DNA of 32,000 bases, from assembly GCF_000981785.2 (NCBI RefSeq), contig NZ_CP011304.1:3480001-3512000 (forward strand). Reading direction: 5' to 3'. This document shows positions 1-32,000 of the stretch, in pieces. The number at the start of each line of letters is the position of its first letter. Position 1 is the first letter of the stretch. A program made the position numbers and the translations under genes. Source of the DNA: Microcystis aeruginosa NIES-2549. GTDB lineage: Bacteria; Cyanobacteriota; Cyanobacteriia; Cyanobacteriales; Microcystaceae. A model generated the notes under the pieces. The model was not told where the DNA came from. It was given only the letters and a program-made list of their open reading frames with translations, and did no database searches.

Positions 1-429
1 GTCAATTTCGACTATCCTTAACGATTTCAACGAGAGGGACGGAATCTAGGGGTTACGTTTTTTAGCTGTTAACAGGGCTAATCATTCAACTTACCCGATT
101 TATGTCGCTCTATTCGATTATTACAGAATGTTTACACAATTTGTCAAATATTTTCTCTCGCTCTGGGCTGTCATGGAAAATATAAGTATAACTACTTAAG
201 TATTTGTTCACAGTAAGCAAATTTTTATGAAAACTCTTGCTAAATGTATCATTATATGCTTCTTTGCTTTTGGCGCCGGGGTATCCTAGCCAAGAGAAGG
301 GAAAAAGCAGAACCCTCTCTACAGGTACATTGACACTTTGTCAAGTATTTGTTACATTAGTTAAAAAAGGTGATACCAATCACCCATCTCGCTTGTTATC
401 AACCACTGTCTTCATCGAGGAGGAACACC

Positions 430-630
430 ATGTCTCAACCGATCGAACTTTCCTTAGAACAACAGTTCAACATTCGTTCTTTTCAGACTCAGGTAGAAAA
501 AATGAGTCAGGAGCAAGCGCAGGATTTCCTGATCAAGCTCTACGAACAAATGATGGTCAGGGAAAATATGTACAAAGCTTTTCTCAAACACCAGTGGGGT
601 CTAGATTCTAATCCCTGGGCCCCCCAGTAA
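430..630 (+). CDS. nblA: Phycobilisome degradation protein NblA
   Basis: In frame with track ORF 370..630. Internal ATG at 430 is preceded by GAGGAGGA (417-424). The 66-aa product MSQPIELSLEQQFNIRSFQ...LYEQMMVRENMYKAFL has the size and helix-loop-helix pattern of NblA. Confidence 0.85.
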   Translation: MSQPIELSLEQQFNIRSFQTQVEKMSQEQAQDFLIKLYEQMMVRENMYKAFLKHQWGLDSNPWAPQ

Positions 631-763
631 CTCATTTCACCCCTGCGGGCGACCTCTTTCTCCGGCTGGGTTTCTGCGGAAACGAGCTAGGGATGCGGGG
701 CGCATTTCTTCACCTTTTTAGTTATTCTTAGGGAAGAATAACCGAATTGCTAGGGGTTAATTT

Positions 764-1645
764 ATGTTCGAGCGCGCTTTGATCTGTACAGATCTTTTCG
801 ATGGTCTCCATCGTCTTGTCCATTGTGTGCCACACTTAGCCCTGAGCGGCTTAAAACAAGTTATCTTCCTCCACAGTATTCCGGTTTGGGAACAACCCAC
901 CCTAGCTGCCGTAGATCAAGGAAAAATTGACGCGGCTAAAGAAAAATTATCCCCAGCTTTAGCAAATATTCCCGACGGTATGACAGTTATTGTCGAAATC
1001 TCTAACCGTCGTCCCGTGGATGCCGTGCGGGAAATCCTCGCTCATCACTCTATTGACGTGATTTTGATGGGAAATCCCATGCGCGGTGCTGTCCAAGAAA
1101 AATTATTCGGTAGTACCAGTTTAGCGATCGCAGGTATTACCGATATTCCGCTGCTGATTTTCCGACCGCAATTATTATCAGTTTATACTCACGATGAATT
1201 AGCCCTGCGCTGTCAGCATCTCTGGAAACATTTATTAATTCCCTACGATGGCAGTCCCGACGCGATTTATCTAATTGAACAGATAGAAAAATACGCTCAA
1301 ACTCGCTCCCCTGGCTCTTTTGAGCAATGTCTCCTCGTCCGGGTAGTGGAAAACATCAGTCGCGATCCCAGTGTCACCGAATCTCGTTTAAATGATGCCC
1401 GTCAACAATTAGAATCGGTGCAAGCGCGACTAGAAAAACTCGGTTTGCAAGTACAGAGCCAAGTGCGACAAGGAACACCTGTATTAGAAGTTTTGACGGC
1501 AGCAGAAGAAAATGATATAAGTGCCATCGCAGTGGCTACCTGCCATCGTTCCAATATGTTGGAATGGTTAGCAGTGCGTCGGATTAATGAAGATATTCTT
1601 CATCAACTGTGGTTCCCCTTATTATTTTTCTCCCCCAAGGGATAG
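764..1645 (+). CDS. Universal stress protein family protein (two USP-like halves)
   Basis: 293-aa ORF with two alpha/beta USP-like halves: ALICTDLFDG...VILMGN...GSTS, then LLIPYDGSP...ISAIAVAT. Call is at family level only. Confidence 0.65.
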   Translation: MFERALICTDLFDGLHRLVHCVPHLALSGLKQVIFLHSIPVWEQPTLAAVDQGKIDAAKEKLSPALANIPDGMTVIVEISNRRPVDAVREILAHHSIDVILMGNPMRGAVQEKLFGSTSLAIAGITDIPLLIFRPQLLSVYTHDELALRCQHLWKHLLIPYDGSPDAIYLIEQIEKYAQTRSPGSFEQCLLVRVVENISRDPSVTESRLNDARQQLESVQARLEKLGLQVQSQVRQGTPVLEVLTAAEENDISAIAVATCHRSNMLEWLAVRRINEDILHQLWFPLLFFSPKG

Positions 1646-1657
1646 ACTGGAAAAAAA

Positions 1658-1739
1658 GGCTCTCTTGGGGAGAAACCACAAAGGCACAAAGGACACAGAG
1701 AGGAAGACAGATTCGATCGCTAAAATCTATCACACAAAC
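1658..1739 (+). repeat. Dispersed MITE-like repeat, copy A (GGCTCTCTTGG...AACCACAAAGGCACAAAGGACACA...TATCACACAAAC)
   Basis: Shares both terminal blocks and the ACAAAG-rich core with an inverted copy at 6951..7094. Confidence 0.6.
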
Positions 1740-1836
1740 GACAAGAGAGCCGCAAAAATTTGGGGAAAATTAACTTAAGTAAGTAGTTATAATTAAATTA
1801 AAAATAGATTTTGCCTCTGATCCCCCCTGCCCCCCC

Positions 1837-1894
1837 TAGGGTTGATTCATAGTAGGGTTGATTCATAGTAGGGTTGATTCATGAATCAACCCTA
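1837..1894. repeat. 16-nt tandem repeat TAGGGTTGATTCATAG (x2) followed by a perfect 26-nt palindrome
   Basis: Units at 1837-1852 and 1853-1868. The third unit continues into TAGGGTTGATTCA|TGAATCAACCCTA (1869-1894). The block is flanked by C6 (1831-1836) and G6 (1905-1910). It lies between convergent usp and arsC and could act as a bidirectional terminator. Confidence 0.8.
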
Positions 1895-1930
1895 CCCTTA
1901 ATAAGGGGGGTGTCTGACAACTTTTAAAAC

Positions 1931-2329
1931 CTACCTACTTAACTGCTCGATTAATCCGACAACTTTAGCCTTAATTTCATCGCGAACTCGGCGAAAAGTT
2001 TCCATGGGTTGACCATCGGGATCATCAATTAACCAATCCTCGAAAATTTCCTGTAAAACCCATCCTTCCGGCAGATTGACACCGCAACCACATAGGGAGA
2101 TAACCGCATCGTAATCTTCAGGATTAAAATCCCTAATTGGTTTAGAAGTTTGGTCAGTAATATCGATACCAATTTCCCCCATAACTTCGATTGCTCCGGG
2201 GTGAACTTTGGCCGCTTCTAATCCGGAACTGGTGACAGCAATTTTACCCGCACCTAAAGTTTTAGCGAAACCTTCGGCGATTTGGGAACGACAGGAATTT
2301 TTTCTACAGGCAAACATGACTTTTTTCAT
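1931..2329 (-). CDS. arsC: Arsenate reductase, LMW-PTPase-type, glutaredoxin-coupled (Synechocystis ArsC type)
   Basis: P-loop C8-RKNSC-RS plus Cys80 and Cys82 (SLCGCG) match the Cys8/Cys80/Cys82 pattern of Synechocystis ArsC. It is the last gene of the ars cluster. Confidence 0.9.
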   Translation of the reverse strand: MKKVMFACRKNSCRSQIAEGFAKTLGAGKIAVTSSGLEAAKVHPGAIEVMGEIGIDITDQTSKPIRDFNPEDYDAVISLCGCGVNLPEGWVLQEIFEDWLIDDPDGQPMETFRRVRDEIKAKVVGLIEQLSR

Positions 2330-2352
2330 GATTTTAACTCCTAGAAATTGAT

Positions 2353-3000
2353 TTAATTAATAGCTTTATGGGCAATTGTGGCTATTTCTTTGGCGGCTTT
2401 TTCCTTCCTTTCACTATAGCGATCGGTCAGATAATCTACCTGATCTCGCAGGAGAATGGTAAACTTATAAAGTTCCTCCATCACATCAATAACTCGATCT
2501 CGATAGGGGGAATCTTTCATCGTGCCATCCTCGTGAAACTCCTGATAAGCTTTAGCCACCGAAGATTGATTAGGAATAGTAAACATTCGCATCCAACGAC
2601 CAAGAATTCGCAGAGTGTTAACCGCATTAAAAGATTGGGAACCTCCGCTTACTTGCATAACTGCTAAAGTGCGGCCTTGGGTAGGTCTAACCGCACCAAT
2701 ACTCAAGGGAATCCAATCAATTTGGTTTTTGATAATGCCGCTAATATTGCCGTGAAGTTCGGGAGATGACCAGACTTGACCCTCAGACCATTGACTTAAT
2801 TCTCGTAATTCTTGCACCTTGGCATGAGTATCGGGAACACTGCCATAAATCGGCAATTCACGCGGATCAAAAAAGCGCACTTCTGCCCCATATTCAGTGA
2901 TAATTCTGGCCGCTTCTTCTGCTAATAAACGACTGTAGGAACGTTCGCGTAAAGAACCATACAGGAAAAGAATTCTCGGTTTGTGAGTCGATTGGATCAT
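2353..3000 (-). CDS. arsH: Arsenical resistance protein ArsH (NADPH-dependent FMN reductase)
   Basis: The 215-aa product has [17 protein letters not shown] and [10 protein letters not shown] motifs typical of ArsH. It lies between acr3 and arsC. Confidence 0.9.
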
Positions 3001-3009
3001 GGTGAATAA

Positions 3010-4155
3010 TTATTTATAAGAACTCAAGCAACGAGGATCAAGAAGGGTGGCTTTTTCTGGATCTCTGGGAAACCAAAAGGCGGTTTTTTTACAGAATTCT
3101 ACCAACATTAACATCACAGGTACTTCAATCAATACCCCCACTACTGTCGCTAAAGCAGCCCCCGAATTCAATCCGAATAACATCACCGCAGTGGCGATCG
3201 CTACCTCAAAATGATTACTAGCACCAATTAAAGCAGCGGGAGCGGCATCTTCGTAAACTAAATTGAGTTTGAGAGCGGCCACATAACTAAGTAAAAAAAT
3301 CAGATTAGTTTGAATAAACAGGGGAATAGCAATCAGGAAAATATGCAGGGGATTACTAACAATTAAATCGCCTTTGAAAGCAAAGAGGAGGATTAAGGTT
3401 AACAATAAGGCAGTGATTGCCACAGGACTGAGATAGTGAAGAAAACGCGATTCAAACCAGGCCCGTCCTTTATGTTTAAAAATCCAGTGACGGCTATAGA
3501 TACCAGCAATAAGCGGTAAACCAACGTAGATTAACACAGAAAAAACAATGGTCTGCCAGGGGACTACAAAATTATTAGCTGCCAGTAACCATTTACCTAG
3601 GGGAGCGTAGAGAAAAAGCATCGCTAGGGAATTGACTGCTACCATAATTAGGGTATGACCCTGGTTACTGTAGGAAAGATAGCCCCACATCAAGACCATG
3701 GCCGTGCAGGGAGCAATTCCTAGTAAAATAGCTCCAGCAGTGTAGGAACTAGCTAAACTTACCGTCTGTCCTCGGATAATCTCCGTTTGACTCAACCAAG
3801 GCAGAAACAGCCAGCCGAGAAAAAATTGAGCCAGCGCCACCATGGTAAAGGGTTTGATCAGCCAATTAACCACTAAAGTTAAAATAACTGGTTTGGGAGT
3901 ACGGGCAGCCCGGAGAGCCTGAGAAAAGTCGATCTTAACCATGATCGGATACATCATGAAGAAAAGACAGATGGCGATCGGAATAGAAACGTTATAGATA
4001 CTCATGGCATCTAAAGTCTGCGCTACGTCCGGAAATGACCGACCGAGGGCAATTCCCGCCAAAATACAGAAAATAACCCAAAGGGTAAGATATTTTTCAA
4101 AAACACTCAGGCTACCACCAGCTTTGGCGGCTTTAGGATTGATTTGATTAGTCAT
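3010..4155 (-). CDS. acr3: Arsenite efflux permease, ACR3 family
   Basis: Polytopic membrane protein with ACR3/bile-arsenite-riboflavin transporter-like sequence ([31 protein letters not shown]). The track start 4194 is TTG. The ATG at 4155 (MTNQINPK) is preferred. Confidence 0.88.
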
Positions 4156-4280
4156 CGCACAAAGGTGGAAAGGGAATAATGGGAGATTGGGCAACCCACC
4201 TTTATTATTTCAAAAAAAGTTGATATGTCAAGGGTAAAAGCCAGTCATAAAGCTTTAATATTTCTAAAAATCTTGATTGG

Positions 4281-4619
4281 TTACTGATTTTCTTCGCAGA
4301 AACGAGCGGGGACGAGGGCGGCAAAACGACGATATTCCGATAGATATTCTTCTAGGAGAAGAAATTGAGATAGATTTAGGCTGTAGTAGATCCAACGACC
4401 CTCTTGACGACTGCGGACTAAATTGGCTTCTTTTAGCGTTTTTAGGTGAAAAGATAGTTTAGATTGGGCGATATCGAGATGGTCGCGCAATTCACAGACG
4501 CATAATTCCCGATGTCGCAACAGTTGCAGGATTTGCAGTCGCAGGGGGTCAGAGAGTGCCTGAAAACCAGTATAAATCCGGGTTAACGAGTCGGGAGATG
4601 TGGCCAGAGAGTTGAACAT
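4281..4619 (-). CDS. arsR: ArsR/SmtB family metalloregulator
   Basis: Winged-HTH sequence LSDPLRLQILQLL with an ELCVCEL metalloid-binding Cys pair. It lies directly upstream of acr3-arsH-arsC on the same strand. Confidence 0.85.
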   Translation of the reverse strand: MFNSLATSPDSLTRIYTGFQALSDPLRLQILQLLRHRELCVCELRDHLDIAQSKLSFHLKTLKEANLVRSRQEGRWIYYSLNLSQFLLLEEYLSEYRRFAALVPARFCEENQ

Positions 4620-4793
4620 TGAGATTGCCCCTAGTGGGAAGGAAATAGGAAAGCGGGAAAATTCAGAATTGCAACAAAACTTTATGTATTTTTGTATCGA
4701 ATCAGGAAAACCGGCGAATCATCCCCTGTATGATAGACAATGGTTTTGACCAGATTAGCCTTTAAAATCATTGTAGACAGGTTAGGAGACATC

Positions 4794-4913
4794 ATGGAAT
4801 TATTTGCGGCTCTCAATTTAGAACCCATTTTTCAACTCACCTTCGTGGCGCTAATCATGTTAGCTGGCCCCTTTGTCATTTTCCTACTAGCTTTTCGTGG
4901 TGGCGACCTATAA
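4794..4913 (+). CDS. psb30: Photosystem II reaction centre protein Psb30 (Ycf12)
   Basis: 39-codon ORF below the ORF-track cutoff: [45 protein letters not shown] lies at 4784-4789. The single TM helix and the C-terminal R-G-G-x-L match Ycf12. A terminator hairpin follows. Confidence 0.8.
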
Positions 4914-4949
4914 AAACTGCCTCCCCCCATTGTTATTCGTGCTTTTTTG

Positions 4950-4980
4950 AAATCTCTCCTCTTTAGGGAGAGATTTTTTG
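4950..4980 (+). terminator. Rho-independent terminator of psb30
   Basis: Perfect 10-bp stem AAATCTCTCC (4950-4959) / GGAGAGATTT (4967-4976), 7-nt loop, then TTTT. Confidence 0.7.
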
Positions 4981-4995
4981 TCTAAAACACAGGAG

Positions 4996-5034
4996 TCAGT
5001 TATCAGTCATCAGTTATCAGTTATCAGTTATCAG
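4996..5034. repeat. STRR-like heptanucleotide array (TCAGTTA)n
   Basis: Five and a half consecutive 7-nt units (TCAGTTA/TCAGTCA), 82 nt downstream of the psb30 stop. Confidence 0.9.
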
Positions 5035-5317
5035 ATGTGACGCGATGTGCAACTAAAAACGACAGAATCAGGGTAGGGTTCCAGAGGATACTTTATCTCT
5101 GCTGATTTCTGAAAGCCTTGTAAATCAAGACTAAAAATATAGTTGCACACGGGGTGATGTGAGTTTTCAGTTCACTGTTTACTGTTTACTGGACGGCTAC
5201 GCCGTGCCTTTGGCAACACTGAAAAAAGCTCCCCACTCCCCATCTCCTAACAATCGACTGCTAAGATCGAAGATAGCGATCGATCTCTCACTGCCACGAT
5301 ACCTGACAAAACTATCT

Positions 5318-6874
5318 ATGATCATTAAAAATAACCCCTATTATCGGGCTGTAATCGGCTTTTGGGTGGCTTTCCTTGTGTTTTGGGGTTTTGGGAGTTT
5401 CTCACCCCTTCTTGCCCAAGCGAAAGAGGAACCAGCCGATGTACAATCGATTACCCCCTACCTTAAGCAATTTCAACAAAAAATTACCGAATTTCGCCTC
5501 GATAACGGACTAAAATTTATTATCCTAGAAAATCGCGATGCCCCTGTTATTTCCTTTGTCACCTACGCGGATGTGGGAGGTGCTGATGAACCAGACGGTA
5601 AAACAGGAGTTGCTCACTTTTTGGAACATTTAGCCTTTAAAGGCACAAAAACCATTGGTACTAGCGATTATCTTAGCGAGAAAAAAGTCCTCGATCGCCT
5701 TGAAGCTATAGACAAAGAACTGCAAGCGGCCAAAAAAGCGGGTAAAAGCGCAGAAGTGGCCAAATTAACGGAAGAATTTCAAAAAACTAAGGCAGAGTCC
5801 GAGAAATTCGTCCAACGCAACGAATACGGGCAAATCGTCGAAACTCAGGGGGGAGTCGGTTTAAATGCCACCACTTCCACCGATGCAACTAGCTATTTTT
5901 ACAGTTTCCCGTCGAATAAATTGGAATTATGGATGTCTTTGGAATCGGAACGATTTTTAGAACCGGTGTTCCAACGGGAATTTTACAAAGAAAAAGACGT
6001 AATTCTAGAAGAAAGACGGATGCGGACGGATAATAGCCCCTTGGGTCTATTAATCGAAGCTTTTCTCGATCAAGCTTATACTGTCCATCCCTACAAACGT
6101 CCCGTTATCGGCTACGATCGAGATATTCGCAATCTGGAACCCTCGGATATCCAAAACTTTTTCGATAAATTTTATCCTGCCAGTAATTTAACCATAGCTA
6201 TCGCCGGGGATGTGGACCCAGAACAGGTCAAACAGTTAGCTAAGGTTTATTTTGGTCGTTTTCCCGCTAAACCAAAACCCCCACAGGTGACAGTAGTGGA
6301 ACCGGACCAAACCAAAACAAAGGAAATTACCCTAAAATTAGCCTCGCAGCCTTGGTATTTAGAAGGATACCATCGTCCCGCCCTCAATCATCCCGATCAT
6401 GCGGTTTACGAGGTTATCGCCACTTTAATGAGTGAAGGAAGAACTTCGCGACTGTATAAAGCTTTAGTGGAGGACAGACAACTTGCCCTCGCTGCCCAGG
6501 GATTTAACGGCTTTCCGGGAGATAAATACCCGAATTTGCTGTTATTCTATGCTCTGAGCGCTCCTAATGTCAGTGTAGAGGAAGTAGCGCAGGGTTTGAA
6601 TTTGGAGTTGGAAAGATTGAAAAATGAACCGGTTTCGGAACAGGAATTAGAACGGGTTAAAAATCAACTACGGGCAGCCCTATTAAGAGGTCTTGATTCT
6701 AACATGGGCATGGCGCGATCCTTGATTGAATACGAGGTAAAAACCGGCGATTGGCGTAATTTATTCGCCCAATTAGATGCTTATAATGCTGTCACCGCTG
6801 CCGATATTCAACGGGTGGCTAAAGAGACTTTTACCCCGGAAAATCGCACTATTGGCCGAATTTTACCGAAATAG
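5318..6874 (+). CDS. M16 (pitrilysin/insulinase) family zinc peptidase with N-terminal membrane or signal segment
   Basis: Inverted zinc motif HFLEH (HxxEH) and a downstream EERR region. The track start 5159 is GTG and lies inside heptamer-like repeat sequence. The ATG at 5318 (MIIKNNPYYRAVIGFWVAFLVFW) gives a hydrophobic N-terminus. Confidence 0.85.
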   Translation: MIIKNNPYYRAVIGFWVAFLVFWGFGSFSPLLAQAKEEPADVQSITPYLKQFQQKITEFRLDNGLKFIILENRDAPVISFVTYADVGGADEPDGKTGVAHFLEHLAFKGTKTIGTSDYLSEKKVLDRLEAIDKELQAAKKAGKSAEVAKLTEEFQKTKAESEKFVQRNEYGQIVETQGGVGLNATTSTDATSYFYSFPSNKLELWMSLESERFLEPVFQREFYKEKDVILEERRMRTDNSPLGLLIEAFLDQAYTVHPYKRPVIGYDRDIRNLEPSDIQNFFDKFYPASNLTIAIAGDVDPEQVKQLAKVYFGRFPAKPKPPQVTVVEPDQTKTKEITLKLASQPWYLEGYHRPALNHPDHAVYEVIATLMSEGRTSRLYKALVEDRQLALAAQGFNGFPGDKYPNLLLFYALSAPNVSVEEVAQGLNLELERLKNEPVSEQELERVKNQLRAALLRGLDSNMGMARSLIEYEVKTGDWRNLFAQLDAYNAVTAADIQRVAKETFTPENRTIGRILPK

Positions 6875-6898
6875 AGAGATGGGGAGATAGGCGATTTT

Positions 6899-6926
6899 TC
6901 AGTGAGCAGTATTAGGTGAGCATTCC
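6899..6926. repeat. Degenerate heptamer array (TCAGTGA GCAGTAT TAGGTGA GCATTCC)
   Basis: 7-nt periodicity related to the CAGTNAN family, 24 nt after the M16 peptidase stop. Confidence 0.5.
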
Positions 6927-6950
6927 CTGAAAAAAAAGCTACCTTCTCTC

Positions 6951-7094
6951 CTCTTCTAGGTTCTGTGTGATAAGTTTAACTTACAATATGATCGATCGAT
7001 CTTTGTGTCCTTTGTGTCTTTGTGGTTCGTTCCACCCCCTCGCTAGGAGGAATGTATCTTAGAATACATTTTACCCACCAAATCCAAGAGAGCC
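6951..7094 (-). repeat. Dispersed MITE-like repeat, copy B (inverted, with about 60-nt internal insertion)
   Basis: The reverse complement reads GGCTCTCTTGG...AACCACAAAGACACAAAGGACACAAAGATCGATCG...TATCACACAGAAC, matching copy A at 1658..1739. It contains an internal hairpin AATGTAT/ATACATT. Confidence 0.6.
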
Positions 7095-7145
7095 CCTTCT
7101 CTCCTCCCCAGTGCAGTCTTAACAAGTAATTTAGATACCAGTTAA

Positions 7146-7547
7146 TCACCCACTGCAGGATCGCAGAATCCAACCCAGTAAGACTCCAATACCACCAAAG
7201 CGGACAATTTGCCAAAAAACTTCCCCCAGCAGTCCGCGACGGATTCCTTCCCAGAATAGGCGCTTTAATTCCCCTTCTTTGAGTAAATTGCTTTCTAAAA
7301 TTACCTCTAATTCTTGAATCTGTTCGCGAATTTGTACCAATTCCTTTTCTAGTTCAGGTAGGGGATTTTCCCGCCATTGGGGTTCTATTTGGCTAAATTG
7401 TGCCTCTAGGTCTTTTTTTTGCTGTTCTGCTTCTTTGATCTGTCGATAACGGTCTTTTAGTGCTGCGATCGCCGCTTCGACTTCTTCAATCGCTTGGGTA
7501 AATTCTGCCGATTCATCGTTAGGGTATGGGTTTTCTTCTAAGGACAT
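7146..7547 (-). CDS. Hypothetical coiled-coil protein with C-terminal transmembrane anchor
   Basis: 133-aa ORF with a charged heptad-like region (KDRYRQIKEAEQQKKDLEAQ...IREQIQELEVILE) followed by a hydrophobic tail VFWQIVRFGGIGVLLGWIL. No family recognised. Confidence 0.55.
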   Translation of the reverse strand: MSLEENPYPNDESAEFTQAIEEVEAAIAALKDRYRQIKEAEQQKKDLEAQFSQIEPQWRENPLPELEKELVQIREQIQELEVILESNLLKEGELKRLFWEGIRRGLLGEVFWQIVRFGGIGVLLGWILRSCSG

Positions 7548-7619
7548 GGACTCGATGCGATTTCCTGCGTCTAAACTATAGTTATAGACGATTTTACGGT
7601 TTTACGAAACCTTTTGATT

Positions 7620-7901
7620 ATGATTCCATCCCCTGTCTCTTCCTCATCTCAGACTATTGATCATCTATCTACCCTGGAATTAGCGCGGATTTTGGCGGAA
7701 CGTTTGGCGATCGCACCGATTGACTGGCATCGTCTGAAGGCCAACCGTAATGCTCGGGCTGCTGAACAATTAGGGACGGCTTTAGTGTTTTTATTAGATA
7801 ATCAGCCAGAAGAAGCACTTCCTCGGCTACAACAGGCTACAGGCTGGCTCGATCGCTCGATTTCTGCTCCTCCCTGTCCTTCTCACGGTCATGGTCATTA
7901 A
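7620..7901 (+). CDS. Hypothetical protein
   Basis: The track ORF starts at TTG 7614; the first ATG is at 7620. Product ends ...APPCPSHGHGH. No family recognised. Its stop shares a TTAA tetranucleotide with the stop of the convergent kinase gene. Confidence 0.45.
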   Translation: MIPSPVSSSSQTIDHLSTLELARILAERLAIAPIDWHRLKANRNARAAEQLGTALVFLLDNQPEEALPRLQQATGWLDRSISAPPCPSHGHGH

Positions 7902-8299
7902 TTCAACCAGCGTTCCTGCTTAATTTGCTTACAAAGTTTCAGTTGGGTTCCTTGTTGATTCCAGTGAACTTGGTCGAAGATTTGATATAACATACACAGT
8001 CCTCGGCCATTTTCCGCTTCTTCGGGGGGAAAATCGGGGCAATCGCAACTACAGCCATGATGGTGACAACGGGGAGTAAATCCACAACCTTCGTCGGTAA
8101 TTACCCAAGAATACTCGTCTTTACTGCTAGAAAATTGAACGACCACGGTTTTGGTAGGATCGAGATGATTGCCGTGTTTAGCGGCATTAACTAAAGCTTC
8201 TTGCAATCCTAATCTAATTTCTGGTTCTAATTCTTCGGGAATACTAGCGGTCAATAAATCTAAAATCGGACAAAGATACAAGGTGGAAGCGAAACTCAT
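7898..8299 (-). CDS. RsbW/SpoIIAB-like anti-sigma regulatory factor (GHKL Ser/Thr kinase) with Cys/His-rich ATP-lid insert
   Basis: N box EALVNAAKHGN, G1 box DEGCGF, G2 box GRGL. ATG at 8299 (MSFASTLYL) is preferred over the 8344 start. Confidence 0.75.
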   Translation of the reverse strand: MSFASTLYLCPILDLLTASIPEELEPEIRLGLQEALVNAAKHGNHLDPTKTVVVQFSSSKDEYSWVITDEGCGFTPRCHHHGCSCDCPDFPPEEAENGRGLCMLYQIFDQVHWNQQGTQLKLCKQIKQERWLN

Positions 8300-8640
8300 G
8301 GTGTTCCAGCTTCGTTTTCCTGTGGGCAGTGAAATAGCAATCACGCACTTTACCTCTAGCTTATATTCAATTACTGTTCTCTTACAGAAAGATTAAGGTC
8401 TCTTAACCGTCGATCTAGATGATTGCCATACCTAATGAGTCATATTTTGTCCCTTTTCTGTCTCTGAGATGGATTAGATATTTTTATGATTGATCTACAA
8501 ACCAATCGAGAATCAAGGCAACTTTGAGCGGGTGATTAATTAAAAAAGTAGCTGATTGGAACGGTTCCTAATATGCTATTATCCTTAACCGTTGACTTTT
8601 GAGCTACAAACGGCTAAAGTGTCAGGTTTTTCCTCCTCTC

Positions 8641-10008
8641 TCATCCTACCATATTCGCTGTTTTTTGTCCAAGAAAAGCGACGCATTCGACGTGGGGAGT
8701 TTGGGGAAAGAAATCAGCTGTTTGCACTTCTAGCAGTTGATAATCGCCTGTTTTACAGAGATATTGCAAGTCTCTGGCTAAAGTTGCACTTTGACAACTG
8801 ATATAAACAATGCGTTGACTTTGCAGCTGTAACAGACTATCAAGGACAGAGCGATCACAACCTTTGCGGGGCGGATCGAGTAGAATAATATCGGGTTTAA
8901 CTGTCAGTTGCGGTAAAGTTTTTTCTACTGCCCCCAAAATAAAGGTTGTGTTGGTAATATTATTTAATTGGGCGTTAATCTTGGCTCGATCGAGGGAAAA
9001 GCTATAGGATTCTAGTCCAATCACCTCTTTAACCCGTTTAGCGAGGGGTAAAGTAAAAGTACCGATACCACAGTAGGCATCAATAAGAATTTCTTCACCT
9101 TTAAGCTCTAATTTCTGGCAAATAACCGCAAATAAGGCTTCAGCAGCCTCTGTATTAACCTGAAAAAAGGTATCGGCAGCCAATTGATAGGTTAATCCGG
9201 CGAACTTTTCGGTAATATAATCCCGTCCGGCGATAGTTGTGGTCTGAGTGCCAAAAATAGCATTCCCTCGATCGGGGTTATAATTCACGGTTACACCGAC
9301 TAAATTGCCGTATTTTGCCAGCCATTGCCGCGCCTGGGTCTCAATTCCCTGTAAATTATTATCGGTACTAATCAGGGTTAATAAAACTTCTCCAGTGTGG
9401 CGGCCAATTCTCAGGGATAAATGGCGTAATTGTCCTTGGTGGGTCTTTTCATCATAAATTGACCAGCCTTGCTCCTGAATATCCCGTTTTATCTCTGCTA
9501 GAAACGGATTTAAAGCCTGATCTTGAATCGGACATTGATTGAGATTAATCAGATGATGGCTGCCGCGACGATAATAACCCGCTTGCACATTGCCGGTGGG
9601 GGAAAATCCGAGGGGATAAGTAGCTTTATTGCGATAAGCGAGGGGAGAATTACCGGTGAGGGGAGGATGAACCAAAGGATCGGTAAAACCACCAATTCTG
9701 GTTAATACCTCTTGTACTTGCTGTTTTTTGACTCGGCGCTGAAATTGATCCTCGATGTGTTGCCATTGACAGCCACCACATTTATCGGCGACGATGCAGC
9801 GGGGCCGGATACGATGGGGAGATGCTTGTAGAATAGTTTGTAGTTTGCCGATCGCATGACTTTTTTTGATATAGGTGATGCGAGTTTGAATGCGATCGCC
9901 AATGACCGTATCTGGCACAAAAATCACCTGTCCTCGGTATTTTCCCACACCTTCGCCCGTATGGTTGAGGTCAGTAATTTCGATCTCGATTAAATCACCT
10001 TGTTGCAT
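8641..10008 (-). CDS. rlmD: 23S rRNA (uracil-C5)-methyltransferase, RlmD/RumA family
   Basis: N-terminal TRAM domain (IEITDLNHTGEGVGKY...), Fe-S cysteines (CIVADKCGGCQWQH), SAM motif DAYCGIGTFTLPLA, catalytic YISCQSATLARD. Confidence 0.8.
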   Translation of the reverse strand: MQQGDLIEIEITDLNHTGEGVGKYRGQVIFVPDTVIGDRIQTRITYIKKSHAIGKLQTILQASPHRIRPRCIVADKCGGCQWQHIEDQFQRRVKKQQVQEVLTRIGGFTDPLVHPPLTGNSPLAYRNKATYPLGFSPTGNVQAGYYRRGSHHLINLNQCPIQDQALNPFLAEIKRDIQEQGWSIYDEKTHQGQLRHLSLRIGRHTGEVLLTLISTDNNLQGIETQARQWLAKYGNLVGVTVNYNPDRGNAIFGTQTTTIAGRDYITEKFAGLTYQLAADTFFQVNTEAAEALFAVICQKLELKGEEILIDAYCGIGTFTLPLAKRVKEVIGLESYSFSLDRAKINAQLNNITNTTFILGAVEKTLPQLTVKPDIILLDPPRKGCDRSVLDSLLQLQSQRIVYISCQSATLARDLQYLCKTGDYQLLEVQTADFFPQTPHVECVAFLGQKTANMVG

Positions 10009-10090
10009 AGTTAGGGAAACCAGTTTTCATCTAGGGTTTCTTCTCAGTAAAAATAACCCAACTCTATTCTACAATCAAAAGTTAATTTTT

Positions 10091-11785
10091 CTAAAATCCT
10101 AGATCAGCTTTGGCAATTTTGGCCGCCGCTAAAACTTCCTCATCGGGTAATTCTCGCCAGTCGGTCGCGCCTATTTCAGTATAGAATTTTTGATCGTAGG
10201 CGCGAGTACGAATTACCACCGGCATAGGGACTGCATGACCTAAAACTAAAGCCTGTTGTTTTGAGTCTAATTTCGCTAAAACTGATCGCAAACTTCCCCC
10301 TCCAGAAACCCCAGTAAATATGGCTTCGATGTCCTTTTCATCGTTTAATAAACAGGTGATTCTCGTCCCTACCTGAGACATAACTTCGTTATCAATTCCT
10401 GAAGGTCTTTGATCGACAATTAAGAGAGTAACAAAGTATTTTCGCATCTCCCTGGCGATGGTTCCAAAAATAGTTTGATGCACCACGGCAGAATCGAGAA
10501 ATCGATGAGCCTCTTCAATGGTAATCACTAACTGTTGCGGCCGATCAACGGGGTTTTTAGTTTGTAAAAAATATTCAGCTTTTTTAACATAATTAGCATG
10601 AATCCGACGGGTGATCATATTGGTGGCTAACATATAGGAAAGCATATTACTTTGGGAGCCAAATTCAATAACAACGTGCTTACCCGCATCTAAAGCTTGC
10701 AACACCTGATCGATATAATTGTGGGGACAAGCACTTTTTAAATATTTCAAACTATCTAGACGCATTAATTTTCTCTGGAGGGACATAATTGATCCCGCAT
10801 GACCTTGTTTTTCCGTACAGAAGATTTTAATATCCTCGTTACTCATATTTAATAACTTATTAATCCAAAATTCTCCATACTCGTTATAGAGAATATTGGC
10901 ATTATCTAAACTAGCTTCCGAGATGCCTAATTCCCGACCGATTAAACGAATATCCTCGATTTCAATTTGATTATAACTTAAGAATAATTCCTGCGCTCCT
11001 CGTACTCCCCGGCGTTTGGTAGAATCGGGATCGAGGGTATAAATTTCTACCTGTCCGGGGAATAATTGACATAATCCTTTCACCGTAGAAACCTCCTTCC
11101 CCTCTTTCATCGCTTCCCAACCGTATTCCGAGTGCATATCAAACATGAGGTTAACCCCTGCTTGTTTGCGAATAATGCCCGAAATTAGTAATCTGGTTAA
11201 AAAGGATTTTCCCGTCCCGGATTTGCCAAAAACACCGTTACTACGTTCCACAAAGCGATCGAGATTAATACATATTGGCACGTCCATGTCAAGGGGTTGA
11301 CCAATAGCAAAATTCTTTCTGGTGGGATCATCTTCCCAACCGAAAACCATGCGAAAATCCTGCTCACAAGCTTCATAAACTTGGCTAAAATGGGCGGGAA
11401 TAGTTTTAACTGGCAGTAATTCTAAATCGGCGCTAGTTTGGGGTTGAAAAGAGCCTAAAGAAGTGTCAGAAACTGCCGGGGAATTACCTCCAGTCGGAGT
11501 AAACATGAGCATAGGCGATAGTTCAATAGTACCATAAGTACCGCTACCCGCCAAAACATCGCGCATAAAACTATCATCGGGATGGGGAGGATTCGCGATA
11601 ATCCGGGGACTGGAGTTACCCAGGGAGACATCGGTGAGGAGACAGAAAAAACGCGATCGAGTGCCTTGCACCACTAAAAATTTACCGACGCGCATATCTT
11701 CTACGGAAATATCCGGATAAAGACGGATTTCTAAACCTTCACTCAGGGAACCTTGAATAACCGATCCGAGGGGCTGTTCACTCAT
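10091..11785 (-). CDS. HerA-like (FtsK/HerA superfamily, DUF87-type) ATPase
   Basis: N-terminal HAS-barrel-like segment (GSVIQGSLSEGLEIRL...GKFLVVQG), Walker A GKSGTGKS, IEEAHRFL, Walker B-like LLIVDQRPS followed by VMSQVGTRI. Confidence 0.78.
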   Translation of the reverse strand: MSEQPLGSVIQGSLSEGLEIRLYPDISVEDMRVGKFLVVQGTRSRFFCLLTDVSLGNSSPRIIANPPHPDDSFMRDVLAGSGTYGTIELSPMLMFTPTGGNSPAVSDTSLGSFQPQTSADLELLPVKTIPAHFSQVYEACEQDFRMVFGWEDDPTRKNFAIGQPLDMDVPICINLDRFVERSNGVFGKSGTGKSFLTRLLISGIIRKQAGVNLMFDMHSEYGWEAMKEGKEVSTVKGLCQLFPGQVEIYTLDPDSTKRRGVRGAQELFLSYNQIEIEDIRLIGRELGISEASLDNANILYNEYGEFWINKLLNMSNEDIKIFCTEKQGHAGSIMSLQRKLMRLDSLKYLKSACPHNYIDQVLQALDAGKHVVIEFGSQSNMLSYMLATNMITRRIHANYVKKAEYFLQTKNPVDRPQQLVITIEEAHRFLDSAVVHQTIFGTIAREMRKYFVTLLIVDQRPSGIDNEVMSQVGTRITCLLNDEKDIEAIFTGVSGGGSLRSVLAKLDSKQQALVLGHAVPMPVVIRTRAYDQKFYTEIGATDWRELPDEEVLAAAKIAKADLGF

Positions 11786-11912
11786 GCTAACCTTGGTTTG
11801 TGGCGATCTATCCCCCTATTCTGTCACTTTTCCGTCAATAAGTGCAAACTCTATCGGGTACAGTCATCACTGATCAGTAAACAGTAATCAGTGAACTTAA
11901 AACTCAAAACTA

Positions 11913-11957
11913 ATAACTGATAACTGATAACTGATAACTGATAACTGATAACTGATA
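11913..11957. repeat. STRR-like heptanucleotide array (ATAACTG)n
   Basis: Six perfect 7-nt units plus a partial one, 29 nt downstream of the menA stop. It is preceded (11862-11897) by degenerate opposite-orientation units CAGTCAT CACTGAT CAGTAAA CAGTAAT CAGTGAA. Confidence 0.9.
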
Positions 11958-11986
11958 AAGGGGTTTAAGAAAAAAAATCGGGTTTA

Positions 11987-12895
11987 TCAACGGGAAGCAA
12001 GGAAATAGCCAAGGGCGAAGAGAAGGCCACTAAAAAAGTGGAGATTAACCGCTATAAACTTGCAGTTACTGACTAGCTGAGGTTGGTCGTGATTTTGGTT
12101 AACGTGGTTGACTAATTGCCAAGCGAAAGGGAGACTAAGGAAGATTAAGAGAGTGAGAGGGGGATAAACTTGCAGCAGGACAAAAACTACCGTTAAAACG
12201 TAAACGAGAACCGTCACCACCGTTAAAACTCTAGAACCTTTTAAAGTACCCAAACGGGCAATAGGTGATTTTTTACCCGCTTTGAGATCATCGGCAACTT
12301 GATGGAAATGGGAACAAAAAAGGATGATAGAAGTGGTAATCCCAATAATAATTGAAGCCCCTAGACTAGAGACAGAAAAAGCCCCGACTTGGGAATAGTA
12401 GGCAGCAGCAATCGCCAAGGGTCCAAAAGTAAAGAAACAGATAATTTCACCTAATCCTTGATAACCGAGACGGAAGGGCGGTCCTTGATAGGTATAGCCC
12501 AAAAAACAGCAGAGGGCGATTAATTCTAGGATCATCCAATCGCCTCGCCAATAACTAATAGCAAAAATACCAGCGATGCCCACTAATAGAAAAAGATTAC
12601 TCAGCCAGAAAATTAAAGATTTATTACCGGTTAAATTAACGATCGAATGAGCTTTATTAACATCGATCCCGGTATCGGCATCAAAAACATCATTACTGAG
12701 ATTTAACCAAGCGAGAATTAAAATAGCTGAGAGGATAAAAGTGGCAAACATCGGCAGGGAAAATCGACCTGTTTCCTGATAAGCGATCGCTGTTCCCAGA
12801 ATAATCGGTATAATCGCCACACTATACATTGGTGGTTTCAGGGCTGCTAACCAGAGTTTTTTGGGTGAGGGAGTGGTGATAGTATCGGTGGTCAT
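11987..12895 (-). CDS. menA: 1,4-dihydroxy-2-naphthoate phytyltransferase (UbiA superfamily)
   Basis: Polytopic UbiA-type prenyltransferase with NDVFDADTGID (NDxxDxxxD). Size and cyanobacterial context fit MenA of phylloquinone synthesis. Confidence 0.82.
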   Translation of the reverse strand: MTTDTITTPSPKKLWLAALKPPMYSVAIIPIILGTAIAYQETGRFSLPMFATFILSAILILAWLNLSNDVFDADTGIDVNKAHSIVNLTGNKSLIFWLSNLFLLVGIAGIFAISYWRGDWMILELIALCCFLGYTYQGPPFRLGYQGLGEIICFFTFGPLAIAAAYYSQVGAFSVSSLGASIIIGITTSIILFCSHFHQVADDLKAGKKSPIARLGTLKGSRVLTVVTVLVYVLTVVFVLLQVYPPLTLLIFLSLPFAWQLVNHVNQNHDQPQLVSNCKFIAVNLHFFSGLLFALGYFLASR

Positions 12896-13124
12896 AGCTG
12901 AATAATAATCAGGAAAACTCGATCGCTCTAGGGGGAAAAAACGAGGGTTTAAGGTAGAATTATAGCTTTTTGTGCCTCAACTAGAAAGGCGGCATTTCCT
13001 ATTTGTGGTGATAAACAGAAGTTATTAAAAATGGTAGGGGTGCGGGGGATGCGCCCAAAATTTAACATAGGGTGTTATTCTCTAGACGGTAAGCCGAAAA
13101 TTCCTGTAACTTTCCTAGCCACCG

Positions 13125-13418
13125 ATGAGAGCGATCGCTAAAGATGATATTCTTTATATTCACCATGAGGATGTACCTGTTTATAAAAAAGGGGGTTCAG
13201 TGGTGAGAAATAGTTATTTTTGGGCGCTAAAATCGATCGCCTGTGGAGCGCGTCGGGGACAGGATTGGGAGTTCGATGCAGAGGTGTGGGTGGCACTGGT
13301 GCGGATGTTGCTCTGTTTTGCTAATTCTGGTTATTTGGGCGATGGTGAGACAATTTTAGAGTTTACTGTCGATTGTCCCATTCCCGAACCTTTGCGGGGG
13401 ATATCTACTTACTTTTGA
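13125..13418 (+). CDS. Hypothetical ORF abutting the IS element end (doubtful)
   Basis: Open frame only, with no recognisable family. Its stop lies immediately at the predicted IS right end. Confidence 0.25.
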   Translation: MRAIAKDDILYIHHEDVPVYKKGGSVVRNSYFWALKSIACGARRGQDWEFDAEVWVALVRMLLCFANSGYLGDGETILEFTVDCPIPEPLRGISTYF

Positions 13419-13620
13419 CTCTCCCCCGCTAACCGCTCGCGCGGTGTAGCGGGGGATTCTCGGTTCTTAGGCTTTTAACTAGATCGACCGAGTTTAACCC
13501 AGTCGATCCGCGTCAAATCGCCTCCGCGAGCGTTTTCTAACACGGTCAGTCCGACCGCGTTTTTTCCTCGGTTCTCAATTACCTTCGCTGATGCCGTATC
13601 TCTCGGTTCAATGTGGCCGC
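13400..13620 (-). ncRNA. Candidate TnpB omega RNA (reRNA) region; extent is a guess
   Basis: By analogy with characterised TnpB systems, the guide RNA overlaps the 3' end of tnpB, runs through the RE hairpin and ends in flanking DNA. No direct sequence proof here. Confidence 0.3.
13423..13455. repeat. IS subterminal hairpin (RE side, next to tnpB 3' end)
   Basis: CCCCCGCTA (13423-13431) pairs with TAGCGGGGG (13447-13455). An inner ACCGC/GCGGT stem extends it. Confidence 0.75.
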
Positions 13621-14689
13621 AAGAATCACACCGGTGAACTCTTTCCGATAACGCTTTTTTACCAGTAATTGCGCCACAATTCGGACAATCCTGGGAAGTT
13701 CCGTTTTTATCGACTTTAAGATAATATTTTCCCCGTTTCCAAATAACAAACGGTAGTATCTCGTTAATAAAACTACCGATAGCCGAATCTAGAGATTGTT
13801 TTCTAACGATCCCTCTAGACCAAGAAACGAAGTTAATATCTTCAACGAAGATGTTATCAGCGAGATCGCAAAGGTAATGAGCTAGTTTAAAATGCCAATC
13901 TCTACGAGTATTAGACACTTTTTCATGTAATCTTGCTATCTTCTCCTGAAGTTTTAACCAATTGCTAGAGCCTTTAGTTTTCCGTTTCAAGCGTCCTTGT
14001 AGCAATTTAAGCTTACTCTGTACTTTCAACAAAAATCGAGGGGCTTTGATTAAATCTCCCCGTGAAGTAGCAACAAAACTTTCAATTCCCGCGTCAATTC
14101 CTAAACAGGTCTTCCCTACTGTCATATCGGGAACTAATTCCGTAGATTGGAAAGAAACCGAAACGTAAAATCCCGACGCTTTGCGGATAATTCGAGCTTG
14201 TTTAGGCTCGAACCCAGACGGGTACTCTCTAGATTGCCTGATTCTAATTTTTCCCAATTGTGGAAAATTTAAGTATTCGTCACCTAAGAAGTTTTTTGAC
14301 AGCGCAGGAAAAACAAAACTTCGCATCTTTTTCTTAAATCTAGGAAAGCCAAAACTTTTCGACTTCATCTGGTTAAACGCCTTATCTAAAGTTTTTAATA
14401 CTTGCTGTAAAACTTGAGCGTTAACCGTCTTTAATATCGGATAGATTTTTTTAGCTTCCGTTAGATTTTTAGCTTGAACGAAGTAATTAGGATAGGGTTG
14501 ATCCGCAGGAATTATGTACTCAGAAACTAGCGAACAGTGATCCGCAAGACACTTTCGAGAGTTTAACCAATCTTTCCGTTCTGAAAGAGCGTAATTATAA
14601 ACGCTTTTGCCAACATCAAGAATGTGGATTATCTCTCGTTCCTGTTTCTTGTTTACCTTTAGTTTGTACTGGTAGGTAAGCGTTATCAC
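13475..14689 (-). CDS. tnpB: TnpB (IS605 OrfB) RNA-guided endonuclease
   Basis: 404 aa with a GTG start. RuvC-like residues are in place (LGIDAGI, FVEDINF, RDTASAKVI), as is the CPNCG...CDSCG zinc ribbon. The frame is uninterrupted. Confidence 0.9.
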   Translation of the reverse strand: MITLTYQYKLKVNKKQEREIIHILDVGKSVYNYALSERKDWLNSRKCLADHCSLVSEYIIPADQPYPNYFVQAKNLTEAKKIYPILKTVNAQVLQQVLKTLDKAFNQMKSKSFGFPRFKKKMRSFVFPALSKNFLGDEYLNFPQLGKIRIRQSREYPSGFEPKQARIIRKASGFYVSVSFQSTELVPDMTVGKTCLGIDAGIESFVATSRGDLIKAPRFLLKVQSKLKLLQGRLKRKTKGSSNWLKLQEKIARLHEKVSNTRRDWHFKLAHYLCDLADNIFVEDINFVSWSRGIVRKQSLDSAIGSFINEILPFVIWKRGKYYLKVDKNGTSQDCPNCGAITGKKALSERVHRCDSCGHIEPRDTASAKVIENRGKNAVGLTVLENARGGDLTRIDWVKLGRSS

Positions 14690-14802
14690 TGTCGTTAGTT
14701 TCGTGATGTATAGTTAAATCATAACACTTACCGCCCAATATTTCAACTGATTACAATCATAGATTTTGTTCTGTTTATAAACTTACCGCTCATGTTGTAT
14801 TC

Positions 14803-15171
14803 GTGATCAAATACCGACGAAAAGCTATTAATAATGAAATCTTAGTCCGACTGAAAGAAATATTTGTGTCAACGCTGACGAAATGGGAAAGCGCGTTGCT
14901 TGATTTCAACGGTGAATCGGATCACGTTCACCGGATTATCGATTACAAACCTGACATCGCTTTATCCAAATTAATCGCTAACCTTAAAACAGTTAGTAGT
15001 CGTTTAATTAGAAAAGAGTTTCCGTATTTGGCTGCAAAGTATTTCTACAATAAACCTTATTTTTGGACGGGAGCTTATTTCGTGGCCAGTTGTGGCGACA
15101 TTACCATCGAACAACTAAAAAAATACGTCGAGAACCAAAACTCCCCGAAAGTGGAAACGCTACCGCGTTAG
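14803..15171 (+). CDS. tnpA: IS200/IS605 Y1 (HUH) transposase TnpA, lacking a canonical start for its full-length N-terminus
   Basis: KYRRK, HUH motif HVH (SDHVHRII) and the catalytic-Tyr helix LKKYVENQ are present. The frame is open from 14725 and already encodes the conserved first strand (SVYKLTAHVVFV) upstream of the first canonical start, GTG 14803. Confidence 0.8.
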   Translation: MIKYRRKAINNEILVRLKEIFVSTLTKWESALLDFNGESDHVHRIIDYKPDIALSKLIANLKTVSSRLIRKEFPYLAAKYFYNKPYFWTGAYFVASCGDITIEQLKKYVENQNSPKVETLPR

Positions 15172-15193
15172 TTTTATTCTGGTCGTGATTCAT

Positions 15194-15225
15194 CTCCCGT
15201 TAACCGCTACGGAGTTTAACGGGAG
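15194..15225. repeat. IS subterminal hairpin (LE side)
   Basis: CTCCCGTTAA (15194-15203) pairs with TTAACGGGAG (15216-15225) across a 12-nt loop. The right arm contains the hrcA stop codon. Confidence 0.75.
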
Positions 15226-16310
15226 TCCTCTCGCGACCTTGAGATAGCCTCGCTGAGATAGTTAGCGGTGGATTCTACTAGGGGAATGGTATTTTCGTAT
15301 AACATTCGCGTCGGTCCAATAATGCCGACACTACCGACGGGAGTATCTCCCTGTTTATAAAAAGCGGAGATAAGAGTACAAGGGCGCATGGATTCCAGAG
15401 GATTTTCGGAACCAATAGTGATTTTGACTTTTTTAGCTGATTTTTCCGGTTCTGGTCTTTGTAAAATCAGGGGTAAAAGGCGATCCTGTTCTGCTTCCAA
15501 GAGATGCAGTAACATTTGTACTTGTTGCCATTGGGCGAATTCTGGCTGTCGAATGACTTCGGCGACACCGTGGACGATAATTTCTGGGGTGGCAGTGGAT
15601 TGGAGACTAGCGCTGATTTCTTGGCTTAATTGTTGGAGAAAATGGGTATAACGGGTAAATTCTCGCTCGATTTGCCGCCAATCGAGGTTAATTAAATCTG
15701 CCAAGCAATAACCTTTTAATTTTTCCCCGAGAAAATTAGAGAGGATTTGTAATTCTTCTGCTAATCCATCCTTCTTTTCCGTTTCCATAGACTCAGGAAT
15801 CTCTATCATAACCGAGCGTGTTTGTAAACTATCTGTAACAATAATTAACATGATCTGCCGGCCTGAGACGGGGACTAATTGCAGATGACGCAGGGTATTG
15901 GTGAGGGTGTGGGGAAGAGTAACGATAGCGATATAACCGCTTAAACCGGCTAAAAGTTGGGTGGCCCGTTGCAGCAGACTTTCGAGACTCCAAGCAGGAG
16001 ACTTAGCGTTTTTATGCAGATAATAGCCGATTTTTTCGCCGATACGGTCATCGGGAGTCATTAACTCATCGACGTAGAGACGATAACCCCAATCGGAGGG
16101 AATGCGTCCGGAGGAAGTGTGGGGTTGATAGAGTAAACCTTCTTTTTCCAGTTTACCGAGAGCATTGCGAATCGTGGCGGAACTAACAGTAAATTTGTAC
16201 TCCTGCAGCAGAGTTTTCGACCCAACTGGTTCGGCCGTGGCGATATAATGTTGGATTGTGGCCTTAAGGATATGTTGATAGCGATCGCTGAGATGGTTTC
16301 TAGCGGACAT
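15216..16310 (-). CDS. hrcA: Heat-inducible transcription repressor HrcA
   Basis: N-terminal winged helix ILKATIQHYIATAEPVGSKTL...ATIRNALGKLEKEGLL. The 364-aa length is typical of HrcA. Confidence 0.9.
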   Translation of the reverse strand: MSARNHLSDRYQHILKATIQHYIATAEPVGSKTLLQEYKFTVSSATIRNALGKLEKEGLLYQPHTSSGRIPSDWGYRLYVDELMTPDDRIGEKIGYYLHKNAKSPAWSLESLLQRATQLLAGLSGYIAIVTLPHTLTNTLRHLQLVPVSGRQIMLIIVTDSLQTRSVMIEIPESMETEKKDGLAEELQILSNFLGEKLKGYCLADLINLDWRQIEREFTRYTHFLQQLSQEISASLQSTATPEIIVHGVAEVIRQPEFAQWQQVQMLLHLLEAEQDRLLPLILQRPEPEKSAKKVKITIGSENPLESMRPCTLISAFYKQGDTPVGSVGIIGPTRMLYENTIPLVESTANYLSEAISRSREDSR

Positions 16311-16367
16311 AGGGGGATAATCTTAACAAAAGATTTATAAGATTTTTCTAGACAGTATAACGCTTAA

Positions 16368-16402
16368 TCAGTTATCAGTTATCAGTTATCAGTTATCAGT
16401 TA
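16368..16402. repeat. STRR-like heptanucleotide array (TCAGTTA)5
   Basis: Five perfect units between the rhodanese stop (58 nt away) and the hrcA start. Confidence 0.9.
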
Positions 16403-16460
16403 TCAATGGGGAGAAAGGGGATAGTTTACCCCTCTCTTTTCCTGATTGAGGCCATCAAAA

Positions 16461-16799
16461 TTAGTAACGGGGAATATTAGGATCGACGAGGAGGGAATAA
16501 GCATCGATGCCGCCGTTAATATTCTTAACATTAGTAAAACCCTGACTTTGTAGCCATTGGCACATCTGTAGGGATCTCATGCCATGGTGACAGATAACGA
16601 GGGTTTCCGCTTGGGGGTTGAATTGGGTGGCAATAGTGGGCGACCATTCTTGGTATTGACTCAAGGGTAAAATGGTAAAATTGGCTACAGATGCGATCGC
16701 AACTTCCTCTGGTTCGCGCACATCAATAAGTTGTAAATTAGGATCATGATCGGCTAAACGGAGAGCGAGTTCATGGACGCTAATTTCGGGAATGCTCAT
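16461..16799 (-). CDS. Single-domain rhodanese-like sulfurtransferase
   Basis: 112 aa with the active-site loop CHHGMRS and LIDVREPEE, typical of the rhodanese fold. Confidence 0.85.
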   Translation of the reverse strand: MSIPEISVHELALRLADHDPNLQLIDVREPEEVAIASVANFTILPLSQYQEWSPTIATQFNPQAETLVICHHGMRSLQMCQWLQSQGFTNVKNINGGIDAYSLLVDPNIPRY

Positions 16800-16929
16800 A
16801 GATTTGGTCTTAAGAATCGGTTATCTTTCCTTTAGAGTAGCAAATCGAGGGACCCTGAGCGGTCAGGGACTTGCGTAGGAATAATATCGCAGCCAAGTAG
16901 GGGGATTTGGTCAGTGCCAGAGCGGGGGG

Positions 16930-16938
16930 GTGATATAA
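16930..16938 (+). promoter_or_regulatory. Extended -10 element TGATATAAT upstream of the VapB-like gene
   Basis: Matches TGnTATAAT, about 70 nt upstream of the ATG at 17009. No experimental support. Confidence 0.35.
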
Positions 16939-17008
16939 TAGGGAAACGGCAGGTATTGAAGACATTGATGCTTTTTAGTACGCCGATTAATCGACAAGCT
17001 GAATTTCG

Positions 17009-17236
17009 ATGAATATTGAACAAGCCGTTATCGAAAACTTGCGAAAACTTCCTTTAGAAAAACAACAAGAAGTCTTAAACTTCAGCCAATTTCTAACTCA
17101 GATAACTTCGCCAAAAATTGAAGAGATGACCTCCCACGAAAAAGCAGAAGATTGGCTAAAATTTCTGGAAAGTCAACCCAAGGATACCCCTGGATTACCC
17201 GATGAAGCCTTAGGGCGTGAAACTATCTATGACTAA
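17009..17236 (+). CDS. Type II antitoxin (DUF2281-like)
   Basis: 75 aa. The N-terminus NLRKLPLEKQQEVLNFSQFL resembles DUF2281 antitoxins. It overlaps the PIN gene by 1 nt (TAATG). Confidence 0.6.
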   Translation: MNIEQAVIENLRKLPLEKQQEVLNFSQFLTQITSPKIEEMTSHEKAEDWLKFLESQPKDTPGLPDEALGRETIYD

Positions 17237-17685
17237 TGGCTAAATATCTATTTGATACTAATATTTTACTGAGGCTGAGTGACCGAATTTCCGCTAATTA
17301 TGCCCTGGCAAGAGATGCGACCTATATCTTAATAGATCAAGGACATAAATGCTGCTTGACCTCACAAATTATCATTGAGTTTTGGGTAGTTGCCACCCGT
17401 CCTACTGAGGTTAATGGGTTAGGCTGGACTCCTGAAAGAACTAAAAATCAAATCAATCAATTTCTGAACAGATTCACCCTTCTCGAAGAAAACCCAGAGA
17501 TATTTACCCTTTGGTTTCAATTAGTCACTGACTATAACATCAAGGGAAAAAGGACTCACGATATTAGGCTTCTGGCTGTTATGAAAGCTCATAATATCAA
17601 CCATTTATTAACCTTTAATCCTGATGACTTTGTTACCCTTCCTAATATCATCATCGTTCAGCCGCAAGACTTACTTAATCCCTAA
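17236..17685 (+). CDS. vapC: PIN-domain ribonuclease toxin (VapC family)
   Basis: YLFDTNILLRL at the N-terminus, with later acidic residues (IIEFWVV, THDIRLL, NPDDF), is the PIN pattern. It is translationally coupled to the upstream small ORF. Confidence 0.78.
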   Translation: MAKYLFDTNILLRLSDRISANYALARDATYILIDQGHKCCLTSQIIIEFWVVATRPTEVNGLGWTPERTKNQINQFLNRFTLLEENPEIFTLWFQLVTDYNIKGKRTHDIRLLAVMKAHNINHLLTFNPDDFVTLPNIIIVQPQDLLNP

Positions 17686-17908
17686 TGGTGAGGAGAATTC
17701 TGGAGAACCAAAAAAGCGCATTTGCCCCCGGCTGGATTTCAGTTAAGCTTTGATTAGAGGTTATTGTAGGAGAGAGTTATTGATACCGAATAGATTCACC
17801 CAGATGTATTGCGCTGAAGCTATCTTGTCCTCGGTTTTTTATCCTCCGATTAATTTCTAACCTGTACTGCATTCTCTCCCCACTTCCCCACTTCCTACCT
17901 CCCAGCTT

Positions 17909-20900
17909 ATGATTCCCCTACAATTAACCCTAAAAAATTTTCTCAGTTATCGCGAGGCAGTGCTAGATTTTCGCGGATTACATACTGCCTGTATTTGTGG
18001 TGCCAATGGTGCGGGAAAATCCTCTTTACTGGAAGCAATTACCTGGGCAATTTGGGGAGAAAGTCGCGTCTCGATTGCTGATGATGTGATTCATGCGGGC
18101 AGCGATTATGCGCGGGTAGATTTCGAGTTTAGTTATGGGGGAGAAATTTATAAAATTATCCGTAGTCGTCACCGGGGGGGAAAAGCTTCTGGTTTAGATT
18201 TTCAGGTGATTAATGATCAAAGTTTTCGTCCTTTGTCGGGCAAAAGTATTAAAGATACCCAAGCACAGATTAATACTTATCTAAAAATAGACCATAAAAC
18301 TTTCATTAATTCTGCTTATTTACGACAGGGACAAGCGGACGAGTTTATGAAACAGCCTCCCAGTGGTCGTAAACAGATTTTAGCAGAATTATTACAACTC
18401 GATCGCTATGAAATTTTAGCAAATAAAGCTAAGGATATATCGAAACAATTTGATGGACAGTCCCTCCAGATTGAGCAGCAAGTAGAAACGATAAAACTCC
18501 GTCTTCAGGAGAAAAATTCCTATCGGGAACATCTCCAAGAGTTGAGTGGCCAAATTGACCAAATTAATCAAGAACAAGAGGCAAATAATCGGCGTTTACA
18601 GCAACTACAAGGGGAAGAAAATCAGCGTCAGAATTGGGAAAAACAGCTGCAGTGGCAAAGAGAACAGGAGCGAGCTTTATTAGCAGAAATCGAGAGATTA
18701 GACCGGGAAAAAGTTAGTCTAGACAATCAATTAAATCAAATAAGGACTATTCTTCATCGCAAAAATGAGATTATTACCGCACACGAGCGCCTAATCAATT
18801 TAGACCAGAAAGAGGCCAGTTTGTCAAGTCAATTGCAAGCTTGGCAACAGGCCCAGTATGATAAACAACAATTAGAACAGAAATTACAGCAAAAAATTAA
18901 CGAATTTACCCTTCCCATCCAACAAACGAGCGCTCGTTTAGAAGAATTGGGAAGACAGGAACAAGAAACTCAAAAAATTATCGAGCAAGCGGGAGATATT
19001 CAAGCAGGATTAGAGAAGTTAAATTATCATCGTCAACGTCTTCAGGAATTGGATAGATTAGCTTTAAAATATGCTCCTTTAAATAGCAGAAAAGCTGATC
19101 TAAATATGCAGTTAGAACGGGAAAAAGCTAAGATCAATGCTCGTCGGGAACAACTGCAAAGAAATCGGCAACAATTAGAGACAGAAATCGCTCGTATTCC
19201 TGTACTAAGAGAAGAAGCTCTCAATTTAGCCAAACGAATTAAGGAACTAGATAAAAAACAAACCTATTGTGAACGAGTTGAAGAAAAGGAAACTCTTAAA
19301 CAAGTGGATAAAAAAAGTTTATTGGAGCAACAGAAAAGATATGAAGAACAACTTTTAGAGTTAACTGATAAATTGGAAAAATTAAATATTCCCGATTCGG
19401 TTTGTCCTTTGTGTGAACAGAATTTAGACAGTCATCACCGTCATCAAGTAATCAGGAAAACCCATCAACATCAAGAACAAATTCAAGAGCAAATTTGGTC
19501 CCTACAGGAAAGGATGGCAGACTGCGATCGAGATTTAAAACGTTTACGCGAGGAATTAGCCCAAATTAAACAAGAATTGCCAATAAGATCGAGCCTACAA
19601 CAAAAATATGTGCAGTTAGAAGTCAAGTTAGAAACCATTGAAGAAAAGGAAATAGAACTAGAGAAAACCGAGGAGATACTTGTCCAGTTAGAAGCACTTT
19701 TAAACAGTGGCAATTATGCCTTAGAACTACAGCAAGAATTGCAAATTGTCAATCAAGAAATCGCCTTCTTAAACTATGATGAACAAAGTCATGCTTTAGT
19801 CAGAGGAGAAGAAAAAAGATGGCGTTGGGCAGAAATTCAAGAATCAGAACTTAAGCAAGCAAACCGTCGTTTAGCTAATATCAAGGCCGAGAAACCTAAT
19901 TTAATTAATCGATTAGCTAGACTAGAACAGGAGAAACAAGAACTAGGTCAAAACTCCCCACTTAAACAGGAAATTGAACGCTTAGAAAAGCTTATTCAAA
20001 ACTTGAATTATGATCGCGGTGAACATCAGAATATTCAAAATCTGATCCGACAATTACAGGGGGTAAGATTACAGTATCAAGACTGGCAACAAGCAGAAAA
20101 AAATTATCCAGAAATAGCCGCTAAAATCGCTGACATTGAGCAAAGATTACAGGTGCGAAATGAGGATCACCAGAAGATAAATCAGGAGTTAGCAAATATT
20201 AGTCAAAAGATTGGTACTTTGACCGACTATCGCCAAGAAATAGCCGTATTATCGACTAATATTCAACAGCGAAGACAGATAATTGATGGATTGCTCTCCC
20301 AAAAAGGTCGGGTTGAGGAGAAGTTACATCAACTAGAAACTTTAGGTAAACAACTGACAGAAAAAGAGAGTGATTTAGCTAAAGTTAAAAAACAATATAC
20401 AGTTTATAAAGAGTTAGCCATAGCTTTCGGCAAAAATGGCTTACAAACTCTGATGATTGAGAATGTTTTACCAGAGTTAGAAGCTCAAACTAATCATATC
20501 TTAGCTCGCTTAACTGGTAATCAATTTCATGTGCATTTTTTAACCCAAAAAAGCGGTAAAGGTACGAAGAAACAGCAACAAAAGTCAATCGATACTTTAG
20601 ATATTATTATTGGTGATACCCGGGGATCCCGTCCCTACGAAACCTATTCAGGAGGGGAAGCTTTTCGGATTAATTTCTCGATTCGATTAGCTTTAGCGAG
20701 ATTATTGGCACAAAGAGCGGGAACAGCCCTACAAATGCTCATTGTTGACGAGGGATTCGGAACTCAGGATGCGGAAGGATGCGAGCGCTTAATCGCGGCA
20801 ATTAACGCTATATCCGCCGATTTTGCCTGTATTTTGACGGTAACTCATATGCCCCAATTTAAAGAAGCGTTTCAACATCGCATCGAAGTCCGCAAAACCG

Positions 20901-20932
20901 AACAGGGTTCTCAATTAATGTTATTATCCTAG
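17909..20932 (+). CDS. sbcC: SbcC/Rad50-family ATPase (exonuclease SbcCD subunit C)
   Basis: Walker A GANGAGKSS, long Q/E/L-rich coiled coil, zinc hook CPLC (19403-19414), signature YSGGEAFR, Walker B LIVDEGFG. Confidence 0.9.
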   Translation: MIPLQLTLKNFLSYREAVLDFRGLHTACICGANGAGKSSLLEAITWAIWGESRVSIADDVIHAGSDYARVDFEFSYGGEIYKIIRSRHRGGKASGLDFQVINDQSFRPLSGKSIKDTQAQINTYLKIDHKTFINSAYLRQGQADEFMKQPPSGRKQILAELLQLDRYEILANKAKDISKQFDGQSLQIEQQVETIKLRLQEKNSYREHLQELSGQIDQINQEQEANNRRLQQLQGEENQRQNWEKQLQWQREQERALLAEIERLDREKVSLDNQLNQIRTILHRKNEIITAHERLINLDQKEASLSSQLQAWQQAQYDKQQLEQKLQQKINEFTLPIQQTSARLEELGRQEQETQKIIEQAGDIQAGLEKLNYHRQRLQELDRLALKYAPLNSRKADLNMQLEREKAKINARREQLQRNRQQLETEIARIPVLREEALNLAKRIKELDKKQTYCERVEEKETLKQVDKKSLLEQQKRYEEQLLELTDKLEKLNIPDSVCPLCEQNLDSHHRHQVIRKTHQHQEQIQEQIWSLQERMADCDRDLKRLREELAQIKQELPIRSSLQQKYVQLEVKLETIEEKEIELEKTEEILVQLEALLNSGNYALELQQELQIVNQEIAFLNYDEQSHALVRGEEKRWRWAEIQESELKQANRRLANIKAEKPNLINRLARLEQEKQELGQNSPLKQEIERLEKLIQNLNYDRGEHQNIQNLIRQLQGVRLQYQDWQQAEKNYPEIAAKIADIEQRLQVRNEDHQKINQELANISQKIGTLTDYRQEIAVLSTNIQQRRQIIDGLLSQKGRVEEKLHQLETLGKQLTEKESDLAKVKKQYTVYKELAIAFGKNGLQTLMIENVLPELEAQTNHILARLTGNQFHVHFLTQKSGKGTKKQQQKSIDTLDIIIGDTRGSRPYETYSGGEAFRINFSIRLALARLLAQRAGTALQMLIVDEGFGTQDAEGCERLIAAINAISADFACILTVTHMPQFKEAFQHRIEVRKTEQGSQLMLLS

Positions 20933-20951
20933 AAAAAATATTGATGTAAAT

Positions 20952-21206
20952 ATGGAAAAAATTACCGTCACAGTAAAACTATTTGCTATTTATCAAGAAG
21001 TCTATCAAACTTCACAATTAAACCTCGAATTTCCTGCCCACACTTCCGTGGCAGCAGTGTTAAACTATATTATAGCCCCCTATCCTCAATTAGAAAGATG
21101 GCGCGATGTTACTCGTTTTGGAGTCAATCTTCAGTTTGTTTCGGGAGAGAAAATCCTCGAAAATGGTGATGAGATAGTTTTAATTCCCCCCGTTAGTGGT
21201 GGCTAA
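20952..21206 (+). CDS. moaD: MoaD-type beta-grasp sulfur carrier with C-terminal Gly-Gly
   Basis: 84 aa, VKLFAIYQE...GDEIVLIPPVSGG, matching the MoaD consensus. It starts 19 nt after the sbcC stop. Confidence 0.78.
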   Translation: MEKITVTVKLFAIYQEVYQTSQLNLEFPAHTSVAAVLNYIIAPYPQLERWRDVTRFGVNLQFVSGEKILENGDEIVLIPPVSGG

Positions 21207-21275
21207 ATGGAGATAGGGAAAATCACAAAAGTTGACTGTCACCTTTTTTCCTTGTTACTTTTTCCCTGATATCCC

Positions 21276-23558
21276 GTGTCTAACTGGCAAATTCCCCCAT
21301 CGGTGTCTCTTCCCCAAGAGTTTTTAAAAATAGTCCAAGACTATACCCCAGAGTCGAATGGCAGCGTCGTGGCACAAATATTATGGCATCGCGGTGTCCG
21401 GGATGTGGTGACTCTGGGGACGTTTCTGGATGAGAAAGCTTATCAGTCAAAAACTCCCTTTGATTTTGGGCAAGAAATGAACTTCGCCGTCAAAAGACTG
21501 GAAAAAGCCCTAAATAAAGGCGAAAAAGTGGCTATTTGGGGTGATTTCGATGCCGATGGTGTCACCGCTACCAGTGTCCTCTGGGAAGGATTGGGACAGT
21601 TTTTCCCACCCTATCAACAGTTAGATTATTACATACCCGATCGCCAAAAAGAATCCCACGGCCTCAATTGTCCTGGTATCGAGAAACTAGCGCATCAAGG
21701 AACCAGTTTAATCGTCACCTGTGACACGGGAAGCACGAATATTGCCGAAATTGACTATGCAAACAGTCTAGGCATCGATATTATCATCACCGATCATCAT
21801 ACCCTACCCGACGAGCGCCCCGAGGTGATTGCCCTGATTAATCCCCGCTACTTTGTGGAAACCCATCCTTTCTATCATCTTTCTGGGGTTGCCGTTGCTT
21901 ATAAATTAGTGGAAGCGATGTATTTAACTTTGGCAGATATTCCCAGAAAACCCCTAGAAAATTTACTGGATTTAGTTGCGATTGGTTTAATTGCCGATTT
22001 AGTCAAATTGACGGGAGAATGTCGTTATTTAGCCCAAAAAGGTATACAAAAACTGCAAAATACTCAGCGTTTGGGAGTTAAAAAATTACTCGATTTATGT
22101 AACAAAACCGGAGATAGACCGATGGATATATCCTTCGGTATTGGACCGCGCATTAATGCCGTCAGTCGCATTTATGGCGATGCTAGATTTTGTGTAGAAT
22201 TACTTACCAGTGAAGATGAAAAACGTTGTCACGAATTAGCTGAACAAGCGGAATTAGCCAACATTCGTCGCCAAGAAATCCAACGGGATATTATTAAACA
22301 AGTTCAGAAAAAATTAGAGAGAATTGATCTTTCTACCACTAATGTAATTATTTTAGATGATCCCCAATGGATGGCGGGAATTTTAGGATTAGTTGCGGGA
22401 CAAATTGCCCAAGAATACCAACGACCAACAATTTTATTAAGTACCAGTGAACCACCTTTTGCTAAGGGTTCCGCTCGGTCAATTCGCGAGATCGATCTCT
22501 ATCAATTAGTATCCTCTCAATCCCATCTTTTACATCGTTTTGGTGGTCATCCTTTGGCCGCAGGTTTAAGTTTAACCATAGAAAATTTACCGCTATTTAT
22601 TGAGGGAATTAATCAACAGTTGCGACGCACAGGAATTGATTTAACTTCCCTTTATTCCCAGATAGAAGTGGATGCGGTGGTGACGGTTTCCCAATTGGGA
22701 AAAAGTCTATTTCGAGAATTAAAATTACTGGAACCCTGCGGGATGGGTAATCCGACACCGAAGCTATTAATTCAAAATTGTTATTTTCAAAATCTTTGGC
22801 ATAAAAATCTTGAGGATTTCAAAGGCAAAAAAATCGCTTATCCCCGGACAACTTTTGAGATCTGGGATAGTTCAATCGAGCAGGGTTTCCCCGGTATGTG
22901 GTGGGGTCATCACAAAGACGAAATTGCTGCCGATACCCGTTATGATGCCGTAGTCGAATTAGATTTTAATACCTACAAAAATCGCTATGAAGTGCGCTTA
23001 ATTGCCTTGCAAACCTATCAACAAGAATCCCTAACCTATAGCAATAAAAAAGATTTTTTAATCGACAATCGCCATCGAGAAATTAATCAAGAAGTTAAGC
23101 AATTAAATCCCCTTTTTCTCCTGGAATGTCCCCGGGATTGGACAAAACTTTCCAGGGAATATCAACAGGCAATTTTACGCGATAAAAAGTTAGTTCTTGC
23201 CTATGCTAGTCCTTTAAAAAAATCCGCTCACACCACATGGATAAACCTTGTGGGGATTGGGAAATATTTAGCTAGAACTAAAACCAGTATTTCCCGTCAA
23301 CAATTACAAAAGCGCTTAAACCTCAGTTATCATACCCTAGAATTAGGATTAATTTCCCTAGCAGAAAATGGCTTTAAAGTCAAGAAAAATCAAGAAAATT
23401 TATCCTTTGAATTAATCAATCATGAGGCAAAAATTAATAAGATTGAGCAATTTCTAGAAGCAGTGGCCCTAGAAAACTTTCTCCAGCAATACTTTGCTAC
23501 TGTTCCCCTAGAAATACTGCAAACAATTCTTAATCATGAAGACTCGATCGATTTCTAG
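21276..23558 (+). CDS. recJ: Single-stranded-DNA-specific exonuclease RecJ (long form)
   Basis: DHH motifs GDFDADGV, TCDTGS, ITDHH, and DHHA1 GGHPLAAG. GTG start. 760 aa, with about 200 aa of extra C-terminal sequence. Confidence 0.9.
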   Translation: MSNWQIPPSVSLPQEFLKIVQDYTPESNGSVVAQILWHRGVRDVVTLGTFLDEKAYQSKTPFDFGQEMNFAVKRLEKALNKGEKVAIWGDFDADGVTATSVLWEGLGQFFPPYQQLDYYIPDRQKESHGLNCPGIEKLAHQGTSLIVTCDTGSTNIAEIDYANSLGIDIIITDHHTLPDERPEVIALINPRYFVETHPFYHLSGVAVAYKLVEAMYLTLADIPRKPLENLLDLVAIGLIADLVKLTGECRYLAQKGIQKLQNTQRLGVKKLLDLCNKTGDRPMDISFGIGPRINAVSRIYGDARFCVELLTSEDEKRCHELAEQAELANIRRQEIQRDIIKQVQKKLERIDLSTTNVIILDDPQWMAGILGLVAGQIAQEYQRPTILLSTSEPPFAKGSARSIREIDLYQLVSSQSHLLHRFGGHPLAAGLSLTIENLPLFIEGINQQLRRTGIDLTSLYSQIEVDAVVTVSQLGKSLFRELKLLEPCGMGNPTPKLLIQNCYFQNLWHKNLEDFKGKKIAYPRTTFEIWDSSIEQGFPGMWWGHHKDEIAADTRYDAVVELDFNTYKNRYEVRLIALQTYQQESLTYSNKKDFLIDNRHREINQEVKQLNPLFLLECPRDWTKLSREYQQAILRDKKLVLAYASPLKKSAHTTWINLVGIGKYLARTKTSISRQQLQKRLNLSYHTLELGLISLAENGFKVKKNQENLSFELINHEAKINKIEQFLEAVALENFLQQYFATVPLEILQTILNHEDSIDF

Positions 23559-23573
23559 TTATAACCCTTATTT

Positions 23574-23629
23574 ACTGATAACTGATAACTGATAACTGAT
23601 AACTGATAACTGATTACTGATTACTGATT
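23574..23629. repeat. STRR-like heptanucleotide array (ACTGATA)5(ACTGATT)3
   Basis: Eight consecutive units between convergent recJ and speE. The array overlaps the last codons and the stop of speE. Confidence 0.9.
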
Positions 23630-24561
23630 ACTCCTTGACCGAAGAATTTCGGGGGTTTTGCCAGGGTATAAACTTCCGTATTTTGTGCGATTGCTTGACG
23701 AATATAGAGAGGAGTTTGTAACATTCCGAGTAAACTCATGCCATCAATTAAACGTAATCCTCCCGTAGTTGTATCGCTGATTAATTCATCCACCACCTCG
23801 GGATCGGGACGAGTATTTAAAGGATGATTAGCACAGAGAGTAAAACCCCAAGGGGAACCATAACTAGGAGTGGGAGCGCAATAGGAATGAACGTAGGGAA
23901 AAACTGCTTTTAAAGTATTCACCAAACGCGCATGATACATCACCGAAGGAGGAGAAACCGGGCCAGATTGCACTACCACAATGCCATTTTCTGCCAAAAC
24001 TCTTTGTAGTTTTTCAAAGTATTCTTTCGTGAATAGGGGGAAAGAGGGACCCTCTTCGATGGGATCAACCAGATCCGAGATAATAATATCCCATTTATCG
24101 TTAGTGGTGTCTAAAACTTCTAAAGCATCGGCCACAACTAACTGAAAACGAGGATCATCAAAAGTGCCTTGGTGCATTTCGGGAAGATGTTCCTTACAAG
24201 CTGCCACCACATCCCCATCGATATCGATCATCATCACTTTTTCGATTGTTTTCCAACGCAATAACTCCCGCGTTGTCGCACCTTCACCACCTCCCAAAAT
24301 TAAAGCAGTTTTTGCTTCTTGGTGGGCAATCATTGCCGGTTGCACTAATGCTTCATGATAAATAAATTCATCCCCCGTACAAGATTGCCATTTCCCATCC
24401 AGTACCAAGGCTTTTCCATAGGCCCCCGATTCAACAATATACATTTCCTGAAAAGCGGTTTTTTTGTAGGCTAAAATCCTGGAAACCCCATGACTATAAA
24501 TGTCCCAGGGGGTAATATATTCGTTAACCCATAGATCCGCTTTTAGTTCACTTCCTGCCAT
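23614..24561 (-). CDS. speE: Polyamine aminopropyltransferase (spermidine synthase)
   Basis: LILGGGEGATTRELL and IISDLVDP motifs. ATG at 24561 (MAGSELKADLW) follows AAGGAGG (reverse complement of 24569-24575). The track start 24591 is further upstream. Confidence 0.85.
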   Translation of the reverse strand: MAGSELKADLWVNEYITPWDIYSHGVSRILAYKKTAFQEMYIVESGAYGKALVLDGKWQSCTGDEFIYHEALVQPAMIAHQEAKTALILGGGEGATTRELLRWKTIEKVMMIDIDGDVVAACKEHLPEMHQGTFDDPRFQLVVADALEVLDTTNDKWDIIISDLVDPIEEGPSFPLFTKEYFEKLQRVLAENGIVVVQSGPVSPPSVMYHARLVNTLKAVFPYVHSYCAPTPSYGSPWGFTLCANHPLNTRPDPEVVDELISDTTTGGLRLIDGMSLLGMLQTPLYIRQAIAQNTEVYTLAKPPKFFGQGVISNQ

Positions 24562-24735
24562 AACTAATCCTCCTTGGGGTGAAAAAGGCACGATCCACTA
24601 TTATACGACAATTGACAAAATTCGATCGATAACCTGAAATTATCTCCAGGTAATCCCGAAGCTGCCGATAATCGATCGCTGAAAAACGGTAAGCTAGAAA
24701 AGATTAGCTTCAAGTAAACTTCTAGCCACTAACCT

Positions 24736-25725
24736 ATGACTAAAAACGAGACTACCGAGAAAAAGATTTTTCTCCTAGATTTTGAGAAACCCCTTTACGA
24801 ATTAGAATCCCGCATCGAACAGATTAAAGAATTAGCCCAAGAAAATAGCGTAGATGTCTCGGAACAAATTAGTCAACTAGACGAACGAGCTAATCAATTA
24901 CGTCGTGAAATTTTTAGCAATCTCACCCCTTCCCAAAGGCTACAATTAGCCCGTCATCCCCGGCGCCCCAGTACCCTAGATTATATTCAAGCCATCACCG
25001 ATGAATGGTTCGAGTTACACGGGGATCGCGGTGGTTACGACGATCCCGCCCTTGTGGGTGGTGTTGCCCGTTTTAACGGTCGTCCTGTGGTGATTATCGG
25101 GCATCAAAAAGGCCGGGATACTAAGGATAATGTGGCTAGAAATTTCGGCATGGCTGCCCCCGGGGGTTATCGTAAAGCCATGCGTTTAATGGAACACGCC
25201 CATCAGTTTAATCAGCCAATTTTAACCTTTATTGACACCCCCGGCGCCTGGGCGGGGGTGGAAGCGGAAAAATTAGGTCAAGGAGAAGCGATCGCCTATA
25301 ACCTCCGGGAGATGTTTCGTTTAGATGTGCCGATCATTTGTACTGTTATTGGCGAAGGGGGTTCGGGCGGTGCTTTGGGCATTGGGGTCGGCGATCGCCT
25401 ATTAATGTTAGAGCATTCTGTCTATACCGTGGCGACTCCCGAAGCTTGTGCCGCCATTCTCTGGAAAGATGCCAAAAAATCCGATAAAGCAGCAGTTGCC
25501 CTCAAAATTACCTCAAAAGATTTAAAAGAGTTAAATATTATCGATCAGATCATTTCTGAACCCTCCAGAGGGGCCCATGCTGATCCGATTAAAGCGGCAG
25601 CCAATTTAAAAGCCGCTATTAGTGAAAATTTAGAGGCTTTATCTTTGTTAACTCCCCAACAACGGCGCGAATCTCGTTATCAAAAATTCCGCAATTTAGG
25701 CGTATTTTTAGAGGCTACAGCTTAA
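24736..25725 (+). CDS. accA: Acetyl-CoA carboxylase carboxyltransferase alpha subunit
   Basis: [11 protein letters not shown]..., [16 protein letters not shown] and [10 protein letters not shown] are diagnostic of AccA. Confidence 0.95.
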
Positions 25726-25774
25726 TCAGTGAGCAGTGAGCAGTTATCAGATGTGAGTTTTCAGTGATTAGTTT
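25726..25774. repeat. Degenerate heptamer array (TCAGTGA GCAGTGA GCAGTTA TCAGATG TGAGTTT TCAGTGA TTAGTTT)
   Basis: 7-nt periodicity starting at the base after the accA stop. Confidence 0.7.
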
Positions 25775-25862
25775 GTTTTGTAGATTTGGAAGATTTCAGC
25801 TTGAGTTTGAGGGTTACACCGACAAAGCTATAATATTAATGGCAGGTTCAAGGACAGACCAA

Positions 25863-26153
25863 ATGAAACAGGACGAGGTGCTGGCAATTCTAGAGGCACA
25901 CCGAGAACAGTTACAAAAACTAGGGGTGCAATCTTTGTCTTTATTTGGTTCAGTGGCCAGGGATGAAGCTGATGCCGATAGTGATGTAGATTTGTTAGTA
26001 GAATTCGATCGACAAGGTGGTTTTTTTCAACTTCTGCAAGTACAGTATTATTTAGAAGATATTCTGGGATGCTCTGTGGATTTAGGAACTCAGGATGCCT
26101 TAAGAGAACATTTACGAGAACCTGTGCTTGAGGATCTGATCAATGCCTTCTAG
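25863..26153 (+). CDS. mntA: MNT-type nucleotidyltransferase antitoxin (MntA)
   Basis: LFGSVARDEADADSDVDLLVEF (GS-x10-DxD). The track start 25764 (GTG) lies in repeat sequence. The ATGs at 25839 and 25863 are both plausible; 25863 is chosen. Confidence 0.78.
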   Translation: MKQDEVLAILEAHREQLQKLGVQSLSLFGSVARDEADADSDVDLLVEFDRQGGFFQLLQVQYYLEDILGCSVDLGTQDALREHLREPVLEDLINAF

Positions 26154-26496
26154 AGATTGGCGACTTCGCCTTCAAGACATTTTAGAATCTATCAGTGAAA
26201 TTGAACAGCGGACAAAGGCAATGACGTTTGAGGAATTTGCCAAGAATCAAACAAATATCAAAGCGGTTCTCTATGATTTTATTATTATCGGAGAAGCAAC
26301 TAGAAATGTACCGAAGGAAATTCAGTCTCGCTATCCTCTTATTCCTTGGCGTTTAATGGCGGGAATGATAAATGTGGCAACTCACGAATATTTTCAAGTT
26401 AATTTAAGTAGAATTTGGGCAACAATTCGAGAAGATTTGCCGACCTTAGTACCACAACTACAAGAAGTATTAGCAAGGGAAAAAAAACCAGAATAG
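26143..26496 (+). CDS. hepT: HepT (DUF86) toxin homologue with variant active-site motif
   Basis: Overlaps mntA by 11 nt. DUF86 pattern ...IGEATRNVP...WRLMAGMINVATHEY. The expected Rx4HxY motif reads Ix4HxY. Confidence 0.78.
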   Translation: MPSRDWRLRLQDILESISEIEQRTKAMTFEEFAKNQTNIKAVLYDFIIIGEATRNVPKEIQSRYPLIPWRLMAGMINVATHEYFQVNLSRIWATIREDLPTLVPQLQEVLAREKKPE

Positions 26497-26707
26497 TTGC
26501 GGGGCATTTTTCATATTTATTGGGCAATTTAGCCTACTTTTGTGGTTTCTTTTTCGCTGGATTGGGAGGGTTTTAGTTTGCCCTTGAGGATTGAAGCTGC
26601 ACCAAGATTAGCGGGGGTGAGGAGTGCTTGAGTCCTACGCCCCCACAGAACAACTAATATGTAGTAATGTAGGGGCGCAATTGACACCATGATGTCAAGA
26701 GAGTCGA

Positions 26708-26977
26708 TTAACTAGCGCTAACTTCAGCGGGATAAATGCTAACTTGACGGCGACTTTTATCCTTGTATTCAAATTTGACCACACCATCAATTAAAGCGAA
26801 TAAAGTATCATCGCCACCACGACCGACATTTTTACCCGGGTGAACTTTAGTACCCCGTTGACGGATGAGAATATTTCCCGCTTTTACCACTTGACCACCG
26901 TAGCGCTTAACGCCTAGGCGTTGGGAACGAGAATCGCGTCCGTTGCGGGTACTACCCGTACCTTTCTTATGAGCCAT
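26708..26977 (-). CDS. rpmA: 50S ribosomal protein L27
   Basis: [24 protein letters not shown]... is canonical L27. Confidence 0.95.
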
Positions 26978-27011
26978 AATTTCTCTCCAAATGCTTTTTT
27001 GATTCTAAAAG

Positions 27012-27401
27012 TTATTCTTCTTTATCGCTACTATCTTCCACAACTTCAGCGCCGGAGGTAGCAGCAGTGGCGACTAGGGTTTTACCGTTATAATTGATTG
27101 AATCAATCATAAAACGGGTAATTTCTTGACGATGACCGCGTTTTTTACGAGTTTTCTTTTTCGGGCGCATTTTATAGACAATAACTTTTTTGCCCCGACG
27201 ATGTTGCATGACAGTGCCTTCCACGGTAGCCCCTTCGATAAAGGGCTGACCGATGCTAATATCATCCTCATCATGGATTAATAGCACTTTGTCGATGGTA
27301 TGGGTACTTTGTTCATCGACGGGAAGAAGTTCGATATCGTAATAGCGACCGGGTTCCACCCGAATCTGTTTGCCACCGGTCTCAATAATCGCGTAACTCA
27401 T
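27012..27401 (-). CDS. rplU: 50S ribosomal protein L21
   Basis: [18 protein letters not shown]...KKRGHRQ is canonical L21. It lies upstream of rpmA. Confidence 0.95.
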
Positions 27402-27487
27402 AAATTTTCTGCGCTCGTTTTGCCGTACAGGTAGCCGAAAAAAATTCCAGCTTTTGTGCTAATGTCTTCACCTGATCCGAGCAGGAA

Positions 27488-27532
27488 TTGACACAATTTA
27501 CTATTATCTAATATTCGGGCGGCAATTGTCAA
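27488..27532. promoter_or_regulatory. Candidate overlapping divergent promoters for rplU-rpmA (-) and murQ (+)
   Basis: TTGACA at 27488-27493 on the plus strand and TTGACA at 27532-27527 on the minus strand flank a shared AT-rich block, CTATTATCTAATATTC. That block offers TAATAT on the plus strand and TAGATAAT on the minus strand as -10 elements. Confidence 0.35.
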
Positions 27533-27596
27533 GCTTTTAGCCCACCGATTGGCTATATACTGAAAATAATCTTACGAAAAACTCAATTAAACCGTT

Positions 27597-28517
27597 ATGG
27601 AACAGTGGGAAAGCAGAGGACACCTGTTAACCGAACAAATTAACCCAAACAGCCTCAATTTAGACCAATTAAACCCACTCGAATTGGTGGATCTCTTCAA
27701 TCGCGAGGATGCCCAAACCCTAAAAGCGATCGCCATGGCCCGGCAAGAATTGGCCCTAGCGATCTCCCTGACCGGTCAAGCTCTGGCTAAAGGTGGTAGA
27801 CTCTTTTACATTGGGGCGGGAACCAGTGGCCGGCTGGGGGTTTTGGACGCGGCCGAATGTCCTCCCACCTTCTGCACTCCCCCGGAATTGGTACAGGGAA
27901 TTATTGCCGGTGGAGCGGCGGCGCTGGTGCGTAGTTCCGAAGATTTGGAGGATAAAGCGGAAGATGGGGCGGCCGTGATTGCCCAGCGAGAAATTCACGA
28001 ATTAGACGTGGTAGTGGGGATTACCGCCGGGGGTACTACTCCCTACGTTCACGGGGCTTTACAGGCGGCAAAACAGCGAGGTGCGACGACGATTGCTATT
28101 AGTTGTGTCCCCGCCGAACAAGTGGAGATCGCGGTGGATGTGGATATCCGCTTATTGACCGGACCAGAACTTCTGGCCGGCTCCACCCGCCTGAAAGCGG
28201 GAACAGTGACGAAAATGGCTTTAAATATCCTTTCCACAGGGACAATGGTCATGTTAGGCAAGGTTTACGGCAACCAGATGGTCGATGTGGCTGTTACTAA
28301 TCATAAACTCCATGACCGCGCCCTGCGGATTATCTGTAACCTTAGCGATATTAGTCGTGAGGAAGCGGCAATTTTACTGGAAAAAAGTGGCCGCCGGGTT
28401 AAACTGGCTTTGTTAATGCAGAAAACGGGACTTTCGGCGGCGGCAGGACAAGAATTGTTACAAAAGCATCGGGGTCAATTACGGGCCGCCCTGCAAGCTT
28501 ATAATCAAATTGATTGA
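27597..28517 (+). CDS. murQ: N-acetylmuramic acid 6-phosphate etherase
   Basis: SIS domain GAGTSGRLGVLDAAECPPTF and GSTRLKAGTVTKM are MurQ hallmarks. Confidence 0.9.
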   Translation: MEQWESRGHLLTEQINPNSLNLDQLNPLELVDLFNREDAQTLKAIAMARQELALAISLTGQALAKGGRLFYIGAGTSGRLGVLDAAECPPTFCTPPELVQGIIAGGAAALVRSSEDLEDKAEDGAAVIAQREIHELDVVVGITAGGTTPYVHGALQAAKQRGATTIAISCVPAEQVEIAVDVDIRLLTGPELLAGSTRLKAGTVTKMALNILSTGTMVMLGKVYGNQMVDVAVTNHKLHDRALRIICNLSDISREEAAILLEKSGRRVKLALLMQKTGLSAAAGQELLQKHRGQLRAALQAYNQID

Positions 28518-28544
28518 TAAAAACCTATTGATTTTGACTTTCCT

Positions 28545-30035
28545 ATGGTTAATATTTCTTCGGAAATTGCTGCGGTCGCTGTTATTTTCCTCGTCGCTGG
28601 TGCTATCTTGACTTGGAGTTTTTATCGAGCTAAACCCTACGGCCAACTGGGAATTTTACCTTGGTTACAATCCTTGGTACTAATTGCTCCTTGGTTAATT
28701 TTTTTCGGGCTATTTGCGGCGGGAATTTATCTCAATCTAGCGGTAATTCTCTTTTTACTGGTTGCTTCCACCATTATCTATATTTATTTGGGCAACCGTT
28801 TACGCTTACTGAAAACCAATCAGATAATTGAACCGAAAGTTAACCCAGCAGTTAGCCAGTCCGTTACTCCTCTAGAAATCCCAGCAGCGGTGACAGCAAT
28901 TGTACCGGATGTGATGCCAATTACCGAAGAGGATTTAAAAGTTATTCAGAGCATTTTTGGGATAGATACTTTTTTTGCCACCGAGACTATCTCTTTTCAA
29001 GAAGGGGCTATTTTTAAAGGCAATTTACGAGGAGAACCGGATATGGTTCACTCTCGCTTAACCCAGAAATTAAGTAATCATTTTGGCGATAAATATCGTT
29101 TATTTCTGGTGGAAGGAACCGAGGAAAAACCTGTGGTAATTATCCTTCCCAAAACTAACGATCCTAGTCCTGCCACTCTTGCTCAAAAAAATCTCTCTTT
29201 AGTTTTGTTAGTAGCCACCATTGTCACCAGCTTAGAAGCGGCGGGAATTTTATTAGGTTTTGATTTGTTTAGTAATTGGCAGAGATATCGAGAAGCGATT
29301 CCCCTGAGTTTGGGTTTATGGTCGGTATTAATTGCCCACGAAATCGGTCATCTAATTATCGCTAAACGCCATAATGTTCGTCTCAGTTTACCCTATTTTC
29401 TTCCCACTTGGCAGATTGGTTCTTTTGGGGCGATTACTCGTTTTGAATCTTTATTACCTAACCGCAGTGTCCTATTTGATATAGCTTTCGCTGGTCCTGC
29501 TTTGGGAGGTTTAGTTTCTTTAATCTTATTAATTGTTGGACTAACTTTATCTAATTCTGCCAGCCTTTTTCAAATCCCTAGTACCTTTTTCCAAAGTTCG
29601 ATTTTAGTGAGTTTTTTAGCGCGGATAGTTTTGGGTGAAGAGTTACAAAATGCCGTTATCTCCGTGCATCCTTTAACTGTTATCGGTTGGTTGGGATTGG
29701 TGATTACCGCCCTTAATTTACTGCCCGCCGGACAGTTAGATGGTGGCAGAATTATTCAGGCTATTTATGGTCGCAAAATTGCCCGCCGTACCACTGTCGC
29801 CACTTTGGTCATTTTGGGCATTATTTCCTTAGTTAATCCCAGTAATCCCATTCCTCTCTATTGGACAATTTTAGTCGCTTTTTTACAAAGAGAGTTGGAA
29901 AGACCTAGTTTAAATGAGTTAACCGAACCCGATGACAACCGCGCTGGTTGGGGTTTATTACTACTCTTTTTAATGTTGGCGACTCTGATTCCTTTAAGCC
30001 CTAGTTTAGCGGGACGGTTAGGCATAGGTGGCTAA
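28545..30035 (+). CDS. Site-2 protease family (M50) intramembrane metalloprotease
   Basis: HEIGH (HExxH) in a TM helix and NLLPAGQLDGG (the LDG motif) in a later helix. Polytopic, 496 aa. Confidence 0.85.
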   Translation: MVNISSEIAAVAVIFLVAGAILTWSFYRAKPYGQLGILPWLQSLVLIAPWLIFFGLFAAGIYLNLAVILFLLVASTIIYIYLGNRLRLLKTNQIIEPKVNPAVSQSVTPLEIPAAVTAIVPDVMPITEEDLKVIQSIFGIDTFFATETISFQEGAIFKGNLRGEPDMVHSRLTQKLSNHFGDKYRLFLVEGTEEKPVVIILPKTNDPSPATLAQKNLSLVLLVATIVTSLEAAGILLGFDLFSNWQRYREAIPLSLGLWSVLIAHEIGHLIIAKRHNVRLSLPYFLPTWQIGSFGAITRFESLLPNRSVLFDIAFAGPALGGLVSLILLIVGLTLSNSASLFQIPSTFFQSSILVSFLARIVLGEELQNAVISVHPLTVIGWLGLVITALNLLPAGQLDGGRIIQAIYGRKIARRTTVATLVILGIISLVNPSNPIPLYWTILVAFLQRELERPSLNELTEPDDNRAGWGLLLLFLMLATLIPLSPSLAGRLGIGG

Positions 30036-30079
30036 ATACTTCCCCGAAATTCTTGCCATTGATTACCGTCAAAAAAAGC

Positions 30080-30109
30080 TTGACAAAAACTCAAGTCTTG
30101 ACTTATAAT
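30080..30109 (+). promoter_or_regulatory. Candidate promoter of repeat-protein gene A
   Basis: TTGACA (30080-30085), an 18-nt spacer, then TATAAT (30104-30109), preceded by an A7 tract. The motif TCAAAAAAGCTTGAC...CTTGACTTA..TATAATT recurs at 31367-31395. Confidence 0.45.
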
Positions 30110-30214
30110 TTTCTTATAATGGGAATCCGTGTCCGCCTATAGACCCCTGATTTTTCCGTAAAATATAGCCTCCAGCATTTACCCCTGAAGATTTGACTTT
30201 TGGAGTTGCTCAAA

Positions 30215-30613
30215 ATGTCTAACGAAACTGTCACTTATTCCCTAGAAGCTGTCCTGACAAGGATTGAGGGGAAAATCGACTCTCTGGAAAAACGCCTTGA
30301 CGAGAAAATCGACTCTCTGGAAAAACGTATTGACGAGAAAATCGACTCTCTGGAAAAACGTATTGACGAGAAAATCGACTCTCTGGAAAACCGTATTGAC
30401 GAGAGATTTGACAAGATAGAAGACCGGTTAACTAAAGTAGAAATAGGACAGGCCGAACTCAAGGGAGATATTAAAGCTTTAGACGAAAAAATCAATGGAT
30501 TAACTGCAAGGGTTGCCTATCAGGAATTCACCAATCGAGGGATTCTGATAGCACTGGTGGTCGCTATTTTAGGAGGTGCCGCTAAACTTTTTGGTTTTTT
30601 CCCTAATCCTTAG
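30215..30613 (+). CDS. Tail-anchored coiled-coil protein with four 11-residue tandem repeats (EKIDSLEKRID)
   Basis: ATG at 30215 after GGAG (the track start 30200 is TTG). Repeats span 30272-30403. The C-terminal hydrophobic segment is GILIALVVAILGGAAKLFGFF. Confidence 0.7.
   Translation: MSNETVTYSLEAVLTRIEGKIDSLEKRLDEKIDSLEKRIDEKIDSLEKRIDEKIDSLENRIDERFDKIEDRLTKVEIGQAELKGDIKALDEKINGLTARVAYQEFTNRGILIALVVAILGGAAKLFGFFPNP
30272..30403 (+). repeat. 4 x 33-bp in-frame tandem repeat
   Basis: Units start at 30272, 30305, 30338 and 30371. Units 2 and 3 are identical, unit 1 differs at 2 nt and unit 4 at 1 nt. Confidence 0.95.
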
Positions 30614-30722
30614 AAGTTGCCGGTAGCCGTACCTAGTAGATAGGCTCTTCCCCAAAATTTTTCGCTCATTACCCCGATCATCCGTTAGAATAGATTCAGA
30701 ATTCAAGGATAAAATCTCATCT

Positions 30723-31301
30723 ATGAATCCCGTTGTTTTGGTGCATGGTTTTCTGGACACTACGGCTGTTTTTAAACCGATGAGCGAGTATTTAAATTAT
30801 CATGGTTGGCAGGTGCATAGTTTTAACCTAATTCCCAATCATGGTTACGAAAAGTTAGAAGTTTTAGCCAGTCAGGTGGAGAATTATATCGAGAAAAACT
30901 TTGCTAAAGAGCAGAAAGTAGATCTGATTGGGTTTAGTATGGGAGGATTAATTACCCGCTACTACCTGCAAAGATTGGGAGGAGTGGCAAGAGTGCAACG
31001 TTACCTAAATATTTCTGCTCCGAATCGAGGCACTTTAACCGCGTATAGTTTACCCTTAGATGGGATTAGACAAATGCAGCCGGGGAGTCAATTTCTAGAG
31101 GATTTAAATCAAGATTGTCAACAAATTTTAAATAAAATTAAAACCACAATTATCTGGACTCCCTACGATTTAATGATATTTCCCGCCCATAGTTCCCGTT
31201 TATCGGTGGGCAAAGAAATTTCGATTCCCGTATTGCTTCATGCTTGGATGGTCAAAGATAGCAAAGTTTTAACAACAATTAAAGAGACCTTATTAGAATA
31301 G
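30723..31301 (+). CDS. Alpha/beta-hydrolase lipase/esterase (small LipA-like, no signal peptide)
   Basis: NPVVLVHGF at the N-terminus and nucleophile elbow GFSMGG resemble minimal Bacillus LipA-type lipases. The 192-aa product starts directly with the core fold. Confidence 0.75.
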   Translation: MNPVVLVHGFLDTTAVFKPMSEYLNYHGWQVHSFNLIPNHGYEKLEVLASQVENYIEKNFAKEQKVDLIGFSMGGLITRYYLQRLGGVARVQRYLNISAPNRGTLTAYSLPLDGIRQMQPGSQFLEDLNQDCQQILNKIKTTIIWTPYDLMIFPAHSSRLSVGKEISIPVLLHAWMVKDSKVLTTIKETLLE

Positions 31302-31376
31302 AAATACTGGTTGTCTCCAATACCGGAACAAGGTCAAAATATGACCAATAAAAACGTTAATTATCATCAAAAAAGC

Positions 31377-31394
31377 TTGACTTAACGTTATAAT
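31377..31394 (+). promoter_or_regulatory. Conserved upstream element of repeat-protein gene B (TTGACT-N6-TATAAT)
   Basis: Shares TCAAAAAAGCTTGAC and CTTGACTTA..TATAATT with the element upstream of gene A. The hexamer spacing here is non-canonical, so the -35 assignment is uncertain. Confidence 0.3.
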
Positions 31395-31428
31395 TGTGCT
31401 AGGCGATCAAATTCCCCTAGGTGTCACC

Positions 31429-31818
31429 ATGTCCACTCAAGAACCCACCCTAACCGATGTTCTCAACGAATTGAAAAGCTTCCAAACAGCAGTAAATCAA
31501 CGTTTTGAAGCGATAGACCAAAGTTTTGAGGCTATAGACCAACGTTTTGAAGCGATAGACCAACGTTTTGATGCTATGGGGCAACGTTTTGAGGAAATAG
31601 ACCAACGTTTTGATGCTATGGGGCAACGCTTTCAGGAAATAGACCAAAGATTAGACAAACTCGACTATAAATTTGACACCTACGAAAAAGCCTCCGAGAA
31701 AGTGCTGAGATTGGCCACGACAATTATTATCGCAGCCGCCACCGTAGCGGTTTTACCCTCGGCCTTTCAGGCAATCGGTCCCCTATTAACCCAAATCATC
31801 GCCGCCGGCAATAACTAA
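31429..31818 (+). CDS. Tail-anchored coiled-coil protein with seven 7-residue tandem repeats (QRFEAID/QRFDAMG)
   Basis: ATG at 31429 (MSTQEPTLTDVL); the track start 31396 is upstream. Repeats span 31498-31644. The C-terminal hydrophobic segment is LATTIIIAAATVAVLPSAFQAIGPLL. Confidence 0.7.
   Translation: MSTQEPTLTDVLNELKSFQTAVNQRFEAIDQSFEAIDQRFEAIDQRFDAMGQRFEEIDQRFDAMGQRFQEIDQRLDKLDYKFDTYEKASEKVLRLATTIIIAAATVAVLPSAFQAIGPLLTQIIAAGNN
31498..31644 (+). repeat. 7 x 21-bp in-frame tandem repeat with 42-bp higher-order unit
   Basis: Units 1 and 3 are identical, as are units 4 and 6. The 42-bp block 31561-31602 is repeated at 31603-31644 with 3 mismatches, all in its second 21-bp unit. A degenerate eighth unit lies at 31645-31665. 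Confidence 0.95.
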
Positions 31819-31887
31819 CTTGTGATCGAGACTTGACGATTGCATGGTATGATAAAGGTTTTGGAACTATTGTTTTAGGTCAAGATC

Positions 31888-32000
31888 ATGGCGAAACGAA
31901 TGCAGGTTATCCTCAATCAAAAAGTCAGCAAATTAGGTGAAAATGGCGATGTGGTGGAAGTGGCCCCCGGTTATGCGCGCAATTACCTTATCCCCCAAGG
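31888..32000 (+). CDS. rplI: 50S ribosomal protein L9 (5' partial; continues beyond the window)
   Basis: [37 protein letters not shown] is the canonical L9 N-terminus. Confidence 0.9.

What the first reader, a model, noticed from the sequence alone, without database searches (positions are those of the whole stretch)
30069..31818. Two repeat-built tail-anchored proteins with a shared upstream motif bracket a signal-less lipase, just downstream of a site-2 protease
Seen in sequence: genes 30215..30613 and 31429..31818 have the same architecture. Each has a short N-terminus, an array of near-identical in-frame tandem repeats (11-residue EKIDSLEKRID x4 in one, 7-residue QRFEAID/QRFDAMG x7 in the other), more coiled coil, and one C-terminal hydrophobic helix. 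Both are preceded by TCAAAAAAGCTTGAC...CTTGACTTA..TATAATT (30069-30110 and 31367-31395). Between them lies a 192-aa LipA-like alpha/beta hydrolase (GFSMGG) with no signal peptide. An M50 site-2 protease ends 180 nt upstream of the first gene. Inference: the shared upstream motif suggests co-regulation. The repeat segments could act as length-variable membrane-anchored stalks or scaffolds for the lipase. Single-pass proteins with N-in topology are the class of substrate that S2P enzymes cleave. The 11-residue KID-x-LEK repeat plus hydrophobic tail also resembles my recollection of Borrelia Bdr proteins. I know of no described function for such a module in cyanobacteria.
Basis: partly seen in the sequence, partly recalled or inferred. 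Interest (0 to 1): 0.7.

Follow-up and report, generated by a model that had tools for sequence, protein, structure and literature searches.

The report
Two variable-length tail-anchored coiled-coil proteins
Two small membrane-anchored rod proteins of the bloom-forming cyanobacterium Microcystis change length between strains by gaining or losing in-frame repeats, but they belong to two unrelated families, and I found no evidence that they form a unit with the lipase or protease genes beside them.

Summary
In detail: every coordinate, repeat, motif and gene is as described. The window is Microcystis.

TA2 (31429-31818) is a clear member of NCBIfam NF053525, 'ssr2422 family thylakoid membrane protein' (80.6 bits, cutoff 38). 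Its DQRFExI heptad has expanded to 7 copies here. It has 3-7 copies in other Microcystis strains and about 0-6 in other cyanobacteria.

TA1 (30215-30613) belongs to a different, unnamed cyanobacterial family. Members include Synechocystis Slr7073 and Slr5051, and a tandem array of paralogues near pilin genes in Microcystis. TA1 does resemble Borrelia Bdr proteins (33% identity over 125 aa; 404 Borrelia plasmid hits), but it lacks the N-terminal domain by which NCBIfam recognises Bdr. The conserved modules of TA1 and TA2 are not detectably homologous (hhalign probability 5.7%).

The gene order S2P-TA1-lipase-TA2 holds only within Microcystis. The nearest relative examined, Pannus, has S2P-ABM-lipase-acetyltransferase with no tail-anchored genes. 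Fourteen other cyanobacterial lipase loci, three further S2P loci and eight other TA-family loci show no co-occurrence.

The shared upstream element is non-random (1 of 2000 shuffles reaches its score) and is promoter sequence, but its spacing to the -10 box differs between the two genes.

Most likely reading: two independent cytoplasm-facing coiled-coil stalks whose length drifts by repeat slippage, not a lipase/S2P module. Function remains unknown.

The parts
28545..30035 (+). Site-2 protease (M50, EGY-type, HEIGH present). It is a neighbour, not shown to be functionally linked.
   Evidence: Pfam Peptidase_M50 77 bits. EGY3_M plus M50 in precomputed annotation. The MurQ-S2P pair is conserved in Pannus, Rippkaea, Crocosphaera and Gloeothece.
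30039..30068 (+). Left copy of a ~30-nt direct repeat (CTTCCCCGAAATTCTT...ATTACC) that brackets the promoter+TA1 cassette.
   Evidence: the repeat finder D8, 88% over the 16-nt core. The extension was read from the sequence.
30059..30084 (+). Shared upstream element, copy 1 (TTGATTACCGTCAAAAAAAGCTTGAC).
   Evidence: (D7). Conserved in Microcystis strains.
30080..30109 (+). Consensus sigma-70-type promoter of TA1: TTGACA, 18 nt, TATAAT (12 of 12 positions).
   Evidence: Promoter scan. In strains L007 and L009 the rearrangement breakpoint lies just after this -10 box.
30215..30613 (+). TA1: a 132-aa tail-anchored hendecad coiled-coil protein, a member of an unnamed cyanobacterial Bdr/XhlA-like family.
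30263..30404 (+). TA1 repeat array: 33 nt x4.3, encoding (E/G)KIDSLEKR(L/I)D x4. Copy number is 2-4 in other strains.
   Evidence: D2.
30542..30598 (+). TA1 C-terminal hydrophobic anchor (residues 110-128, ILIALVVAILGGAAKLFGF), followed by FPNP.
   Evidence: KD19 2.36. Invariant in Microcystis paralogues. It is the family-wide conserved module.
30647..30676 (+). Right copy of the ~30-nt direct repeat that brackets the TA1 cassette.
   Evidence: D8; sequence read.
30723..31301 (+). LipA-type minimal alpha/beta-hydrolase lipase (GFSMGG), with no signal peptide.
   Evidence: Homologues at 48-66% identity in 14 other cyanobacterial species. Literature on sll1969.
31357..31381 (+). Shared upstream element, copy 2 (TTAATTATCATCAAAAAAGCTTGAC).
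31389..31394 (+). TATAAT box upstream of TA2. TTGACT lies only 6 nt upstream, so there is no canonical -35 spacing.
   Evidence: Sequence. Not reported by the promoter scan. Invariant across strains.
31429..31818 (+). TA2: a 129-aa ssr2422-family tail-anchored heptad coiled-coil protein. Gene callers use GTG at 31396, giving 140 aa.
   Evidence: NCBIfam NF053525 80.6 bits against cutoff 38. The family alignment supports the ATG start. AF2 model.
31498..31649 (+). TA2 repeat array: 21 nt x7.1, encoding QRF(E/D)(A/E)(I/M)(D/G). Copy number is 3-7 in other strains.
   Evidence: D1.
31711..31767 (+). TA2 hydrophobic anchor (residues 95-113, LATTIIIAAATVAVLPSAF). It is the most conserved part of the ssr2422 family.

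Best explanation
The two ORFs are real, independently transcribed genes. They encode two unrelated kinds of small tail-anchored protein.

Shared design:
- A short conserved N-terminal cap.
- A long, uninterrupted alpha-helical coiled-coil stalk, roughly 11-16 nm if fully helical (my estimate at ~0.15 nm per residue).
- A conserved membrane-proximal module.
- One C-terminal transmembrane helix.
- No signal peptide and almost nothing beyond the anchor, so the stalk should project into the cytoplasm from a membrane.

Identity:
- TA2 is the Microcystis member of the cyanobacteria-wide ssr2422 family, which NCBI calls a thylakoid membrane protein.
- TA1 is a dispersed member of a multi-copy cyanobacterial family. 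The family's nearest described look-alikes are Borrelia Bdr proteins and phage XhlA.

Length variation:
- In both proteins the stalk is made of near-identical in-frame DNA repeats (33 nt and 21 nt). Replication slippage or unequal recombination expands and contracts them.
- Stalk length therefore differs between otherwise nearly identical strains, in steps of about 1.6 nm for TA1 and about 1 nm for TA2 (my estimate). The cap and anchor stay essentially unchanged.
- Inferred: the proteins work as oligomeric membrane-anchored spacers or tethers. The conserved ends carry the specific contacts, and stalk length is either tolerated or tuned.

Genomic position:
- Their placement around lipA and downstream of the S2P gene looks like a Microcystis-lineage arrangement. 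TA1 sits with its own promoter between ~30-nt direct repeats in an older MurQ-S2P...LipA synteny.
- It is not a conserved functional module.

Shown: gene reality, family membership, helical-rod prediction, repeat copy-number variation, lack of conserved co-occurrence.
Inferred: N-in topology, oligomerisation, spacer/tether role, slippage mechanism.
For: TA2 family:
- TA2 scores 80.6 bits against NF053525, cutoff 38.
- Alignment A2 shows a near-invariant YKFDTYEKAS..RLATTIIxAAATVAVLPSA core, with about 0-7 heptads among members of 73-155 aa.

TA1 family:
- 1091 relatives were found; the top 120 are nearly all named Microcystis, with lengths in repeat-sized steps.
- The C-terminal 70 aa alone finds 236 50%-identity cluster representatives at E<=1e-3 and 67 at E<=1e-10. 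They share ...GQAElKGdIKaLDEKvdGlgKRldNQEFiNRGiLigLivAilGGaAKlFGfvgNP at the C-terminus, and each lineage amplifies its own 7-, 11- or 18-residue unit.
- Synechocystis Slr5051 is 36% identical end to end, E 2e-28. Slr7073 is detected as a protein by Grad-seq and described as entirely uncharacterized.

Repeat copy number:
- At this locus TA1 has 2-4 hendecads and TA2 has 3-7 heptads, while the lipase between them is 97-100% identical and the caps and anchors are nearly invariant.
- Microcystis paralogues in a tandem array differ almost only by unit counts in three repeat modules.

Rod shape:
- AF2 gives single long helices.
- Hydrophobic periods are 3.65 (11/3) for TA1 and 3.52 (7/2) for TA2.

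The two are unrelated: hhalign probability 5.7% between the conserved modules. BLASTP gives only 17% identity in the coil.

Own promoters: a 12/12 consensus promoter before TA1 and a conserved TATAAT before TA2.

No module:
- Pannus has L27-L21-MurQ-S2P-ABM-LipA-GNAT without TA genes.
- Fourteen other lipase loci are negative.
- S2P loci of Rippkaea, Crocosphaera and Gloeothece are negative.
- Some Microcystis strains lack TA1 (L007, L009, L014, L021) or have no TA2 detected (L002/L011) at the locus.
Against: - No expression, localisation or topology data exist for Microcystis. 'Thylakoid' rests only on the NCBIfam family name.
- The gene order S2P-TA1-lipase-TA2-rplI holds in most Microcystis genomes sampled, so a genus-specific functional link cannot be excluded.
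- The two promoters share a statistically non-random 25-nt element.
- Both anchors contain conserved helix-destabilising residues (GG in TA1, P in TA2). From general knowledge, S2P substrates tend to have such residues.
- The spacer/tether role is an inference from architecture only. Oligomeric state was not modelled.
Confidence: 0.6

Rival explanations
1. TA1 and TA2 are co-regulated membrane scaffolds that position the cytoplasmic lipase on a membrane, and/or they are tail-anchored substrates of the adjacent S2P, whose cleavage releases the stalks.
For: - The gene order is conserved in most Microcystis strains.
- The shared promoter element is non-random.
- N-in single-pass topology with very short exoplasmic tails would let an S2P act without site-1 trimming. 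This is an inference from general knowledge of S2P.
- GG and P lie within the anchors.
- S2P and LipA are also neighbours in Pannus.
Against: - Pannus has the S2P-LipA neighbourhood without any TA gene.
- 14 of 14 other lipase loci and 3 of 3 other S2P loci lack TA genes.
- 8 TA-family loci elsewhere lack both the lipase and the S2P.
- Microcystis strains exist with TA1 replaced (L007, L009) or TA2 not detected (L002/L011) beside an identical lipase.
- The shared element sits at different distances from the -10 box in the two promoters.
Confidence: 0.1
2. TA1 is a domesticated mobile-element gene of the XhlA/Bdr type. It would be a membrane-active accessory protein of phage or plasmid origin, for example a holin-associated, exclusion or defence-related factor, and the paralogue array diversifies it in an arms race.
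For: - Pfam XhlA scores 38.3 bits against a cutoff of 34.7.
- phrog_7090 scores 42.4 bits and aligns through the C-terminal anchor.
- Bdr genes lie on cp32 prophage plasmids.
- Homologues sit on Synechocystis, Stanieria and Gloeothece plasmids, next to cas1-cas2 and an XhlA-family gene on pSYSA.
- A homologue of Ssl7074 lies in a Synechocystis 6714 prophage.
- The locus is a rearrangement hot spot carrying toxin-antitoxin and NACHT/TIR genes in some strains.
Against: - No homologue was found in 50,697 phage genomes beyond weak coil matches, or in IMG/VR apart from fragments.
- PADLOC gives only coiled-coil noise.
- No holin or endolysin lies nearby.
- Close relatives (Slr7073, Slr5051, the 92-aa paralogue) fall below the XhlA cutoff, so the Pfam hit may reflect composition.
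- The stalk is predicted to be cytoplasmic, not exposed to phage.
Confidence: 0.15
3. The repeat ORFs are not functional genes. They would be open frames created by tandem DNA repeats or decaying pseudogenes.
For: Repeats of 21 and 33 nt automatically preserve frame. The opposite strand also carries open frames through the repeats. Some array copies are interrupted by a ~110-nt insertion.
Against: - The non-repeat caps and anchors are conserved at protein level across strains, and the anchor modules across cyanobacterial orders.
- A curated family HMM matches.
- Slr7073 protein has been detected.
- Promoter and Shine-Dalgarno-like sequences are present.
Confidence: 0.02

Closest known systems
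Borrelia Bdr (Borrelia direct repeat) proteins
   Same: - An 11-residue KID-type repeat (KIDSLEKRIDE versus KIDNVEKNLNV), then a colinear L-x-x-DI-x-x-LD-x-KIN-x-L segment, 'NR', and a C-terminal hydrophobic anchor.
- 33% identity over 125 aa. The non-repeat part alone gives E 3e-5.
- The hit is specific: TA1 finds 404 Borrelia/Borreliella plasmid records, while TA2 finds one.
- Both are multi-copy families with length polymorphism through repeat number. Both are inner-membrane associated with unknown function.
   Different: - TA1 lacks the Bdr N-terminal domain, the one NCBIfam model the Bdr control hits (NF040500: 92.8 bits in Bdr, absent from TA1's 25 best hits).
- Its KID score is borderline (21.0 versus 46.7 for Bdr).
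- It is chromosomal, or in tandem arrays, rather than on cp32 or linear plasmids.
- Homology is plausible but not proven, because repeat and coil composition inflates scores.
ssr2422 family thylakoid membrane protein (NCBIfam NF053525)
   Same: TA2 matches at 80.6 bits against a cutoff of 38, over HMM positions 16-77. It shares the EPTLTDVL cap, the DQRFExI heptads and the YKFDTYEKAS..LATTIIxAAATVAVLPSAFQAIGPLLTQ module.
   Different: Only the number of heptads differs: 7 here, and about 0-6 in the other cyanobacterial members seen. I found no paper describing a function; one literature search for the name gave only an unrelated hit.
Synechocystis sp. PCC 6803 Slr5051 (pSYSM) and Slr7073 (pSYSA)
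   Same: These are true homologues of TA1, with the same cap, the same C-terminal module ending in FPNP or LPTS, and internal 11-residue repeats.
   Different: - They amplify a different unit (LDEKLTGQIKA).
- They are plasmid-borne and sit in an EPS (xss) cluster and beside CRISPR2 cas1-cas2.
- Both are uncharacterized. Slr7073 co-fractionates with CRISPR2 crRNAs in Grad-seq.
XhlA of Bacillus prophage PBSX (Pfam PF10779)
   Same: A small coiled-coil protein with one C-terminal membrane helix. TA1 scores 38.3 bits against a cutoff of 34.7. Ssl7074, next to Slr7073, scores 37.6.
   Different: XhlA works with the holin XhlB and the endolysin XlyA in a lysis cassette, and no such genes are present here. 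Close TA1 relatives fall below the cutoff.
Bacillus subtilis LipA and Synechocystis Sll1969 (LipA), for the gene in between
   Same: A minimal lid-less alpha/beta hydrolase with a GxSxG motif. PDB LipA matches at E about 1e-9 from residue 2. It is 58% identical to the 202-aa Synechocystis salina protein.
   Different: It has no signal peptide, unlike the secreted Bacillus enzyme. That fits the proposed role of cyanobacterial LipA in turnover of the cell's own membrane lipids. That role still lacks biochemical proof.

Membership tests
ssr2422 family thylakoid membrane protein (NF053525), for TA2 | Whole-protein HMM score at or above the curated cutoff | tested here: met
   80.6 bits against cutoff 38, E 8e-23.
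ssr2422 family thylakoid membrane protein (NF053525), for TA2 | Conserved C-terminal YKFDTYEKAS...RLATTIIxAAATVAVLPSA module at the end of a 70-160-aa protein | tested here: met
   Alignment A2 has F82, R94 and L109 invariant and 17 nearly invariant columns in this module.
ssr2422 family thylakoid membrane protein (NF053525), for TA2 | Localisation in the thylakoid membrane | not testable with these tools
   Rests only on the family name. No paper was found.
ssr2422 family, for TA1 | HMM score at or above the cutoff, or profile-profile similarity of the conserved module | tested here: not met
   16.7 bits against cutoff 38. hhalign probability 5.7%.
Borrelia Bdr family, for TA1 | KID repeats (Pfam PF02524) at or above the gathering score | tested here: inconclusive
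   21.0 bits against cutoff 20.8, with no single repeat significant on its own. An authentic Bdr scores 46.7.
Borrelia Bdr family, for TA1 | Conserved Bdr N-terminal domain (NCBIfam NF040500 Bdr_N_group2 and relatives) | tested here: not met
   The Bdr control scores 92.8 bits. The model is absent from the 25 best TA1 hits shown (E up to 0.013). TA1 has an 18-residue cap unrelated to it.
Borrelia Bdr family, for TA1 | C-terminal hydrophobic membrane anchor and repeat-number length polymorphism in a multi-copy family | tested here: met
   Tandem paralogue array.
Borrelia Bdr family, for TA1 | Significant full-length sequence similarity to Bdr proteins | tested here: met
   tblastn E 1e-8 to 1e-15 over about 95% of the query in 404 Borrelia/Borreliella plasmid records. 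BLASTP E 2e-16. Caveat: repeats inflate the significance.
XhlA (PF10779), for TA1 | Pfam score at or above the gathering score | tested here: inconclusive
   TA1 scores 38.3 against 34.7. Its homologues Slr7073, Slr5051 and the 92-aa Microcystis paralogue give no hit at E<=1e-4.
XhlA (PF10779), for TA1 | Location in a phage lysis cassette with holin and endolysin | tested here: not met
   The neighbours are S2P, lipase, pilins and ispD. No phage-genome homologues.
Site-2-protease substrate (regulated intramembrane proteolysis), for TA1 and TA2 | Single-pass, N-in orientation with helix-destabilising residues in the membrane helix | tested here: inconclusive
   Single C-terminal hydrophobic helix, no signal peptide, GG (TA1) and P (TA2) in the helix. 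Orientation is inferred, not measured.
Site-2-protease substrate (regulated intramembrane proteolysis), for TA1 and TA2 | Conserved genomic association with the protease | tested here: not met
   0 of 4 non-Microcystis S2P loci carry a TA gene. 0 of 8 other TA-family loci carry an S2P.
Site-2-protease substrate (regulated intramembrane proteolysis), for TA1 and TA2 | Protease-dependent cleavage | not testable with these tools
   Needs an experiment.
LipA-type lipase (Pfam Lipase_2 PF01674), for the gene 30723-31301 | Pfam score at or above the cutoff, a GxSxG nucleophile elbow, and similarity to solved LipA structures | tested here: met
   40.7 bits against 20.3. GFSMGG. PDB 1i6w and related entries at E about 1e-9.

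The most novel reading that the evidence does not exclude
The cyanobacterial TA1 family, Borrelia Bdr proteins and phage XhlA may be one ancient class of tail-anchored hendecad coiled-coil 'ruler' proteins. Their cytoplasmic stalk length would be deliberately diversified by repeat slippage. In Microcystis it would also be diversified by a tandem array of paralogues of graded length (92 to 146 aa). The purpose would be to set a distance at a membrane, or to provide a graded set of intramembrane-protease-releasable signalling stalks. If so, Microcystis and Synechocystis would give a tractable system for the function of Bdr, which a 2023 review still describes as undiscovered.
Probability: 0.12. 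Interest if true: 0.65.

Novelty: new variant of a known kind. Interest (0 to 1): 0.35.

Why it matters
The findings correct several misleading annotations. Sources label TA1 relatives 'DUF4164', 'phosphomannomutase', 'chromosome segregation ATPase' or 'apolipoprotein'. Gene callers also start TA2 at a GTG that lies just after its TATAAT box.

The findings also show that an attractive-looking lipase/S2P 'module' is lineage-specific synteny.

On the positive side, they define an uncharacterized cyanobacterial family of tail-anchored proteins with a conserved cap and anchor and a hypervariable repeat stalk. Members are present in the genetically tractable Synechocystis 6803 (Slr5051, Slr7073). 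The family gives the first non-spirochaete relatives or analogues I am aware of for Borrelia Bdr proteins, whose function a 2023 review calls undiscovered.

The 7- and 11-codon repeats are also practical strain-typing markers for Microcystis blooms, because copy number differs between strains whose flanking genes are nearly identical.

Tried and rejected
- Rfam over the whole window gave no hit, so no known riboswitch or sRNA lies in the ~100-nt TA1 leader.
- PDB sequence searches with TA1 and TA2 returned only generic coiled coils (spike HR1, apolipoprotein A-IV, designed coils). Neither protein has been seen in a solved complex.
- PADLOC gave only coiled-coil noise (LeoA, LmuB, JetA at 16-25 bits).
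- GenBank phage genomes and IMG/VR gave no convincing homologue of either protein.
- I rejected Pfam and NCBIfam hits to Apolipoprotein, Phasin, DUF4164, Baculo_PEP_C, SMC, Rad50 and EzrA as compositional. All are far below or barely at cutoff and align only to the coil.
- I tested whether TA1 and TA2 are paralogues and rejected the idea.
- I checked whether the shared upstream element is a family-wide promoter. The array paralogues have a different upstream region, and the element was found only at these two positions in the fetched loci.
- Literature searches for ssr2422, for Microcystis plus Bdr, and for tail-anchored proteins in Synechocystis found nothing on function.
- Cluster look-up for taxonomy of distant TA1 relatives was uninformative: mostly unnamed metagenome proteins, one labelled Cyanobacteria.
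- Foldseek was not run, because single-helix models give meaningless matches.

Full report
**1. What is in the sequence**

The 3' end of the window reads, all on the + strand except L21:
- ribosomal L21 (minus strand, 27012-27401)
- a MurQ-like SIS protein (27597-28517)
- an M50 site-2 protease with HEIGH (28545-30035)
- TA1 (30215-30613)
- a 192-aa lipase (30723-31301)
- TA2 (31429-31818)
- the start of rplI (from 31889)

The best protein matches are all Microcystis. One assembly contig, GCA_977968235.1, carries TA1, the lipase and TA2 at 100% identity.

- A 33-nt unit x4.3 (94% matches) encodes (E/G)KIDSLEKR(L/I)D four times.
- A 21-nt unit x7.1 encodes QRFEAID / QRFDAMG seven times.
- Each protein has a single, strongly hydrophobic 19-residue segment at the extreme C-terminus. 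Four residues (TA1) or 16 residues (TA2) follow it. The rest of each protein is highly charged.
- The lipase has GFSMGG. It aligns from its second residue to residue 4 of mature Bacillus LipA, so it has no signal peptide.

AlphaFold2 predicts TA1 as one continuous helix, residues 3-125 (pLDDT 84.5). It predicts TA2 as helix 8-82 (pLDDT mostly above 90), a short break at FDTYEKA, then the anchor helix.

The hydrophobic period is 3.65 residues in TA1 (11/3, a hendecad coil) and 3.52 in TA2 (7/2, a classical heptad coil). The two stalks therefore have different geometry.

**2. The shared upstream element**

The element is longer than reported: TTGATTACCGTCAAAAAAAGCTTGAC (30059-30084) against TTAATTATCATCAAAAAAGCTTGAC (31357-31381).
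- The local alignment of the two intergenic regions scores 14.5, against 8.1 +/- 1.2 for dinucleotide shuffles. One of 2000 shuffles reaches that score.
- It is present in nearly all Microcystis strains fetched, with single-base variants in four.

Upstream of TA1, its TTGACA is the -35 box of a perfect consensus promoter: TTGACA, 18 nt, TATAAT. Upstream of TA2, the same TTGAC lies only 6 nt from an invariant TATAAT, so it cannot act as a -35 box there.

The two regions look like related promoter DNA. TA1's version carries an extra 18 nt, including a second CTTGAC. They do not look like a transcription-factor site held at a fixed position. Co-regulation remains untested.

The element survives after the S2P gene in strains where TA1 is gone. 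In L007 and L009 the sequence diverges just after the -10 box, and a kinase-GUN4 gene follows.

The family alignment supports the ATG at 31429 as the TA2 start. The GTG at 31396 used by gene callers begins just after the TATAAT box.

**3. What TA2 is**

TA2 matches NCBIfam NF053525, 'ssr2422 family thylakoid membrane protein', at 80.6 bits against a cutoff of 38.

Relatives of 73-155 aa from Nodosilinea and many unnamed cyanobacterial assemblies share three parts:
- an EPT(L/I)(T/A)DVL cap
- about 0-7 copies of a DQRFExI heptad
- a near-invariant YKFDTYEKASDKLVRLATTIIVAAATVAVLPSAFQAIGPLLTQ tail

The anchor is the most conserved part, which suggests a specific contact within the membrane. This is an inference.

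Non-cyanobacterial hits (Nonomuraea, Azospirillum) share only the RFEAIDQ repeats and have no anchor.

I found no paper on ssr2422.

**4. What TA1 is**

TA1 is not an ssr2422 protein. It scores 16.7 bits against that model, and hhalign between the conserved modules gives probability 5.7%.

TA1 has about 1100 relatives. The top 120 are almost all from Microcystis, with lengths that differ in repeat-sized steps.

A second Microcystis locus carries a tandem array of these genes between ispD / a hexapeptide transferase and pilin genes.
- One strain has seven copies of 92, 114, 121, 135 and 146 aa plus two interrupted copies, each about 86 nt apart.
- The copies differ almost only in the number of three units: EKIDSLEKRMD, ERFDKVD and GELKGDIKVLDEKIEGLK.

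Searching 1.8 billion cluster representatives with only the non-repeat C-terminal 70 residues finds 236 clusters at E<=1e-3.
- They share ...GQAELKGDIKALDEKVDGLGKRLDNQEFINRGILIGLIVAILGGAAKLFGFVGNP at the C-terminus and a TVTYSLEEVL / IETDLKEIL cap.
- Each lineage has amplified a different 7-, 11- or 18-residue unit.

A tblastn search against 72,556 plasmids gave homologues on Synechocystis 6803 pSYSM, on pSYSA, and on Gloeothece and Stanieria plasmids.
- The pSYSM gene is slr5051, inside the xss exopolysaccharide cluster. It is 36% identical end to end, E 2e-28.
- The pSYSA gene is slr7073, directly after CRISPR2 cas1-cas2.

Slr7073 is reported as a detected but 'entirely uncharacterized' protein that co-fractionates with CRISPR2 crRNAs.

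**5. The Bdr resemblance**

The same plasmid search hit 404 Borrelia/Borreliella records. All 13 such records listed among the top 25 lie on bdr or Bdr-like genes (one is annotated apolipoprotein-family, one unannotated), at 32-36% identity over about 95% of TA1 (E 1e-8 to 1e-15).

TA2, used as a control, hit one Borrelia record. The match is therefore not generic coiled-coil noise.

Pairwise comparison with the cp32-9 Bdr of strain B31:
- 33% identity over 125 residues (E 2e-16).
- The order is colinear: KID repeats, then L-x-x-DI-x-x-LD-x-KIN-x-L, then 'NR', then the anchor.
- The non-repeat part alone gives E 3e-5.

Limits on the match:
- Pfam KID is borderline for TA1 (21.0 against 20.8) and clear for Bdr (46.7).
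- The only NCBIfam Bdr model the control protein hits is an N-terminal-domain model (NF040500, 92.8 bits). TA1 has no such domain.

My conclusion is that TA1 is Bdr-like in design, and possibly a distant relative of the Bdr repeat-plus-anchor part, but it is not a member of the Bdr family as currently defined. Bdr proteins are inner-membrane associated and their function is still unknown.

The Pfam XhlA hit (38.3 against 34.7) is equally borderline and is not shared by TA1's close relatives. No holin or endolysin context exists, and no phage homologues were found. PHROG 7090, of unknown function, does align through the anchor at 42.4 bits.

**6. Repeat copy number**

Across Microcystis contigs whose lipase is 97-100% identical:
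- TA1 at this locus has 2, 3 or 4 hendecads (about 103-132 aa; one strain has a diverged QKIDTLQQDVN unit).
- TA2 has 3-7 heptads (101-129 aa).
- The caps and anchors are nearly invariant.

This is the pattern expected from slippage or unequal exchange between near-identical 33-nt and 21-nt units. The mechanism is inferred.

**7. Is there a module?**

Within Microcystis, the order L21-MurQ-S2P-TA1-lipase-TA2-rplI is the common one. There are exceptions:
- TA1 is replaced by a kinase-GUN4 gene and two ParE-like pairs in L007 and L009.
- TA1 is absent from the locus in L014 and L021.
- In L002/L011 there is a TA1-plus-lipase-5'-end duplication, and no TA2 match was found.

Outside the genus the association disappears:
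- Pannus brasiliensis (S2P 78% identical) has L27-L21-MurQ-S2P-ABM protein-lipase-acetyltransferase. The S2P-lipase neighbourhood therefore occurs without either TA gene.
- Lipase homologues (48-66% identity) in 14 other cyanobacterial species have no S2P, TA1 or TA2 within 5 kb by tblastn, and no tail-anchored charged ORF within about 2.5 kb.
- The S2P loci of Rippkaea, Crocosphaera and Gloeothece keep MurQ upstream but have NdhH, a solute-binding protein or a proline-rich ORF downstream.
- ssr2422-family genes elsewhere sit next to a DNA polymerase exonuclease-domain gene, after psbC, or on a contig with Bro-N and HTH genes.

A ~30-nt direct repeat immediately after the S2P stop and after the TA1 stop brackets the promoter-plus-TA1 cassette. 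This is consistent with insertion into an older intergenic region (inference).

**8. The lipase**

The lipase is of the Sll1969/LipA type. The Synechocystis salina protein is 58% identical and 202 aa long.

The literature treats this as a putative intracellular lipase that releases fatty acids from the cell's own membrane lipids, still without biochemical proof. The absence of a signal peptide is therefore expected and needs no scaffold to explain it.

**9. Most likely mechanism and rivals**

Best supported reading: two unrelated tail-anchored, cytoplasm-facing coiled-coil stalks, each with its own promoter. Their conserved ends carry function, and their length drifts or is tuned by in-frame repeat slippage. 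The likely role is an oligomeric spacer or tether at a membrane, which for TA2 would be the thylakoid according to its family name.

The structural and evolutionary statements are shown. Topology, oligomerisation and the spacer role are inferred.

Rivals:
- The lipase/S2P module. It has weak positive points: conserved order within the genus, the shared promoter element, and GG / P in the anchors.
- A mobile-element-derived XhlA/Bdr-like membrane-active or defence factor, for TA1. It is supported by plasmid, CRISPR and prophage contexts of relatives, but not by PADLOC, phage genomes or IMG/VR.
- Spurious ORFs, which is very unlikely.

**10. Novelty and verdict**

- TA2 is a member of an already curated but functionally unstudied family.
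- TA1 is a new, Bdr-like variant of the 'repeat stalk plus tail anchor' design, in a family that has no name or literature.
- The proposed module is not supported.
- The most interesting residue is the possible link to Bdr and XhlA, together with the graded paralogue array. I did not find either described in the paper searches I ran.

Interest is moderate to low, at 0.35.

Noticed in passing
L057 708-3775 (also L052, L053, L056, L058); Microcystis contigs outside the window: A tandem array of up to seven TA1 paralogues (92-146 aa, ~86-nt spacers) lies between ispD / a hexapeptide transferase and pilin (N_methyl/Pilin_GH) genes. The copies differ almost only by copy number of three repeat units. 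The number of genes in the array also varies between strains, from 1 to 7.
   Followed up: partly
L057 2186-2295 and 3759-3868: An identical ~110-nt insertion (gtaagtagtcatgc...gcttaggtac) splits two array paralogues within the GDIKV|LDEK codons and truncates them to 82 aa. It looks like a small non-autonomous mobile element. It is absent from the window. A similar end sequence sits just upstream of the TA2 promoter region in L013.
   Followed up: partly
L002 / L011 about 2990-3460 (Microcystis Ma_SC_T_19800800_S464): A tandem duplication: TA1 fragment, then the first 18 codons of the lipase, then TA1, then the lipase. No TA2 match was found in this strain; downstream are ParE/Phd genes and a giant NACHT/TIR/HEAT-repeat gene. 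This points to a rearrangement hot spot.
   Followed up: no
L007 633-700 and L009 75-140: The TA1 promoter is retained after the S2P gene, but the sequence diverges just after the -10 box. The promoter now faces a Ser/Thr kinase-GUN4 gene, followed by two ParE-like toxin-antitoxin pairs.
   Followed up: partly
L002, L011, L020: TA1 5' leader: An ~85-nt insertion in the TA1 leader lies between 'gatttgactttt' and 'gggagttgctcaaaATG'. The leader therefore tolerates large insertions.
   Followed up: no
window 30039-30068 and 30647-30676: A ~30-nt direct repeat (CTTCCCCRAAATTYTT..CATT..TTACC) lies immediately 3' of the S2P stop and 3' of the TA1 stop. It brackets the promoter+TA1 cassette.
   Followed up: partly
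window 31396-31428: Gene callers start TA2 at GTG 31396 (140 aa, and 112-133 aa in other strains). That start lies just after the TATAAT box. Homologues from other genera support the ATG at 31429.
   Followed up: yes
L084 (Pannus brasiliensis), L085-L087: The MurQ-like SIS gene directly upstream of this EGY-type S2P is conserved in Microcystis, Pannus, Rippkaea, Crocosphaera and Gloeothece. This is a much better candidate for a functional pairing with the protease than the TA genes.
   Followed up: no
L066 5001-5642 (Synechocystis 6803 pSYSA 66223-66864): slr7073 (TA1 family) and the convergent ssl7074 (Pfam XhlA 37.6 bits, ends in LPNP) lie side by side right after CRISPR2 cas1-cas2. So there are two tail-anchored coiled-coil genes at a CRISPR adaptation module.
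   Followed up: partly
L061 (GCA_964453975.1 contig, 5.9 kb): A 78-aa ssr2422-family gene with no heptad expansion sits among many small unknown ORFs plus HTH and Bro-N genes. This may be a phage-like or mobile context.
   Followed up: no
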